Shown: positions 1 through 64,000 of the stretch, in pieces
How the letters are laid out: the number at the start of each line of letters is the position of its first letter
Numbering within the stretch: position 1 is the stretch's first letter
Source: an uncultured Arcobacteraceae bacterium
Lineage (GTDB): Bacteria > Campylobacterota > Campylobacteria > Campylobacterales > Arcobacteraceae
Assembly (NCBI GenBank): GCA_964022095.1
Contig: CAXHZO010000001.1
Location: forward strand, 1 to 64,000
Direction: 5' to 3'
Length of the DNA: 64,000 bases
The notes under the pieces: generated by a model
Databases searched by the model: none
The model's input: only the letters and a program-made list of their open reading frames with translations
Told to the model about the DNA's origin: nothing
Made by a program: the position numbers and the translations under genes

Positions 1-563
1 TCATATGAACTTTCAAATCTTTCAAAATCTCTTTTAAACATATTTGCATAAGCTAGCATGTGATAACCAAAGTTAAGTGGTTGAGCATGTTGTAAGTGAG
101 TCATTCCTGGAATCAGTGTCGTTGTATGCTTTGATGCCACATCTACAAAAGTAGAAACTAACTCTTTTAATTGAGACTTTAAAGATTGTGATTTATCTTG
201 AACATAAAGTCTAAAATCAGTTGCAACTTGGTCATTTCTACTTCTTGCTGTATGAAGTTTTTTCCCAGGTTCTCCTATGATTTCAGTAAGTCTATTTTCA
301 ACTGCCATATGAATATCTTCAAAAGCTAATGTAAACTCAAACTTACCACTTTGTATCTCTTCTTTAACTTGTAATAAGCCATCTTCAATAGCTTTTTGTT
401 CTTCTTTTGTTAATACACCTTGTTCACATAACATCGCAGAATGAGCAATACTTCCTTTTATATCTTGAGCATATAACTCTTTGTCAAACATAATTGAAGC
501 ATTGAATTCATCTAATATTTGTGCGTTTGTATTTTTTAAAATCTGATTGTTTGTATTTGACAT
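1..563 (-). CDS. argH: argininosuccinate lyase, 5' part (runs off window)
   Basis: Manual translation from ATG at 563: [44 protein letters not shown]..., later [24 protein letters not shown] and [11 protein letters not shown], which are ArgH motifs. Not in the ORF track. Confidence 0.95.
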
Positions 564-730
564 AAATTTCCCTATATTAATAATGTACCTTTTAAATAAA
601 GTTAACATTATAACATAACTGAAATTATTCTTCTTTTGGAAAAAAACTTACTCTTTATAAGATTTATAATTATAACTTATTAAGTAAGAATAAAGTAAAA
701 TTCCAAAATCAAAAGTATCCAAGGGTTTTT

Positions 731-2656
731 ATGCGATTTATATTAGTATTTTTTCTATTTATGAAAATACTTTTCTCACAAGATTTACAAACACTTTTAG
801 ACGAATATAAAATAGAAACATCTAAGCAAATTGCGAAGAAAACTAAAAAAGAGTCATTAGGTCACATTATTACATTTACTCAACAAGATTTAGAAATGAT
901 GCAAGTAAGAGTATTAAAAGATATATTAAAAATATTGCCTAAAGCATCTATGCAAACCAACTTTTATGGAGCATCAAATCTAACTTATGCAGGGAACCCA
1001 AACAGTATAAGTACATCAATGAGAGTATATATTGATGATCAAGAAGTAAGTTCAGTTGAAAGTTTATCTCCTTGGCTACTTTATGCTGATTATCCAATGG
1101 AACATATTAGTCATATTGAAGCTTATTATGGTGAAAGTACATTACAACTTGGTAATGAACCTGCAAAATTAACTTTAAAACTATATACAAAAAACCCATA
1201 TACAATATCTGGTGGTATTTTAAGAAGTAGTATATCTAGTTATAATTCTTATTCAAATACAATTGTATGGGCTAATGAGATTGAAGATTCATCTTTAATA
1301 TTTATGTTAAACTCAACAAATATTGATAATAAAACTAATTTCTTAAAAAATGGTAGTGTTTCAAATGATTCTAAAAATCAGTATGGATACATGGCGTATA
1401 GAAAAGATGATTATAAAATAAGTGGTGGCTTTGCTAAAATAAAAAAAGACAATTTTTTGTCACTTGCATTAGATTCTGTATTAGATGAAGGACAGAGTGA
1501 ATTTGAACAACACTACTTAGAATTTTCAAAAAAGTTTAATAATGAATTAGGGAAAATTTATTTTAGTTATAGTCAAACAGAAAAAAAATCCCATGAAAAA
1601 AATGATGAAGGTATATTATTAGCTTCAATTATTGATTTCTCATCATTAAATACTACAATGCCAAAAGAAGTAAATGAAGACTTATCTTACAAAAAATATG
1701 ACTTTGGTATTTCAAATATTTTTGAAGTTGATGATTATTCATTATTTCTAGGTGCAGCTGTAAAACATAAAAGTTATGACTTAAAGTCAAGAGATATTGT
1801 CTACTTAGACAACTCAACACAAAGTGATGTTAGACTATCAAACTTAAAGAAAGAAACAATTTTTTCAATACTTAGTGAACATGCATATAGTCTAAATGAC
1901 TCTAATATTTTGATTGCTAACATTAAGTATGACAAATACAAAAAAAATGACGATTTAAAGGATTTTGAGTTCTTTACTTCAAGATTAGGATACATCTCTT
2001 CAATTAATGAAAATCTAAATTTAAAACTATTTTTAACAAAAACATTTACTCCACCTTCAATGTTTGAAATTGATTTTGCAACTAAAAACAATAAAGATTT
2101 AAAAAGAGAAGATAAAGATATTGCAACATTTGAAATCGGATATGAAGGAGAAGATCAAAATATATCTCTGTTTTTAAACTACTTAGAAATTGAAAATATG
2201 ATTGTCTTAGATTTAACACAAGCAGGGTATATTAACTATAATGAAAAAGATTTTAATGCAACAGGTTTTTCATTAAATTATGAAAAGTATTTTAATAGTA
2301 GCAATAAAATTCATTTAAATTATTATAGTTATATTAATTCTATTAAAAACTATAGAAGTCCTAAAAGTGGTGGTTCTATTAAAGTTTATCAAAAACTTGG
2401 TAAATTTAATTTTTATGAAGAGTTAATATATAAAGAAAACTATAATTATGATAAAAAACTTAAAATTAAAGATAGTTATAATTTATCTTTAGGTCTTGAA
2501 TATAAAATATCAAAAGATCTACAAGTTAGTTTAAAAGCTAACAATATATTAGATGATGATATGGATGTTGTACATACTAATTATTCTGATTTATCACAAT
2601 TTACTCAATCAAATAGTACTAGAACATATAATGCTAGTTTAAAGTGGACTTTCTAA
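731..2656 (+). CDS. TonB-dependent receptor-like outer membrane protein
   Basis: Signal peptide, plug-like region (ITFTQQDLE...LKDILKILP; RVYIDDQEV; ISHIEAYYG), amphipathic beta strands, C-terminal ...ASLKWTF. Confidence 0.8.
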   Translation: MRFILVFFLFMKILFSQDLQTLLDEYKIETSKQIAKKTKKESLGHIITFTQQDLEMMQVRVLKDILKILPKASMQTNFYGASNLTYAGNPNSISTSMRVYIDDQEVSSVESLSPWLLYADYPMEHISHIEAYYGESTLQLGNEPAKLTLKLYTKNPYTISGGILRSSISSYNSYSNTIVWANEIEDSSLIFMLNSTNIDNKTNFLKNGSVSNDSKNQYGYMAYRKDDYKISGGFAKIKKDNFLSLALDSVLDEGQSEFEQHYLEFSKKFNNELGKIYFSYSQTEKKSHEKNDEGILLASIIDFSSLNTTMPKEVNEDLSYKKYDFGISNIFEVDDYSLFLGAAVKHKSYDLKSRDIVYLDNSTQSDVRLSNLKKETIFSILSEHAYSLNDSNILIANIKYDKYKKNDDLKDFEFFTSRLGYISSINENLNLKLFLTKTFTPPSMFEIDFATKNNKDLKREDKDIATFEIGYEGEDQNISLFLNYLEIENMIVLDLTQAGYINYNEKDFNATGFSLNYEKYFNSSNKIHLNYYSYINSIKNYRSPKSGGSIKVYQKLGKFNFYEELIYKENYNYDKKLKIKDSYNLSLGLEYKISKDLQVSLKANNILDDDMDVVHTNYSDLSQFTQSNSTRTYNASLKWTF

Positions 2657-3114
2657 TGAAACTTATTACTACACTACTTTTATGCTTTTTACCTTTGATG
2701 TCTAAAAATATATACTTTACGCAAAGTTCTTCTAGTATTGATGAACTTGAAGCAAAAATCATATCACAAATTGCAAATGCTTTTTTACATAAACCACAAA
2801 TTTATATAGTTGGTCGAAATACTCAATTATCTAAGTACTTAGCTAAATATTCAAATGTAAAATCAAGCTGTCATGAAGCAAATTTTGTTTATATAAAAAA
2901 AACATCAAAAGATTTCAAAGCATTAGATAAATGTGATAAAACTAATACAGTTTTTTTCACTGATGATAAAAATAAATTTAAAAAAAATTTAAATATAATT
3001 GGTGCTTTCTTTTGGTTGAAAAGTAGACCTAATGTACAATTATCTTTAAAAAGAGCTCAAAAACTAAAGATAAAAATCCCAGAAAACTACTCTAAGTTTG
3101 TAGATAACCAATGA
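2656..3114 (+). CDS. periplasmic protein, YfiR/HmsC-like
   Basis: Probable start ATG at 2656 (TAATG overlap with the upstream stop). Signal peptide, two Cys, C-terminal PNVQLSLKRAQKLKIKIP similar to YfiR-family C-termini. Lies between a TBDR and a diguanylate cyclase. Confidence 0.55.
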   Translation: MKLITTLLLCFLPLMSKNIYFTQSSSSIDELEAKIISQIANAFLHKPQIYIVGRNTQLSKYLAKYSNVKSSCHEANFVYIKKTSKDFKALDKCDKTNTVFFTDDKNKFKKNLNIIGAFFWLKSRPNVQLSLKRAQKLKIKIPENYSKFVDNQ

Positions 3115-5003
3115 TTTTAAAGCCAGTATTAAAAAATCGATTCTACTTATACTTTAGTTTTTTAGTAGCTATATTCATAATTATTCTTATGTCATACTTC
3201 TCAACTTTATATATTGAGAAAAATGTTGAATCTAAAATTTTGGAAATATCTACAAATGATGTATTTGAAATAACAAATAACACATCAAAAGAGATAAAAG
3301 ATATATTAAAAAATAAACAAATACATATTGATTTAATATCTAATCAAAATGATAATTTATTTAAAAGACTTGATGAAAAAATCTCACTTTTAAAAACAAA
3401 AAATATCAAATATGCATATATACTTTATGTTGATGAAAATAATATATTTAGATTTTTAGCAGATGCTTCAAAAGGTAAAGAAAAAGCAAAAATCAATCAA
3501 AAATTTGACATTGATTCACAAGAATGGATAGATGCATATAAAAATAAAAAACCAACAGTTATAAAACATGACTTTTTAGATGAGTTATCAATAACATATC
3601 TAAAACCTATAGAGTTACAGAACAATACTTTATTATTAGCAATAGATTTTTCTATAAAGAAAATCGATGAAATATCATCAACAATATATCAAATAAAAGT
3701 TTTTTTACTATCTTTTTGGATTTTGATTTCATGCTTGTTAGTAGTTTTAATATATCAAACTTTTAAATTCTATAAAGCTAAAAAAATATCTTATATAGAT
3801 AGATTAACGGGTATTTATTCTAGAAATTATCTACAAGACAATGAAATGTTTTTAACTTTAAAAGATTACATCATTTGTGCGATTGATGTAGATTATTTCA
3901 AAAAAGTTAATGATACTTATGGCCATACAGTAGGAGATGATTTATTAATTCAAATTACAAAAACTATTGAAAATGAAATAAGATCAAAAAAAGATATTTT
4001 TATTAGATATGGAGGAGAAGAGTTTTGTTTATTGATAAAGAAAGATCATAAAACAGATAATTATCCTTTAGAATTAATTGAAAAAATTCATCAAAAATTT
4101 AGAGATAAAAAATTTAACATATCAAGAAACGAGCAAATTCCAATTACTATTTCAATAGGAATTAATACAACTCCAAAAAAACAAAGAAATTTTATTTCAG
4201 CATTTAAACTAGCAGATATTGCACTATATAATGCAAAAAATAAAGGAAGAAATTGTATTGAAATTTACCGTGAGAATCGTGATGATTCACATTTTTTAAC
4301 TATTGATGATATAAAAGATGCTATTTCAAATCAAAGAGTTGTTGCTTATTATCAAGAAATAATTGATGAAAATGAGCTAGGTGGTAAAAGACATTTTGAA
4401 GCACTAGTAAGAATAATAAAAGATGGTCAAATATATCTTCCAGAGAAGTTTTTACCAACTATTAAAGATACATTTATATCAACAAAACTTACAAAAGAGC
4501 TGTTACAAATCATTTATAATAAATTAAGAAGTACAAATGAACTTCTTCAGATTTCTGTAAATATTACACAACAAGATTTAACAAACGAAACAATTATTAA
4601 TATCTTAAAATCTTATGCAAAAGAAGAAAATATCGCCTCAAAAATTGCCCTAGAAATTGTTGAAACAGATGAAATTTTATGTTATGAAAATATAACACAG
4701 ACAATAATGAACTTAAAAAATTTAGGTTACAAAATCTATATAGATGACTTTGGAAGTGGCTATTCAAACTTTATATACTTAGCAAAAATAAATGCAGATG
4801 CAATAAAAATAGATGGAAGTATAATTAGTACAATAAACAGTGATGAGCTTTCATACTTAGTTGCCAAAAATATAATGAACTTTGCGAAAGAGGCAAATAT
4901 TGATGTAATTGCAGAATATGTAAGTACAAAAGAAATTTACGATACTGTTAAGTCTTTAGGAATTCATAAATTCCAAGGGTTTTACTTCTCTAAGCCATCT
5001 TAA
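3111..5003 (+). CDS. membrane-bound diguanylate cyclase/phosphodiesterase (GGDEF-EAL)
   Basis: Two TM segments flanking a periplasmic domain; DVDYFKKVNDTYGH, RYGGEEF, FEALVR, IDDFGSGYSN, QGFYFSKP. Confidence 0.92.
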   Translation: MILKPVLKNRFYLYFSFLVAIFIIILMSYFSTLYIEKNVESKILEISTNDVFEITNNTSKEIKDILKNKQIHIDLISNQNDNLFKRLDEKISLLKTKNIKYAYILYVDENNIFRFLADASKGKEKAKINQKFDIDSQEWIDAYKNKKPTVIKHDFLDELSITYLKPIELQNNTLLLAIDFSIKKIDEISSTIYQIKVFLLSFWILISCLLVVLIYQTFKFYKAKKISYIDRLTGIYSRNYLQDNEMFLTLKDYIICAIDVDYFKKVNDTYGHTVGDDLLIQITKTIENEIRSKKDIFIRYGGEEFCLLIKKDHKTDNYPLELIEKIHQKFRDKKFNISRNEQIPITISIGINTTPKKQRNFISAFKLADIALYNAKNKGRNCIEIYRENRDDSHFLTIDDIKDAISNQRVVAYYQEIIDENELGGKRHFEALVRIIKDGQIYLPEKFLPTIKDTFISTKLTKELLQIIYNKLRSTNELLQISVNITQQDLTNETIINILKSYAKEENIASKIALEIVETDEILCYENITQTIMNLKNLGYKIYIDDFGSGYSNFIYLAKINADAIKIDGSIISTINSDELSYLVAKNIMNFAKEANIDVIAEYVSTKEIYDTVKSLGIHKFQGFYFSKPS

Positions 5004-5011
5004 TAATTCAA

Positions 5012-5617
5012 CTATGGATTAAAAACCGAATTTGATATTTGATTTTTTTTGCAATAGTATGAAAAAAATGCAAATATAGAAGTATGGAATATCACTAAAA
5101 GAATAATTGCTAAAATAGGTACACCAAAAAACTGGTAATCCCAACTATATGTCCAAACACCTAAGTTAATAGTAATAATTTCTCCCCATGTAGGGAAAAT
5201 AGCTGAAAGCATAGCTACAAAAAAAAGTTTTCTTTTTAAAGAATTAATTTTCTTAACTTTTAAAATATCCTCTTCTAATCTGTAAAAAAATGAAAAAGTC
5301 AATGCCCAGGCAAAAGGTAACCAATAAGGGAACTCTCTATTATTTGATAACTCATGATATTCCCAATAGTTATTATATACACCCCAAATTTCTGCTAGTG
5401 TGCCTAAAACAGCACTAATTAAAGTTCCTAATATAAGAATAGTAAGTTTACGAGAAGAAGGATTACGTTTACTTTCTTGGTAGATTCTAAAAACAAGTAA
5501 AAAAGAAAGAAGGATTGCTAAAAATAAGTCATAAGGATATAGAAACCCAATAACAGTTCCAGCTATTAATAAAGATAAAAAAGCTCTTGAATATCTTAAG
5601 ATTAAAGTTTTATTCAT
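5012..5617 (-). CDS. hypothetical polytopic membrane protein
   Basis: 201-aa hydrophobic ORF with an internally repeated E..G.W.Y motif (EIWGVYNNYWEY / EIITINLGVWTY). Confidence 0.7.
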   Translation of the reverse strand: MNKTLILRYSRAFLSLLIAGTVIGFLYPYDLFLAILLSFLLVFRIYQESKRNPSSRKLTILILGTLISAVLGTLAEIWGVYNNYWEYHELSNNREFPYWLPFAWALTFSFFYRLEEDILKVKKINSLKRKLFFVAMLSAIFPTWGEIITINLGVWTYSWDYQFFGVPILAIILLVIFHTSIFAFFSYYCKKNQISNSVFNP

Positions 5618-5621
5618 ATAG

Positions 5622-5652
5622 AAAAAAGCCTATGTGAAAATCACATAGGCTT
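5622..5652 (-). terminator. Rho-independent terminator after nifU
   Basis: Inverted repeat AAGCCTATGTGA-AAA-TCACATAGGCTT followed by a T run on the minus strand. Confidence 0.75.
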
Positions 5653-5656
5653 AAAA

Positions 5657-6637
5657 TTAGATTGGTAATACTCTAATATTTTCGTCAACTTTTTGTTGTA
5701 AAACTGACTCAATAGCGTATAATGTTCCAGTACTTCCAGAAGCACATCCTGAACATGAACCTAAGTATCTGATGTAAATATCATAGTGTGGTAAGTTTTC
5801 TTTGATATCGATAATTTCCATATCTCCACCATCCATAACTAACATTGGTCTAATATCAGAATCAATGATAGAATCAACAGCTTTAATTCTTTGAACTAAA
5901 GTCATTTTATCAAATGTAGATTGACCAGCTGCACTTGCATCTGCTGCATTTTTTAATTTTTCTTGATCCATTTCAGCTCTAACATCATTTAAAATATCCA
6001 CTAAATAAATATCTTTTTCTTCATGCCCACCAGGCTTAATACATGATTTACAAAAAGCACCAGCTTTTGTAAAGTCAGTAATCTCTTCTACCGTATGTAA
6101 GTCATTTATTGCAATAACTTCTTTTAAAGTTGCTAATGAAACCCTTGCACATTCACAAATAATTTGCTCTTCTTCAAAAGATTCCATATCAACACCTTTA
6201 TACTCAGATGCTGCTTTTTTAATTACATCATATGCCATTACAGAACAGTGCATTTTTTGTGGTGGAACAGCTGGAGTATCTGGATTATCTCTTAAAGCTT
6301 TTTCAACATCAATATTTGTAATCTTTACAGCTTCATCTACAGTTTTACCCATACATAATTCAGCCATAACATCAGAAGATGCAATTGCAGTACCACAACC
6401 AAAAGATTTGAATTTAGATTCTAAAATCTTATCACTTGCTTCATCTACTGCCCAGTAAAGTCTTACTGCATCTCCACATGATTCAGCACCAAAGTCAGCA
6501 ATAATAAGCTTTGCATTTAACTCTTTTGCTCTTTCTTCAGTAATTTCCCCTTGATTTTTAGGGCTGTTCATTCTATCAACTACTTGGTTAGAATACTCAT
6601 CCCAAATTGAACCACTAATTAAATCATTTTTTGCCAT
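5657..6637 (-). CDS. nifU: Fe-S cluster scaffold NifU (Campylobacterota type)
   Basis: ESCGDAV, FKSFGCGTAIAS, KMHCSVM, ICECARV...CKSC and C-terminal Nfu motif CSGC. Confidence 0.95.
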   Translation of the reverse strand: MAKNDLISGSIWDEYSNQVVDRMNSPKNQGEITEERAKELNAKLIIADFGAESCGDAVRLYWAVDEASDKILESKFKSFGCGTAIASSDVMAELCMGKTVDEAVKITNIDVEKALRDNPDTPAVPPQKMHCSVMAYDVIKKAASEYKGVDMESFEEEQIICECARVSLATLKEVIAINDLHTVEEITDFTKAGAFCKSCIKPGGHEEKDIYLVDILNDVRAEMDQEKLKNAADASAAGQSTFDKMTLVQRIKAVDSIIDSDIRPMLVMDGGDMEIIDIKENLPHYDIYIRYLGSCSGCASGSTGTLYAIESVLQQKVDENIRVLPI

Positions 6638-6670
6638 TTTTAATTCCTTTTGATATCTTCTTTAAATTTT

Positions 6671-7873
<1,203 letters not shown>

Positions 7874-7917
7874 TTAATTCCTACATATTTTATTAATTGG
7901 TCGTATTCTAATGTAAA

Positions 7918-7936
7918 TAGGATAAATTTTGTCTTA
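7918..7936. promoter_or_regulatory. palindromic operator TARGAYA-N5-TRTCYTA upstream of nifS
   Basis: TAGGATAAATTTTGTCTTA; related copies at 9778, 9868, 42145 and 43456. Confidence 0.6.
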
Positions 7937-8126
7937 ATTAAAATCTTTTATTTTTTTTATCCCATTTAGTAACATTTTATCTATATAAATAATATTAAAA
8001 TTATTTTTATATACGACTTTTATTTTGCGATATTATATAGAAATATTGATAAAGAAATCGATTTTAAATAACCATAAGTTAAGTTTACTATAGAGATAAT
8101 AAAAACAATTAAAAACAAGGACATTT

Positions 8127-8927
8127 ATGAAAACAAAACTATTGATATTTATAACATTAATTTTAGCTTTTTTCTTTACAGGGTGTGAAGATAAACAAAA
8201 AACTGAAGAAAAGAAAGTTATAAAAGTTGGTATGGAATTAGCCTACCCTCCTTTTGAAATGAGTGATAAGAATGGTAACCCTCAAGGTGTTTCAGTTGAT
8301 TTTGCAAAAAAATTAGGTGAATACTTAGAAGCAGATGTAATTATAGAAAATACTGCATGGGCTGGATTAATTCCATCATTAAAAACAGGCAAAATTGATT
8401 TAATAATCTCATCAATGACAATTACAGATGAAAGAAAAAAATCTATAGATTTTTCAATACCTTACGCACAATCATCTTTAGCAATTTTAGCAAACAATAA
8501 TTCTAATGTTCAATCAATAACTGATTTAGACGTTAAAGGTAAAAAAGTTGCAGTAAAAAAAGGTTCAACTGGGCATGTTTATGCAACAAAAAATTTAAAA
8601 AATGCAGAAGTGTTAGTATTTGATAAAGAAAATGCTTGTGTCTTAGAAGTAGTTCAAGGCAAAGCAGATGGTTTTTTATATGATCAATTAACTATATATA
8701 AAAACTATATTCAACATAAAGACACAACAGTTGCTTTATTAAAACCTTTTCAAAAAGATTTTGAGTATTGGGGAGTAGCTTTAAGACAAAATGATCCTTT
8801 AAAAGAAAAAGTAAATGAATTTATAAAAAAAGCAAAAGCAGATGGAACATTTGATACTTTTGCAAATAAACATTTAAAAGAAGCAAAAGCTACTTTTGAT
8901 GGATTAAAAATACCATTTTTCTTTTAG
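8127..8927 (+). CDS. polar amino acid ABC transporter substrate-binding lipoprotein
   Basis: Lipobox FFFTGC; ELAYPPFEM, LIPSLKTGKIDLIISSMTITDERKKSIDFS (SBP family 3). Confidence 0.92.
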   Translation: MKTKLLIFITLILAFFFTGCEDKQKTEEKKVIKVGMELAYPPFEMSDKNGNPQGVSVDFAKKLGEYLEADVIIENTAWAGLIPSLKTGKIDLIISSMTITDERKKSIDFSIPYAQSSLAILANNNSNVQSITDLDVKGKKVAVKKGSTGHVYATKNLKNAEVLVFDKENACVLEVVQGKADGFLYDQLTIYKNYIQHKDTTVALLKPFQKDFEYWGVALRQNDPLKEKVNEFIKKAKADGTFDTFANKHLKEAKATFDGLKIPFFF

Positions 8928-8935
8928 GAACTAAC

Positions 8936-9727
8936 ATTTTAAATTTAAAAAACTTTTTTATCAACGAACTTTCATATAAAAAAAATAAACCTCTTTTAAA
9001 GAGTGTTTATTTTTTTAACTCAATTTTATTAGCAGTACTAATTATCACACCTGTATATATAATGTTTGCAAATATTTCTTATGACTTTAATTGGTCACAA
9101 GTATATGAATACAAACAAAAATTTATAAATGGTTTTTTAATGACTATTATAATCTCATTTTTTGCACTGCTTTTAAGTTTTATGATTGGTTTGTTTTTTG
9201 CTTATGCTCAAAACTCAAAGTTAATTATTCTTAGATTCTTTGCAAGATTTTATATAGAAATCATTAGAGGAACACCCCTATTAGTTCAAATATTAATATT
9301 TTTTTATGTATTTGCAAATAACTTAGGTTTTGAAAACAGATATATAGTAGGAACATTTATTCTTGCAATCTTCTCTGGAGCATATGTTTGTGAAATCATA
9401 AGAGCTGCAATTCAATCAATAGAAGTTGAACAATTTGAAACAAGTCTAAGTTTAGGAATGACAAATTATCAAATGTATAGATATATAATATTTCCACAAG
9501 CTTTTAAAAGAATGCTTCCAGCTTTAACTGGGCAGTTTGCATCTATTATAAAAGATTCATCACTATTATCTATTATTGCAATATCAGAATTCACCATGAA
9601 TGCTCAAGAAGTTGATGCAATTACATACTCAACTTTAGAAAGCTATATTCCTTTAGCTATTGGATATTTACTTTTAACTTATCCTATATCTTACTACACT
9701 TCAAGATTAGAAAAAGATATTAAATAA
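8936..9727 (+). CDS. polar amino acid ABC transporter permease (start uncertain: ATT 8936 or ATG 9062)
   Basis: RGTPLLVQI, AYVCEIIRAAIQSI, IFPQAFKRMLP, IKDSSL. The frame is open upstream of 9062 and contains an extra TM segment. Confidence 0.85.
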   Translation: MLNLKNFFINELSYKKNKPLLKSVYFFNSILLAVLIITPVYIMFANISYDFNWSQVYEYKQKFINGFLMTIIISFFALLLSFMIGLFFAYAQNSKLIILRFFARFYIEIIRGTPLLVQILIFFYVFANNLGFENRYIVGTFILAIFSGAYVCEIIRAAIQSIEVEQFETSLSLGMTNYQMYRYIIFPQAFKRMLPALTGQFASIIKDSSLLSIIAISEFTMNAQEVDAITYSTLESYIPLAIGYLLLTYPISYYTSRLEKDIK

Positions 9728-9777
9728 ATCATAGATTTCACCTTTACAATTAATATAATTTATGTTAAGATTTTAAA

Positions 9778-9796
9778 TAAGATAATATTTATCCTA
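9778..9796. promoter_or_regulatory. operator copy upstream of sufB
   Basis: TAAGATAATATTTATCCTA. Confidence 0.6.
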
Positions 9797-9818
9797 TTTA
9801 ATAAATTTTAACATAGTA

Positions 9819-9832
9819 TTGACTACAATCAA
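9819..9832. promoter_or_regulatory. Crp/Fnr (Nss-type) box upstream of sufB
   Basis: TTGACTACAATCAA, 22 nt before a -10-like TAGAAT (9855-9860). Confidence 0.6.
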
Positions 9833-9867
9833 TGAATAGTATATCCTTAGATTGTAGAATCTTAAAA

Positions 9868-9886
9868 TAGGACAAAATATATCTTA
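9868..9886. promoter_or_regulatory. operator copy just downstream of the sufB -10
   Basis: TAGGACAAAATATATCTTA. Confidence 0.6.
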
Positions 9887-9909
9887 TATATAAAACAATG
9901 GAGTCAATT

Positions 9910-11346
9910 ATGAGTGACAATAAACATATTCATGATGTTATTAATAAAGAGTATAAACTTGGATTTGAGACATTAATTGAGAGTGATACTTTTCCCCCTG
10001 GCCTAAATGAAGATGTAATAAAAGCTATAAGCGCCAAAAAAGATGAACCTCAATGGTTATTAGATTTTAGATTAAAAGCATATTCAAAATGGTTAAAAAT
10101 GGAAGAGCCAGATTGGGCACACTTAGAGTATCCAATGATCAATTACCAAGATATTGCTTACTACTCTGCACCTAAAAAGAAATTAGATTCTTTAGATGAA
10201 GTAGATCCAGAAATATTAAAAACATATGAAAAATTAGGGATTCCTTTAGAGGAACAAAAACAATTAGCAGGTGTTGCAGTTGATGCTGTATTTGATTCAG
10301 TTTCAGTAAAAACAACTTATCAAGAAGAGTTAGAAAAACTTGGAATTATATTTTGTTCAATTAGTGAAGCAGCAAATAAGTATCCTGAACTACTACAAAA
10401 ATATTTAGCAAGTGTAGTTCCTGTAACAGATAACTACTTTGCCTGTTTAAACAGTGCAGTATTTACTGATGGTAGTTTTGTATATATTCCACCAAACACT
10501 AGATGTCCTATGGAGTTATCAACTTACTTTAGAATTAATGCACTAAATACTGGGCAGTTCGAGCGAACTTTAATCATCTGTGATGAAGGAAGCTATGTTT
10601 CATATAATGAAGGTTGTTCTGCACCAATGAGAGATGAGAGACAACTTCACGCAGCAGTAGTTGAACTATGTGCACTAGATAATGGACAAATAAAATATTC
10701 AACTATTCAAAACTGGTTCCCAGGAGATGATGAAGGTAAAGGTGGTATTTTAAACTTTGTTACTAAAAGAGGTTTATGTAAAGGTGATAATTCAAAAATC
10801 TCTTGGACACAAGTTGAAACTGGTAGTGCAATTACATGGAAATACCCATCATGTGTTTTAGCAGGTGATAATAGTGTAGGTGAATTTTACTCAGTTGCCA
10901 TTGCATCAAAATCACAACAAGCAGATACTGGAACTAAAATGGTTCACTTAGGAAAAAATACAAAATCCACTATTATCTCAAAAGGTATTAGTGCGATGCA
11001 TGGATTAAATGCCTACAGAGGATTAGTAAGAGTTGGTAAAAATGCAAGTAATGCTAGAAATATTTCAGAGTGTGATTCACTTTTAATTGGTAATACATGT
11101 AGAGCGCACACTTATCCATACCATGAGATAAGAAATCAAAGTGCAAATATAGAACATGAAGCTACTACTTCTAAAATATCAGACGAACAATTATTTTATT
11201 TAAATCAAAGAGGTATTAGTGAAGAGAATGCAATTGCAATGATTGTAAATGGATTCTGTAAAGAAGTTCTAAAAGAATTACCAATGGAATTTGCTGCTGA
11301 AGCAAAAGAGTTATTAAATATATCATTAGAAGGAAGCGTTGGGTAA
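9910..11346 (+). CDS. sufB: Fe-S cluster assembly protein SufB
   Basis: [44 protein letters not shown] before ATG 9910. Confidence 0.97.
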
Positions 11347-11373
11347 CCCCAACGGATTTATAAGGAAAATAAG

Positions 11374-12129
11374 ATGTTAAAAATTGAAAATTTACACGTT
11401 AATATAAATGAGAATGAAATTTTAAAAGGTTTAGATTTAGAAATAAACCCAGGTGAAGTACATGCAGTAATGGGAACAAATGGTGCAGGTAAATCAACAC
11501 TTGTAAAAACTATTAGTGACCACTATGACTGTAATGTAACAGATGGTTCAATTACATACAAAGATAAAGATTTATTAGAACTTGATGTAAGCGAGCGAGC
11601 AAATGAAGGAATCTTTATGAGTTTTCAATCACCAGTTGAAGTTCCAGGGGTAAATAATAGCTACTTTTTAAGAACAGCAATAAATGAGAAAAAAGCATAC
11701 AATGGTGAAGAAGAAATCGACACAATGGAGTTTTTAAAGCTTACAAAAGAAGAAACAAATAAATTTAATATCGATAGAAAACTTCTACAAAGAGATTTAA
11801 ATGATGGTTTTAGTGGTGGTGAGAAAAAAAGAAATGAACTAGTTCAACTTCTAATGTTAAAGCCTGATTTAATCATGTTAGATGAGATTGACTCAGGACT
11901 TGATGTTGATGCTATTAAGACAGTTGCAAATGTAATAAACTCAATGCTTGATGGAAAAAGATCAATTTTAATGATTACTCACTATGATAGATTATTAGAG
12001 TTAATTAAACCTGACTTTGTACATATTATTCATAATGGAAAAATTGCAAAAACAGGTGATTATAAACTTGCATTAGAACTAGATGAAAAAGGTTATGAAG
12101 CAATAGGAATTAAAGATGAAAGTAAATAA
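11374..12129 (+). CDS. sufC: Fe-S cluster assembly ATPase SufC
   Basis: GTNGAGKST, FSGGEKKRNE, LDEIDSGLDVDA. Confidence 0.96.
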   Translation: MLKIENLHVNINENEILKGLDLEINPGEVHAVMGTNGAGKSTLVKTISDHYDCNVTDGSITYKDKDLLELDVSERANEGIFMSFQSPVEVPGVNNSYFLRTAINEKKAYNGEEEIDTMEFLKLTKEETNKFNIDRKLLQRDLNDGFSGGEKKRNELVQLLMLKPDLIMLDEIDSGLDVDAIKTVANVINSMLDGKRSILMITHYDRLLELIKPDFVHIIHNGKIAKTGDYKLALELDEKGYEAIGIKDESK

Positions 12130-13150
12130 TTTAGAAGGTTTAAAACTACCTAGCAAAAAAGAAGAAGAATTTTTAAAAATAAACTTTGATCCACTTTTTT
12201 CACAAGATTTTAAAAGTGTTGAAACACTTGAGTTTGATATTATGGGATTAGAAGAAGTTATTGATGAAAATAACTATACTTCACCACTGTTTGATATAAC
12301 TAGAAATTTTGATATTAAACAAAAGATATTAAAAATAAATACAAATATTCAAGAACCAATATTTTTAATTCATAAAATCAAAGAAGACGATACATTTTTT
12401 ACAAATTCTCTAAAAATAGAAGTTGGTGAAAATATAAAAGCTCAAGTAGTTGAATTATTTATAACAAGTGGACAAAATAGTGCTTTAAGTATTAATAGAA
12501 ATATTCATTTACAAGAAAATGCAAATTTAGAGTATGTAAAGATTCAAGATGTAAATAAAACAAACTCAATGCTTTTTAATACTTCAATAAATCAAGATGA
12601 AAACTCAAATCTAGATTTTTCAAACTTTGAGTATGGTGATGGTTTTATTGTAAATACGGCCTCTAATATTATTGAAAAACAAGATGTAAACTATAGTATA
12701 AATGGATTAGTAAAATTAAGTGATGATGCATCATGTGCAAACTTAATTAGAACTACTCACAATGAAAAAAGTTCTATTAGCAATGTAAATTACAAACACT
12801 CATTAAAAGATAGTTCAAAAGCAGTTTTTAAAGCAAAATCAATAGTAAATGAATCTGCACAGTTTTCAAAAGCTTTTCAAAACTGTAATACAATTTTATT
12901 AAGTGATGATGCAACTATATATGCGCAACCTCATTTAGAAATATTTATAGATGAACTTGAAGCAAGTCATGGTGCTACAACTGGTACTTTAAACAAAGAG
13001 CAATTATTATACTTACAATCAAGGGGTATTTCAAAAGAGATTGCTTATAATATGTTATTAGAGGCATTTGAAAAAGATATTGCGCAAAACTTAAAAGATG
13101 ATCTGGTAAAAGAGTTTGTGCAAGGATATGATAGGAGCAAATATGTTTAA
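12116..13150 (+). CDS. sufD: Fe-S cluster assembly protein SufD
   Basis: PHLEIFIDELEASHGATTG, LLYLQSRGI; operon position. Confidence 0.9.
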   Translation: MKVNNLEGLKLPSKKEEEFLKINFDPLFSQDFKSVETLEFDIMGLEEVIDENNYTSPLFDITRNFDIKQKILKINTNIQEPIFLIHKIKEDDTFFTNSLKIEVGENIKAQVVELFITSGQNSALSINRNIHLQENANLEYVKIQDVNKTNSMLFNTSINQDENSNLDFSNFEYGDGFIVNTASNIIEKQDVNYSINGLVKLSDDASCANLIRTTHNEKSSISNVNYKHSLKDSSKAVFKAKSIVNESAQFSKAFQNCNTILLSDDATIYAQPHLEIFIDELEASHGATTGTLNKEQLLYLQSRGISKEIAYNMLLEAFEKDIAQNLKDDLVKEFVQGYDRSKYV

Positions 13151-14327
13151 AAAAGATTTTCCTTATTTTGAAAATAGTGGAATCACATATTTAGATAATG
13201 GAGCTACAACTCAAAAACCAAAAAGTGTAATTGATTCACAAATAGATTATTACACTAAATACTGTGCAAATACACACAGAAGTAATTTTGGTGATGCAAA
13301 TAAAGCTACAACTGAATATGAAAACACTAGAAAAATTCTAAAAGAGTTTATCAACGCTTCAAAAAATGAGGAGATAATTTTTACAAAAGGAGTAACTGAA
13401 TCAATAAACTTTATTGCAAGTTCATTTGCAGTTGATTTTGAGACAGTTATTATCTCTTCATTAGAACATCACTCAAATATTGTTCCTTGGCATATGCAAG
13501 GAAGAACAATAGGAAAAGGATTAGAAGTAGTAAAATGTGATGAGAGATTAAACTTTGATATGGAGCATTTTGAAGAGTTACTAAAAGCAAATCCAAAAGC
13601 TTTTGTAAGTGTAACTCATATTTCAAATGCCTTTGGAGAAATTCATGATATTAAAGCTATTACTAAATTAGCTCACTCATATGGTGCAGTGGTACTAGTT
13701 GATGGAGCTCAAAGTTTAGCCCATCTAAAAGTTGATATGCAAGAGTTTGATTGTGATTTTTTTGCAATTTCAGGACATAAAACATTTGCCCCAACAGGAG
13801 TTGGTGCGATTTATGTAAAAGAGCAATATTTAAATGAATTAAAACCTTATCAAACAGGTGGAGCCACTATACATGAAGTTGATTTTTATAAATCAACACT
13901 ACTTGATTCTCCTTATAAGTTTGAAGCAGGAACACAAAATATAGCAGGTGTTATAGGTTTTGGAAAAGCAATTGAGTACTTAACTCATGTAGGATATGAG
14001 AATATTGAATTAATTGAAAATGATGTTTATAAATACTTACATAATGAATTAGAAAAACTTGATGGCATAGTTTTTTATAATGATATAGATAACTGTGTAG
14101 GAAGTGTAAGTTTTAATTTTGAAGGAATAATTCATGATGATATTGGAATCTTAGTTGATAAGATGAAAATAGCACTTAGAGTTGGTCATCACTGTGCTCA
14201 ACCTATTATGAAACAGCTTGATATAAAAGGAACTATTAGAGTTTCAATTGCATTTTATAATGATTATAAAGATGTAGATACACTAATAGATGCACTAAAA
14301 AGAGCTTTAAAGATGTTAAGGGATTAA
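13143..14327 (+). CDS. sufS: SufS-type cysteine desulfurase
   Basis: YLDNGATTQKP, EHHSNIVPW, SGHKTFAPTG, RVGHHCAQP; AGGAG SD before ATG 13143. Confidence 0.93.
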   Translation: MFKKDFPYFENSGITYLDNGATTQKPKSVIDSQIDYYTKYCANTHRSNFGDANKATTEYENTRKILKEFINASKNEEIIFTKGVTESINFIASSFAVDFETVIISSLEHHSNIVPWHMQGRTIGKGLEVVKCDERLNFDMEHFEELLKANPKAFVSVTHISNAFGEIHDIKAITKLAHSYGAVVLVDGAQSLAHLKVDMQEFDCDFFAISGHKTFAPTGVGAIYVKEQYLNELKPYQTGGATIHEVDFYKSTLLDSPYKFEAGTQNIAGVIGFGKAIEYLTHVGYENIELIENDVYKYLHNELEKLDGIVFYNDIDNCVGSVSFNFEGIIHDDIGILVDKMKIALRVGHHCAQPIMKQLDIKGTIRVSIAFYNDYKDVDTLIDALKRALKMLRD

Positions 14328-14329
14328 AA

Positions 14330-14737
14330 ATGAGTATAGAAAAAAGAGTAGAAGACTTTAAAGAAGATTTAGATTTCTTTGAAGACGAATTACAAAAATA
14401 TGAATATATTATAGATTTAGGGAAAAAGCTTGATAAGTTTCCTGAAGATGATCAAATACCAGCAAATATAGTACATGGATGTACTTCACAAGTTTGGTTA
14501 ACAAAAGAGATTAAAGATGGTAAATTATACTTTCATGGAACTAGTGATGCTATTATTGTAAAGGGTTTAGTTTATATGATATTAAAGATTTTTTCAGACT
14601 CTACAGTAGAAGAATTAAAAGAAGTAGATATGGATATAGTTCATGAACTTGATTTATCAGAAGTTATTACTCCTAATAGACAAAGTGGAGTAATTGGAAT
14701 GATGAAAAAGATAAAAGAGTATGCGCAAAACGCATAA
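14330..14737 (+). CDS. sufE: sulfur acceptor SufE
   Basis: YIIDLGKKL, VHGCTSQVW, SDAIIVKGL. Confidence 0.93.
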   Translation: MSIEKRVEDFKEDLDFFEDELQKYEYIIDLGKKLDKFPEDDQIPANIVHGCTSQVWLTKEIKDGKLYFHGTSDAIIVKGLVYMILKIFSDSTVEELKEVDMDIVHELDLSEVITPNRQSGVIGMMKKIKEYAQNA

Positions 14738-14747
14738 AGGATAAAAA

Positions 14748-15095
14748 ATGCAAACAAATTTTAATAAAGAAGAAATTACACAAAAAATTATTACAAATTT
14801 AAAAAATGTTTTTGACCCAGAAATACCAGCAAATGTTTATGACTTAGGGTTAATATATGAAATAAATTTAGAAGAGCAAGGCAACTATTTACACTGTGTT
14901 ATAGAAATGACTCTTACAAGTCCAGCTTGTCCCGTAGCAGAAAGCTTAGTAGAACAAGTGAAATACGTAACACTAGCAGTTGATGAAGTTGATGAAGCAA
15001 AAGTAAACCTTACATTTACTCCACCTTGGAGTCCTGAAAAAATGACAGAAGAAGCAAGAGAAATTATGGGAGCAAGTGGAGCAGCAATGTTCTAA
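14748..15095 (+). CDS. sufT: DUF59/SufT-like Fe-S assembly protein
   Basis: VFDPEIPANVYDLGLIY, MTLTSPACPVAE, PPWS. Confidence 0.85.
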   Translation: MQTNFNKEEITQKIITNLKNVFDPEIPANVYDLGLIYEINLEEQGNYLHCVIEMTLTSPACPVAESLVEQVKYVTLAVDEVDEAKVNLTFTPPWSPEKMTEEAREIMGASGAAMF

Positions 15096-15114
15096 TGAAA
15101 AAGAAGGATAAATT

Positions 15115-15267
15115 ATGGAAATAGCTGTTTTATTAGTTTATATTGGATTATTTGCAATAGCTATTATTTTATCTTTCGCTTCTATTAAATACTTCATAAC
15201 TATGTGGAAATTTAAAAATAGAAAAAAAGATGGAAGTGAAGATAAACATTTTAAGTATTTTGACTAG
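15115..15267 (+). CDS. 50-aa single-TM small protein at the end of the suf operon
   Basis: AAGGA SD + ATG; MEIAVLLVYIGLFAIAIILSFASIKYFITMWKFKNRKKDGSEDKHFKYFD*. Confidence 0.65.
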   Translation: MEIAVLLVYIGLFAIAIILSFASIKYFITMWKFKNRKKDGSEDKHFKYFD

Positions 15268-15289
15268 ATGAAGAAATAACATTAACTTC

Positions 15290-15548
15290 ATAGCAATATA
15301 ATAAAATACTTGACTTTCAACAAAAAATTCTAAATATCGTTTCAGATAATTACCAAACTTTGAAAGAATACTAGATCTTGATGTTGATTTTATTAAAATT
15401 GATTCTAAATATATAAAAAAATATTGATATTCCTTGTATTACAGAATTTGTTCATAACCAAGAAGTACAAAAGATAATTAATGAACTTGGAATTAATTTC
15501 TCTCAAGGTTACTATTTTAGTGAACCAAAGAAAAACTTGATTAGCTAG
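15290..15548 (+). pseudogene. collapsed remnant of an EAL-domain phosphodiesterase gene
   Basis: NFERILDLDVDFIKIDSKYIK, then a frameshift in an A run, then NIDIPCITEFVHNQEVQKIINELGINFSQGYYFSEPK*; no start, internal deletions. Confidence 0.8.
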
Positions 15549-16378
15549 TTTTTTTTCAAAGCTAAGAAAATACCAAGAATTATTACAATTGTAGAAACTG
15601 TTAATTCAAAACTAATTAATTCACCTAAAAATACTACACTTAAAATTATTGCAATAATAGGAACTAGTAGTTGTAAAATACTTGCAGTCATAATTTCAAT
15701 TTTTGGTAAAACTTCATACCAAATTACATATCCTAAAGCTGAAGTGATTGCACCAGAAGTTATAGCTAAAGTAAATGTATAAAAATCATATTTAAATTCA
15801 CTAATAAAAAATATCATAAATAAAATACAAAAAATTGTTGCTTTTACAAAATTATCAGTTGTATTAAATACTGCATTTGTGGATTTTTTGCCTAATACAC
15901 TATAAATAGCCCATGCAATACCAGAGACTATCATCAAAAAACTATGATACAAAGATAGCGAAAAATCATCTTTTGGATAAAGTAAATAAACTAATCCTAA
16001 AAATGCAAGGCCTACACCAAGGGCTTTATTAAAAGTAAATTTTTCTTTATAAAAAATAGCTATTAAAATCATACTTAATTGAACAACTGCAAATAGTATT
16101 AAAGTTCCTACTCCTGCTTCCATATTTATATAAGAGTATGAAAAACAAATTGCATATAAAAAAAGCATAAATCCACTAAGATAGTTTTTTTTCATATTTA
16201 TTTTTAGATTTTTGTTCTTATAAAAAAAGGTTAATGATAATATTATAGCCCCAGAAAATAGCCTAAAAAATGTAAAACTAAAAGCATCTATGTTTTGTGT
16301 AACTATAGCCATACGAGCTAAAATAGAATTTGCACTTAAAAAAACTAAAGCAATACAAATATAGATAAAAAGTTGCAA
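15545..16378 (-). CDS. DMT/EamA-family transporter
   Basis: About 10 TM segments, FTFFRL, WAIYSVLGK, GYVIWY. Confidence 0.88.
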   Translation of the reverse strand: MQLFIYICIALVFLSANSILARMAIVTQNIDAFSFTFFRLFSGAIILSLTFFYKNKNLKINMKKNYLSGFMLFLYAICFSYSYINMEAGVGTLILFAVVQLSMILIAIFYKEKFTFNKALGVGLAFLGLVYLLYPKDDFSLSLYHSFLMIVSGIAWAIYSVLGKKSTNAVFNTTDNFVKATIFCILFMIFFISEFKYDFYTFTLAITSGAITSALGYVIWYEVLPKIEIMTASILQLLVPIIAIILSVVFLGELISFELTVSTIVIILGIFLALKKN

Positions 16379-16394
16379 ATTATGCCTTTAATTT

Positions 16395-17021
16395 TTATGA
16401 CCAAAGTTGTAATTTAGGAAGGTGAGAAACAGCTTTGATTATATCTGTTTTTGAAACAATCCCAACAAGTATATCATCTTCACTTACAACTGGAATTGCA
16501 TCTAATCTAAAATCAATCATTACTTTTGCAACCCTTCTAATATCAGTAACTGGATCAGTTGTGATAACCTCATCAAGATATAAATCTTCTATTTTTCTAT
16601 TTAATATATTTTCAATATTTGATATATCATCCATTATTAGATTCAAAATCATTCTTTTATTTATCATTCCCATGATTTTTTTACCAAACCCTAATATAGG
16701 CACTTGATTTACTTTTACACTTTTTAACTCTTCATAGGCTTCTCTTAAAGTAATAGTAGTATCGATATAATGAGGATCAACTGTCATAATATCTTTTACG
16801 TGAAATACTTGCTCACTTGTGTCAATATTAGAAACTTTTTTATATACATTTATAGCATGCTGCTCATCTTTTTGCTTTTTAGAGTTTAGATACTCTTGAA
16901 AAAGGTCATCATCGTCTGGTTTTAAAGGCACTTTATCAGGAGCATCAGTTTTTTTAAGTTCATATAAATTGTCAACTGTACTTCTAAAACCTACACTACC
17001 GTTATTGTAAATTGCAAACAT
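16395..17021 (-). CDS. CBS domain-containing protein
   Basis: VKDIMT...VNQVPI and AIPVVSEDDILVGIVSKTDII CBS pair. Confidence 0.88.
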   Translation of the reverse strand: MFAIYNNGSVGFRSTVDNLYELKKTDAPDKVPLKPDDDDLFQEYLNSKKQKDEQHAINVYKKVSNIDTSEQVFHVKDIMTVDPHYIDTTITLREAYEELKSVKVNQVPILGFGKKIMGMINKRMILNLIMDDISNIENILNRKIEDLYLDEVITTDPVTDIRRVAKVMIDFRLDAIPVVSEDDILVGIVSKTDIIKAVSHLPKLQLWS

Positions 17022-17108
17022 TTTAAACCTTTTAAAATCTAATTATAAAAAATTATAACTAAAAGTGCTTTATTATCAATAGTAAAAGTAAAACTACTAA
17101 CAGACTTT

Positions 17109-17954
17109 TTAGAATTTATAAATTAAAAATATTGCTGTAACCTTTGTATCTACATCATCTTTATTTTCTGGTAACTCTTTTCCATTTTGATATGAATATT
17201 TTGCAAGAATATCAAAGTTTTTAAACTTCTTTCCAAATGAAAACATATATGTTTTATCTTGTTGCATTGCATGATGTTGAACTTTCATTCCATTATCTAA
17301 TACTGTGAAAATTCTCTTTCCAAAAAATGCACCTATACCTGCTGTAAATCCATTATAATTCGCACCAAGTTTTAATCCAGTTGTGAAATAATCTTTGTCT
17401 TTAAAAGTATAAGTACTATAATTAGACCCATCAATATCTATTTTTTTTGCAAGAAGTATAGCTTTTAATTTTAAATTATTGATTTTAAAACCCTTTGCTA
17501 AACTGACATCATATTGGTTTACATTAAAATCTTTATAATCACTTTTATAATAATTTATTGAACTTACAAAACCTTTTGAGATATTATAATTTGCACCTAC
17601 TCCATAAACTTTACCTTGATCAGTTGGAGCTAAATTATCAATGATTTTTATAAATGAACCTTTTAAACTTAATGTATCATTTAAATTATATTTATATTTT
17701 GCACTATATTTCTCAACATCTAATGATTGCAAATTTACGTTTGTAATTAAATGTTTTCTATTAACATTATCAGATTGAATACCTACTTTTATCTCATGAT
17801 TTTTATCAAAATATTTATAGTCTATATTTTGCACTTTCCCATCTATTTTTGTCATTGAGTTATTATAATCTTTATTTCCATATTGGTATGAAATTTCACT
17901 ATTAGCATATATAATACTACTTAATAGTAAAGTAACAAGAAGGTTTTTTCTCAT
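17109..17954 (-). CDS. putative outer membrane beta-barrel protein
   Basis: Signal peptide, alternating aromatic/polar strands, C-terminal ...IFLIYKF. Confidence 0.65.
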   Translation of the reverse strand: MRKNLLVTLLLSSIIYANSEISYQYGNKDYNNSMTKIDGKVQNIDYKYFDKNHEIKVGIQSDNVNRKHLITNVNLQSLDVEKYSAKYKYNLNDTLSLKGSFIKIIDNLAPTDQGKVYGVGANYNISKGFVSSINYYKSDYKDFNVNQYDVSLAKGFKINNLKLKAILLAKKIDIDGSNYSTYTFKDKDYFTTGLKLGANYNGFTAGIGAFFGKRIFTVLDNGMKVQHHAMQQDKTYMFSFGKKFKNFDILAKYSYQNGKELPENKDDVDTKVTAIFLIYKF

Positions 17955-17969
17955 GATTTTCCTTAATTA

Positions 17970-17984
17970 TGCAACTTAGTTGCA
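17970..17984. promoter_or_regulatory. putative Zur box upstream of the OMP gene
   Basis: TGCAACTTAGTTGCA, matching the two boxes in the znuA-zur intergenic region. Confidence 0.65.
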
Positions 17985-18194
17985 ATTATTTGCCCGGAAT
18001 TATATTAGTTTTTTATTAATATAAACTTATAATATTATTATATTAAATACTTATAATTATTATGATTTAAGATTAAACTAATAAAGATGATTTGAAAAGG
18101 TAATTAAAGAGGTTTTAGGATTAAAAGAATGAAACTATTTTAGAAAAAGCTAGAGGAATATTCTAACTTTTAACTAAACACTGCATAAGTAAAA

Positions 18195-18272
18195 TTAAAA
18201 GCTAGAGCTAATGTACCCAATAGCTAAAAATGAAACTACTACTAATACAATTAAACTTCTTACGAAATTCAT
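18195..18272 (-). CDS. 25-aa hydrophobic peptide
   Basis: AAGGA-N6-ATG; MNFVRSLIVLVVVSFLAIGYISSSF*; own promoter-like region and a downstream imperfect hairpin at about 18145-18171. Confidence 0.55.
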   Translation of the reverse strand: MNFVRSLIVLVVVSFLAIGYISSSF

Positions 18273-18313
18273 TTCACATCCTTTAAAATTAATATTTTAG
18301 TTAAACTATTAAA

Positions 18314-18370
18314 AGTATATAGTAGATATGTCAATTTTAAAATGTAATATTCATTTACACTTTCTTGACA
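18314..18370 (-). promoter_or_regulatory. OmpR-type repeat promoter of the peptide gene
   Basis: Minus strand: TGTCAAgaaaGTGTAAA-N19-TTGACA-N9-TATACT. Confidence 0.6.
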
Positions 18371-18378
18371 AAATAAAA

Positions 18379-19767
18379 TTATGATTCAAAGTTTATTGAA
18401 AAAATATTATATGTTTTTTCATATTTATAATTTAATTTAAAATTATGCATTTGAACAATTTTATTCACAATATTAAGTCCTAAACCATGACCACTTTGAT
18501 GACTAGGATCTCTCGTAAATGGTTTTATATAATATATTAAATCACTAGAAAGCTCTTGAGCTATATTTTTTATAAATAATTCTTTATTTTGTGTTTGTAT
18601 TTTTATTGGATATTCTTGAGCATATTTTATTGCATTATCTATTAAGTTTTTTAGCGCAATTGTTAAGTAGTATTTATCTGCAATAATCTCAAAATCACTT
18701 TCAATATCAATTATAACTTTTGACTCATCATCAATTGATAATTTAGATAAAGACTCAAGAATTAAACTACTTACTTTAAATTTTGATGAATTTACTTTTG
18801 CAAAGTTTAATTTTTCTCTTTGAAGGAGTTTACTAGTAAGCTCTTCTATATCTATAAACACACTATTAATACTATTTATTTCTGAAATATCACTTTTAGT
18901 TTTTAAGTTTTCTATTAAAAACTTTCCTTTTGTGATTGGTGTTTTTAATTCATGACTAATATTTCTTAAAAGTTCTTCTCTAGAATGAATAATATCACTT
19001 TGTTTTTCTAGGTATGAATTTAGGTTATTGGTAATTTCACTTAGTTCATTATTTTTACCAATATCAACTTTGATAATATTTTCCTCATCTTTGAATAATT
19101 GAAGAACCCCTTTATTCAATTTATCTAGCATCACTTTTATTTCATTTGTTATTTTTGATGAGATTATAAAAGAAAGTAAAAATGCAACAAAAAGAAGTAT
19201 TACTAATTCAAGTTTAATTGTCTCAATAAAATTATCTCTACTATCTTCACTCATTCCTAATCTATGCTCTAAATAAGCAATTTCCTCAATCAAAAGTTTT
19301 TGAATTTGAGTACTAGTCTCTTCAAACTGCTTATTAAACTTTTCAAAACTTTTTTCAGTTTTACTTATTAGAACTAATTTATATAAATCATACTTTATTG
19401 TTTTTTCAATCTTTTCGAAATATGAAAAAATCAATTGTAAATTTTCTTTTTCTAATTTTGTCTCAGAATTATCAATAATAAGTTTTTTTTGAAGTAATAA
19501 ACTTTTAAAAAGTTTATCTGATTTTGCTAGACGTTTATTCACAATATCAATTTTTTCATAGTCTGTCACAATATCAAGAACAATCCAAGAAAAAGAGTTA
19601 TTAAACTCTTTTAATTTTTCAACTCTTCTTATTTGATCATATCTATGATTTTGAGACATATGTATTTCATTTAAATTATATATAGTATAAAAAAATACTC
19701 CTATAACAAAAATAAGAATACTTAAGAGTAAAAAAAATGAAATATATAGTCTTCTTTTAATTGTCAT
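18379..19767 (-). CDS. sensor histidine kinase
   Basis: Two TM segments, H-box LLRNISHELKTPIT, N-box KNLIDNAIKY, GHGLGL. Confidence 0.92.
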   Translation of the reverse strand: MTIKRRLYISFFLLLSILIFVIGVFFYTIYNLNEIHMSQNHRYDQIRRVEKLKEFNNSFSWIVLDIVTDYEKIDIVNKRLAKSDKLFKSLLLQKKLIIDNSETKLEKENLQLIFSYFEKIEKTIKYDLYKLVLISKTEKSFEKFNKQFEETSTQIQKLLIEEIAYLEHRLGMSEDSRDNFIETIKLELVILLFVAFLLSFIISSKITNEIKVMLDKLNKGVLQLFKDEENIIKVDIGKNNELSEITNNLNSYLEKQSDIIHSREELLRNISHELKTPITKGKFLIENLKTKSDISEINSINSVFIDIEELTSKLLQREKLNFAKVNSSKFKVSSLILESLSKLSIDDESKVIIDIESDFEIIADKYYLTIALKNLIDNAIKYAQEYPIKIQTQNKELFIKNIAQELSSDLIYYIKPFTRDPSHQSGHGLGLNIVNKIVQMHNFKLNYKYEKTYNIFSINFES

Positions 19768-20437
19768 TAATAAACTTGTACCCTATTCCCCAAACTGATT
19801 TAATATATTTAGATTCTTTAGAGTCATCATTAATTTTGAATCTAATATTACTTACATGCATATCAATTGTTCTATTTTTCGTATCTTCTTTTAAAGAAGT
19901 TTGATTCACAATATCTTCCCTTGAAACAACTTTATTCATATTTGCAATTAACATAAAAAATATTTCTGATTCTATTTTTGTAAACTCAATTTGCTGATTA
20001 TCTAAGAATACACTTGTCTTATTTAAATCAATTTGTAAATCATTTATTTTCATTTCGTTATCATCACTATATCTTTTTAGTGTGGCATCAATTCTAAGAA
20101 CCAGCTCTCTTGGTTCATAAGGTTTTGATAGATAATCATCTGCACCTAATTCAAATCCATAGATTTTATTTCCAATATCATCCCTTGCAGTTGATATTAT
20201 TATAGGTACATTTTTTATCTCTTTTAGTTTTTTAAAAAGATCAAAGCCATCCATTCTTGGAAGGCCTAAATCTAAAATGACTATTGAGTATTTTAAAGGA
20301 TTAGTTTCAAACTCTTCTAAAGCTTCTAATGGCTGAGAATATACACTACAAGTATAATTATAGTCTTTTAAAAAGCCACTTATTAGATTCTGTAATTCAA
20401 GATTATCCTCAATTAATAGAACATTTTTATTTTTCAC
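19757..20437 (-). CDS. OmpR-family response regulator
   Basis: LLIEDN, ILDLGLP, GADDYLSKPY, IKSVWGIGYKF. Confidence 0.94.
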   Translation of the reverse strand: MKNKNVLLIEDNLELQNLISGFLKDYNYTCSVYSQPLEALEEFETNPLKYSIVILDLGLPRMDGFDLFKKLKEIKNVPIIISTARDDIGNKIYGFELGADDYLSKPYEPRELVLRIDATLKRYSDDNEMKINDLQIDLNKTSVFLDNQQIEFTKIESEIFFMLIANMNKVVSREDIVNQTSLKEDTKNRTIDMHVSNIRFKINDDSKESKYIKSVWGIGYKFINDN

Positions 20438-20438
20438 A

Positions 20439-21773
20439 TTATCCTCTGTTTTTTGATACTGATTTTAACCAAAAATATCCAAATAAACCTGAAAATAAAG
20501 AAGCAGTTAAAATTCCTATTTTTGCTTGGAATATTAATTCAGGGCTTGAAATAAATGCTAAATCAGCAACAAATATAGACATAGTAAAACCAATTCCACC
20601 TAAGAATGCAACACCAAAGACTTGACTCATAGAACTATCTTTTGGAAGTTGTGCGATCTTTAGTTTAACTGCTAACCATGAAACACCAAAAATTCCAATT
20701 ACTTTACCAAAAATCAATCCTATAATAATTCCTAAAGATACAGGCTCAAGTACAGTTGATCCAATAGAGCTAAAATCAATTTTAATTCCTGCATTTGCTA
20801 ATGCAAAAATAGGAATAATTAATAAAGCTACAGGAAGATGAAGTGAATGTTCTAATTTAGATGCAGGTGTCCCAATTTCATCAATTTTATCTTTAATATT
20901 TGTTAATATTTTCTTTTGTTCTTCATGCATAATCTGATTTTTTTGTATTGGATATTTTTCATACTCTTCTAATAAATATTTTGTATCTTTTGAAAAACTT
21001 GCAGGTGCTCTTTTAGGAGTTGAAGGAATTGCTAAAGCAGCTAATACTCCAGCAATTGTTGCATGTACTCCTGATTCAAGCATAAAAAACCACATAAATA
21101 GACCAACAATAAAGTAAGGTAAAATCATGTGAATACCAAATCTATTAAAAAGTATCATCACTAAAAACATTACTCCTGCTAATGCTAAAGGAAGCATATT
21201 TATAGTTTCTGTATAAAATAAAGCAATAACTAAAACAGCCCCTAAATCATCAACAATAGCTAGAGCTACTAAGAATGTCACAAGAGCTGCTGGAACTCTT
21301 TTGCCTAATAATACCAAAGCACTAATTGCAAATGCAATATCAGTAGCCATAGGTATTCCCCATCCTCCAGCACCTGCTGTTCCATAGTTTAAACTTATGT
21401 AAATTAATGCTGGAAAAACCATCCCACCTACTGCTGCTAATATTGGAAGTAGTGCAACTTTTATATTAGATAATTCACCTGCTGTTATCTCTCTTTTTAT
21501 TTCTAATCCAATAAGAAAGAAAAATATTGCCATTAAACCATCATTTATCCAATGATGCAAAGAGTGTGAAAGTTCCCACGAGCCTACATTGAAATCTATT
21601 TTCATATGAAAAAAGTGTGAATATGCTTCATGTAAAGAAGTATTAGCTAATACTAATGCTAAAACAGTCATTAATATCAAAATTAAACCAGTTGTTGTTT
21701 GAGCATGTAAAAACTCTTCAAAAGGAGTTGATACTTTTTTAAAAGCCTTTTCCCAAGGTGCGTATAATTTCAT
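20439..21773 (-). CDS. nhaA: Na+/H+ antiporter NhaA (copy 1)
   Basis: HWINDGLMAIFF, GLEIKRE, PMATDIAFA, LAIVDDLGA, GIGFTMSIF. Confidence 0.94.
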   Translation of the reverse strand: MKLYAPWEKAFKKVSTPFEEFLHAQTTTGLILILMTVLALVLANTSLHEAYSHFFHMKIDFNVGSWELSHSLHHWINDGLMAIFFFLIGLEIKREITAGELSNIKVALLPILAAVGGMVFPALIYISLNYGTAGAGGWGIPMATDIAFAISALVLLGKRVPAALVTFLVALAIVDDLGAVLVIALFYTETINMLPLALAGVMFLVMILFNRFGIHMILPYFIVGLFMWFFMLESGVHATIAGVLAALAIPSTPKRAPASFSKDTKYLLEEYEKYPIQKNQIMHEEQKKILTNIKDKIDEIGTPASKLEHSLHLPVALLIIPIFALANAGIKIDFSSIGSTVLEPVSLGIIIGLIFGKVIGIFGVSWLAVKLKIAQLPKDSSMSQVFGVAFLGGIGFTMSIFVADLAFISSPELIFQAKIGILTASLFSGLFGYFWLKSVSKNRG

Positions 21774-21813
21774 TTAAAAATCCTATTTAGTAAATTTTTC
21801 TATATTAATGTAA

Positions 21814-21870
21814 ATTATACTTGATAAGTGTCAATAATCTTACGACATTTTTATTGACACTTTATTGACA
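21814..21870 (-). promoter_or_regulatory. OmpR-type repeat promoter of the nhaA-RR-HK operon
   Basis: Minus strand: TGTCAAtaaaGTGTCAA-N19-TTGACA-N9-TATAAT. Confidence 0.62.
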
Positions 21871-21871
21871 A

Positions 21872-22474
21872 TTATTTGTAAAAACTATCAATCTTCGCTT
21901 TATGATTAGCTGCCCAATCTTTGAAGCTCATAGCTTGATCTTTTTGCACATTTGATTTTGTTTGAGTATAAACTTCTTCTGCTTTTTCTTTTGGAATAAC
22001 AGCAACGCCCTCTTCGTCAGCTACTATTATATCTCCTGGGTTTACAGAGATTCCACCGGCAGTAATAGGGATATTTACTGGAACAGCATTTTTCTTTCCA
22101 CCTGGCATAGGTAATACACCTCTTCCAAAAATCGCTACTTCGTTTTCTCTTATTTCACCTATATCTCTAACCAAACCATCAATTACAAAACCCTTGATTC
22201 CTCTTTTTTTAGCGATTAAAGCTACATTTCCGCCAATTACAGCATAATCCATAGTATTTGATTGAGCTACAATTATTGAGCCAACAGGAGCTTCATAAAT
22301 TGCTCTATGTAAACTAAGATTCTCACCACCAACCATTTCAACTGTAAAAGCAGGTCCTGAGATTCTAGGAATTCCTTGCCATAGTTCTTTGATACCTGCA
22401 TCCATAAAATTTTCTCTTTTTATTGGGCCTGCATAATCACAAGGGGAAAAATCAGCAAACTTTTCATAATCCAT
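21872..22474 (-). CDS. RraA/HMG aldolase-family protein
   Basis: GPAFTV, VIDGLVRD, VNPGDIIVADEEGVAVIP. Confidence 0.88.
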   Translation of the reverse strand: MDYEKFADFSPCDYAGPIKRENFMDAGIKELWQGIPRISGPAFTVEMVGGENLSLHRAIYEAPVGSIIVAQSNTMDYAVIGGNVALIAKKRGIKGFVIDGLVRDIGEIRENEVAIFGRGVLPMPGGKKNAVPVNIPITAGGISVNPGDIIVADEEGVAVIPKEKAEEVYTQTKSNVQKDQAMSFKDWAANHKAKIDSFYK

Positions 22475-22499
22475 TTTTATCCTTTAAATTTATAATATT

Positions 22500-22590
22500 T
22501 TACATACCTATTATAGTAGCAACTATTTTCCTATTTCCACCATGATCTCTATGTTCACCTAAATATATTCCTTCCATATTCAAGGTTTAT
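22500..22590 (-). pseudogene. yjbQ: 3' fragment of yjbQ (UPF0047)
   Basis: EGIYLGEHRDHGGNRKIVATIIGM* resembles the YjbQ C-terminus (W-Q-G-I-Y-L-x-E-H-R...R-K-I-V-A-T). Confidence 0.75.
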
Positions 22591-22677
22591 ATTTACAAGT
22601 TAAAAAAATTTTACTATAAATTATTAATAAAATACCTTATTTAGTAAAGAACTTTTCTATTGTCATTTTTCATCCTA

Positions 22678-23850
22678 TTAAGATTTTATTCTTGTTAAAG
22701 TTTTAGCATAACGAATAGACCATATAATAAACATAACTATCCAAAGCCAAGAACTTAAGTGTAAAATTCCCATATAAACGGTTGAATCATTTAAAAATAA
22801 GACAGAAGCAATTGTTCTACTAATAACAATCACTTGAGTTAATACAAATATAAATTTTGTGATTTTATCTGCAACAATTTGTTGAGCAGGAACTGCATGA
22901 CCCATAACAACCCTACTTCCAAAACCTATTAATAAAGTAGCCACAAATCCTAAAGCAAAAATATGAAGTGATAACTTTAATGAATATACTTCATAAATAG
23001 ACTCTAAAAATAAAGCTATAAAGCCTACTTCAAGCCAAATAAATGATACCACTAAAATAGAGATAATAGCAGGTGTTTTTTTATAAATATTTAGATTCAT
23101 CACCATATATCCAAAAAATAACATAGCAACAAAAGATATTAATTTTAATATCAATAATAATTCAAACTCTAAAGTAATACCTAAACCTAAAAATAGCATA
23201 ACAGAAATCTCTCTTATATATTTAGGCTTTTCCCACGCCATAACTTTCATATACGAACCATAAAAGGCAGGAATCATTCTTTGGGCAACTAAAAATACTA
23301 AACTTATTAAATATCCAAAAAATATTAATAAAGATAGATTTGTTTGAAAAAGCACTTCAAGAAGCAAAAATATAGCTCCAAATAAAAATACTAAATTTAA
23401 AAATATGCTATCTTTCTTGTAAGAAGCTTTACCCTCTTTTATAGTTTCATAAAAAACTTTAACAAAATATAACATTACAAAAGAAACTAAAATTTTTCCT
23501 AAAAAACTAGCTCCCAGAAAAGATAAAACTATACCCCCTTGAAAAATAAACCAAGGTTTTAAATATTTTTCTTTTGATATAACTTTTGCCCCATTAAATT
23601 TAGGTATCACAGTAATTAAAAAACCTAAAAATGCATTAGTAAAAACTGCATAATTTAATCCAAACCCATGAATCAAAGAAAATTCAAGGGGTGATTTTCC
23701 AAGAAAGGATACAAAAGTTAATACCATTACTACTATTGCAAAAAATATTGAACTCGTAAAATATAATTGATGTGATTGTGAAGTAAATCTATCCCACCAT
23801 ATCTCTTCTATTTTTGGTGTAAAACCATTTTGATTTGTTGAAAACTGCAT
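22678..23850 (-). CDS. nnrS: NnrS-family protein
   Basis: About 12 TM segments, GFLITVIPKF, RMIPAF, LHIFALG, SRVVMGH; adjacent to nor genes. Confidence 0.8.
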   Translation of the reverse strand: MQFSTNQNGFTPKIEEIWWDRFTSQSHQLYFTSSIFFAIVVMVLTFVSFLGKSPLEFSLIHGFGLNYAVFTNAFLGFLITVIPKFNGAKVISKEKYLKPWFIFQGGIVLSFLGASFLGKILVSFVMLYFVKVFYETIKEGKASYKKDSIFLNLVFLFGAIFLLLEVLFQTNLSLLIFFGYLISLVFLVAQRMIPAFYGSYMKVMAWEKPKYIREISVMLFLGLGITLEFELLLILKLISFVAMLFFGYMVMNLNIYKKTPAIISILVVSFIWLEVGFIALFLESIYEVYSLKLSLHIFALGFVATLLIGFGSRVVMGHAVPAQQIVADKITKFIFVLTQVIVISRTIASVLFLNDSTVYMGILHLSSWLWIVMFIIWSIRYAKTLTRIKS

Positions 23851-23858
23851 ATTTTTCC

Positions 23859-24278
23859 TTAAATATAAAACATAAATTGTGATAAAAATACTATAATTAT
23901 CACTAATATAAATGGTAGTATATGACTTTTAAAAACAAAAGGCTGTATTCCAAAAAAAACCTGAAGAATACCTCTAACACCTAACCAAAGTCCTAAAATA
24001 CCTTTAATTGACAATAGTATTTGAAAATTTGAAAATCCATTTTCCCCTACACTTCCAAAACTATTCTGGAATAAAAGAATACCACTAATCACTGCAATAA
24101 CTAGAGCTTTAGGGACTAAAACTCTTGTAAATTCTTTAAAATAAGATCTAACTTCATCATACTTTTCTTTTGATAATGTTTTTTGCATACGCATTAAAAT
24201 GAGATTATCCGTAAATAAGAAACCCCCATAAATTAATACTGAGAAAATATGAAGAATTTTTATAATTAAATATGTCAA
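23859..24278 (-). CDS. 4-TM membrane protein (CopD-like/hypothetical)
   Basis: IKILHIFSVLIYGG and hydrophobicity pattern. Confidence 0.55.
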   Translation of the reverse strand: MTYLIIKILHIFSVLIYGGFLFTDNLILMRMQKTLSKEKYDEVRSYFKEFTRVLVPKALVIAVISGILLFQNSFGSVGENGFSNFQILLSIKGILGLWLGVRGILQVFFGIQPFVFKSHILPFILVIIIVFLSQFMFYI

Positions 24279-24320
24279 AAAATTTCCTTTCTAAATTTAT
24301 CAATAATTTGCATTAATACT

Positions 24321-24911
24321 TTAAAACATGTCTTCATTTTTTTTAGAACCTTTTTTTGGGTTTATTATAAATTTATTAAATTTTACTCCATCTGGATAGT
24401 GTCTATGTTTAGAAATATTATTAACTAAAAGTGCAATAATAAATAGGATAAAAGCCCCTGTTGCCACAGGATATAAAACATAAAGAAAACCCAGTTCATG
24501 TATATTTTCACTTCCTAATACTGCTATTAATGCCGTTGCTCCTCCTGGAGGATGTAAAGTTAAAGTAAGTTGCATAACTAGAATGGAAGTTGCTACTGCA
24601 AATGCAGAGCACAATAAGAGATTATCAAAAAAAAGTTTATAAGAAATAATTCCTACTATAGCAGATAAAATATGTCCGCCTATAAGATTTCTAGGTTGTG
24701 CAAGAGGTGAGTGTATTGCTCCATATACTAAAACAGCACTTGCTCCAAAAGAACCAATCACTAAACCTAAATCTTCATCTCCTAAAACTCCTCTATGAAA
24801 TAAAGCTATGCTTAATATTCCTACGAAAGAACCTATCCAAGACCAAATCATATTTGATCTTTCAAGAGGCTCTGTATTTATTTTTTTAAATTGTTTAAAA
24901 AATCTTTTCAA
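24321..24911 (-). CDS. HPP-family membrane protein
   Basis: SFGASAVLVYG, SPLAQPRNLIGGH, TLHPPGGATAL. Confidence 0.92.
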   Translation of the reverse strand: MKRFFKQFKKINTEPLERSNMIWSWIGSFVGILSIALFHRGVLGDEDLGLVIGSFGASAVLVYGAIHSPLAQPRNLIGGHILSAIVGIISYKLFFDNLLLCSAFAVATSILVMQLTLTLHPPGGATALIAVLGSENIHELGFLYVLYPVATGAFILFIIALLVNNISKHRHYPDGVKFNKFIINPKKGSKKNEDMF

Positions 24912-24914
24912 AAT

Positions 24915-25217
24915 TTAGCCTGCTAGTTTTGCTTTAACTTCATCTGATGCCATACTAATATTCCAAGCTGGTTCCCAAACTAAATCTACACTTGCGATTT
25001 GAACCTTTGGTAATTCTCTTAAAACTGCCTCTTCAACCCATTGAATAATCATTTGGTGAAGAGGACAAGCTTTTGTACTAAGTGTCATTGTAACAGTTAC
25101 TTTCATGTTTTTATCACAAAAAGCATCATAAATAAGTCCCATCTCTACAAGATTAAAACCAACTTCTGGATCATTTACAGTTGATACTGCTTTAAAAATT
25201 TCTTCTTTACTATACAT
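24915..25217 (-). CDS. DUF59 metal-sulfur cluster assembly protein
   Basis: DPEVGFNLVEMGLIY, MTLSTKACPLH, LVWEPAW. Confidence 0.88.
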   Translation of the reverse strand: MYSKEEIFKAVSTVNDPEVGFNLVEMGLIYDAFCDKNMKVTVTMTLSTKACPLHQMIIQWVEEAVLRELPKVQIASVDLVWEPAWNISMASDEVKAKLAG

Positions 25218-26450
25218 TTATTTAAACCTTATCATATATAAAATATCTTTTAACAAAAAAATTGCACCAATACTTAATAAACTAATACCACTTTTAAAGA
25301 TAGAATCAACACTCAATAATATGCCAATTGCTGAAATCATAACGCCCAATGTTGAAAAAATAAATTGCATATTTGCACTTTTTACTGGAACCATATCTGA
25401 AAGCATAGGTACTTTTTTCTTTCCAACAAAAGGAGAAAATTTTTCAAACCATACTAAAAAAGGTACTATTTTATACATATGTCCTGTAATCACAAAAGTG
25501 ATAAAACCAAAAATACCAAGCCATGATAAAGTTAATAATAAATTGTGATTTGGATTAAAAATATAAATTATTCCCATAATAATTGAAATCAATAGGCAAA
25601 GATATGAAAAAAACATACTTTTAAAATAAATATCAACTTCTAATCTAACTCTAGTCTTATAAATTATGAATATTTGGAAAAAGTATAAAATCAAAGCAAT
25701 AAAACTTAAAATATAGCCCGAAAACTCCATAAATTTTACATTTATTAAAGAAGATAAAACTACAAGTAAAATCCCAAAAGACAAAATCACTAAGGCACTT
25801 TTTACAAATATCCAAGAGAAACTATGGCTAAGCCAAAACATAGGTAATAAAACCAAAGACATACCCATAATTGTAATACCAACATAACCAACTAGTACCA
25901 AAAAAACATGTGCTTTAAGAAGCTTATAGATATCTACATCTAAAACTCCACTATAACCTAAAGCTAGAATTATTCCAATAATCAAACCAAAAAGTAAAAA
26001 TATATTTGCAATTAAAACTGTAGTAATTATAAAGTTTAATTTTTTAACCTTTAAAATAGTTAAAAAAGTTTCAAATAAAAATATTGAAAAAGCTACAAAT
26101 GCTATTACTCCACCATAAGGCAAAAGTATAGGGAAATAGTAAAAACCCGTTCCCATTAAAACAGTTCCTATAAATAGTAATGGATAAATTATATAATACA
26201 AATCAACAGCAAAATGCCCTACTTCAAGTACTACTGGGACTAATTGAGCCATAGCCCCAAAGATTATCATCATCACAAAACCAAGTAAAAAAATATGAAC
26301 CCAAGCTAGAGTGCTACTATTTAAACTGTGTGCAGTTGATATATCCATTCCAAATAGTAAAAATGTACTAAATGTTAAAACTAATATCCCAATAATAAAA
26401 TATGGAGATATAAGTTTAAATGGTGGAGCAAACTGCTGAGAGATATTCAT
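25218..26450 (-). CDS. 12-TM His-containing membrane protein
   Basis: APPF, WVHIFLLGF, GAMAQLVPV, AHVFL, LLPMFWLSH, YKIVPFLVW. Confidence 0.7.
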   Translation of the reverse strand: MNISQQFAPPFKLISPYFIIGILVLTFSTFLLFGMDISTAHSLNSSTLAWVHIFLLGFVMMIIFGAMAQLVPVVLEVGHFAVDLYYIIYPLLFIGTVLMGTGFYYFPILLPYGGVIAFVAFSIFLFETFLTILKVKKLNFIITTVLIANIFLLFGLIIGIILALGYSGVLDVDIYKLLKAHVFLVLVGYVGITIMGMSLVLLPMFWLSHSFSWIFVKSALVILSFGILLVVLSSLINVKFMEFSGYILSFIALILYFFQIFIIYKTRVRLEVDIYFKSMFFSYLCLLISIIMGIIYIFNPNHNLLLTLSWLGIFGFITFVITGHMYKIVPFLVWFEKFSPFVGKKKVPMLSDMVPVKSANMQFIFSTLGVMISAIGILLSVDSIFKSGISLLSIGAIFLLKDILYMIRFK

Positions 26451-26453
26451 TTT

Positions 26454-26777
26454 TTATCCGTGACAACTATTTTGTGTAAAATCCGTTGAATTTAAAGCAT
26501 CAACTTTTTTTGTAAATACAACTTTGATTTTTCCATCATCTGTATCTTCTTCTAGAAAATTAAAATCTTCTTCAATTTTTGGGAATAATCCCCCTGGAGA
26601 TTTATGATTTATCATAACTAATTGAGAATTTTCATCCAACAATTGTAAACCAGCCATAGCATTTACCATTGGATCTGGTGGCCCACACATACTTGTGTCA
26701 AATTGATAAGTAGTTAAACCATCTTTAATCTCTTTGAAAAAATCAACTGTAGCACCTAAAACTTCTATTTTTTCCAT
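26454..26777 (-). CDS. DUF2249/TusA-like small protein
   Basis: AAGGA SD before ATG 26777; FDTSMCGPPDPMVNAM...INHKSPGGLFP. Confidence 0.6.
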   Translation of the reverse strand: MEKIEVLGATVDFFKEIKDGLTTYQFDTSMCGPPDPMVNAMAGLQLLDENSQLVMINHKSPGGLFPKIEEDFNFLEEDTDDGKIKVVFTKKVDALNSTDFTQNSCHG

Positions 26778-26824
26778 GATAATTCCTTTTTTTGTAACTA
26801 TAGCAATACTGATAATGTTTCTCA

Positions 26825-26838
26825 TTGACATAAGTCAA
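26825..26838. promoter_or_regulatory. Crp/Fnr (Nss-type) box in the divergent nor promoter
   Basis: TTGACATAAGTCAA; -10-like hexamers 22 nt to the left (TATAGT, minus strand) and 21 nt to the right (TATAAT). Confidence 0.7.
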
Positions 26839-26864
26839 TAAAATAAACGAATTTTTAAATATAA

Positions 26865-26882
26865 TTCTACTTATAAGTATAA
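26865..26882. promoter_or_regulatory. palindromic operator upstream of norE
   Basis: TTCTACTTATAAGTATAA; related copies at 27735 and 27782. Confidence 0.65.
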
Positions 26883-26902
26883 TTTTATAAAAAGGTGAAT
26901 AT

Positions 26903-27484
26903 TTGGAGAGTTCAAAGAATAACTATCCTCCAGGAGATTTTGGAATTTGGTTAGTAATATATATAGAATTAATTACTTTTGGAGCCTTTTTTATTGGCTA
27001 TGCATTTACTAGACGATTAGATATAGAACTTTTTAATAATTCACAACAACTATTAAATAAAGAATTTGGTTTTGTAAACACACTGACACTTATAAGCAGC
27101 AGTTTTTTTGTTGTTAAAGCAATTGAATTGATTAAATCAGATGAAACTTTTGAAAAAATTTCTAAAGCTTCAAATTACCTTTTAGTATCAATTTCTCTAG
27201 GTGGATTATTTTTGATATTAAAGTGTATCGAGTTTTATCAAAAGTTTAGCGAAGGTATAAATCTAAGCACTAACAAATTTTTTATGTTTTATTTTATCAT
27301 GACCTTTTTCCATTTTTTACATGTTGTTTTAGGAGTTTTTATTCTATTAGTCATGTATAAAAATACTAAATTAGGCATTTATACGAAAACAAATCATAAA
27401 GGGTTAGAGACAGGTGCTTCATACTGGCATATGGTTGATTTGGTTTGGATAATTTTATTTCCACTAATTTATATTATGAGGTAA
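26903..27484 (+). CDS. norE: NorE, cytochrome c oxidase subunit III-like
   Basis: NTLTLISSS, FHFLHVVLG, YWHMVDLVWIILFP. Confidence 0.85.
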   Translation: MESSKNNYPPGDFGIWLVIYIELITFGAFFIGYAFTRRLDIELFNNSQQLLNKEFGFVNTLTLISSSFFVVKAIELIKSDETFEKISKASNYLLVSISLGGLFLILKCIEFYQKFSEGINLSTNKFFMFYFIMTFFHFLHVVLGVFILLVMYKNTKLGIYTKTNHKGLETGASYWHMVDLVWIILFPLIYIMR

Positions 27485-27487
27485 ATT

Positions 27488-27730
27488 ATGAAATTAAAAA
27501 CAATTTGGATATTTCTTATTTTTTTTACAACACTTACTTTTATATTAGGGAAAATTGAACTTTCACCTTATTTTTTCATTGCTTTAATTCTTTTAACTAC
27601 ATTTGTAAAAGGACAGTTAGTAATTGATTTTTTCATGGGTTTAAAAACGGTAAGTTTAAAGTACAGATTAATTGTCAATTTATGGTTGTTTCTAGTAATT
27701 GTTTTAATAGGATTGGCTTTTTTGGCCTAA
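27488..27730 (+). CDS. norF: NorF, cytochrome c oxidase subunit IV-like
   Basis: 3 TM segments, KGQLVIDFFMGLK; lies between norE and norC. Confidence 0.7.
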   Translation: MKLKTIWIFLIFFTTLTFILGKIELSPYFFIALILLTTFVKGQLVIDFFMGLKTVSLKYRLIVNLWLFLVIVLIGLAFLA

Positions 27731-27734
27731 TATA

Positions 27735-27799
27735 TTCTATCTAAAGGTAGAATTAATAAAATATCAGTTATTATTCCAAAATACTACTTATAAGTAGAA
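27735..27799. promoter_or_regulatory. two operator palindromes upstream of norC
   Basis: TTCTATCTAAAGGTAGAA (27735-27752) and TACTACTTATAAGTAGAA (27782-27799). Confidence 0.65.
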
Positions 27800-27816
27800 T
27801 TATAAAGGAGAAGTTT

Positions 27817-28263
27817 ATGGAAGAAAGAATTACCAAAAGTATGGCTAGAAACATCTATTTAGGTGGAAGCCTTTTTGCTATTTTAGTATTTGCCGGATTG
27901 ACACTAGACACAGTACAACAAGTTCCTAAATTATCTAATGCACAGAATATTACAAAATCTGTAGCACATGGAAAACATTTATGGGAAGTTAACAACTGTG
28001 TTGGTTGCCATACTATTATGGGAGAAGGAGCATATTACGCACCTGAATTAGGAAATGTATTTAATAGAAGAGGAGCATCAGATGAAGCAACTTTTAAAGC
28101 ATATATGCAAGGATGGATGGCTGCACAACCACTAGATGCACCAGACAGAAGAAAAATGCCACAGTTTAATTTAAGCGAGACAGAAGTAAATGATCTTGCA
28201 AACTTCCTGATTTGGACATCAAAAATTGATGACAATGAATGGCCACCAAATATTGAAGGATAG
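27817..28263 (+). CDS. norC: nitric oxide reductase subunit C
   Basis: TKSMARNIY, CVGCHTIMGEGAYYAPEL, RRKMPQFNL, WPPNIEG. Confidence 0.97.
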   Translation: MEERITKSMARNIYLGGSLFAILVFAGLTLDTVQQVPKLSNAQNITKSVAHGKHLWEVNNCVGCHTIMGEGAYYAPELGNVFNRRGASDEATFKAYMQGWMAAQPLDAPDRRKMPQFNLSETEVNDLANFLIWTSKIDDNEWPPNIEG

Positions 28264-29643
<1,380 letters not shown>

Positions 29644-29645
29644 TC

Positions 29646-31415
29646 ATGTTAGAGTGGGAAGAAGATATAGGAAAAGCTTGGGATAAATTCTTAAATAAAA
29701 AAACAACTATTTCTAATAAAGAAGCAAAGGTTTCTTTTTCTGAACACTCTAAATCTTTTAAAGTCTTTTATCATCTTCTAGGAGGTGATAAAGGTAAAGA
29801 GTTAAAAATTACTGACAAAAGAAATATTAAAAAATCAAGAACTTTTTTACAAAAACTTTCAGGATATGGAAAATCACTTTTCTTAACTTGGCAAGATAAT
29901 AATGCAGTTTATCTTCCTGCTTCACTTGATATTTTACCAACAATAGAAGAGAATAAAATGCTGTATTTTTGGCTAATTGCAATGATTACAAAAGTAAATG
30001 TAAATCAGTCAAATATAATAGAAGAAAATCAAAATGCAGCTAAGTATCTTTGTGATAGATATATTGGCTTTAGATATTTTTACAATCAATCAAGCCAATA
30101 TCTTATCTCAAGGATACCTGAACTCTCTTACATAAATCAACTTGATTATAAAAAAACACAAGAAGAATATCCCTTTATAATGTGGATATATCCATCAGTA
30201 AATAAAAAAAATAGTCTTAATACTCAAGATGAGGAAGAGAATCCAGATAAAAGAAAAGATGAAAAAGTTGAATCTTTAAATATGAAAAAGAAAGCCAATC
30301 AAATTGATGATAAAAAAGAGACTGATGGATTTATGGCTTTTATTCCAGAAGGTTTGATGAGTATATTAGAACAAGTGAATGTTGATCGTGCTGAAGATGA
30401 TAGTTTTGATGAAGATGCACTTTATAATGCAGAAGATTTAGATGAGATTACTTTAGGACAAAAAAAAGCAAATCTAAAAGCAAGAGTTAAAATGGATTTA
30501 GATTTAACTCCTGATATGTCTGAAGAGTATCCTATTGGCAAAGGATATTATATTGATGAATGGGATTATACAAAGAAAAAGTATTTAGAAAGTTTTGTTC
30601 GGATAAGACCTATTATTACATCAAATATTGAAGCAATTTCACTACCAAAACGATTAGAGAAAACAGTTAAAAAAATTCAAACAGAACTTGATTTACTTGA
30701 GATTGATAGACTTAAAAGTAACAGACTTCCCTATGGACATGAAATTTGTCTTGATACTTGGATAGATTATAAAGGTCATCAAAACAAATCACTTCATCAT
30801 CAAAAATTTTATGAAAACTTTGAAAAGAAAACAAGAGATATGGCTACACTTATTCTTGCAGATATTTCACTTTCAACAGAAGCTGGAATCACTGAAGAAA
30901 TTCGGGTAATTGATATGATAAAAGATGGGCTAATGGTCTTCTCTCAAGCTTTAGAAAAACTACAGGATAAATTTGCAATCTACGCATTCTCCTCAAATAA
31001 AAATACAAATGTAAGATTTCATATAATAAAAAATTTTAAAGAAAAATACTCTGATTTAATACGAGGAAGAATTGACTCTATAAAACCAGGCTACTACACA
31101 AGATTAGGTGCAGCAATTAGAGAGTCTACAAAGATTTTAGATAAACAACAAAGTCAAAATAAACTTTTACTTATCATTAGTGATGGAAAACCAAATGACA
31201 TAGATAGATACGATGGAAGATATGGCATTGAAGATACAAAAAAAGCTATTGAAGAAGTAAAACAAAAAGGTATTACTCCTTTTTGCATAACAATTGATAT
31301 TGAAGCAAAAGATTATCTCTCATATTTATTTGGTAAAAATGGCTATGCAGTTGTAAGAGACAGTAAAAAACTTCCAAAAGTAATACCTGAAGTATATATA
31401 AATTTAACAAAATAA
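29646..31415 (+). CDS. norD: NorD, VWA-domain activation protein
   Basis: EWDY, LADISLST, PGYYTRLGAAIR, ISDGKPNDIDRYDGRYGIEDT. Confidence 0.93.
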   Translation: MLEWEEDIGKAWDKFLNKKTTISNKEAKVSFSEHSKSFKVFYHLLGGDKGKELKITDKRNIKKSRTFLQKLSGYGKSLFLTWQDNNAVYLPASLDILPTIEENKMLYFWLIAMITKVNVNQSNIIEENQNAAKYLCDRYIGFRYFYNQSSQYLISRIPELSYINQLDYKKTQEEYPFIMWIYPSVNKKNSLNTQDEEENPDKRKDEKVESLNMKKKANQIDDKKETDGFMAFIPEGLMSILEQVNVDRAEDDSFDEDALYNAEDLDEITLGQKKANLKARVKMDLDLTPDMSEEYPIGKGYYIDEWDYTKKKYLESFVRIRPIITSNIEAISLPKRLEKTVKKIQTELDLLEIDRLKSNRLPYGHEICLDTWIDYKGHQNKSLHHQKFYENFEKKTRDMATLILADISLSTEAGITEEIRVIDMIKDGLMVFSQALEKLQDKFAIYAFSSNKNTNVRFHIIKNFKEKYSDLIRGRIDSIKPGYYTRLGAAIRESTKILDKQQSQNKLLLIISDGKPNDIDRYDGRYGIEDTKKAIEEVKQKGITPFCITIDIEAKDYLSYLFGKNGYAVVRDSKKLPKVIPEVYINLTK

Positions 31416-31430
31416 AAAAGGAAATTGATA

Positions 31431-32231
31431 ATGTCAAATACGTATTATTTATCTCAATCAAACGAAGTTGAACTTTTTGAAGCTGCTGCTTCTATGAATT
31501 TACCTATTCTTATAAAAGGTCCTACAGGATGTGGAAAAACTAGATTTATTGAACATATGGGTGAAAAACTAAATAGAGAAGTTTATACAGTAGTTTGTCA
31601 CGATGATTTAAGTGCTGCTGATTTAGTAGGACGTCATTTAATCGATGAAAATGGAACTTATTGGCAAGATGGACCACTTACAAAAGCTGTGAGAAATGGT
31701 GGAATTTGTTATTTAGACGAAATTATAGAAGCAAGAAAAGATACCACAGTTGTTCTACATTCGCTAGCAGACTATAGAAGAGTACTGCCAATTGATAGAA
31801 CAGGAGAAGCGATAGAAGCACATCCAGACTTTATGTTAGTTGTTTCATATAACCCAGGTTATCAAAATGTTTTAAAAGGCATGAAGCCAAGTACAAAACA
31901 AAGATTTATTTCTCTTTCATTTAACTATCCAGAAGCAAAAGTTGAAAAAGAAATAATTATTAAAGAGAGTGAAGTTGATGAAAGTATTGCACAAAAACTT
32001 GTAGAAATTGCAGGAGAAATAAGAGAACTTTCTGATACAGATATTCAAGAAGCAGTTTCAACTAGGTTATTAATATATGCAGCAAAGCTTATCAAAAAAG
32101 GTTTTAATCCATATAACGCTTGTATTCACTCAATAGTTGAATCATTAAGTGATGAAGATGATGTTTTAGAAGTTTTAGAAAAATTGATTACACTTCATTT
32201 TCTAAAAAAAGAGTTTGATGAAAGTCAATAA
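31431..32231 (+). CDS. norQ: NorQ AAA+ ATPase
   Basis: KGPTGCGKTRF, CHDDL, YLDEIIEARKD, SYNPGYQ, KPSTKQRF. Confidence 0.95.
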   Translation: MSNTYYLSQSNEVELFEAAASMNLPILIKGPTGCGKTRFIEHMGEKLNREVYTVVCHDDLSAADLVGRHLIDENGTYWQDGPLTKAVRNGGICYLDEIIEARKDTTVVLHSLADYRRVLPIDRTGEAIEAHPDFMLVVSYNPGYQNVLKGMKPSTKQRFISLSFNYPEAKVEKEIIIKESEVDESIAQKLVEIAGEIRELSDTDIQEAVSTRLLIYAAKLIKKGFNPYNACIHSIVESLSDEDDVLEVLEKLITLHFLKKEFDESQ

Positions 32232-32286
32232 AAAACTATAGTTTTTAAATTACAATAATAAAATAGTTCACAATCATGGGGTAGTT

Positions 32287-32471
32287 ATGTTTTTTAATTT
32301 GTTTAAGAAAAAAGAATGGAAAAATGAAAAAAACCAATTTATGTTTGTAAACATTGTAAACTAACTTGTAAGTCATGTGATACAATTTATTGTTTTACTT
32401 GTTATGTAAATGATGCTAATCCATGTCCTAGATGTGGAAAAAGAAATATTGATTATAAAAAAACATTGTAG
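32287..32471 (+). pseudogene. frameshifted Cys-rich microprotein (4x CxxC)
   Basis: MFFNLFKKKEWKNEK, A7 tract at 32327-32333, then in another frame PIYVCKHCKLTCKSCDTIYCFTCYVNDANPCPRCGKRNIDYKKTL*. Confidence 0.6.
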
Positions 32472-32514
32472 TTTAACTAATTATTAACTAAAATATAAAT
32501 AAAAAGAGCTGATT

Positions 32515-32925
32515 GTGAAACTAAATACTACAACTGAATATGCACTTAGGATTTTGATATTTATGGCGAAAAATCAAAATGAATTATTTCATACAAAAGA
32601 AATATCTGAAACTTTAAATATATCTTATAAATATATGACTAAAATAATTACACTATTATCTAATAATGAACTTATAATTTCAAAAAAAGGTAAAAATGGG
32701 GGTATTACACTCAAAAAAGACAGTGATGAAATATCAATAAAAGACATTTTGATAATTATGAATGATTTAGATGATGATAAATGTATATTGGGTCTTGGTT
32801 TATGTAGAGAAAAGAACAAATGTGCTATGCATGAAACTTGGATGGAATCAAAAAACTCTATAAGTCATACTTTTTCCAAAACTACTATAAAAGAGTTAGC
32901 TTTAAATCCTAATTCTTTAATTTAA
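32515..32925 (+). CDS. Rrf2-family transcriptional regulator with three C-terminal Cys
   Basis: EYALRIL, SKKGKNGG, CILGLGLCREKNKCAMH. Confidence 0.9.
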   Translation: MKLNTTTEYALRILIFMAKNQNELFHTKEISETLNISYKYMTKIITLLSNNELIISKKGKNGGITLKKDSDEISIKDILIIMNDLDDDKCILGLGLCREKNKCAMHETWMESKNSISHTFSKTTIKELALNPNSLI

Positions 32926-33039
32926 CTCACTAAGTCTTGATGTTTTATAAATAACATTATAAAAAAACTTATCTAAAGATGAATGCACATAAACGTAGAA
33001 TTGAATAACTTATGATTTAGTATTGATCAAAAATACTCC

Positions 33040-33334
33040 GCTGAAAGAACAAATTGAAATACTTGATATTCAAATGAGAAATACTGAAGTAAAAAGTACA
33101 CTCAAAAAGAGTGAAGCTGGAGAGTTCAAACGTCTAAAACGTAAAATAAAATACTTAAACGAAAAGGACGACAGCTTAAAGAATACAAAGGCATAGTTAA
33201 ATACAAAAGCAATCAAATATATAAAATTTTAAAACTCAATCGTATCACTGAGTAAAAGCTACTTGATATTATAAAAAAAGTAGATAATCAACTAAATGAA
33301 CTTGTAAAATTAATATTTGTTTTTGCTAGAAATA
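33040..33334 (+). mobile_element. degenerate IS3-family transposase remnant
   Basis: Fragments KSTLKKSEAGEFKRLKRKIKYL (orfA-like) and KILKLNR...IIKKVDNQLNELVKLIF (orfB-like), broken by stops and frameshifts; boundaries approximate. Confidence 0.55.
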
Positions 33335-33526
33335 ATCATAGCCATCTTAAGTATGTTCAAAATAGTGTTTGTTTTATACTATATCATTTACAAAGTTTTC
33401 CATATCACTTCTAAGTAAACTATCACAATTTTCATTTAGAGTAATACTTTCACTTGTGTGCTTTAAAAGCAGATTTAAAGTATCTGCTTTTACTTTTAGT
33501 CAAATTTCTTTTGGGAAAACTTGCAA
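33335..33526 (-). pseudogene. yjbQ: 5' fragment of yjbQ (UPF0047)
   Basis: AAGG SD + [50 protein letters not shown] / YFEHT*DGYD, matching the YjbQ HTSASLTINEN...YxHxxEG motifs. Confidence 0.75.
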
Positions 33527-33536
33527 AATTCACCTT

Positions 33537-34802
33537 TTAGTATTTATTCACTTCAAAGATTCTATCTAAACTTGCTATCGCTAGATATTTGTCAAAGTAT
33601 GCTTTATTATATCCTTGTTGTGCTTGAGTTAATAAATAGTTTGCATCAGTTAAATCAGTAGTTGTAGCTAAACCTTCATCAAATCTATTTTTTACTATTT
33701 CATAGTTTTCTTTTGATTGAAGAAGTGAAAGTTTTGAAGTCTCTAAATTATCAATTGCAACTTCAAGATTTGTTTTTGCATTTTCATATTGAAGTTTAAT
33801 ATCTAACTTTGTTTTTTCAAGCTGATTTGCTGCATTTTTGTAATCAATTTTTGCATTTTGAACTTGTGCACTATCATAACCACCACTATATAAATTCCAA
33901 GATGCAGTTACATTTGCTACATTTTGATTATCAACATTTGGTATTGCATCATACTGTTTTAATGAAAATGTATCATAGTATTTATTATGAGATGCACTTA
34001 CATCAATACTTGGATAAAAATTAGATTTAGATGCTTTTTTCTGTTGTTTATATGATTTTAAGGCCATAACTAAAGCTTGAATTTCACTTCTTTTTTCAAG
34101 TTTTGATTCATCATATGTTTTAATATTTAAACTTTTTTCATCTAAACTTTCAATTGTTTCATTTGATAAATCAACACCACCTAAGATGTTTGATAACTCA
34201 TAACTTGCAACTTTTAAATTACCCTTTGCTTGAACAACATTTTGTTTTGCATTTGACATATTTACTTGAACTTGAAGTAAATCATTTTTTGCAATTAAAC
34301 CTTGGTCATATCTATTTTTTGAATCTTCATATTGCTCTTTAAATAATGCATATGCACTATTGTAAGTTTTTAGTGAATTTTGAGCATTTAAATAGTTTAT
34401 ATATGCACTTTTTACACTTAATACAATATCTTGTTTTGTTGCAATTAAAGAGTATTTTGATGATTTCGATAAATATTTTGAAGCATTTTTATTTGCTAAA
34501 TCTTTAAAACCATTAAAAAGATTATATGAAACAGTTGCGCTTAGTGCTGTTGTTTCTGATTGATTATTATTAAAAACTGCTTCATCTGTATTATTATATG
34601 CATATCCCAAATTTAACTTTGGTAAATATGTTGATTTACTAGCTTTTAGATCTTGAACACTTTTCATATATTGATATTTAGATGATTTAATATCTAAATT
34701 TTTATTAAGTGCTATATCTACTGCTTCATCTAAATTTAATGCACTAGCATTCACTATAAATAGTGAACTAAGTGCTAATGATAATATTGAAATTTTTCTC
34801 AT
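33537..34802 (-). CDS. TolC-family outer membrane efflux protein
   Basis: LNLDEAVDIAL, SYNLFNGF, WNLYSGG repeats; RND operon context. Confidence 0.92.
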   Translation of the reverse strand: MRKISILSLALSSLFIVNASALNLDEAVDIALNKNLDIKSSKYQYMKSVQDLKASKSTYLPKLNLGYAYNNTDEAVFNNNQSETTALSATVSYNLFNGFKDLANKNASKYLSKSSKYSLIATKQDIVLSVKSAYINYLNAQNSLKTYNSAYALFKEQYEDSKNRYDQGLIAKNDLLQVQVNMSNAKQNVVQAKGNLKVASYELSNILGGVDLSNETIESLDEKSLNIKTYDESKLEKRSEIQALVMALKSYKQQKKASKSNFYPSIDVSASHNKYYDTFSLKQYDAIPNVDNQNVANVTASWNLYSGGYDSAQVQNAKIDYKNAANQLEKTKLDIKLQYENAKTNLEVAIDNLETSKLSLLQSKENYEIVKNRFDEGLATTTDLTDANYLLTQAQQGYNKAYFDKYLAIASLDRIFEVNKY

Positions 34803-34813
34803 AAATTTATCCT

Positions 34814-37800
34814 TTATGCTTTACTTACATCAACTGGTTCTTTTGAACTTATTGATGATACTTTATGTTCTAATTTAATAAAGAACATTAAAAGTGCTGG
34901 TGTAACAAATATCGTAAATACTGTTGATAATGCTAATCCACCAGTAATAACAGAACCTAATCCTCTATAAAACTCACTACCAGGTCCAGGAACTAATACA
35001 AGTGGTAACATACCAAATATAGAAGTTAGAGAACTCATATAAATAGGTCTAATTCTAGACTTAGTTGCAGCTATTACTGCATTTTTATGCTCCATTCCTT
35101 CGTTTCTAATGTAGTTTAGACTTTGATGAACAATTAAAATTGCATTATTAACAACAATACCAACAAGAATAATAAACCCTAACATGGTAAGAACATCAAG
35201 GGGTTGTTCTTCTATAAAATTACTTGTTAGTGAAAGTCCTATAAATCCACCAGCAGTTGCTAAAGGCACAGTAAACATAATAACTATTGGATATAAAAAG
35301 TTTCCAAATAGTGCTGACATAAGTAAGTAAATAATTACTAGTGCCAAAATAAAACTTCCACTTAAAGCAGTAATTGTTTCAGTTAATTTATCAGCTGTAC
35401 CACTAATACCAATATTAACATCTTCAGTGATTTTCCCTTCACTTTTCATTTTATTTATTGCACCATCAAGTATTCCCATAGTCTCTTGAATTGTCATATG
35501 TTCAGGAGGAGTTACTTGAAGTGTAATTGTTCTATCACCATTTAAGTGTCTAATCTCACTAATACCTGTTGTATCAACAGAGTTTGCAAGTGAAGACATA
35601 GGAACAAGAGATCCATTTGGTAAGGCAATTTGTGTTGATAAAATATCTTCAGGTGTTTGAATTAATTTATCATTTGCTTTTAATACTAAATCAATTTTCT
35701 TTTTACCATCTTCTTCATAATCAGAAACTTTTCTACCACTCATTAAAACATCAGCCATTACACCTAATTCATTTGAACTCATTCCAAATGCTTTTAGGGC
35801 ATCTTGGTTTGGTTTTATTCTAACTTCTGGATAAAGTAATTCAATAGAAGGAACTGGTCTTACTTGAGCCCCTTTTATAGCCCCACTTGAGGCCATAAAT
35901 AGTTTTGTACCAACACTTGCAATATCTTCAATACTCTCACCACTAATATCAACATTTACTGTTTTTCCCTCACCAATACCACTTTCGAATACTCCTGATT
36001 GAAGTGAAACTCCAAATACAGAGGGAAGCGAATTAACTATTGGCCTAAAAAATGGAATTAACTCTCTAGCTCTACTCTCATGCATAGATGTTCCACCAAA
36101 CAAGTTAAAGTCACCAAAAGATACAAAGAATGCTCTACTAAGTCCAGGAACTCCATCTACATCTTTATTGATATTTGGCTCAACTCTTTTCATTAAATAT
36201 GCACCCATATCATATCTCTCTTGGTAAGAAAGACCAGGAGGTGTAATTAAAATATTAAATACTAAGTTCTTATTTCCTTGAGGAAGATAATCTAACTTAG
36301 GGAATAATAGATAAATCGTAGCTAATGATACAACAGCAAATGAAACAATAGTAATAACTTTTGTCATAGTTGTTTTTAATGACCACTTAACAAATGTCAT
36401 AATAAAGTTTACAAATTTATTTCCAATCTTTGTTAATCTACTCTCACCTCTTGGTTCTTTTCCTGAAATTCCTGCAAACTTTTTCCAAAGCATTGGAATA
36501 ACTGCAATTGAAACAAATAAAGAAAAAGAAACTGCCCCTGTTACTGCAATTGCAATATCTTTAAATAATTGACCTGCTTCATCTTCTAAAAAAATAATTG
36601 GTAAAAATACTGCAACTGTAGTTGAAGCACTTGCGATTAATGCTCCCCATACTTCACTAGCACCTTTATATGCAGCATCAGGTATACTCATACCTTCTTT
36701 TCGGTGCCTATCAATATTTTCTAAAACAACAATGGCACTATCAACTAACATACCAACTGCAAAAGAAATACCAGCTAAAGAGATAGTATTTAAACTTCTT
36801 CCCATAGATTCAAGTATTATAAAAGTACCAACAACTGAAATTGGAATTGCTATTGATACAACAGCAGTTGGAGAAATAGCTCTTAAAAATAGTATTAGTA
36901 CTAATATTGCTAACACACCACCAATCATAATATTTTGCTTAACTAAATCAACAGAACCAACAATATATGGCCTTTGATCATAAAGCCATTTTATAGTTAA
37001 ACCTTGTTCTTTTAATACTGTATCATTTAAGTTATTTACAACTTTTTCAACCTCATTTGTAAGGGCTACAATATTTGCAGATGCACTTGGTTGAACCCCT
37101 AAAAAAATACCATCTTTCCCTAAAAACATTGCAACAGTACTAGGTGTTGCATATCCAAAGTCAACTGTTGCAATATCACCTACAGTAACTCTTTGTTCTC
37201 TATTTGAAATTAAAATCACATCTTTTATATCTTGAGGTGATTTAAACTTATGAACTGTTCTAATTCTATAACTTCTTCTACCCATATTTTGAGTACCAGC
37301 TGAAACATTTACATTTTCTGTTTGTAGTGTTGCTATTACTTGAGAAATTGTAAGATTATAAGAAGCAAGTTTATTAGTATCAAGACTGATTTGCATCTCT
37401 TGTTCTCGTCCACCACCTCCCATAGTTCCTGCAACTCCATTTACTCTTTTAATAGCTGGTTTGATTTCATTTTCAAAATATGTTTTATATTCATCAATAT
37501 GTCTATCATTTTTATCTAAAGTTTGTAACATCATCCAAATAACTGGACTTGCACTTGCTGTTTCAATTACTGGTTCATTTGCATTATCCGGATAGGAACT
37601 AACTTCATTTAATTTATTTGAAACATCTTGAAGTGCTGCTCTTAAATCAGTACCTAATTTAAAAGTAAGTGTAACTTCACCTGAATTATCTTTTGAAGAA
37701 GATTCATACTCTATTAAATTATTTAAACTCTTTAATGCATCTTCTTGTTCTTCAATAATTTCACGTTCAATTTCATAAGGAGTAGCACCTGGCCATGTTG

Positions 37801-37945
37801 TAGTAATTTTTATTTCTGGCTTTGACACATTTGGAGTTAACTGATAAGGTAACTTTGAAAGTGACAAAAACCCAAATAAAACTACAATTAAAACTGAAAC
37901 TATTATTGTTACAGGATTCTTAATTGAAAATTTTATTAAATCCAT
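34814..37945 (-). CDS. RND efflux permease (AcrB/AcrD/AcrF family)
   Basis: 1043 aa; GMLVDSAIVVLENI, GIVVNNAIL, RIRPIYMS. Confidence 0.95.
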   Translation of the reverse strand: MDLIKFSIKNPVTIIVSVLIVVLFGFLSLSKLPYQLTPNVSKPEIKITTTWPGATPYEIEREIIEEQEDALKSLNNLIEYESSSKDNSGEVTLTFKLGTDLRAALQDVSNKLNEVSSYPDNANEPVIETASASPVIWMMLQTLDKNDRHIDEYKTYFENEIKPAIKRVNGVAGTMGGGGREQEMQISLDTNKLASYNLTISQVIATLQTENVNVSAGTQNMGRRSYRIRTVHKFKSPQDIKDVILISNREQRVTVGDIATVDFGYATPSTVAMFLGKDGIFLGVQPSASANIVALTNEVEKVVNNLNDTVLKEQGLTIKWLYDQRPYIVGSVDLVKQNIMIGGVLAILVLILFLRAISPTAVVSIAIPISVVGTFIILESMGRSLNTISLAGISFAVGMLVDSAIVVLENIDRHRKEGMSIPDAAYKGASEVWGALIASASTTVAVFLPIIFLEDEAGQLFKDIAIAVTGAVSFSLFVSIAVIPMLWKKFAGISGKEPRGESRLTKIGNKFVNFIMTFVKWSLKTTMTKVITIVSFAVVSLATIYLLFPKLDYLPQGNKNLVFNILITPPGLSYQERYDMGAYLMKRVEPNINKDVDGVPGLSRAFFVSFGDFNLFGGTSMHESRARELIPFFRPIVNSLPSVFGVSLQSGVFESGIGEGKTVNVDISGESIEDIASVGTKLFMASSGAIKGAQVRPVPSIELLYPEVRIKPNQDALKAFGMSSNELGVMADVLMSGRKVSDYEEDGKKKIDLVLKANDKLIQTPEDILSTQIALPNGSLVPMSSLANSVDTTGISEIRHLNGDRTITLQVTPPEHMTIQETMGILDGAINKMKSEGKITEDVNIGISGTADKLTETITALSGSFILALVIIYLLMSALFGNFLYPIVIMFTVPLATAGGFIGLSLTSNFIEEQPLDVLTMLGFIILVGIVVNNAILIVHQSLNYIRNEGMEHKNAVIAATKSRIRPIYMSSLTSIFGMLPLVLVPGPGSEFYRGLGSVITGGLALSTVFTIFVTPALLMFFIKLEHKVSSISSKEPVDVSKA

Positions 37946-37953
37946 AATTTTTC

Positions 37954-39003
37954 CTATTTATTTAAAATTTTTACTGGCATATCAGGGAAAATTCTTTCAT
38001 TTCCTTTTGTTACTAGTTGCATACCTTCAACTAACCCTTGACCACTAATAGCTGCTTTTTGACCAAAAAATGCAATTGGTTTTACAGGAATCATTTTTGC
38101 TTGGTTTTCAACAACTGCAAAAACTACATCCATGTCAAATCTTTTTATAACTGCATCTCTATTTATTACTAAAGCTTGACTTTTTGATTCTTTTGCAAAA
38201 GAAACTTTTGCTTGTGCACCATCAAAAATAAACATATCTTTTATTGTTGCTTTAAATCTAACAGGAAAAGTTCTAGTTAGTTTATCTCCACTTGGAATTG
38301 CTGCAAAAAGTTTTGCTTTTACACTTTTTTCAGATATTTTTACATCATACTGTTGCCCTATTTCAAGTCCATTGATAAAAGATATTGGTAAATTAAAAAT
38401 TACTTCAACATCACTTGTATTAACAACTGTTGCTACTTGTGTTCCTTGATTTAACCACTCATCTTTATTTACATTTTTTTCAACTACAATTCCATTAAAT
38501 GGAGCTTTAATGACTTTTTTAGATTTTTGAATAGTTAACTCATTTAAATTTGCTTTTGCACTTGTTAAGCTCTCTTTTGCAACATCATAATCTAATTTTG
38601 CATCATCAAAAGTTTTTTGTGCGATTGACTTTTTCTCTACTAGTGCTTTATATCTATCATAATTCTTTTTTGCATTTTTTAATTGAACACTATACATATT
38701 TACTGATGATCTTGCAGCTTTTACTTGTGCATTTAAAACATCTGAATCAATCACAACTAAAGTATCACCTTTTTTTACTTTTTGACCAACTTCAAAATTA
38801 ATCTTTTTGGCAATACCATTACTTTGACTTGCTACTTTTGATTTTTTATCAAAATTTACTGTTCCTACAAACTCTTGTAAATCATTTATTTCTTGTTTTT
38901 TTAATGTTTGAACTTCTACTAATGAAGGTGGTTTCCCAGCTGCTTGTATGAAGTTTGCCATCATGAAAAATACAACAAATATTGCTAATCCTATTTTTTT
39001 CAT
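37954..39003 (-). CDS. RND periplasmic adaptor subunit
   Basis: GQKVKKGDTL, IKAPFNGIV, TRTFPVR. Confidence 0.92.
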   Translation of the reverse strand: MKKIGLAIFVVFFMMANFIQAAGKPPSLVEVQTLKKQEINDLQEFVGTVNFDKKSKVASQSNGIAKKINFEVGQKVKKGDTLVVIDSDVLNAQVKAARSSVNMYSVQLKNAKKNYDRYKALVEKKSIAQKTFDDAKLDYDVAKESLTSAKANLNELTIQKSKKVIKAPFNGIVVEKNVNKDEWLNQGTQVATVVNTSDVEVIFNLPISFINGLEIGQQYDVKISEKSVKAKLFAAIPSGDKLTRTFPVRFKATIKDMFIFDGAQAKVSFAKESKSQALVINRDAVIKRFDMDVVFAVVENQAKMIPVKPIAFFGQKAAISGQGLVEGMQLVTKGNERIFPDMPVKILNK

Positions 39004-39020
39004 ATTAATCCTTTGTATTA

Positions 39021-39251
39021 TTAATCAATTTTTTTCATTACTCTATGTACAATTTTATGCACAATTGGAGCTACTACTACAATAATAGGAAATGCACACA
39101 TAAAAGCCAATCCAAAAGCTTTCATCCATTTTCCTACGAATCCATCTACTAAACCTAAATTTATAAAACTAATTATAAAGCTCATAATAAAACTCATAAA
39201 AAGTGCCATAAAAAAAGCAAAAACTACTCTTTCGTATTTTCTATTAATCAT
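39021..39251 (-). CDS. DUF2798-like small membrane protein
   Basis: FMSFIMSFIISFINLG...WMKAFGLAFMCAFP. Confidence 0.75.
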   Translation of the reverse strand: MINRKYERVVFAFFMALFMSFIMSFIISFINLGLVDGFVGKWMKAFGLAFMCAFPIIVVVAPIVHKIVHRVMKKID

Positions 39252-39846
39252 TTTTTATCTCTATTAATTTAAATATTGTGTCCATAAATTTATCAAAGTT
39301 TTCTTTTTCATCAAAGTTTGATTGAGTCATTTTTCTCAAAGCTAAACCTTTTTGATAAGTCATAATGCCTTCAACTAATTCTAAAGCTTCTGGTTTTAAC
39401 TCACCTGTATCAACGCCTTGTTTAAATATTTTTAATAACTCTGCTGAAAAAAACTCATTTTTACTACAATTAAACTCTTTCATCGCTGTATTCTCTTCAG
39501 ATAAAACTATAGATAAAAACTCTTTATAACCATTAAAATGTTTTGTATTTTCTTCATCATCATTTAAAACGACTTTAAAAAATAGTCTTAATTTTTCTCT
39601 AGTTGTTTGTACCTCTTTTAAAGACTGTATTAAACCTTCATTATGTTTTTCTATATGAATATTAATAATTTCAAAAACAATGTCATCTTTATTTTCAAAA
39701 TATTCGTATACAGTACCTTTACCTATTCCAGCTGTTTTTGCAACTTCTGATATAGTAAGTTTTCTAATACCAACATCATGAATTAAATCTTGACAAGATA
39801 AAGCAATATCTTTTCTTCTTTGCACTTTATCAACTATTTTTGGCAT
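39244..39846 (-). CDS. TetR/AcrR-family regulator
   Basis: TISEVAKTAGIGKGTVYEYFENKDDI. Confidence 0.93.
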   Translation of the reverse strand: MPKIVDKVQRRKDIALSCQDLIHDVGIRKLTISEVAKTAGIGKGTVYEYFENKDDIVFEIINIHIEKHNEGLIQSLKEVQTTREKLRLFFKVVLNDDEENTKHFNGYKEFLSIVLSEENTAMKEFNCSKNEFFSAELLKIFKQGVDTGELKPEALELVEGIMTYQKGLALRKMTQSNFDEKENFDKFMDTIFKLIEIKND

Positions 39847-39867
39847 ATTGCAACTCCTTTATAATTT

Positions 39868-39939
39868 TTGACTGAACGTCGGTCAATTTAAATTTTATAG
39901 AAATTTACCTTAATTAACATTTAAACTGACCACTGGTCA
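39868..39939. promoter_or_regulatory. two TetR-type operator palindromes
   Basis: TTGACTGAACGTCGGTCAA (39868-39886) and TGACCACTGGTCA (39927-39939) upstream of tetR. Confidence 0.6.
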
Positions 39940-40048
39940 TTAAAATACAATTAAATTATTTTTATTTAATATTTATATCTAATATAAGTTACAATTAAAT
40001 AACTTTCTTGTAAATTATATCTACAAAGATAAAAAAAAGGAATAAAAA

Positions 40049-40597
40049 ATGAAAAAAATACTTCTAAGTACAGTTGTATTGTTAAGTTTACTAACTAGTT
40101 CATACTCATATGAATTAAACGGTGATTTACAAGTTAAATGGACAGGTTTTAAAACAGAAAAAAAAGCTCCAGTATCAGGGTCGTTTAATGACATCAAACT
40201 TAATATAGAAAAATCTGATGATTTATCTACTTTTTTAAAGAGTGCAAAAGTAGAAATTACTACTAAATCATTTGAATCAAAAAATCCAGCAAGAAATGAA
40301 AATATAATAACAACTTTATTTTCATTAGCAACATCAAAGATTATTGAAGGCTCAATATCATCTGTTAATACTAAGAATAAAGAATTGACTTTAGATTTAG
40401 TTATGAATGAAGTTAAAAATAGTGTTAGTATGAAATATACAATTGAAAATGGACAGATTAATGCAAAAGGTGTTATTGATATTTTAAATTATGAAATGAA
40501 AGAACCTTATATGAAATTTGCTCAGAAATGTGCATCTTTTCATGAAAACAAGTCATATTCAGATGTTAATATAGAATTTACTATTCCTTATAAATAA
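40049..40597 (+). CDS. YceI-family periplasmic protein
   Basis: Signal peptide, VKWTGFKT, VSGSF, SKNPARNENI. Confidence 0.75.
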   Translation: MKKILLSTVVLLSLLTSSYSYELNGDLQVKWTGFKTEKKAPVSGSFNDIKLNIEKSDDLSTFLKSAKVEITTKSFESKNPARNENIITTLFSLATSKIIEGSISSVNTKNKELTLDLVMNEVKNSVSMKYTIENGQINAKGVIDILNYEMKEPYMKFAQKCASFHENKSYSDVNIEFTIPYK

Positions 40598-40622
40598 GTA
40601 TAAAGCCAAAATGGCTTTATAC
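40598..40622. terminator. bidirectional terminator hairpin
   Basis: GTATAAAGCCA-AAA-TGGCTTTATAC between convergent genes. Confidence 0.75.
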
Positions 40623-42077
40623 CTAAGAAGAACAACTTAATTTCATATTTGCGTATTTTATAGGAGTTGGATTTGCATAGTTTTCAAAATTGCTATGCTC
40701 ATCAAATGGATTTTGAGCAATTTTCAATAGATCATTTACAAGTGAATAATCTCCATCATGAGCTTTTTCAATGGCTTCTTGAATCATATAGTTTTTTAGT
40801 ATATATTTTGGATTTACTTTTTTCATAATTTCATATCTTGATTCAAAACCACTACTTTGTTCTTCACAAACTTTTTTATAGGCTTCAAACCATTTTTTAA
40901 TAGGCTCTTGAAAAACTGCTATATCTAAAATTGTATTTAAATCATCAAATGACTTTATGAAAGTTAATCTATAAAAAAATACATTATAATCCATTCTTGA
41001 AGTTTCTAAGGCTCCTAGTAATTCAAGTATTAATTGAAGATTTGAGTCTGAACTTTTATTTGCATTTAATCCTAGTCTTTTATTCATTAAGTTTAAATAT
41101 ACATTTTGATGTTGAGATAAAAATGTCTGCATATAACTTGCTAATTTTTCACCATCACATATTTTACTTAGACAATCCGCTAAAACCATTAAGTTCCATC
41201 TTGCAACATATGGTTGATTGTTGTATGAGTATCTTCCTTCATGGTCTGTATGATTACAAATAGCATTTTTTTCAAAATAATCCATAAATGCATAAGGTCC
41301 ATAATCTATCGTAAGTCCTGCCATTGAAAAATTATCAGTATTCATAACTCCGTGTTGAAAACCATAAGCTTGCCATAAAGCCAAAAGTTCAGCTGTTTTA
41401 TCAACTAGTGAATAAAACATTTTTTCAACTTTATTTTCTACTTCAATTAAGTGTGGATAAGATTGATTAATCACATAATTAGCTAGTTGTTTTAGATTTT
41501 CTTCTTTATTTTTAGTTCTAGCAAAAAACTCAAAAGTACCAATTCTTATCCAAGAAGGACTCATTCGCATGACAATTGCACATGACTCTTGATTCCACTG
41601 TCTGTGTGCATAAGTCTCTGAATCAATTATTCCTAAAGCTCTAGTAGTAGGAATTCCTAAGTGATGCATAGCTTCACCCATAAGATACTCTCTAATACTG
41701 GACCTCAACACTGCCCTGCCATCACCTTGTCTTGAATATTTTGTAAGTCCTGAGCCTTTTGTTTGTAAGTGCCAACTGTTTATACTTCCAAGGTTTATTG
41801 CTCTTCCATCACCAAGTTGTGGTACAAAGTATCCAAACTGATGACCTGCGTAAACCATTGAATATGGCTTACTTCCCTTTAGAATTTTTGTTCCATTTAT
41901 AAAATCAATAAACTCTTGTGTTTCGCAAACTTCATAATCAAGTCCAATTAAATCACACGCTTCTTTATTATAAGAAACAAGTTTTGGATTTAAAAGAGGT
42001 GTTGCATCTAGTTTTTGATATAAACTTTCATCAAATTCAAAGTAATCTACTTCAAGTTTTAGTTCATCTAATTTCAT
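40623..42077 (-). CDS. ydiU: SelO/YdiU protein adenylyltransferase (Cys form; start may be up to 63 nt further upstream)
   Basis: YAGHQFG, QLGDGRA, KGSG.T.YSRQGDGRAVLRSSIREYL, HGVMNTDN, C-terminal SCSS. Confidence 0.95.
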   Translation of the reverse strand: MKLDELKLEVDYFEFDESLYQKLDATPLLNPKLVSYNKEACDLIGLDYEVCETQEFIDFINGTKILKGSKPYSMVYAGHQFGYFVPQLGDGRAINLGSINSWHLQTKGSGLTKYSRQGDGRAVLRSSIREYLMGEAMHHLGIPTTRALGIIDSETYAHRQWNQESCAIVMRMSPSWIRIGTFEFFARTKNKEENLKQLANYVINQSYPHLIEVENKVEKMFYSLVDKTAELLALWQAYGFQHGVMNTDNFSMAGLTIDYGPYAFMDYFEKNAICNHTDHEGRYSYNNQPYVARWNLMVLADCLSKICDGEKLASYMQTFLSQHQNVYLNLMNKRLGLNANKSSDSNLQLILELLGALETSRMDYNVFFYRLTFIKSFDDLNTILDIAVFQEPIKKWFEAYKKVCEEQSSGFESRYEIMKKVNPKYILKNYMIQEAIEKAHDGDYSLVNDLLKIAQNPFDEHSNFENYANPTPIKYANMKLSCSS

Positions 42078-42144
42078 ATTAATTTTCTCTTTTTTCATAA
42101 TTATTCGTATATATGAAATTACTTTATCAAAAAAAAACATAATA

Positions 42145-42183
42145 TAGGATAAAAAATATCCTATTTAACTTGATAACAATCAA
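42145..42183. promoter_or_regulatory. TAGGATA-N5-TATCCTA operator plus Fnr/Nss-type box between ydiU and hemerythrin
   Basis: TAGGATAAAAAATATCCTA (42145-42163) and TTGATAACAATCAA (42170-42183). Confidence 0.68.
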
Positions 42184-42235
42184 TGAAATAAATCTATCTT
42201 TATGTAAAAATATCAAAAAATAAAAAAGGCTAAAT

Positions 42236-42676
42236 ATGTTAATTGATAAAAACAATCTACCATTAGTTGCAGAAGATTTCATGAACGATGTACACCTTGA
42301 AGATGTAGAGATTATAAATGAATTATATGAAAAAGTAATAAGCTATAAAAACAATAACAATGAAGAAAATAAAAAAGAAGTAATAGCTATATATGAAAAA
42401 TGGTATGAACATACAATAAATCATTTCAAAGGAGAAGAAGACAAGATGATAGAAATGCACTTTCCTCCATATATGATGCATAAAGGTGAGCATGAAAAAT
42501 GTTTAGAAGATATGAAACATGTATTAGAAAACTTTTCAAATACAAGTGATGAAGAAGCACTAATTAAATATCTAGAAGAAGATTTAATCAACTGGTTAAT
42601 AAATCATATTCAAACTATGGATACAGTAACAGCAATGTTTTTTAAAACTGGTCTTAGTCCTTGTTCTATGAATTAA
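42236..42676 (+). CDS. bacteriohemerythrin
   Basis: H...HFKGEE...HKGEH...WLINHIQTMD iron-ligand pattern. Confidence 0.9.
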   Translation: MLIDKNNLPLVAEDFMNDVHLEDVEIINELYEKVISYKNNNNEENKKEVIAIYEKWYEHTINHFKGEEDKMIEMHFPPYMMHKGEHEKCLEDMKHVLENFSNTSDEEALIKYLEEDLINWLINHIQTMDTVTAMFFKTGLSPCSMN

Positions 42677-42697
42677 GGCTCATAATGAGCCTTAATT
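42671..42697. terminator. terminator hairpin between convergent genes
   Basis: AATTAAGGCTCAT-A-ATGAGCCTTAATT. Confidence 0.7.
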
Positions 42698-42736
42698 TTT
42701 AAAATTGTATTATTAATATTTATTTTAAGTCTATTG

Positions 42737-43438
42737 TTAAGACATAATTTCATCAATAGTAATATAATCACCTACTCTTCCAGTCATTTGTTCTACATCT
42801 GTATTTACAGGAAGTGTTTTTTTACCTGGTTTCCATCCTGCTGGACAAACTTCACCTGTTTTCTCTGCATGTTGCCATGCTCTTACTTGTCTAATAAACT
42901 CATGAACATTTCTTCCAACCATTGGTGCTTGTACTTCTTGTGCTACAACAGTTCCTTCTGGATTAATTAAAAATCTACCTCTAAGTGCAATCCCTTCTTC
43001 TTCGATCATAACACCAAATGCTCTACTTACATCACCTTTTGGGTCTGCACCAATTGTTAATTGTAAACCGTCTAATAATGGTTCAGTTTCAACAAATCTT
43101 TTATGAGAAAACTTAGTATCTGTTGATACAGCCAAAATTTCTACTCCAAGTTCATCAAATTCTGATTTCATTGCATTCATAGCTGCAATTTCAGTTGGAC
43201 AAACAAAAGTAAAATCTGCAGGATAAAAACAAACTACACTCCACTTTCCTTCATAATCTTCACTTGATACTGTTTGGTAATGACCTGTTTTTGCATTATA
43301 TGCATCCATTTTAAACTCTGGGGCTTTTCTTAAAACTAAACTTGAACTCATTTTTTCTTCCTTTTTTTTCTCTATATTTTCATTATTTATATTATTTTCA
43401 TTTTCTTCGATTGGTTTTGAACCTGTATCACAAGCCAT
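42737..43438 (-). CDS. 2-Cys peroxiredoxin (AhpC/PrxU-like) with N-terminal extension
   Basis: FYPADFTFVCPTE and GEVCPAGW; AAGGAG SD before ATG 43438 (MACDTGSKP...). Confidence 0.92.
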   Translation of the reverse strand: MACDTGSKPIEENENNINNENIEKKKEEKMSSSLVLRKAPEFKMDAYNAKTGHYQTVSSEDYEGKWSVVCFYPADFTFVCPTEIAAMNAMKSEFDELGVEILAVSTDTKFSHKRFVETEPLLDGLQLTIGADPKGDVSRAFGVMIEEEGIALRGRFLINPEGTVVAQEVQAPMVGRNVHEFIRQVRAWQHAEKTGEVCPAGWKPGKKTLPVNTDVEQMTGRVGDYITIDEIMS

Positions 43439-43455
43439 AATATTCTCCTTTTCCA

Positions 43456-43474
43456 AAGGATAATAATTATCCTT
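43456..43474. promoter_or_regulatory. Fur/PerR-like palindrome between the -10 and RBS of the peroxiredoxin gene
   Basis: AAGGATAATAATTATCCTT, containing GATAAT-A-ATTATC. Confidence 0.6.
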
Positions 43475-43626
43475 TGATAAAAATATTATAATACTTATAT
43501 TCTTTACTATAGCTTAAATTATAAATTTTTATTATAAAAATATAATAAGTTTTACTTATACTACTTTCTTTACAAACTCTAAACAAAAAACAAATAAAAT
43601 ATTCCTACAAAAACAAAGGAATAAAA

Positions 43627-43992
43627 ATGAAAAAACTACTATTCATTTTGCTATTTCTTACTTCATCAGTTTTTGCATTTGAAGATTTAACAGATGCAAC
43701 TTTTGATAAAAAAATAGCAAATAAAAAAGTAATAGTAGATTTCTATTCAGTATATTGAGGTTCTTGTAAGATTCTAGGTAAGAATTTAACAAACTTTAGC
43801 ACAAGTACCAAGCCAGCTGATGTAGAAATCTATAAGGTAGAGATATCTGATCAAAAAGCAATTGCAGCTAGATTTAATGCCTTTGCAGTGCCTATGTTAG
43901 TTTATTTTAAAAATGGCAAAGAAGTTGCTAGGGAAATTGGTGTTAGAAGTGTTAAACAACTAGAAGAAAATGTAAACAAATATTTAAAATAA
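43627..43992 (+). CDS. exported thioredoxin with in-frame TGA (probable selenocysteine, UGSC motif), 121 aa
   Basis: AAGGA SD; MKKLLFILLFLTSSVFAFEDLTDATFDKKIANKKVIVDFYSVY(TGA)GSCKILGKNL...YKVEISDQKAIAARFNAFAVPMLVYFKNGKEVAREIG...; TGA at 43756-43758 occupies the first Cys position of CxxC. Confidence 0.88.
43764..43792 (+). promoter_or_regulatory. putative bacterial SECIS hairpin
   Basis: TTGTAAGATTCT-AGGTA-AGAATTTAACAA; 12-position stem with one mismatch and one G-U pair; loop begins 17 nt after the TGA. Confidence 0.75.
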
Positions 43993-44011
43993 AAGAGTCA
44001 TCTCTTTTATT

Positions 44012-44206
44012 TTAAAACTCATTACCATCAATACTATCATATGAGTAACTACTAATTACTCCATCTTCAACACTATATGAAATCTCAATTGGCCTACAAC
44101 AAACTTCACAATCATCTACTAAAGTTGTGTGTTCATAAACTCCTGTATCAATTAAAACTGAAATTGCTTGCAGACAGTATGGACATGTGATATTTAACTC
44201 TTCCAT
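44012..44206 (-). CDS. CPXCG-like cysteine-rich small protein
   Basis: CPYC...DDCEVCCRPI. Confidence 0.82.
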   Translation of the reverse strand: MEELNITCPYCLQAISVLIDTGVYEHTTLVDDCEVCCRPIEISYSVEDGVISSYSYDSIDGNEF

Positions 44207-44307
44207 GATTTACCTTTTTTTACATTTAGCATTAATTCTACACTAATTTATACTCTTTTCATACAAAAAACATTAGAATAAACAAAAAAATTATAACTAG
44301 GAACGTT

Positions 44308-45309
44308 ATGCACTTAATACAGAAATTCCGTAAGATACTTAAAAGAAAAGGAATAGACCTACTAATAAATATTTTAAGTTTATTTATTGTCGTATCTTTT
44401 TTATTTGGTATATATATTTATGAATATGAAGATAAAAACTTTATAGATACTCTTTACTATTTATTTACAACTGCTACAACTGTTGGATATGGAGATATCA
44501 GTCCCCAAACAGACCTAGGAAAAATCCTTAGTATCTTTTATATGGTAGTTTCAATAGCTCTTTTAGGGGTAATAATAGGGATTTTCACAGAACAATTTAT
44601 TGCAAAACTAGAAAAAAGAAAAAAAGGAAATATAAGAATGAAGAAGAACATTGACCTTATGATTTTAGGATATCCAAGTGAAGATAAGATTAGAGAAATT
44701 GTTACTCAACTAAGAGGTCACTCTTCATGGGAATACAAAACTATAGTTTGTGTAACTGATAACTTACATGAAAGACCAATTTGGTTTGAAAGTTTAAATA
44801 TTGAGTTCAAAAAAGGAGTTGCAAGTTTAAAAGATGTATTAATTGATGCAGGTATTATGAATACAAAAACGGCTTTGATTCTAGCCCAAGATGCAAATAA
44901 TGTAAAATCAGATGATTATACAAGCTCAATTTCCTTAGTTATTGAAACAATAAATAAAGACGTAAGAACAATAGTTGAAAAAGTAAGAGAAGATGACACT
45001 TTATTTCAAGCTTGCAATGCAGATGTAATAACAAGGGTTTTAAGTCCCCACGTACTTGCTCAAGAAGTACTATATAAAGGTGCTATTCAACTACAAAATG
45101 AGATGTTTGATAATACTACTAAAACTTCACAAATCAATCAAGAAATCAAAGAAGATATAACTTGGGGTGAATTAGCCATAAAACTAATAAAAGAAAATAA
45201 AATCCCTGAGGGTTATTTACTAAAAGGGGAAGATCAATTTAATCTTAGTCCAAAATTTGAAGACACTATAAGTGCAGGCTCATTAATTAAGTTTAGAGGT
45301 CAACTTTAA
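44308..45309 (+). CDS. potassium channel with RCK/TrkA domain
   Basis: Selectivity filter TTATTVGYGD, 2 TM segments, C-terminal RCK-like domain. Confidence 0.9.
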   Translation: MHLIQKFRKILKRKGIDLLINILSLFIVVSFLFGIYIYEYEDKNFIDTLYYLFTTATTVGYGDISPQTDLGKILSIFYMVVSIALLGVIIGIFTEQFIAKLEKRKKGNIRMKKNIDLMILGYPSEDKIREIVTQLRGHSSWEYKTIVCVTDNLHERPIWFESLNIEFKKGVASLKDVLIDAGIMNTKTALILAQDANNVKSDDYTSSISLVIETINKDVRTIVEKVREDDTLFQACNADVITRVLSPHVLAQEVLYKGAIQLQNEMFDNTTKTSQINQEIKEDITWGELAIKLIKENKIPEGYLLKGEDQFNLSPKFEDTISAGSLIKFRGQL

Positions 45310-45402
45310 ACTTAATATATAACTTATTTTTATATTAATTATTACTGTATTTTTTATCAAAGAAAAAATTAGATATAATCCCATTAAAAATATAGGTAAA
45401 TC

Positions 45403-46554
45403 ATGAATAAACATATAGAAACTAACTTAAGCCATATTGCATCATTTGCACCCTTTGTTGATGTTGCAGGAGCTTCACACTTCCCAATATACAATACTGG
45501 AACATTTGATTTAAAAAAACAAAATGGCGATAAAATATATGATTATACAAGAAGTGATAACCCAACAAGAGAGATGTTAGAAAATCTTTTCACTGAAGTT
45601 GAAAAAGGTGCTGGTTGTGTATGTACTCATACGGGAATTGCATCTGTTGCACTTTTATTTGAAACCGTATTAAAAGCAAACTCGCACATCTTAGTGGAAG
45701 CTGATTGTTATGGTGGAACATTTAGATTATTAAAAGTGTTTAAAGAGAAATACAACATCACTGTTCACTTTGCAAACTTTTTAGAGTTTGATGAAATGGA
45801 AAAAATCTTAAGTGAAAATCCTATTGATTTAGTTTTATGTGAAAGCCCAACAAACCCAGGTCTTAAAATTATAGATCTAAAATCAGTTGCAAAACTATCA
45901 CATAAATACCATGCCCTATTTGCAGTTGATAATTCACTTGCAACTTTTATATCACAACGACCTTTAGAGCTTGGTGCTGACTTTAGTCTTTTTTCAACAA
46001 CAAAATATATCTCAGGTCATGGTGCAGTTGTTGCAGGAGCAATAGTAGCTAAAACACAAGAGCTTGCAGATGAAATTCATTACTATGCAAATGCACATGG
46101 TAGAAGCCAAAACCCAATGGATGTATATTTAATAACACTTGGAATTCCAACACTAAAAGTTAGAATGGTAGAGCATGAAAAAGTATCTATTAAAATTGCA
46201 GAATTTTTAGAAGAGCAAGAGTACATCACAAAAGTGACTCACCCAGCATTAAAATCACATCCACAGTATGATTTAGCAAAAGAGCAAATGGATTATATTC
46301 CTGGTGTTTTTTGTGCAGATTTTCAAAGCTTAGAACTTGCAGAAAAGTTTATTGAAAATACTAAAATATTTGGTGAAAAATGTTCATTTGGTAGCCCTGA
46401 TTCAAGAGTTGAAATTCCAGCTAAGATTTCCCATGCTTCTTTTTCTAAAGAAGAACTTGAAGCTATTGGAATAGCAGAAGGAACTGTAAGATTTTCTATT
46501 GGTTTAGAAAATTTTGAAGACCTAATTGAAGATATCAAACAAGCAGTAAAGTAG
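45403..46554 (+). CDS. Cys/Met metabolism PLP enzyme (MetB/MetC family)
   Basis: YDYTRSDNPTR, CYGGT, ESPTNP, STTKYISGH, VRFSIGLE. Confidence 0.9.
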   Translation: MNKHIETNLSHIASFAPFVDVAGASHFPIYNTGTFDLKKQNGDKIYDYTRSDNPTREMLENLFTEVEKGAGCVCTHTGIASVALLFETVLKANSHILVEADCYGGTFRLLKVFKEKYNITVHFANFLEFDEMEKILSENPIDLVLCESPTNPGLKIIDLKSVAKLSHKYHALFAVDNSLATFISQRPLELGADFSLFSTTKYISGHGAVVAGAIVAKTQELADEIHYYANAHGRSQNPMDVYLITLGIPTLKVRMVEHEKVSIKIAEFLEEQEYITKVTHPALKSHPQYDLAKEQMDYIPGVFCADFQSLELAEKFIENTKIFGEKCSFGSPDSRVEIPAKISHASFSKEELEAIGIAEGTVRFSIGLENFEDLIEDIKQAVK

Positions 46555-46563
46555 TAAATATAG

Positions 46564-48066
46564 ATGAGCAATAGTTTTTTTAATCATATTCCTTGTGGGC
46601 AAACTCTGCCACAAAACAACATACATGCAGTGTCTGTATCTATGCCAAAACTACAAGATGTAATTGATTATGAAGAGCAAACTCCTGAAATATTGGAGAA
46701 AATAAAAAGTGCATATCCAAGATTTGTGCTACATCCATATTTAAGAGTTCTTGCAAAATATATTGAAGAAAAATACAATATAAACCAAAACTATGAAATA
46801 GTACTTTTAAGTTCACAAAAAGCAGTTGAAATTGTAAGTAATAAATACTATATTCACAATAAAATGGAAATAGATGAACTATTTGGAGTAATTTTAGTTC
46901 AAAAAGATTCAAGACAACTGCAAAATGTTTTAAAATATATTCAACATGTTGGATATAACTTATCTTCAAGATTAGCACAAGATTATCTTTTTGATATAAA
47001 AAAGATTGATAAAAAACATAAAGAAGAGTATGAAAATAGTGAAACTTCATACAATACAGTTATAAAAACTTTAAGTGATGCATATACTCAAGCAAGTGAA
47101 AACATCTGCCTAACTCCATCAGGAATGAATGCTATTTATTGTACTTTAAGAGGTATTAAAAATATTCAAGCAAGAAATGGAAGATCTGTTTTAGTGCAAC
47201 TTGGATGGTTATATTTAGATACTATGAATATAGTTGAACATTATTTTGAAGAGAATGAAAAGTTTTATGATGTATCAAATTTAGATGCCCTAGAGCACTA
47301 TTTAAAAAAAGATGGATTAAGAGTTTCAGCAATTATCACTGAAGTTCCTACAAACCCACTTTTAAAGTGCCCTAATCTACCAAAATTAAGAGCGCTTTGT
47401 GATAAGTATAATATTCCATTGGTGATTGATTCTACTTTTGCAACACCATATTTGCTAGATTTAAAACCTTATGCCGATATCTATATTGAATCTCTTACAA
47501 AATTTGCATGTGGAAATGCTGATGTTTTAATGGGTGCAATTATCTTAAATGGTGATTCTAAAATATCTCATATAAGCCAAGAATTTTTTAAATATGCGGA
47601 TATGCCTTATATCAAAGACATACAAAGAATGGCTTATGAGATAAAAAACTATAAAACTAGAATGAAAAAAGTTAGTTCAAATACTAAAAAGTTAGTTGAA
47701 TACTTCAAGTCAAGTCCAATAATTGATAAGATTTTTTATTGTTTAAGTGAAGAGAATAAGATAAACTATAAAAGTCTAATGATTGATGAAGACTCATGGG
47801 TTGGAATAGTATCTGTTACATTTAAAAAAGAGTTTGAAAAGATTTATGATAATCTAAATATGGCTAAAGGTCCTAGCTTAGGAACAGAGTTTACACTACT
47901 TATGCCTTATACTTATTTAGCTCATTATGATTATTTACAAACAGGTCAAGGACTAAAGTTCTTAGACAAAATTGGTCTACCAAAAGATTTACTTAGAATC
48001 TCTGTTGGTATTGAACCAATTGAAGAATTAATAGCTGAATTTAAAAGAGTTGAGAAACTTATCTAA
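46564..48066 (+). CDS. long-form cystathionine gamma-synthase-like PLP enzyme
   Basis: HAVSVSMP, YPRFVLHP, EVPTNPLL, ESLTKFACG, KGPSLGTEFTL, LRISVGIE. Confidence 0.8.
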   Translation: MSNSFFNHIPCGQTLPQNNIHAVSVSMPKLQDVIDYEEQTPEILEKIKSAYPRFVLHPYLRVLAKYIEEKYNINQNYEIVLLSSQKAVEIVSNKYYIHNKMEIDELFGVILVQKDSRQLQNVLKYIQHVGYNLSSRLAQDYLFDIKKIDKKHKEEYENSETSYNTVIKTLSDAYTQASENICLTPSGMNAIYCTLRGIKNIQARNGRSVLVQLGWLYLDTMNIVEHYFEENEKFYDVSNLDALEHYLKKDGLRVSAIITEVPTNPLLKCPNLPKLRALCDKYNIPLVIDSTFATPYLLDLKPYADIYIESLTKFACGNADVLMGAIILNGDSKISHISQEFFKYADMPYIKDIQRMAYEIKNYKTRMKKVSSNTKKLVEYFKSSPIIDKIFYCLSEENKINYKSLMIDEDSWVGIVSVTFKKEFEKIYDNLNMAKGPSLGTEFTLLMPYTYLAHYDYLQTGQGLKFLDKIGLPKDLLRISVGIEPIEELIAEFKRVEKLI

Positions 48067-48404
48067 AGTTTCAACACTCCTTTAACTCTATTTACACTAT
48101 CAAGCTTACTAAGACTAAGTCTAATTATACAATCACTTGTAGCTTTTAAATCGTGGGGAATATTTCCTTCTAAAGTTAAGATATCACCTTTTACTAAATT
48201 ATGCGTTTTACCTTGAACTCCAAAATCAACACTACCATCAAAAACCTCAACAACTATTGGATATGGTGTTTTATGCTCACGCATAACTTGATTATCTTTT
48301 AAAAGTATTCTTATCTCTTTAGAAAAAGAGCTTTCAAAAAGTACTTTGATGTTTGGTTTAGATTCATTAAAAGTTAGGTCATTTAAAATATTTGTTGAAA
48401 TCAT
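48063..48404 (-). CDS. cupin-domain protein
   Basis: KEIRILL...MREHKTPYPI...IPHDLKA. Confidence 0.85.
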   Translation of the reverse strand: MISTNILNDLTFNESKPNIKVLFESSFSKEIRILLKDNQVMREHKTPYPIVVEVFDGSVDFGVQGKTHNLVKGDILTLEGNIPHDLKATSDCIIRLSLSKLDSVNRVKGVLKL

Positions 48405-48458
48405 AGAATAATCCTTTTTTATTTAAAAGAATTATATCTATTTAAAAAGTAGTAAATA

Positions 48459-48472
48459 TTGATATTAATCAA
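48459..48472. promoter_or_regulatory. Fnr/Nss-type box upstream of the cupin gene
   Basis: TTGATATTAATCAA, 22 nt from TATAAT (minus strand, 48431-48436). Confidence 0.7.
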
Positions 48473-49951
48473 TTAAAAACTTACACTAATAAGTAATAAA
48501 ACTCCAAGGGCAAACATAAATACTGGTGCAAAGATTTCTAAGAAATTAGTAACCTTATGTGATTTTGAAGATACTTTGTTAAGAGAAAGTCCTAAAAATG
48601 ATGAAGCAAAAATCACAATACCCATTCCTAAACTAATAGCAATACTAGCTAGTAGTACAGAAAAATATGTTTGTAAAATAAATGCATAAACAAAAAGTAA
48701 AACAGTTCCTGGACAAGGAATTAACCCAGCAGTTAATACGAAAAACAAGTCTTGTTTTTTTCTTTGTTTTGTATCTATAAATGGCTTATTTACTGATGGT
48801 TTTACAAAATTAATATTATTTGGTTTTACGGCAAAACTTGTTGTATTTATATCCATAACACAACTACAACATTCGCAGGATTTTTTCTTTAGCTTTCTGT
48901 ATAAAATGTAAACTGATAATATCATAATCAATACTGCACAAAGAGCAGTTAAGTATGAAATAGAGTCTTCAATAAAACTATTTAAAACACTTTGTAAAAT
49001 AAATACAGAAACAACAACTAAAACAAATGCACCAATAATATGAACAAATGCTGTTGCTAAAGAGATACTAAAGGCTTGTAAAAAACTACTTTTTTGTGAT
49101 GAAAAATATGAAAAGGCTAAAGCTTTTCCATGACCAGGGCCTAAAGCATGAATAACTCCATATACAAATGATGCAAAAAGTAAAAATAAAAGCGCTAATT
49201 TATCTTCACCTTTTTCAATTTCAACTAAATACTTTTTAATATCTTTTGTATATTTTTCTAAAAATGTTAGCTCTTTTTTCTCTTCTTCTATTGTCAAATC
49301 TTCGATTAACTCTTCTTGTTTTAACTGCTCAGTTTGAGGTTCTTTAACAACATTTGATTCTATTTTTTCTTCAACAGTAGTTGTTTCATCTTTTAATATT
49401 GGAGCATCAATAGTATAAGTTATGCTATTTGGTTTATACTGTTTTTTCACCTTGTAAGGAATGGAGAAAAACTGCTTTTTATTATCAAATAAAATTAAAA
49501 AATATGCTCCATCATCATGGATTTTTATTTGTAATTTATTTTTATCAATAATTTTATAGTTTAAATCTAATTCATATTCAAAGTATAAAGATTTATTTTT
49601 GTAATGTATCTTGTAGTTTTTTACATCAAATTTATCTGTTTGATCTTTTATATTTTGTCCATAAGAGATATTTGTTAGAAAGTTTTTAGTTTCAATATAT
49701 GACACTAAAGAATCTTCAATCATTGTTAATTCTTTACCATCTAGTTTAGAGTCTAGATTCATATCATATAAACTTAAGAGTTCATCAACAAAAGCAGAAG
49801 CAAAAGTCCACCTTACTTCTGCTGTTTTAATAAACTCTTTATCTGCTTTTATATGTATTGCGACATCTGTTCGTGGTGAATATACTGCACAAAGTGAACA
49901 TGCATATATACTGTTTATAAAAAATAAGAAGGTTAATACAATTTTAATCAT
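48473..49951 (-). CDS. DUF1007-like periplasmic domain fused to an RcnA/NiCoT-like metal transporter
   Basis: N-terminal signal + ACSLC and DMNLDSKLDGKE; C-terminal YGVIHALGPGHGK and GLIPCPG. Confidence 0.8.
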   Translation of the reverse strand: MIKIVLTFLFFINSIYACSLCAVYSPRTDVAIHIKADKEFIKTAEVRWTFASAFVDELLSLYDMNLDSKLDGKELTMIEDSLVSYIETKNFLTNISYGQNIKDQTDKFDVKNYKIHYKNKSLYFEYELDLNYKIIDKNKLQIKIHDDGAYFLILFDNKKQFFSIPYKVKKQYKPNSITYTIDAPILKDETTTVEEKIESNVVKEPQTEQLKQEELIEDLTIEEEKKELTFLEKYTKDIKKYLVEIEKGEDKLALLFLLFASFVYGVIHALGPGHGKALAFSYFSSQKSSFLQAFSISLATAFVHIIGAFVLVVVSVFILQSVLNSFIEDSISYLTALCAVLIMILSVYILYRKLKKKSCECCSCVMDINTTSFAVKPNNINFVKPSVNKPFIDTKQRKKQDLFFVLTAGLIPCPGTVLLFVYAFILQTYFSVLLASIAISLGMGIVIFASSFLGLSLNKVSSKSHKVTNFLEIFAPVFMFALGVLLLISVSF

Positions 49952-50853
49952 TTATAGCTTTTTACAATTTCCTTCGCTGTTTTTACTAATTCTTTACTCC
50001 ATTGTAAACTTAGTGGATCAATTGTAACAACATTTGCATTTAAACTTTTTGAAATTGTTTTTGCACTATTTTGTGAAAATTGAGGTGCAACAAAAACAAT
50101 TTTTATATTATGTTTTTTTGCATCTTCTATCATCTCAACCATCTCATTTGGTTTTGGTTCTTTTCCTTCAACTTCAATTGCTATTTGTTCCAAATCATAT
50201 CTTTTAGCAAAATATCCCCATGATGGATGAAATACCATAAACTCTTTATGAGTAGTCTCTTCTAAAATATTTTTTATATCATTATGTAAGATATTTAACT
50301 CTTTCATAAAGTTTTCATAATTTTTTTCATAAAAATCTTTATTTGAAGAATCAATCTTTACAACTGCATCTAAAATATTTTTAGCTTGCATTTTAACTAA
50401 AACTGGATCTAACCATACATGTGGATCTAAACCAGCATGTTCGTGGTGATCTTCATCATGATCTTCATGTTTTTCATGTTTGTGCTCGTCATGTTCATCA
50501 TGATCTTTTTCTCCATGTGAATGCTTTTCCATTGCAATTTTTTCTATACCATGGGAAGTGTCAACAAAAAGTGTATTTTTTGCATTTTGTTTAAATCTCT
50601 CTAACCATACATTTTCAAATGGAACCCCAATTGAAAAATATACATCTGATTTAACTAAATCTCTCATTTGAGATGACTTTGGTTCATACGTTGCAGGAGA
50701 TGCTCCTGGTTTTACCATTACATTAATATTAAAATTATCACCTACAATTTTTTGTACAAAATATTTTTGAGGTAAGATACTTACTGTAATCTCTTTTGCA
50801 TTTGCAAAAATTGAAACTAATAAAAACATTAAAACTATTGAAATTTTTTTCAC
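49948..50853 (-). CDS. znuA: ZnuA-like metal-binding protein
   Basis: His/acid-rich loop, DPHVWLDP, VFHPSWGYFA. Confidence 0.85.
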   Translation of the reverse strand: MKKISIVLMFLLVSIFANAKEITVSILPQKYFVQKIVGDNFNINVMVKPGASPATYEPKSSQMRDLVKSDVYFSIGVPFENVWLERFKQNAKNTLFVDTSHGIEKIAMEKHSHGEKDHDEHDEHKHEKHEDHDEDHHEHAGLDPHVWLDPVLVKMQAKNILDAVVKIDSSNKDFYEKNYENFMKELNILHNDIKNILEETTHKEFMVFHPSWGYFAKRYDLEQIAIEVEGKEPKPNEMVEMIEDAKKHNIKIVFVAPQFSQNSAKTISKSLNANVVTIDPLSLQWSKELVKTAKEIVKSYK

Positions 50854-50887
50854 TTTATTATTCCTTCTTTAAAACTTTTTAATTTCT

Positions 50888-50947
50888 TGCAACTTAGTTG
50901 CGATTTTGAATTCTATTTAATTTATTCTTTAATGCAACTTAGTTGTA
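50888..50947. promoter_or_regulatory. two putative Zur boxes
   Basis: TGCAACTTAGTTGCG (50888-50902) and TGCAACTTAGTTGTA (50933-50947). Confidence 0.7.
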
Positions 50948-50983
50948 AAACTAATTTTAAATCTAAATTGATATAATATTAAC

Positions 50984-51358
50984 ATGAACAATATAGATAA
51001 AATAACAAACAATACTAATATAAAATTAACAAGTGCAAGAAAAGCTATTTTGGAAGTTTTGATTGAATCAAATAAACCTTTATGTTATGAAGATATAAAA
51101 AGTAATTTATCTATGGATAAAGCAACTTTTTATAGAAACATTACAAAATTTGAAGAAGAAAATATTATAAGTTCATTTGAATCAAATGACAAAAAAAGAT
51201 ACTTTGAAATACAAAAGACACCTCATTCACACTTTATATGCTCTAATTGTTCAAAAATAGAGTGTATTCATGAAAGTTTAGAGTTTAAGTTAGAAAAACA
51301 CCAAATAGATACTATTATAATCAAAGGCTTATGCCCTAATTGTATTAGCAATAATTAA
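50984..51358 (+). CDS. Fur-family regulator, probably Zur
   Basis: LTSARKAIL, ATFYRNI, HSHFICSNC, GLCPNC; divergent from znuA. Confidence 0.85.
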   Translation: MNNIDKITNNTNIKLTSARKAILEVLIESNKPLCYEDIKSNLSMDKATFYRNITKFEEENIISSFESNDKKRYFEIQKTPHSHFICSNCSKIECIHESLEFKLEKHQIDTIIIKGLCPNCISNN

Positions 51359-51371
51359 AAGGAATTATAAA

Positions 51372-52697
51372 ATGATCAAAAAAAAGAATGTTGAACATGT
51401 GGTTGAAAATGTAGTTGAAAAATTCAATTCTATGCAATATTTTATAAATAAAGAAGCTCTAAGTGGTATTTTACTTTTCATTGCTACAGTTGCAGCGGTT
51501 ATCGTTGCTAACTCATCATGGGGACAAGAGTATTATGATTTATGGCATATGCCACTTGGTATAACTCTTGGAGATAAAACTATCTCTATGACTTTAACTT
51601 ATTGGATTGATGATGGGTTAATGGCACTATTTTTCCTAATGGTTGGTTTAGAAATAAAAAGAGAAATGGTTATAGGAGAGTTATCTTCTGTTAGCAAAGC
51701 AGCCTTCCCAATAGTTGCTGCTATTGGAGGTATGTTAGTTCCTGCACTTATATATGTAGCATTGAATCCAGATAATCCACTTGGATTTGGTATTCCAATG
51801 GCTACAGATATTGCCTTTGCATTAGGTATTTTAATGCTTCTTGGAACAAAAGTAAATCCTGCATTAAAACTATTTTTAGTTGCCCTTGCTGTTGTTGATG
51901 ACTTAGGTGCTGTTTTAGTAGTAGCAACTGTTTATACATCTGACATCAAAGCAGAATACTTTATACATGCAGCTGTTATCTATGGTTTAATTTGGTTCTT
52001 AAACTTTAGAGGAGTTACAAAACTTTTACCTTATTTATTACTTGGTATTTTATTATGGATTTATATCCATGAAATTGGAATTCATGCAACAATTGCTGGT
52101 GTATTATTAGCATTTGCTATTCCTATTGGTTCAAATATTGATGAAAGAAATTTTATTGAAAATACAAGAAGAGATATTGATGATTTTGAAAATCATATAG
52201 ATGATATACCAGTTTTAAATCATCATCAAATAGATAACCTTGAAAATATAGCCCATGGATATGATAAGGTTCAAAATCCACTTGTAAGACTGGAGCATGA
52301 TTTACATGGTTTATCTGCATTTTTCATTATGCCTTTATTTGCATTTTCAAATGCAGGAGTTTTAATTGACTTCTCAACTATTGATGCAAACTTAATGATT
52401 GTACTTGGGGTAGTATTTGGATTACTAGTTGGTAAGCCAATTGGAGTATTTGGGTTAACTTATCTAGCAACTAAACTAAAAATAGTTAAAAAACCAGATA
52501 ATATCTCATGGTATGAAATTTTTGCAGTTGGTTTCTTAGCGGGTATTGGATTTACGATGTCTATTTTTATCACTCACTTAGCATTCTTAGATGAAAATAT
52601 TATTAGTGCAGTAAAACTTGGAGTATTTGCAGCTTCATTTTTAGCAGCAATTATTGGTGTAGCCTTAATTTTAGCAAAACCTAAAAAAGCTGCTTAA
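51372..52697 (+). CDS. nhaA: Na+/H+ antiporter NhaA (copy 2)
   Basis: WIDDGLMALFF, GLEIKRE, PMATDIAFA, AVVDDLGA, GIGFTMSIF. Confidence 0.93.
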   Translation: MIKKKNVEHVVENVVEKFNSMQYFINKEALSGILLFIATVAAVIVANSSWGQEYYDLWHMPLGITLGDKTISMTLTYWIDDGLMALFFLMVGLEIKREMVIGELSSVSKAAFPIVAAIGGMLVPALIYVALNPDNPLGFGIPMATDIAFALGILMLLGTKVNPALKLFLVALAVVDDLGAVLVVATVYTSDIKAEYFIHAAVIYGLIWFLNFRGVTKLLPYLLLGILLWIYIHEIGIHATIAGVLLAFAIPIGSNIDERNFIENTRRDIDDFENHIDDIPVLNHHQIDNLENIAHGYDKVQNPLVRLEHDLHGLSAFFIMPLFAFSNAGVLIDFSTIDANLMIVLGVVFGLLVGKPIGVFGLTYLATKLKIVKKPDNISWYEIFAVGFLAGIGFTMSIFITHLAFLDENIISAVKLGVFAASFLAAIIGVALILAKPKKAA

Positions 52698-52708
52698 TCC
52701 TGTTTTAA

Positions 52709-52726
52709 ATAGCAATTTTATTCTAT
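52709..52726 (+). promoter_or_regulatory. 18-bp sequence repeated before araC and before the DMT gene
   Basis: ATAGCAATTTTATTCTAT, exact copy at 53531-53548. Confidence 0.6.
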
Positions 52727-52757
52727 TTTATTTTTTACCTTTTAGTTATAATAAAAT

Positions 52758-53534
52758 ATGAATAAAATTATGCTAGATAAAATCTCTTTTGAGAATATAA
52801 AAACTTTAGACGAAAGTTTTTCAAAACATTTCCATGATACTTATACTTTAGGTATAACTTATGATGGTGTTTTTAAATCACATAATCTAACTAAAGACTT
52901 CTATTTTTATAAAAAATCTATTAGAATTAATAATCCAGGAGACATACATAGCGGTCAATCAAATTCATGGACCCATGCAAATTTTTATCCAACAGTTGAA
53001 TTACTAAGTTCAATTTATTATCAAATATATGAAGAGTACAAAACACCATATTTTATAAATCATATAATTGAGGATCCAATTTTGTTTTCAAAGCTTCATG
53101 ATTTTTTCTTTGCTTATTTTAATAACTTAGATACTTTAGAAATAGAAACAAAACTACATAATGCCTTATCATACTTAGTTATAAACTATACTTCATATAA
53201 TAAAAAAATCAATAATATATTTGATGATAAAAAGATTGTTAAATTGACATATGAATATATTAAAGACTCTTTAGATACAAAATTCACATTAGATGAACTT
53301 GCTTTAAATTCAAATCTTAGTAAATATCATTTTTTAAGAGTTTTTAAAAAAGAGTTTGGACTTACTCCTCATAATTTTATAATTAACCAAAGAATAAATA
53401 AAGCTTTTGAGCTAATAAAAAGTGGAACTAAAATTTCAGAAGCATGTTTAGATGTAGGATTTAATGATCAATCACACTTTACAAGAAACTTCAAAAAATT
53501 ATATGGATATACACCCTCAAAATTAATTGTATAG
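52758..53534 (+). CDS. AraC-family regulator
   Basis: KHFHDTY cupin motif; SKYHFLRVFKKEFGLTP, GFNDQSHFTRNFKK. Confidence 0.93.
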   Translation: MNKIMLDKISFENIKTLDESFSKHFHDTYTLGITYDGVFKSHNLTKDFYFYKKSIRINNPGDIHSGQSNSWTHANFYPTVELLSSIYYQIYEEYKTPYFINHIIEDPILFSKLHDFFFAYFNNLDTLEIETKLHNALSYLVINYTSYNKKINNIFDDKKIVKLTYEYIKDSLDTKFTLDELALNSNLSKYHFLRVFKKEFGLTPHNFIINQRINKAFELIKSGTKISEACLDVGFNDQSHFTRNFKKLYGYTPSKLIV

Positions 53535-53594
53535 CAATTTTATTCTATACAAAATATACTTTTTTATTATATATTTAAAATAAAAAGAGAATAA

Positions 53595-54491
53595 ATGACT
53601 GAAACAAATAAAAACATTTTTTACTTCTTACTATTTTTTGCAATGATTGGATGGGGTGCTTCGTGGGTTAATATAAAAGTACTAAGTTCATATATAAATG
53701 AATTTGAAACTATGTTTTTTAGATTTTTTATAACAGCAATTACTATGATTCCAATAATCTTAGTTTTGAAAAAATCTTTTAAAATTGATTTAAAAAGTTT
53801 AGTACTAGTTGGTATAACTTCAATTGTGTTTATAGCTTATATGAAATATTTCTTTTTAGGTACAAAGTTTGGTACAGCATCACTAGGTGGGGCTTTTGTT
53901 ACAAGTTTAATTCCCATAAATACCTTTTTAATTTTAGCTTTATTAGGAACAAAAAAAATTACAAAAAAAGATAGTTTTGCTTTAGTTTTAGGAATAATAG
54001 GAGTTATGACTATCTTAAATGTTTGGTCTTTTAATTTAGATGAAATATTTGTTATTCATAATTTATACTTTATATTAGCTTCAATTCTTTGGCCAATAGT
54101 TACAATACTTAGTTCTAAATCAGTAAAAATTTCACCTATTGTTTTTACATTTTATTTGTATCTTGTGACTTCACTTTTAAATATAGTTTTCTTTGTAGAT
54201 TTAAAAACAATTGAATATACAAACTTTGATTGGATTTTTTATGTAAATGTTGCTTGCATCTCAATAGCTGCTTCAACTTTTGCAAATACAATTTATTTTT
54301 TAGGAATTGAAAAACTAGGTGCTAGAGAAGTTAGCTCTTTTATATTTTTAGTTCCCTTTGCAGCAATCACATTAAGTGCAATATTTTTAGAAGAAAAGAT
54401 TAGTTACTCAATTGTTATTGGAACTATAATGACAATATTTGCAGTAAAAATATTAAATGATATAAAAATCTTCAAGAATAAGAAGTTTTAA
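53595..54491 (+). CDS. DMT/EamA-family transporter
   Basis: WGASW, FFRF, about 10 TM segments. Confidence 0.88.
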   Translation: MTETNKNIFYFLLFFAMIGWGASWVNIKVLSSYINEFETMFFRFFITAITMIPIILVLKKSFKIDLKSLVLVGITSIVFIAYMKYFFLGTKFGTASLGGAFVTSLIPINTFLILALLGTKKITKKDSFALVLGIIGVMTILNVWSFNLDEIFVIHNLYFILASILWPIVTILSSKSVKISPIVFTFYLYLVTSLLNIVFFVDLKTIEYTNFDWIFYVNVACISIAASTFANTIYFLGIEKLGAREVSSFIFLVPFAAITLSAIFLEEKISYSIVIGTIMTIFAVKILNDIKIFKNKKF

Positions 54492-54496
54492 AACCT

Positions 54497-55354
54497 CTAT
54501 TCTTGTTTTTCTAAAACTTCTTTTGTAAGTTCACTTCCAAAGTTTATCAACTCATCAGCTCTATGAAAATCATAAAAATCACAAACATCACTAGGAATCT
54601 CTATCATTATATCAGGTCTATGAGATGCTAGTTGATGTCTAGAAATAACTTCTTGCATAGTCTCTATTGATTTATTTATAAGTTGAAAGTAACTCATATT
54701 TTCTTTCTTAGTAACATTTTTTTTAAAGAATTTTTGAATATTTTCTTCAATAAAACTTTGTTCTTTTTTTAGTATCTCTTTATGCTCTTTACTAACTTTT
54801 GTATCACTATTTAAATTAACTGCAATAATGAGATCTGTAAACTGTGAAGCAGTTGGTAAAATAGGTAGTGGATTTAAAATTCCACCATCAAATAAGAGTC
54901 TTTCATTTATTTCAATGGGTGTAAAAACAGTTGGTATTGCAATTGATGCTCTAATTGCATTTTTTAAACTTCCTTTTTGAAGCCAAACCTCTTTTTTATT
55001 TACAATATCCGTTGCAGTTGCTGTAAAATCAATATCTAAATCTTCAATACAAATATCACCAATAATCTCTTCAATTTTAGAAAAAACTTTATCAGCTTTT
55101 ATCATACCTGTACTTTTAAATGAAAAATCTACAAGTTTTAAAACATCGATAACATTAAAGTTTGATACCCACTGTTCATATTCATCTAATTTTCCTGCAG
55201 CATACAATCCACCAATTAAAGCTCCCATTGAAGAACCTGAAATTGATTTTATTTCATAACCTTGTTTTTCAAGCTGCTTTATTACTCCTATATGAGCATA
55301 ACCTCTAGCTCCACCACTTCCTAAAACTAGAGATACTGTTTTTTTATTTTCCAT
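54497..55354 (-). CDS. patatin-like phospholipase (RssA-like)
   Basis: LGSGGARGYAHIG, GSSMG, DGG. Confidence 0.92.
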   Translation of the reverse strand: MENKKTVSLVLGSGGARGYAHIGVIKQLEKQGYEIKSISGSSMGALIGGLYAAGKLDEYEQWVSNFNVIDVLKLVDFSFKSTGMIKADKVFSKIEEIIGDICIEDLDIDFTATATDIVNKKEVWLQKGSLKNAIRASIAIPTVFTPIEINERLLFDGGILNPLPILPTASQFTDLIIAVNLNSDTKVSKEHKEILKKEQSFIEENIQKFFKKNVTKKENMSYFQLINKSIETMQEVISRHQLASHRPDIMIEIPSDVCDFYDFHRADELINFGSELTKEVLEKQE

Positions 55355-55363
55355 TATAAATGC

Positions 55364-57430
55364 TTAAAAGCTCTCCCACTCATCATCATTTACATTTGAT
55401 GTAATTACTTTTGCAGGTTCACTTTTTGTTACTTTTTTAGCAACAGGTATTTCAAAAGAAGAATTTTGAGGGTTAGGTTTACTTTCTTCTTGTGAATCTA
55501 ATATAGATTTACTAATATCAGATGCTGTAATTTGAACACCTAAATCAACTTTCTTTGCTATTACACTATCTTTACCAGCAAACTCTTTTGCATTTGCATT
55601 TACTACAACAGTATGAGCTATAACTTCAGTAGACTCAGCAATACTTTTAGTATTTGCTGCAACTGCTGCATTTTGTTGTGTTTGTTTATCTAAAGAGTTT
55701 ACAGCATCATTAATTTGTGAAATTCCAGTTAATTGTTCTTTTGATGAACCTTCAACGTCTTTTATTAGTTCTAATGTTTTAGCGATATTTTCATTTAAGC
55801 CACTGTAACCTTCAATCATTTTTGAAGCAATTGATTTACCACTATTTGCTTTTTGTGTTGCATCCTCGACTAAATCTTTAATCTCTTTTGCAGCTTCTGC
55901 AGATCTTGCAGCTAAATTTCTAACTTCTTGTGCAACTACTGCAAATCCTTTTCCAGCTTCGCCAGCAGTTGCTGCTTCAACAGCTGCGTTTAGTGATAAA
56001 ATATTTGTTTGGAATGCAATCTGATCAATGATTGTAATTGCATCATTAATTGCTGTAACTTTATCATTAATTTCATCCATTGATGATGTTGTTTGAGCCG
56101 CTAACTTTTCACCTTCTGTTGAAGAAGTTGCTAAGTCATTTGCATAATTTGACATTTGGACTACTTTGCCATTGTCATTTGAAATAGTAGAAGTTATCTC
56201 TTCAAGTGCTGCTGCTGTTTCTTCTAAAGATGCAGCTGCTTGTGTTGATGAGTTACTTAAATCTTGAACATTATCCATAAGTGATTTAGAATTATCTTCT
56301 AGTGTTAATCCATTAGCTTTATTTTCAACTAACATTGTAGTAATTGCATCACCTAATTCATTTACTGCAACTGCAACTTTTCCATATGCATTCTCAAATC
56401 TTGGCGTATAATCATACTTACTAAAACTCTCTAAGATAAATAATAATCTATTTAAATCTCTTGCAATTGTATTTTCTAAATAATCTTGTAATTCAATAAG
56501 TAGTTTTTTAAGCTCAATAAGACTTGGAGAGTTTGAGTCTTTTTGTATTTTTGCTAACATATTTCCTGATTTTAATTCTTCTACAAATCTTGTTACATCA
56601 GCAATAAACTCTTCATCTTTAAAAATATCTTTTTGAGTTTTTTGGATATTTGCATTTATAACTTTTGACATATTACCTATATCATCATTACTACTATCAT
56701 CTAATAATTCAACATCTTTTGTCTCTTTATTTAAAAAATCGAAAAAATCAATCAAACCTTTTTGGAAAGACTCTAATTTTGGAACAGTTTTATAATATAA
56801 AATTACATAACCTATTGCAATAAACACAAGTAATAAAATCCCTAAGAAGATATTTAAAATAATTGCTGTGTGCAAAGACTTTTCAATATCAACTGAGATT
56901 GTTGTATTTTCCTTAAGCTCAAAGTTAATTATTTCATCAAGTTCACTAGATACTTTTTCTACATAAGGGTCAAATTTTTCCATCATTTTATTACCTGCTG
57001 TTGGACCTTGTTTTATATAAACATTTGCCATTTTTTTGCCCATTTCGTAAAATGCAGATATGTCACTTCTTATTTCATTTAAATTATCGACTTGATTAGT
57101 ATGTCCATTGTTTTTATGCAATTGGATTAATTTATCAATATTTTTATTAGTTAAATCAAAATAGTTTTTAGCTTCAGTAAAACCATCATCATAACCTTCA
57201 GCACCTCTTGTTGCTGAAATATCAGTAAGCCATTGTTGTACTTGAATAACATTTTTTTGTAAATTTAAAAGCTCAAAACTAATAGGTAAAATATCTTTTT
57301 CTTGTTTTAATACTTTTTTATTTACGCTTTGTAAATCATAGTAATTTATTGCCATACTAAAAACTGCTACAATAGTAACAATAGTTGCTACAACAATCAT
57401 TGTTCCTTTAATCGTCAAATTCTTAAACAT
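55364..57430 (-). CDS. methyl-accepting chemotaxis protein
   Basis: Two TM segments; [35 protein letters not shown]-terminal EWESF pentapeptide. Confidence 0.95.
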
Positions 57431-57453
57431 TCTCTTTCCTTTTTATTTCTTAT

Positions 57454-58158
57454 TTATCTAGGGTAAAAACAGTTATTAATATCTATTGTAATACCGTTTA
57501 TATATTCTGGACAGTCAGTAGCTAACCAAACAATAGCTTTTGCTACTTCTTCTGGTTCAGCAAATCTGTTTGTAACAACTGCAGATTTAAATGCTTTTTT
57601 TCTAGCTTCATCATTATCTTTTTGCATTCCAGTTTCTGCTGCACTTGGGGCAACACAATTTACTGTAATACCATCTGGTCCTAATAATTTTGCATAAATT
57701 TTTGTTGCATTTATAAGTCCAGCTTTTGCAATACCATACCAAACATCAGGGTGGCCTATTTGTCCAGCAATAGAAGCTGTATTTACAATCCTTCCTGATT
57801 TTTTCTTTTTCATTGAAACACTAACTAAATTCATAAGTTCAACAGGAGTGTATAAGTCAACATTCATTAAATGTTCTTTTGCATCTTTAGGGTAGTTATC
57901 ATAAGTATATTTTGGCTGCATATAACCTGCATTATTGATTAGGATATCAACATCTCCTACTTCTTGCATAAGTTGTGGTAAACCTTCAACATTAGATAAA
58001 TCATACTCTATTGCTGTAACCTTTTCAACTCCTACTAGTGGACAATCAGCAAAATCTCTTGCAACAATAGTGATTTCATATCCAAACTCAAGCATAGCTC
58101 GTGATACAGCTAATCCAATTCCTTTATTTCCGCCAGTAATCAGTACTTTTTTTGACAT
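57454..58158 (-). CDS. SDR-family oxidoreductase
   Basis: TGGNKGIG, NNAG, YGIAK. Confidence 0.92.
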   Translation of the reverse strand: MSKKVLITGGNKGIGLAVSRAMLEFGYEITIVARDFADCPLVGVEKVTAIEYDLSNVEGLPQLMQEVGDVDILINNAGYMQPKYTYDNYPKDAKEHLMNVDLYTPVELMNLVSVSMKKKKSGRIVNTASIAGQIGHPDVWYGIAKAGLINATKIYAKLLGPDGITVNCVAPSAAETGMQKDNDEARKKAFKSAVVTNRFAEPEEVAKAIVWLATDCPEYINGITIDINNCFYPR

Positions 58159-58296
58159 TGCTCTCCCAAAAAATAAATATAAATTATTATATATAAAAAA
58201 GCATTAAATAATAATCAGAAGTAACTTTATAAGTATAGATAAAGTAGATGAGAAAAAGTATAAATAACTAAATGAAAAGTAGTTATATCTTTAGAA

Positions 58297-58986
58297 TTAG
58301 CTTTTAAGTAGTTTTAAAATTCTATCTTTTTCATTTTTTTTGCAACTGTAAATATCTCTTTTTGTTCTTGAACTTTTAAAACAGTTTAATGTTTTTGAGA
58401 AAATAAAAATTTTATCTTTTGAGTTATCAAGCTTAGCCATTTCAACTCTTATTTCATATCTACTAACCAATTCATTTTTGCTAATAATATTTTTTAATCT
58501 TGGATTATCTTCATATGATAGAAATATTTTCTCTAAATTTACTAATTCATTATGCTTACAGGCATTTATGTTTTTTAGTTTTCTTGATTTTTTTATACAA
58601 GTTAATGTTTCAGATAATAATTGTTTTTTTCTTTTTAGTTTTGTTTTTCTTAGTTTTGAGTTATACTCAATTAATAATCTATTTTTTTGAACTATAAACT
58701 CTCTGCTACTATCAAAATCTCTATTAATGTGATCCATCAATCTTTTATGTTCATTAGCTTTACAAACATCAATTTCCCCAGTACTTCTAGAGTTTTTAAT
58801 ACAAGAAAGTGTTTGATTTAGTACTTTAAATCTTAGACTTTTTTTATCAAGTTTTGCTAGCTCAACTCTAATTTCATATCTATTTATTAATTCTTCTTTT
58901 TTATTTTCTAATTCTTTAAATTGATTTTGATAATTTCCAAATAGGTTGATTGTAAGTAATAATAGTATTAAAAAAGAATATTTGAT
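58297..58986 (-). CDS. exported hypothetical protein with three Cx12C repeats (apparent ATC start)
   Basis: Frame is open 82 codons above the ORF-track start; signal peptide (M)KYSFLILLLLTINLFG after an AAGGA SD. Confidence 0.65.
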   Translation of the reverse strand: MKYSFLILLLLTINLFGNYQNQFKELENKKEELINRYEIRVELAKLDKKSLRFKVLNQTLSCIKNSRSTGEIDVCKANEHKRLMDHINRDFDSSREFIVQKNRLLIEYNSKLRKTKLKRKKQLLSETLTCIKKSRKLKNINACKHNELVNLEKIFLSYEDNPRLKNIISKNELVSRYEIRVEMAKLDNSKDKIFIFSKTLNCFKSSRTKRDIYSCKKNEKDRILKLLKS

Positions 58987-59046
58987 GTATCTTCCTTACT
59001 TTTTAACTAATAATACAAGAAAAAAGACAATAAGTAAATAAACTAT

Positions 59047-60168
59047 TTACTTATTGTTTAAAAGATGTTCATATTTCTCATCAGTTAAAAGTTTCATAAA
59101 GGCAACTAATGCTTCTACTTTTCTATCACTTAGTTTTTTTGCTTTTAATTCTTCTAGAGAAATAGTATCTTTTACTTCTGGCTCATCCCACTCTTTTCTA
59201 GTCTCAGGATTTATAGTTCTATCTTTATTATTGTATTTATCATAAAACTCTACTACCGTTTTTAAATCTTTAAATACACCATTATGCATATAAGGAGAAG
59301 TTACAGCTATATTTCTTAGTGTTGGAGTTTTATATTTACCTTTTTGATTTATATCATTTACACTTGGATTGGCTAATAACCCATCATCTTTTAGTTTAAC
59401 TGCATTTTTAGCTCTTAAAATTTTATTTACAGGAACTCCAATATTGTGAAACTCATAGTTTGTAAATGTTTCTCTTGGTGCATCTTCTTTTTTTAGGACA
59501 TGGCAATTTGCACAAGAGTTGTTATTATTTGAGAAAAATATTGTTCTACCTAAATCTTCTAAAACTGTTAAATCATACTCACCTTTTAAAAACTTGTCAT
59601 ACTTTGAATCAAAAGGCGAAAACTGTTCTGTTCTTTCAAAAGTAGCAATTGCACTTGTCATAGCATCATAAGCTTTTTCATCGCTACTGAAAATATTCTC
59701 TCCAAATAGTTCTTTAAAAGTTGATACATAATAACTATTCTCTTTTAATCTTTTTACAACTTCTTTTTTTGAAGCCATTCCCATTTCAATTGGATTTAGT
59801 GGTGGCCCACCTGCTTGCTCTTCTAAAGTATTTACTCTACCATCCCAAAACTGACCACCTTTGTAAACTTTTTTTACTTTATCAAAATGAAACTTTGGTG
59901 AAAACTTTGCATATGCGGCAATTGGAGCATTTCTATCTCCAAGGGATTTTCCATCATCCCCTAAAGATGCCATCTTTGAAATTCCATTTTCTCTATTATC
60001 AACAAAACCTGCATTTGGATTATGACAAGTTGCACAAGACATTGTTCTATTTTTAGATAGGTTTTTATCTAAAAATAGTGCTTGACCTAAGTTTTCTTTT
60101 ACAGCATTTTCACTACTTGCTCCTACACAAAATGAAAATACAAATAATACACCTACTAAATATTTCAT
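59047..60168 (-). CDS. di-heme cytochrome c peroxidase/MauG family
   Basis: CATCH, QFWDGR, CANCH, KTPTLRNIAVTSPYMHNG. Confidence 0.92.
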   Translation of the reverse strand: MKYLVGVLFVFSFCVGASSENAVKENLGQALFLDKNLSKNRTMSCATCHNPNAGFVDNRENGISKMASLGDDGKSLGDRNAPIAAYAKFSPKFHFDKVKKVYKGGQFWDGRVNTLEEQAGGPPLNPIEMGMASKKEVVKRLKENSYYVSTFKELFGENIFSSDEKAYDAMTSAIATFERTEQFSPFDSKYDKFLKGEYDLTVLEDLGRTIFFSNNNNSCANCHVLKKEDAPRETFTNYEFHNIGVPVNKILRAKNAVKLKDDGLLANPSVNDINQKGKYKTPTLRNIAVTSPYMHNGVFKDLKTVVEFYDKYNNKDRTINPETRKEWDEPEVKDTISLEELKAKKLSDRKVEALVAFMKLLTDEKYEHLLNNK

Positions 60169-61082
60169 ATTTTTCTCCTACTTTTTATTAAAATTAATAC
60201 ATTTAAAAATGGCTTTATCAATACTTTTGAAATAGAATTATAATCACTCATTTGCTCAGCTTTAAGTCCAAACTTTAATGCTTTTACTTCATTTGATAGT
60301 TTTAAACTTCCAAATAAATTATCCCAAATAGCTAAATATCCACCATAATTTTTATTAAAAAACTTCTTACTATGATGAATTTGATGCTGTTTTGGTGAGA
60401 TAAAAAGTTTCTCTAAATATCTTCCATAAGAAAATGGAACATGTGAATGTCTTAAATTTGAACCAAAAATTGAAAATAAAAATAAAATCACATTAACACC
60501 TAGTATCATTTTTATATTTATCATTGCGCCAAAGAAGTAAATAAACACTCCCGTAACTAAACCAATACTTAAACTGTATCTAATACCAAATAGTAAATTC
60601 TCAACTGGATGCACTCTATAAAATGTAAAAGGTGTTAATACTTTTGCACTATGATGAACTTTGTGAAATTCCCATAAAAAAGGAATTGTATGTAAAAGTC
60701 TATGTAGCCAATATCTAGTAAAATCACTTACTAAAAATAAACTCAATGTATACATCACAGTAATTTGTCCATAAGAAAACATTGTATTTTGAAAATAATC
60801 AAACTGTAAGAATAAAAATTTATTTACACTTAAAGCAATAGTTTTTGCACTTAAAATTAATGGTATTAGCAATAACATATTTATAAAATAAGATAAGAAA
60901 AAATAGTAGTAATCTAACTTTGCACTAGGATGTAACCATAGTTTTGCAGAAGTAATTAATCTACTACTTTTTTTTGTATAATAAAAATATCCTATTGCTA
61001 ATAACACAGAAGTAATAATATAAATCCAGTATAATCTCTTACCTGGATTTATAAAATACTCTAAAGCGAAAAAATCATTCAC
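60165..61082 (-). CDS. sterol desaturase/fatty acid hydroxylase-family protein
   Basis: His boxes HRLLH, HKVHH, HQIHH. Confidence 0.9.
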   Translation of the reverse strand: MNDFFALEYFINPGKRLYWIYIITSVLLAIGYFYYTKKSSRLITSAKLWLHPSAKLDYYYFFLSYFINMLLLIPLILSAKTIALSVNKFLFLQFDYFQNTMFSYGQITVMYTLSLFLVSDFTRYWLHRLLHTIPFLWEFHKVHHSAKVLTPFTFYRVHPVENLLFGIRYSLSIGLVTGVFIYFFGAMINIKMILGVNVILFLFSIFGSNLRHSHVPFSYGRYLEKLFISPKQHQIHHSKKFFNKNYGGYLAIWDNLFGSLKLSNEVKALKFGLKAEQMSDYNSISKVLIKPFLNVLILIKSRRKI

Positions 61083-61084
61083 AA

Positions 61085-62032
61085 TTAGTCACCATCAGCA
61101 TCTAAAATTTTTGCAGTTACTGATAATTGAGTTGTTAAAGAAAGATAATATGCATTATGTAGTTCAACTGCACTTTTATATAACTTTTTTGCATTTGAAA
61201 AATCATCATTTTTTATTTCCAATAAAGATTTTTTAATAGCTGCAATTGCATTTTGTATTTCTAAAATCTCTTTTGAAGCATCACTATCATTTGCCATACT
61301 TGCAAAATTATAATATGGTTTATTTCCAACTGCTTCTTCATGAGCATTTACAATTGCTTCAATTGCATGAAAAGAGTTTTTACTTAAAAAATACTCTGCT
61401 CTTTTATTATCTAAATCACCTTCATATTTTGAACTCAAACCAGCAGGGTCACCTATTCTCCACTCTTTTAGTTTATAAGTAGAAGCAATTAATGTATTTA
61501 AAATAACTGCATTTTCCCATTTTTCTTCTTTTTGTTCACCAATTAAATAGTTTTCATAAACCTCTTTTATATCAGATAAATGAGATATTAAACTATTAAT
61601 CACAACATTACTTAACTCTTTTTCTCTTTGAGTTATTTTTTCATCATTAAAAAGTAAATATTCAAGTGCATTTATTGATTTAAAAGAGTTTTTAAATAAC
61701 GCAATACTTGCGTCATCTTTTGAATCAATTGCTCTTTGCATTTGTGCTTTTAAATCTTCATTTAAATTATGAAAAACATCAATATATCTTGGAGTATCAA
61801 TATAATCTTCATTTATATCCCCAGCAAAATATAGAGCTTGAACTCTTTTCCATGATCTTAAAAAACTTTCAAAATCTTCTTTTGAATAACTCTTTTTTAG
61901 TTTTTTTGCATCACTTATTGCACCATGAACATCAACTAAAGATACATTTTTTAGTATTGAGGTAAATGCCCTATCTTGAGCAAATAGAACACTACATGTA
62001 ATAGCTAAAATCACTAATATTTTTTTCATCAT
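61085..62032 (-). CDS. imelysin-family protein
   Basis: Signal peptide, KSINALEYLLF, C-terminal DADGD. Confidence 0.8.
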   Translation of the reverse strand: MMKKILVILAITCSVLFAQDRAFTSILKNVSLVDVHGAISDAKKLKKSYSKEDFESFLRSWKRVQALYFAGDINEDYIDTPRYIDVFHNLNEDLKAQMQRAIDSKDDASIALFKNSFKSINALEYLLFNDEKITQREKELSNVVINSLISHLSDIKEVYENYLIGEQKEEKWENAVILNTLIASTYKLKEWRIGDPAGLSSKYEGDLDNKRAEYFLSKNSFHAIEAIVNAHEEAVGNKPYYNFASMANDSDASKEILEIQNAIAAIKKSLLEIKNDDFSNAKKLYKSAVELHNAYYLSLTTQLSVTAKILDADGD

Positions 62033-63423
62033 AATCCTTTTAAGAAGTTAATTAACTTAACTCTTTTTTCTTTTTTTAATTTCATATAATTCTCTTTTGA
62101 TTTTTTTGCTTCGCCACCATGCCATAAAATTGCTTCTTGAAAATCTCTAGCTCTTCCATCGTGTAAAAGTCTTGGTTTTACTTTATTTATTTTTTCATGA
62201 AGTGCTAATCCCCAAAGTGGTGCCGTTCTAAATTCACTTTTAGTTGCATCAAACTCAACTCTACCATCTGCTAAATTTTTACCCATATCATGAAGTAAAA
62301 AATCTGAAAAAGGTTTTATTTCTTTTTTATTTATAGTTTTAAAACTACTAATATGACACTTGGCACAATCAAGTTTTGTGAAAATATCTAAGCCCTCTTT
62401 ATACTTTTCATCTTCTTTTGCACTATAAGTTTTTAGATTGCTTATATAAAAAGTCATAGCATCTAATCTATGATCAGGTATGTCAATAACATCTTTTGCT
62501 TTTGGTGCTTTTAAACACTCTTGCTGATATTGTGTGCAGTTTTCATTTCTATTTAAGGATGTAGTTAATCCCATATCATTATTCGCTGCATTTGCAACTT
62601 GCTCTTTTATTGTTGAAACACTTGCTTTCCATGTGTATCTTCCAAGCTCTTTTTTACCTGTGATTTTTGATATAACAAAATTTGGTTTCCCACTTATTCC
62701 ATCATTATCACTATCATTTATATCAGCATTTTTTAAAATATCTTCATCACTTATTTGTGATATTAGTCCCATACCATTTAAACTATTTGCCATACGATAT
62801 GAGATATTTACATCTTTATGTAATGAACCATAATTTAAATCTTTTAAATTATAAACTGGTTTTAACAAAATATCAATTTCACCATCAGGAAATTTAACTT
62901 CAATCTGCTCAAATTTCAAATCAGCCCTTCCTTCAAAAGGTACTCCATGAACTCCATTAATTGATATTTGAGAACCATATACTGGTTCAGGAACAAACCC
63001 TATATTTGCAAGATAGTTTTTATGTAATTCGCTTCCATTTGAACTTATTGAAGCTTTTAAAACTAAACTTCTTGAAGCATTACCTTTTTTTGAATATAAA
63101 TTTCCTCTTCCATTTCCGGGATGACAACTAACACAAGTATTTGCATCAAATAAAGGACCTAATCCATCTCTTGCAGTTGTAACACTAGGTGCTTCAACCC
63201 AAGGAATTACAAAAAAACTTCTACCTAAAATAAATTTATCATACTGTTCATCACTTAATTTTGTTGAAGGATTAAGTAATAATGACTTATTTTTATCATT
63301 TGATAAATATTCGCCTTGGGTATTAACGACCAAAAGCCCTGTAGCTAAAGTAGCTACAAGGCTTTTGTAAATAGGGAGTTTTTTTACTAAACTTTTAAAA
63401 TTATAATTGTGTTTCTTCAGCAT
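62029..63423 (-). CDS. di-heme oxidoreductase (DHOR) family protein
   Basis: ARDGLGPLF..TCVSCH, DSDNDGISG, CAKCH, DFLLHDMG, RTAPLWG, LLHDGRAR, AILWHGGE. Confidence 0.9.
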   Translation of the reverse strand: MLKKHNYNFKSLVKKLPIYKSLVATLATGLLVVNTQGEYLSNDKNKSLLLNPSTKLSDEQYDKFILGRSFFVIPWVEAPSVTTARDGLGPLFDANTCVSCHPGNGRGNLYSKKGNASRSLVLKASISSNGSELHKNYLANIGFVPEPVYGSQISINGVHGVPFEGRADLKFEQIEVKFPDGEIDILLKPVYNLKDLNYGSLHKDVNISYRMANSLNGMGLISQISDEDILKNADINDSDNDGISGKPNFVISKITGKKELGRYTWKASVSTIKEQVANAANNDMGLTTSLNRNENCTQYQQECLKAPKAKDVIDIPDHRLDAMTFYISNLKTYSAKEDEKYKEGLDIFTKLDCAKCHISSFKTINKKEIKPFSDFLLHDMGKNLADGRVEFDATKSEFRTAPLWGLALHEKINKVKPRLLHDGRARDFQEAILWHGGEAKKSKENYMKLKKEKRVKLINFLKGL

Positions 63424-64000
63424 CCGTCACATCTTCAGTTGTAAGACTAATACCATTTGCATTTGCTACTGTTACCATCTCATCACCAAGTTTTCTCATT
63501 TCATTTTTAAGTTTTACAATAACTTTTGCCATTTTATTATCTGGTCTAATTTGATAATCAAAGTGCGCTTGAGTTTTAGCAACCTCATCAATTTGGTTAA
63601 TTTTTGCTTCAATTGAAGACATAAGTTTTTCAATCTTTGCTTTTGATTCAGTATCAACTGCATCTAATAGTGATGGTCCAAAACTTTTACCCTCATAAGT
63701 TGAAGTTAAAATATTTTTAAATCCTAAATAGTTTGTTAAGATATCTCTGTGTGTATTATCTGAAAAACAAGAGTGTTCATCTTCTTCAGATGGAGTTAAT
63801 ACTGCAACTGCGATTCTTTCATTTGCAAGTTCAGATTTGATAAATACACCAAGTCCTGAAATTACTTGTTTGATTGCTTCATTTTCACTTATATTTTTTC
63901 CTACATTCACACCATCAAGTTTTCCTAAAAATGCTGCAGCATATAAACCAGTATCACCATTTAGTTTTGGTTCCCAAGCACCTTTAATTACTTCTAAATC
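63401..64000 (-). CDS. imelysin/IrpA-like iron-regulated protein, 3' part
   Basis: SELANER...EEDEHSCFSDNTHRDI; the frame continues beyond the ORF-track start to the window edge. Confidence 0.85.
   Translation of the reverse strand, partial: DLEVIKGAWEPKLNGDTGLYAAAFLGKLDGVNVGKNISENEAIKQVISGLGVFIKSELANERIAVAVLTPSEEDEHSCFSDNTHRDILTNYLGFKNILTSTYEGKSFGPSLLDAVDTESKAKIEKLMSSIEAKINQIDEVAKTQAHFDYQIRPDNKMAKVIVKLKNEMRKLGDEMVTVANANGISLTTEDVTDAEETQL

Follow-up and report, generated by a model that had tools for sequence, protein, structure and literature searches.

The yjbQ locus and its insert

The window, a stretch of 64,000 nucleotides from an uncultured Arcobacteraceae bacterium, carries between a tolC-like and an RraA-like/aldolase gene two pieces of a yjbQ gene that are separated by foreign DNA encoding a nitric oxide reductase. 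In the following, G000 is the window genome, G001 its congener, and other G numbers denote genomes of the family. The features of the locus are:

21872..22474, minus strand: RraA-like/aldolase gene, the downstream flank
22500..22605, minus strand: yjbQ 3' piece, gene nt 314-420, with two 1-nt deletions
22613..22638, minus strand: possible, weakly matching relic of a cassette arm (attR); position-conditioned p 0.003-0.007, missed by profile searches
22639..32957: foreign nor/NO-stress block, one unit, ~97% identical to contigs from two other runs (X8 and X14) and with gene order as in G147 and G129
22639..22670, minus strand: first part of the gene that comes next in the donor, cut short and with 30 nt deleted; the left edge of donor DNA
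22678..26831, minus strand: DUF2249-like, 410-aa membrane protein, SufT-like, HPP, DUF2269-like and nnrS genes (Pfam)
26903..27730, plus strand: norE-like (COX3) and norF-like (COX4_pro) genes (Pfam)
27817..32231, plus strand: norC, norB, norD and norQ (cytochrome c-dependent NO reductase and activators), open frames
32515..32925, plus strand: regulator of the Rrf2 family, scoring under the NsrR and IscR cut-offs; palindromes at 26862 and 27779 may be its binding sites
32958..33065: spacer of no assigned identity; similarity to an IS3 5' region, tested on 32930-33065, is non-significant (p 0.54), and a 5' extension of the IS3 fragment was rejected
33066..33342, plus strand: internal IS3-family fragment (orfA codons 49-91, orfB codons 3-45) with internal deletions and no terminal repeats
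33332..33526, minus strand: yjbQ 5' piece, gene nt 1 to ~251-261, with 3 in-frame stops and ~22 codons deleted
33537..34802, minus strand: tolC-like outer membrane efflux gene, the upstream flank

Both pieces belong to the YjbQ/UPF0047 family by their matches to PF01894 or to intact yjbQ, and they derive from one orthologue in correct order. In the Pfam search the 5' piece scored 38.4 bits against PF01894 (33335-33496, minus strand), above the cut-off; a second PF01894 row is below it. The nhmmer match covers gene nt 97-256 (E 2e-27), and blastn places gene nt 1-39 at 33526-33488. The last 11 nt of the piece (33342-33332) match yjbQ and IS3 alike. The 3' piece, at 22605-22500, aligns with the intact gene of G003 at 79% identity, leaving two gaps of 1 nt. 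These are the only nhmmer matches to yjbQ in the whole window genome, on the same strand and in the correct order, which rules out two different paralogues; the two halves do not rejoin, gene nt ~262-313 being absent. Misassembly is ruled out as well, because contigs of other runs bridge both junctions (X4, X6 and X7 the left, X6 only the right).

A preliminary description of this DNA had reported N- and C-terminal YjbQ-like halves in the same orientation and order, enclosing nnrS, accessory genes, norEFCBDQ, an Rrf2 regulator and an IS3 remnant, and this is borne out by Pfam, nhmmer and blastn for the halves and by Pfam for the gene content. The gene there called rraA encodes an RraA-like/aldolase family product that falls below the NCBIfam RraA cut-off. 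Of the proposed history, an ancestral tolC-yjbQ-rraA locus broken by foreign nor DNA holds up, in that yjbQ pieces occupy these positions in the congener too, which has no NorB, and NorB occurs at 0 of 31 yjbQ-region loci; the part that made the insertion IS-associated does not. Comparison with the sister genome gave the expected lack of NorB, but yjbQ is split there rather than intact, and an intact empty tolC-yjbQ-rraA site was not seen in the genus (2 genomes). The event had also been called old, which is overstated: 7 of 101 invariant yjbQ sites are changed (~6% over background), against a dS of 0.6-1.0 between the flanking genes of the window genome and the congener. Because the decay is this modest, the split postdates the divergence from the congener.

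Nitric oxide reductase in a nitrate-ammonifying host

The nnrS-norEFCBDQ-rrf2 block (~10 kb) is intact. Its NorB matches that of the Pseudomonas aeruginosa cNOR (3O0R) over the full length (E 3e-197) and has NorC, NorQ and NorD as neighbours, so that the enzyme is a member of the cNOR family; the window appears to hold the gene set of a cNOR, in which norCB is accompanied by norQD and norEF. The difference lies in the setting, an ordinary enzyme in a mobile context: NapA, NrfA and NirB are present in the host genome, and NirS, NirK and NosZ were not found there. From this gene complement, the cNOR probably serves to detoxify NO in a nitrate-ammonifying host.

The norCBDQ genes are 94-98% identical to those of G020 compared with 81-86% for G147 and G129, which marks the block as a mosaic. 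On sequence evidence the mosaic did not form in this window, because X8 and X14 carry the whole block at ~97%. The locus is an example of one way in which NO reductase passes from genus to genus, here reaching a host that lacks the other steps of denitrification, and such spread bears on the interpretation of norB as a denitrifier marker.

yjbQ-associated cassettes in other Arcobacteraceae

A yjbQ gene was found in 32 of 184 Arcobacteraceae genomes, and 8 of these 32 have extra 3'-only pieces. Five such downstream halves (three in G004, one each in G025 and G162) start at one point, gene nt 258-260, corresponding to codon 86/87, and all five are directly preceded by a conserved arm of ~90 nt. 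The arms of G162 (E 6e-8) and G145 (E 0.008) were found at the predicted cargo ends by models that excluded them. The units thus have the form yjbQ 3' half, cargo, ~90-nt arm plus core, with no recombinase in the cargo; they measure about 1.4-5.3 kb and occur singly, in tandem and at ectopic places. In G004 three cassettes lie in the order tolC-yjbQ-three cassettes-rraA, the same locus as in the window; the halves resemble each other at only 77-89%, which excludes recent duplication. An ectopic half in G136 groups with the G004 halves (support 0.98) and not with the G136 gene itself, and therefore the half travels with the cargo.

At the attR junction an imperfect inverted repeat surrounds a 6-bp spacer; out of 11 positions, 5-8 match in the five full junctions and 3-5 in intact yjbQ genes. 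Tyrosine-integrase att sites have inverted core repeats around a spacer of 6-8 bp and a one-sided arm with repeats, a layout that the junctions may follow, but no protein was found to assign to them. The congener's yjbQ was split independently by a toxin-antitoxin pair (ParE/antidote), and in G162, of another genus, this pair is the cargo between yjbQ and arm; the two copies have the same orientation and a collinear close match of ~540 nt that includes upstream DNA. IS630 and IS110 elements also occur at the yjbQ loci of G162 and G001. No sign of duplicated yjbQ halves was seen in E. coli, where 5,421 of 5,426 genomes match yjbQ at 5,422 places in all.

Origin of the insert

The best reading of the window element is a decayed att-bounded cassette that carried a replacement yjbQ 3' half, similar to CIME accretion. 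More specifically, we lean, by a little, towards the nor block having been the cargo of a site-specific cassette that would have inserted at codon 86/87, the site used by the relatives' cassettes. The 5' piece is then likely the host arm of attL and the 3' piece likely the displaced 3' half of the host gene. In favour of the cassette, the 5' piece ends at nt 251-261 and the cassette core spacer occupies nt 260-265, and the ~6% decay of yjbQ is comparable to the synonymous change per lineage that separates the block from its nearest relatives (pairwise dS 0.10-0.28). The 40 unassigned nt that separate the donor DNA from the 3' piece resemble the proximal arm (p 0.003 by shuffles; p 0.004 among 6,707 AT-matched 40-mers), in a test devised after the sequence had been seen; chance matches are common in AT-rich DNA, and nhmmer and cmsearch do not detect this relic. 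Several points count against a cassette. By rough estimate, luck alone would put the break within ~10 nt of the core with a chance of about 7%, the insert of ~11 kb is larger than the arm-bounded units seen, and the nor block of G147 and G129 is located away from yjbQ. The replacement 3' half is absent from the window, outside the window no arm-bearing cassette with nor genes was seen, and the search for a cognate recombinase found none.

Insertion of such a cassette would proceed from a circular unit whose attP consists of arm, core and a 165-nt copy of the yjbQ 3' half. Recombination of attP with the core inside yjbQ would rebuild the gene at the left end, with the joint predicted at gene nt 258-265, while the 3' half of the host gene would come to lie at the right end, behind the arm. 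Further rounds of insertion would build arrays. In the window, the replacement half may later have been deleted, with the core joined to the IS3 interior via the 11-nt microhomology, and further deletions may have taken away the greater part of the arm together with ~55 nt from the host half.

It is also possible, though we give it limited credence, that the locus formed in two steps, an att cassette with other cargo having opened and killed yjbQ before the nor block, entering through IS3 or by illegitimate recombination, took the place of that cargo. Over ~300 nt the yjbQ pieces contain 3 stops and about 4 indels, and the IS3 fragment is heavily deleted as well, while the 40 junction-proximal donor bases show no substitution relative to X8 and X14 and the donor's gene at the left edge breaks off within its reading frame, all of which would fit a late arrival of the block. 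However, the decay estimate (7/101) overlaps the dS of the block to its relatives, and no trace of earlier cargo and no IS ends were found. An IS3-associated insertion of the nor block into intact yjbQ, in a composite transposon or next to the IS, with no site-specific system involved, is unlikely. The remnant does abut the 5' piece, it matches an IS3 present in 7 copies in the congener, and IS630 and IS110 elements occur at the yjbQ loci mentioned above, but the junction lies inside orfB and not at an IS end. The IS-driven insertion of the preliminary description is unsupported because what is left of the IS3 is an inner segment (orfA codon 49 to orfB codon 45) that occurs once in the window genome and has no terminal repeats: none were found in 22000-34000, there is no second flanking copy or IS3 trace at the other end, and neither terminal repeats nor a target duplication was convincing around the nor block. 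An IS3 origin would not explain why the gene is broken at the cassette core, why a possible relic of an arm is present, or why the congener's gene was split independently by known cassette cargo; reading the locus as an IS-interrupted yjbQ missed that the break falls at a recurrent site-specific junction used by the relatives' cassettes. Very improbable, finally, is a mere coincidence with the cassette site, the block having entered a dispensable gene in a plastic region by non-specific recombination or transformation. The presence of yjbQ in just 32 of 184 family genomes, the widely varying neighbours and the weak evidence inside the window would agree with it, but yjbQ, a small gene, was broken independently in two sister species and with one polarity in both (in G001 0 of 43 invariant sites are changed), and 3'-only pieces occur in 8 of 32 genomes.

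Extending the preferred cassette reading, yjbQ might anchor an integron-like gene-capture array in Arcobacteraceae, a speculative and rather doubtful generalization. Cassettes that natively lack a recombinase, each with an arm and a replacement 3' half, would be carried from genus to genus by a recombinase that acts in trans, stacking in a self-renewing gene; they would be small metabolic and stress cassettes of 1.4-5 kb, and the nor block, at 10 kb here, would be one of them. What had appeared as a single gene broken by an IS becomes evidence that integration recurs at one site in Arcobacteraceae and that the cassettes there follow a design of their own. The window copy is the most degraded example.

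Relation to known elements

In e14, which inserts into icd, and SXT, which inserts into prfC, attP carries a substitute gene segment and insertion restores the gene. The substitute segment is shared with the cassettes described here, but e14 and SXT encode their own integrase. SE elements, whose circles are marked by a strand-biased 6-bp footprint, are alike in having imperfect inverted repeats around a 6-bp spacer, in being target-specific and in being non-mobilizable, but they need four core genes (intA, tfp, intB, srap), none of which was seen here. The window element is not assigned to them on the basis that neither its insert nor the relatives' cargo has a tyrosine recombinase gene; the SE paper mentions neither yjbQ nor Campylobacter.

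Units that are att-bounded, lack an integrase and accrete at a gene are a known class, and yjbQ is already a named island site. CIMEs, in the available part of the source, are att-bounded, have no integration genes of their own and lie in tandem at one target gene (PMC5704250), and the cassettes resemble them, as described there, in the stacking of att-bounded integrase-less units at one gene. Going by the same part, they differ in the target within yjbQ at codon 86/87, the phylum, the 165-nt replacement half, and in that no parent ICE/IME or integrase was found. By their sequences, the G004, G025 and G162 units may be CIMEs, with putative att sites at both ends, no recombinase and a tandem arrangement at one target; a CIME would in addition descend from an ICE/IME and be mobilised in cis by a related element. 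The window insert likewise has no integration or transfer genes inside, but attL and attR are not retained (attL is truncated at the core, the replacement half has been lost and attR is at best a 26-nt relic), and it is therefore a decayed remnant rather than a CIME. In Vibrio cholerae, the accessible text names yjbQ as an island and defence hotspot and tabulates three strains, and its figure text has repeated yjbQ labels and a 'recombinase' (PMC12082036). These islands, at ~22-26 kb with defence genes in that portion of the paper (PMC12082036), are unlike the window insert. The Arcobacteraceae integration site and cassette design were not found in the literature searched, although the supplementary target tables of large integrase surveys may list yjbQ.

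Search for the recombinase

The enzyme would likely be a tyrosine recombinase from a lost or unsampled element. No PF00589 match lies beside an arm or half in 10 genomes with 8 follow-up regions. PF07508, found in 10 of 184 genomes, is nowhere near yjbQ and is absent from G000, G001, G004, G025, G136 and G162; with no PF07508 gene at the junction, a large serine integrase is not indicated. Use of XerH/difH was rejected, the difH consensus (Table 2, PMC2731167), compared by eye, being unlike the core. An integrase-family fragment 22 kb from yjbQ in G172 adjoins a tRNA-Asn gene and was not assigned, and a parent ICE/IME of the G004, G025 and G162 units was not found. The half-gene att piece gave nothing convincing in phages or plasmids among the matches listed, and the arm pattern had 0 matches in metagenome and viral contigs. 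The arm model, run over 151 genomes, returned 9 strong matches, all of them training sequences, and the 7 of 25 weaker ones inspected were noise. In genome contigs the arm pattern matched 8 stretches, of which 7 bear an Arcobacter or Campylobacterota title and 1 a Mucilaginibacter title, the last likely a chance match, in a scan that missed two known arms. Now that arm and core are defined, they offer a concrete starting point for tracing the missing recombinase. Downstream of the ectopic arms lies a repeat, presumably IS256-like, that resembles an IS end and occurs in unrelated contexts in 45 of 184 genomes.

The split yjbQ gene

The yjbQ gene of the window is split, as the preliminary description had proposed, into two pieces that flank an insert whose listed gene content was likewise confirmed.

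Features of the split locus
22605-22500, minus strand: yjbQ 3' piece (gene nt 314-420, 79%, two 1-nt gaps)
22639-32957: nor block
33066-33342: IS3 remnant, an internal, deleted fragment
33526 to about 33332, minus strand: yjbQ 5' piece, beginning 11 nt past the tolC stop

The 5' piece matches PF01894 (38.4 bits) and aligns to intact family genes at nt 1-39 and 97-261; it contains three stops and has lost about 22 codons. Searched with a DNA profile built from six intact yjbQ genes, the 2.57-Mb genome gave these two places and no other. Contigs of other sequencing runs bridge both junctions (the left in X4, X6 and X7, the right in one X6 contig), and misassembly is therefore ruled out.

yjbQ halves and arms among relatives

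A YjbQ match is present in 32 of 184 family genomes, with a full-length copy in 28. Pieces comprising only the 3' part occur in eight (the window's genome, its congener G001, and G004, G025, G136, G145, G162 and G172), and also in G410, from another family. In G004, at the locus corresponding to that of the window, tolC and yjbQ are followed by three cargo blocks, each ending in a 3' half, with rraA 24 kb on. The halves of G004 (three), G025 (one) and G162 (one) start at gene nt 258-260, immediately behind a conserved sequence of ~90 nt (the arm); the 5' piece of the window stops at gene nt 251-261. Eleven arms were counted in eight genomes, those of G113, G129 and G132 being without a 3' half, and units of 3' half, cargo and arm lie away from yjbQ in G004, G136 and G145. 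The halves inside G004 are 77-89% alike, and the ectopic half of G136 clusters with them, not with G136's own gene (support 0.98, 160-nt tree). The G410 half (locus L211, 9873-10045) is GC-richer, begins just before the core, the putative crossover point at codon 86/87, and has ABC and efflux genes behind it; a search for an arm there found none.

Relatives had been expected to carry an intact yjbQ between tolC and rraA without nor. NorB was indeed absent from all yjbQ-region loci (0/31); of 20 loci with full-length yjbQ, 10 have tolC upstream and 5 have rraA downstream, and not one of them reads tolC-yjbQ-rraA exactly as an empty site would.

Mechanism of insertion

When an attP carries the distal part of its target gene, integration rebuilds the gene at one end. 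The anatomy seen in relatives would be the expected product of site-specific integration with distal yjbQ on attP: insertion would rebuild yjbQ at one end, displacing the old 3' half behind the arm, and repeated insertions would stack units. At the five full junctions, gene nt 260-265 form a 6-bp spacer between imperfect inverted repeats that match at 5-8 of 11 positions. An inverted core repeat of this kind, combined with a one-sided arm, suggests a tyrosine recombinase as the enzyme. No cognate recombinase was found with PF00589 in 10 genomes, PF07508 in 184, or the arm pattern in genome, metagenome and viral contigs; across the 184, no match to PF07508, the large serine recombinase family, was close to yjbQ. 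None occurs among the cargo genes scanned in the relatives' cassettes; the G136 unit has a small resolvase gene immediately beyond its edge. That the cassettes are natively recombinase-free and mobilised in trans seems quite unlikely; if true, it would make the finding considerably more significant.

The cassette system probably opened the yjbQ site of the window. The 40 nt between the donor DNA and the 3' piece resemble the proximal arm in post hoc scoring (p 0.003-0.004; p 0.007 in a separate test), and profile searches detected no arm in them. Neither att site is intact in the window. We lean towards the nor block having arrived as cassette cargo; its later entry into an already dead cassette is an unlikely course. 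Dating by block dS and yjbQ decay fits both alike, and elsewhere no arm was seen to accompany a nor block.

An IS-driven insertion, proposed earlier, is not supported, as the IS3 fragment is internal and no IS3 terminal repeat was found in 22000-34000. The remnant is the sole trace of that IS3 in the genome. Its final 11 nt match yjbQ equally well, suggesting that the two meet at a deletion joint and not at the end of an insertion. The IS3 copy of G001 (locus L042) is flanked by a small resolvase gene, which also adjoins the ectopic unit of G136, and by an IS256-like fragment.

The insert that interrupts yjbQ in G001 is a ParE/antidote pair, in collinear arrangement with the cargo lying between yjbQ and the arm in G162. 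Invariant sites are changed at 0/43 positions in the G001 pieces vs. 7/101 in those of the window (about 1% in intact genes), from which we judge the two splits independent.

Origin and role of the nor block

NorB of the window is a full-length subunit of a cytochrome c-dependent NO reductase (cNOR). The complete genome of G001 has the window's flanks without NorB, whereas 31 of the 183 other family genomes contain close relatives of NorB, at 74% or above. Two genomes of another genus, G147 and G129, have the block in identical order, >100 kb from their yjbQ; the accessory genes are 88-98% identical to theirs and norCBDQ 94-98% identical to G020, while the genes flanking the insert are 73-87% identical to G001. 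The event had been described as old, which is not supported: dS of the block against its nearest relatives is 0.10-0.28, vs. 0.59-0.98 between the window and G001 at four flanking genes. By these divergences the cargo is judged foreign and fairly recent. Contigs of runs X8 and X14, from two studies, carry 22639-32957 at about 97% and cover next to nothing of the yjbQ pieces, IS3 or flanks, which fixes the block edges; they possess the 30 nt absent at window 22649.

The genome has NapA, NrfA and NirB, and a search of it for NirS, NirK and NosZ found none, so that gene content makes NO detoxification the likelier role of the cNOR. Compared as whole genomes, G001 lacks NorB and NrfA and the window's genome has both; the difference in nrfA may reflect a further gain, or a loss, between them. 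A 24-nt palindrome stands at 26862-26885, upstream of the divergent promoter of DUF2249 and norE, and at 27779-27802, upstream of norC; these are its best two matches genome-wide. It is also conserved in the blocks of G147, G129, G020, G142 and G019 that hold nor, and is a candidate operator for the Rrf2 regulator. A small ORF at ~32324-32469 (plus strand), with eight cysteines in four CxxC-like pairs, is out of frame within a run of A; at 32326, contigs of X8 and X7 contain one additional A. G147 and G129 have lost most of this ORF.

Known systems and cassette cargo

CIMEs and tandem accretion are defined in PMC5704250, and PMC12082036 names yjbQ as a hotspot for islands in V. cholerae. Neither SEs as described in PMC10214605 nor XerH/difH as described in PMC2731167 fit here. 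No published description of this site was found in the literature on yjbQ/UPF0047 integration or Arcobacter nor islands, with partial coverage of subscription papers and supplements.

Cassette cargo comprises signalling, sulfur, redox, transport and toxin-antitoxin genes. The best-preserved array (G004:C2; loci L028, 7398-18932, and L117, 1316) has three tandem cassettes, each ending with arm and yjbQ 3' half, behind a leading yjbQ with one stop; they carry SpoIIE/GAF signalling genes, HK-RR with sulfide:quinone reductase-like and DsrE genes, and glutathione synthetase. One and the same cargo of cold-shock, methyltransferase and TPR-methyltransferase genes lies behind an ectopic 3' half in two genera, in opposite orientation (G136, L086 4240-6979; G172, L208 7322-10049). 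In G113 (L111 1981-8290), genes that by eye appear defence-like (FRG-, HNH- and nucleotidyltransferase-like) lie between serS and an arm lacking a yjbQ half. An AraC-LysE pair directly follows intact yjbQ in G197 (L081 10158-11534) and sits beside an ectopic arm in G129 (L113 67-2040) and G132 (L109 17819-19960), in the latter near an IS256-like transposase.

Follow-up and report, generated by a model that had tools for sequence, protein, structure and literature searches.

A conserved selenocysteine-encoding thioredoxin, probably exported, that protein databases misread

The locus and its predicted product

The DNA analysed here, referred to below as the window, is a stretch of 64,000 nucleotides. 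On its forward strand, positions 43627..43992 form a single frame of 121 codons followed by TAA, in which the sole internal stop is the TGA of codon 44; no frameshift and no further stop were found in it. Under translation table 11, this frame is split into one open reading frame (ORF) of 43 amino acids and another of 34. When the TGA is read as selenocysteine (Sec, U), the read-through product starts with MKKLLFILLFLTSSVFA and continues as FEDL…VIVDFYSVY-U-GSC…AVPMLVYFKNGKEVAR…. The features of the locus are collected in Table 1. An earlier reading made from the letters alone (the sequence-only reading) had pointed to a Shine-Dalgarno sequence, an N-terminus that resembles a signal peptide and ends in VFA, a complete thioredoxin fold, and a lone TGA at the position of the attacking Cys in a frame otherwise free of stops and frameshifts; all of these were recovered. 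A purine core (AAGG or AGGA) shortly upstream of the start is present in 11/11 of the Sec copies inspected.

Two contigs assembled from other public runs bridge the TGA. One of them, X1, spans 43632-43817 with 0 differences from the window, and the other, X3, spans 43629-43802 with 2 differences; as both carry the TGA unchanged, the codon at 43756 is not an assembly error. X3 is recorded as a metatranscriptome, and the RNA label of X1 is a guess. These contigs cover the 5' part of the gene and constitute no proof of transcription, because DNA may occur in RNA libraries and the records consist of contigs only; by the same token, no meaning attaches to the parts of the gene that lack such cover. 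A candidate promoter was picked up by a motif scan, and promoter-like matches in the region numbered 5 for a mean of 4.7 in shuffled sequences, which is no excess. The scan rule for terminators returned none after the gene. By eye, a hairpin of the form AAAGAG-TCAT-CTCTTT followed by T's can be seen 3' of the stop codon, with too few G-C pairs.

Table 1. Positions of the features at and around the selenocysteine-encoding thioredoxin gene, numbered along the window.
Feature	Position	Strand	Basis or remark
SelO (protein adenylyltransferase) gene	40623..42140	-	two genes away from the thioredoxin gene
Second copy of the palindrome	42146..42162		promoter region of SelO/hemerythrin
Peroxiredoxin gene	42737..43456	-	divergent to the thioredoxin gene
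Palindrome AGGATAATAATTATCCT, candidate operator	43457..43473	.	divergent region between the peroxiredoxin and thioredoxin genes
Sigma-70-like promoter match TTGATA-16-TATATT, candidate	43474..43501	+	motif scan
Shine-Dalgarno sequence AAGGA	43616..43620	+	6 nt ahead of the ATG at 43627; read directly
Coding sequence of the Sec-thioredoxin	43627..43992	+	121 codons and TAA; TGA of codon 44 read as Sec
Predicted Sec-type signal peptide MKKLLFILLFLTSSVFA	43627..43677	+	cleavage expected before FEDL; rule of V at -3 and A at -1; hydropathy
TGA, selenocysteine codon U44, attacking residue of U-G-S-C	43756..43758	+	opposite the first Cys of CxxC in Cys homologs; opposite TGA in 34 other copies
SECIS-like hairpin	43764..43792	+	lower stem 43764-43767 / 43789-43792; upper stem 43769-43775 / 43781-43787; loop AGGUA 43776-43780
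TGT, resolving Cys47	43765..43767	+	invariant in 53 sequences; codon doubles as part of the lower SECIS stem (alignment columns 16-18)
CCT, Pro89	43891..43893	+	invariant in 53 sequences

The N-terminus, MKK followed by LLFILLFLTSSVF and A and then by FE, shows n, h and c regions arranged as in a signal peptide, with two lysines, a hydrophobic core of 13 residues, a 9-residue hydropathy mean of up to 3.2, V at -3 and A at -1. An F-A-x-E junction is formed by residues F16, A17 and E19, each of which is conserved to 90% or more among 53 homologs. These features suggest that the protein is exported and probably periplasmic. The rest of the chain is a thioredoxin domain. Residues 20-117 match positions 4-102 of the 103 in the PF00085 (Thioredoxin) profile with an E value of 3.7e-19, nearly the whole profile, and the score of 69.1 bits lies well above the gathering cut-off of 23.5. 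The match to PF13098 is weak (27.8 bits for a cut-off of 27). With 77.9 bits, the protein falls short of the 96.8 bits demanded by TIGR01068, the NCBIfam equivalog model for thioredoxin, and among the selenoprotein-specific models of NCBIfam none fits, the only trace being a faint match to TsoB (14.5 bits for a cut-off of 805). Judged by these profiles, the product is a thioredoxin-family protein and not TrxA itself, as it falls below the TIGR01068 cut-off and has a predicted N-terminal signal peptide.

An AlphaFold2 model computed from an alignment of 53 sequences reached a mean pLDDT of 91.5. Its secondary structure elements follow the order beta-alpha-beta-alpha-beta-alpha-beta-beta-alpha of a canonical thioredoxin, and pLDDT is 91-98 everywhere except in the signal peptide, where it is 55-69; the first 17-20 residues are thus modelled with low confidence. 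Foldseek ranked thioredoxin 2o7k of S. aureus as the best match of the model (target TM 0.93, rmsd 1.3 Å over 103 columns), and the top six included H. pylori Trx. Four positions are invariant in the 53 sequences, namely C44 (the position of U), C47, K70 and P89, of which K70 and P89 are encoded after the UGA. From general knowledge of the fold, we take Pro89 to be the cis-proline of the thioredoxin active-site loop. The predicted structure has the two hallmarks of a redox-active thioredoxin fold: helix 2 begins at the redox motif, with U44 immediately ahead of the long helix 45-60, and the cis-Pro loop contains an invariant proline.

Conservation of the TGA codon and of the adjacent hairpin

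A six-frame search of 60 relatives gave 11 matches with exactly one TGA, and in tblastn alignments this TGA always stood opposite the first Cys of CxxC. Extended to 184 genomes of the family, the search recovered 34 one-TGA matches in 31 genomes of 8 genera, and 34/34 of these copies have an active site that translates to U-x-x-C. One further copy, which reads WUHSC, came from a second family in a sample of 401 genomes of the order; in the other families of that sample, no TGA match was found at E <= 1e-18. In total, the same TGA occurs at the same codon in 35 copies from 32 genomes, nine genera and two families of one order. The Sec copies are 44-58% identical to the window protein over its full length. 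The two residues between U and C take ten forms (GS, SS, GA, YA, FA, PS, PA, SA, EA and HS) and are never PP in the Sec forms. The UGSC active site described in the sequence-only reading is therefore correct for the window copy but does not hold as a motif of the family.

The Cys homologs are mostly WCPPC proteins, with WCGPC as another form, and their first Cys is opposite U44. One such paralog is present in the same genome as the window (contig C4, 112038-112382). Thus, the alignment on which the sequence-only reading had made its case depend pairs the TGA with Cys in the paralogs and with TGA in 34 further copies. In a maximum-likelihood tree, from which the second-family copy was left out and for which the U/C column was masked, 15 WCPPC proteins fall on one side and the 34 family Sec forms, together with three odd Cys forms, on the other, the support of the split being 81/82. 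A single origin of the Sec clade would agree with this tree, which is no proof of it: four label changes are needed, and the starred branches force only two. One of the odd Cys forms, L065, was compared with the Sec copy L013 over a stretch of 48 nt that starts 6 nt before the codon; the only difference is a change from TGA to TGT, and L065 has retained the whole hairpin. This indicates a recent exchange between Sec and Cys. The gene is dispensable, since G001, the one further species of this genus, has no Sec form despite having selA.

A hairpin with an AGGUA loop 17 nt downstream of the TGA had also been described in the sequence-only reading; its coordinates were confirmed, and support for it comes from covariation in the relatives. 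It begins 5 nt past the TGA, and its 5-nt loop is separated from the TGA by exactly 17 nt. Bacterial SelB works with such a geometry, in which a 5-nt loop with an invariant G is placed 17 nt downstream of the UGA. The single-sequence fold is no better than chance (MFE of -10.2 kcal/mol, z = -0.80, equalled by 39/200 shuffles), and the reality of the hairpin therefore rests on the comparison with the relatives. A scan of positions 43400-44100 against Rfam gave no SECIS family, only miRNA and snoRNA matches at chance level, with a best E of 0.18.

For covariation, the 35 Sec copies were reduced to 32 distinct rows, or 352 cells, 91.2% of which are standard pairs. As a control, the 3' arm was slid by 1-3 columns, whereupon 33.5-65.6% of the cells were paired and double changes numbered at most 4. 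Three pairs of the upper stem show compensatory changes (G-C <-> A-U or U-A <-> C-G), in 9, 11 and 13 sequences, and changes on both sides affect 33 cells compared to 13.0 +/- 2.8 in column shuffles, a value matched in 0/500 shuffles. The same picture had emerged from the set of 11 sequences. Some of the compensations alter amino acids on both arms, as when GUU/AAC (V, N) becomes GCU/AGC (A, S), and the second base of the loop, G28 of the alignment, is invariant among the Sec copies. Over the same 45 nt, the mean fold is -7.2 kcal/mol in Sec copies compared to -3.1 kcal/mol in 18 Cys copies, and of the 11 pairs, a mean of 10.1 is kept in the former compared to 8.2 in the latter. A bacterial SECIS element is defined by a stem-loop that directly follows the UGA, is kept among orthologs and has a G in its apical loop, and all of this was found. 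Since CUA-GGU-AAG supplies the loop of the hairpin, the L-G-K that follows the active site is partly dictated by the RNA. According to PMC4607533 (Cravedi et al. 2015), the consensus SECIS of epsilonproteobacteria is a hairpin of 5/6 bp that starts a few nt past the TGA and has a G as invariant loop base, and the hairpin at 43764..43792 fits that description.

The genome that contains the window (2.57 Mb in 31 contigs, 99.99% complete) possesses the whole Sec machinery, the second point on which the sequence-only reading had made its case depend. It encodes selA (E 4.6e-142), a SelB C-terminal winged-helix domain in a frame of 615 amino acids just downstream of selA, a tRNA-SeC (selC) with anticodon TCA that adjoins selA, and a selD that bears one in-frame TGA. 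A fragment of a formate-dehydrogenase alpha gene at the start of a contig has an in-frame TGA as well, and the fold computed for it places a hairpin of 5 bp behind this TGA, with a 5-nt loop, GGUGU, that starts 18 nt on. In selD, a 5-bp hairpin with a CGGGU loop 16 nt after the TGA can be drawn by eye; RNAfold drew a different fold. The gene and the machinery co-occur: SelA was found in 108/184 genomes of the family compared to 30/31 carriers of the Sec-thioredoxin. The one carrier without a SelA match is G201, a genome of 86% completeness whose selD bears a TGA; selA and a selD of that kind are both present in the second-family carrier.

Gene neighbourhood and proposed function

In the window, the Sec-thioredoxin gene is divergent to a peroxiredoxin gene, as the sequence-only reading had stated, and this arrangement is peculiar to its own genome. 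A peroxiredoxin neighbour occurs at 0/33 of the other Sec loci with clustered flanks and was rejected as a general functional clue. Beyond it, a hemerythrin-domain gene and then the gene for SelO follow. Directly and divergently adjoining SelO is the position of 15/34 Sec copies, and in one more a tandem Cys paralog lies between. Downstream of eight Sec copies lies one recurrent pair of PLP enzymes of Cys/Met metabolism, which the window has at 45403 and 46564. Combined, SelO, hemerythrin and peroxiredoxin suggest a link to oxidative stress. A palindrome in the divergent intergenic region, which recurs in the promoter region of SelO/hemerythrin (Table 1), was found in 0 of 100 shuffles of the window. 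Among 84 loci, it was absent from those of the relatives and, beyond its own region (L006), was present only at two other sites of its own genome.

The Cys forms have a neighbourhood of their own. In the WCPPC clade, the next gene in 15/15 rows encodes a DsbD of three domains (DsbD_N, DsbD_TM and a C-domain that resembles thioredoxin), and most of these paralogs are preceded by a divergent single-domain rhodanese. Two Sec copies of one genus (L014 and L059) occupy this very slot directly upstream of dsbD, and their genomes hold no other copy at E <= 1e-20. Sec copies next to dsbD thus amount to 2/34; that of the window is not among them, the dsbD of its genome being located on contig C4. The constant position of the WCPPC form before dsbD and its replacement by the Sec form in L014 and L059 argue that the electron shuttle DsbD has these exported thioredoxins as its clients, with Sec and Cys forms interchangeable in that slot.

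The explanation that we favour, to which we assign a probability of about 0.88, is that 43627..43992 encodes the 121-residue precursor of an exported thioredoxin with a U44-G-S-C47 active site, in which Sec is inserted by means of SelB and the SECIS element. During a pause of the ribosome at the UGA, SelB-GTP with Sec-tRNA(Sec) would bind the hairpin, and Sec would be inserted. The N-terminal 17 residues would direct export through the Sec translocon and would be cleaved off after VFA. Once in the periplasm, the selenolate would attack disulfides or sulfenic acids of substrates to give a selenenylsulfide, to be resolved by Cys47, and the oxidised U-C bond would be re-reduced by the membrane electron shuttle DsbD. 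We give this last step roughly even odds; it is proposed because the closest Cys clade (WCPPC) is always directly upstream of dsbD and one genus has the Sec form there. Because of its predicted signal peptide, the window protein should not meet the cytoplasmic thioredoxin reductase. The genomic context is best read as pointing to a periplasmic selenol/thiol reductant that may act in envelope redox stress.

The role might differ even if the protein is a genuine exported selenoprotein: it might act as an oxidant or isomerase of the PDI/DsbA type, which is the main rival reading, or scavenge peroxide or sulfenic acids, without being a general reductant fed by DsbD. In a sequence search of solved structures, the best matches were PDI-family a-domains, those of TXNDC5 (1.5e-21) and PDIA4 (2.5e-15), and the variable dipeptide that is never PP sets the Sec forms apart from the CPPC of the DsbD-linked paralog. 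Most Sec copies (32/34) are located away from dsbD, and the copy of the window adjoins a peroxiredoxin gene and has its palindrome in common with the SelO/hemerythrin promoter region. However, the predicted structure is nearest to classical reducing thioredoxins, and the paralog clade is strictly linked to dsbD and is replaced by Sec forms in one genus, so that we consider an oxidant, isomerase or scavenger rather unlikely.

Two further explanations would deny the selenocysteine itself. The gene could be a pseudogene, an ordinary exported thioredoxin in which TGT or TGC has mutated to the nonsense codon TGA; table 11 does split the frame, the same-genus relative has no Sec form, and a Cys paralog exists in the genome. 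Against this stand the recurrence of the TGA in all 35 copies with full-length conservation downstream of it, the covariation of the hairpin, and the presence of a Sec machinery that co-occurs with the gene; where the sequence-only reading had envisaged close relatives that all have TGT or TGC and no conserved hairpin, 34 copies keep both the TGA and the covarying hairpin. A simple nonsense mutation is, in our judgement, extremely improbable. Alternatively, translation of the TGA could yield tryptophan, as public entries have it, or some other standard residue. A collection of 5.8 billion proteins gave 36 matches. Of the 16 whose sequences were compared, those of full length that most resemble the window protein have W in the Sec position, including P0002, which is 95% identical and reads YWGSC; the remaining close matches are fragments of 68 residues that start after the TGA. 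The entries with W lie mostly on contigs of about 1-2 kb and probably arose from gene calling under a table in which TGA means Trp. In the genome of the window, TGA is an ordinary stop that terminates 103/1113 frames of at least 300 codons; moreover, the position is that of the catalytic Cys, and an active site with Trp in its place would be dead; a SECIS hairpin and the sel genes are present, which makes a standard residue at this codon very unlikely. The gene is thus a genuine conserved one that encodes a thioredoxin with a predicted selenocysteine and probable export, misread by databases.

A more elaborate proposal starts from the favoured exported selenoprotein. The Sec and WCPPC thioredoxins could form a periplasmic selenium/sulfur pair of isoenzymes, in which the Sec form would provide a faster, selenium-dependent DsbD relay to antioxidant targets of the envelope and, in this genome, would be co-induced with SelO, hemerythrin, the PrxU-like peroxiredoxin and cytochrome bd via AGGATA-N5-TATCCT. 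We regard this as unlikely but, if true, the isoenzyme pair with its shared operator would represent a previously undescribed regulon of oxygen and redox stress that includes a periplasmic selenoprotein.

Relation to described selenoproteins and public records

The sequence-only reading had supposed that the gene is missed by ORF callers, and the public records bear this out: protein databases hold it as the W form or as 3' fragments of 68 amino acids, and no NCBIfam model reaches its cut-off. Among the matches in the large protein collection, names are given only to Cys forms ('thioredoxin domain-containing protein [Aliarcobacter sp.]'). The gene is therefore effectively unannotated as a selenoprotein in public protein collections, and its misrepresentation, with W at the Sec site or as a 68-residue stub, affects counts of selenoproteomes and work on protein expression. 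In the literature searched on selenoproteins, thioredoxin and Arcobacteraceae, no published description of this subfamily was found; Peng et al. 2016 may list it. The find amounts to a well-supported subfamily of selenoproteins, effectively unannotated, in widespread marine and animal-associated Campylobacterota, apparently Arcobacteraceae by the names of the nearest database homologs. It is arguably a new exported subfamily of the known UxxC thioredoxin selenoproteins, and it leaves unchanged what is known of how bacteria make and use selenoproteins.

Among known thioredoxin selenoproteins is WP_010956703.1, which presumably comes from Treponema denticola. The table of PMC9312934 enters it as Thioredoxin (Trx), pfam00085, UxxC, experimentally verified, with reference to Kim et al. 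2015. It resembles the window protein in its Pfam domain, the UxxC position of Sec, its fold and a bacterial SECIS within the ORF, whereas the window protein has a predicted signal peptide and a Cys sister linked to dsbD.

Known members of the exported UxxC families with the Pfam domains Thioredoxin_2, _4, _8 and DSBA are larger. Several are predicted in the table of PMC9312934, namely a thiol:disulfide interchange protein (pfam13098) and DsbA-like, DsbG-like and thiol-disulfide isomerase-like proteins. By these descriptions, they have in common with the window protein that they are exported oxidoreductases of thioredoxin fold with Sec in the first position of CxxC; unlike them, the window protein comprises just a minimal thioredoxin domain of the classical type, about 104 residues long. 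The same table has a 'UGSC-containing protein' from ocean metagenomes (ABI76733.1) for which no Pfam domain is entered. Going by that entry, it shares only U-G-S-C with the window copy, which has PF00085 and a dipeptide that varies in its family. Membership in the UGSC-containing protein family was rejected, there being ten xx dipeptides among 35 copies. In PMC4607533 (Cravedi et al. 2015), one annotated Sec 'thioredoxin (Tr)' figures among the epsilonproteobacterial selenoproteins; it belongs to the same bacterial class and may be of the same family or of another.

The closest Cys paralog of the window protein, in the same bacterial family, is the WCPPC thioredoxin upstream of dsbD, which is 44-45% identical to it and has the same length, the same fold and a signal peptide with an FAFE/FGFE junction. 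It differs in having Cys in place of Sec and PP in place of GS, GA, YA and the like, lacks a conserved hairpin and belongs to the separate clade of the tree. The pair of Sec and Cys paralogs, together with L065 as a revertant whose hairpin is intact and with the L-G-K encoded by the loop, provides a natural system for the study of Sec/Cys exchange and of dual coding.

A shared palindrome and the surroundings of the Sec-thioredoxin gene

The palindrome AGGATA-N5-TATCCT is present as two exact copies in the window, in two adjacent promoter regions that are both divergent (see table). No occurrence was obtained in 100 shuffles of the window. Only 4 copies are present genome-wide; base composition predicts about 0.28. 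The two copies outside the window are located 5' of the gene for cytochrome bd oxidase subunit I and 5' of an SbtA-like transporter/PII pair. When 84 loci were searched, matches were found only in the window's own genome and none in the loci of relatives. The palindrome is a candidate operator for a redox or O2 regulator.

SelO, which is a selenoprotein in animals, lies near the Sec-thioredoxin gene in the window and directly adjoins it, in divergent orientation, in 15 of the 34 Sec loci compared (L007, L008, L011, L013, L042, L043, L047, L050, L051, L053-L055, L057, L058 and L061). This linkage could reflect plain inherited synteny or co-regulation. On the 3' side, the Sec-thioredoxin gene is convergent with the gene of the CPXCG-family protein; with respect to the order SelO, Sec-thioredoxin, PLP-enzyme of relatives, this gene and the K+-channel-like gene appear to be insertions. 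The top NCBIfam match of the neighbouring peroxiredoxin is PrxU, the family of selenocysteine peroxiredoxin, with 210.8 bits, under the cut-off of 270; the match takes in some 35 acidic and asparagine-rich residues that extend the N-terminus, an unusual feature. The peroxiredoxin itself carries a Cys (FVCPTE).

Features and their locations in the window, elsewhere in its genome and in relatives
Feature	Location	Strand	Remarks
SelO (protein adenylyltransferase)	window 40623-42140	-	
Palindrome, exact copy	window 42146-42162		SelO/hemerythrin divergent promoter region
2-Cys peroxiredoxin	window 42737-43456	-	domain matches AhpC-TSA and 1-cysPrx_C
Palindrome, exact copy	window 43457-43473		peroxiredoxin/Sec-thioredoxin divergent promoter region
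Small Cys-rich CPXCG-family protein	window 44012-44206	-	PF14255, E 5.3e-12
Two-TM K+-channel-like gene	window 44308-45309		after CPXCG-family gene
Rhodanese/WCPPC thioredoxin/DsbD arrangement	own genome, C4:110538-115655 (L036, L040)		also in 14 other loci
selD with in-frame TGA	own genome, C10:68099-69016	-	
Formate-dehydrogenase alpha gene with in-frame TGA	own genome, C15:5-379	+	
Cys form, WCPSC	genome G198, L065:2501-2875		nested among Sec forms
Sec form and highly diverged Cys paralog in tandem	genome G197, L044, C1:911444-912224		adjoining SelO

Exchange of Sec and Cys and thioredoxin paralogs

The Cys form of locus L065 has kept a complete SECIS hairpin, and over a stretch of 48 nt its sole difference from the Sec copy L013 is the change of TGA to TGT. 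This indicates a recent switch from Sec to Cys (or from Cys to Sec) with a "fossil" SECIS. The tandem Cys paralog at L044 carries WCDIC on a long branch of the tree; the same genome holds a second Sec copy at a separate site and four members of this family overall. In the conserved DsbD arrangement, the gene of an exported WCPPC thioredoxin precedes that of a three-domain DsbD, and a single-domain rhodanese, which is cytoplasmic and has the active-site loop CAHANRT, is encoded divergently from the thioredoxin; in some genomes, a second rhodanese-like protein is found there, with a signal peptide and without the active-site Cys.

In-frame TGA codons in public gene calls and in other genes

Among metagenome gene calls of the Sec-thioredoxin family, P0002-P0007, P0010 and P0032-P0036 carry a Trp at the Sec codon or are 68-aa stubs starting MTKY or LTKY. 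These versions look like a systematic annotation artefact, the Trp probably coming from a TGA=Trp table applied to short contigs. Two other genes of the window's genome carry an in-frame TGA. For the formate-dehydrogenase gene, the computed fold gives a hairpin whose loop, GGUGU, lies 18 nt 3' of the TGA. In selD, a hairpin with the loop CGGGU 16 nt downstream was read by eye, and this reading differs from the computed fold.
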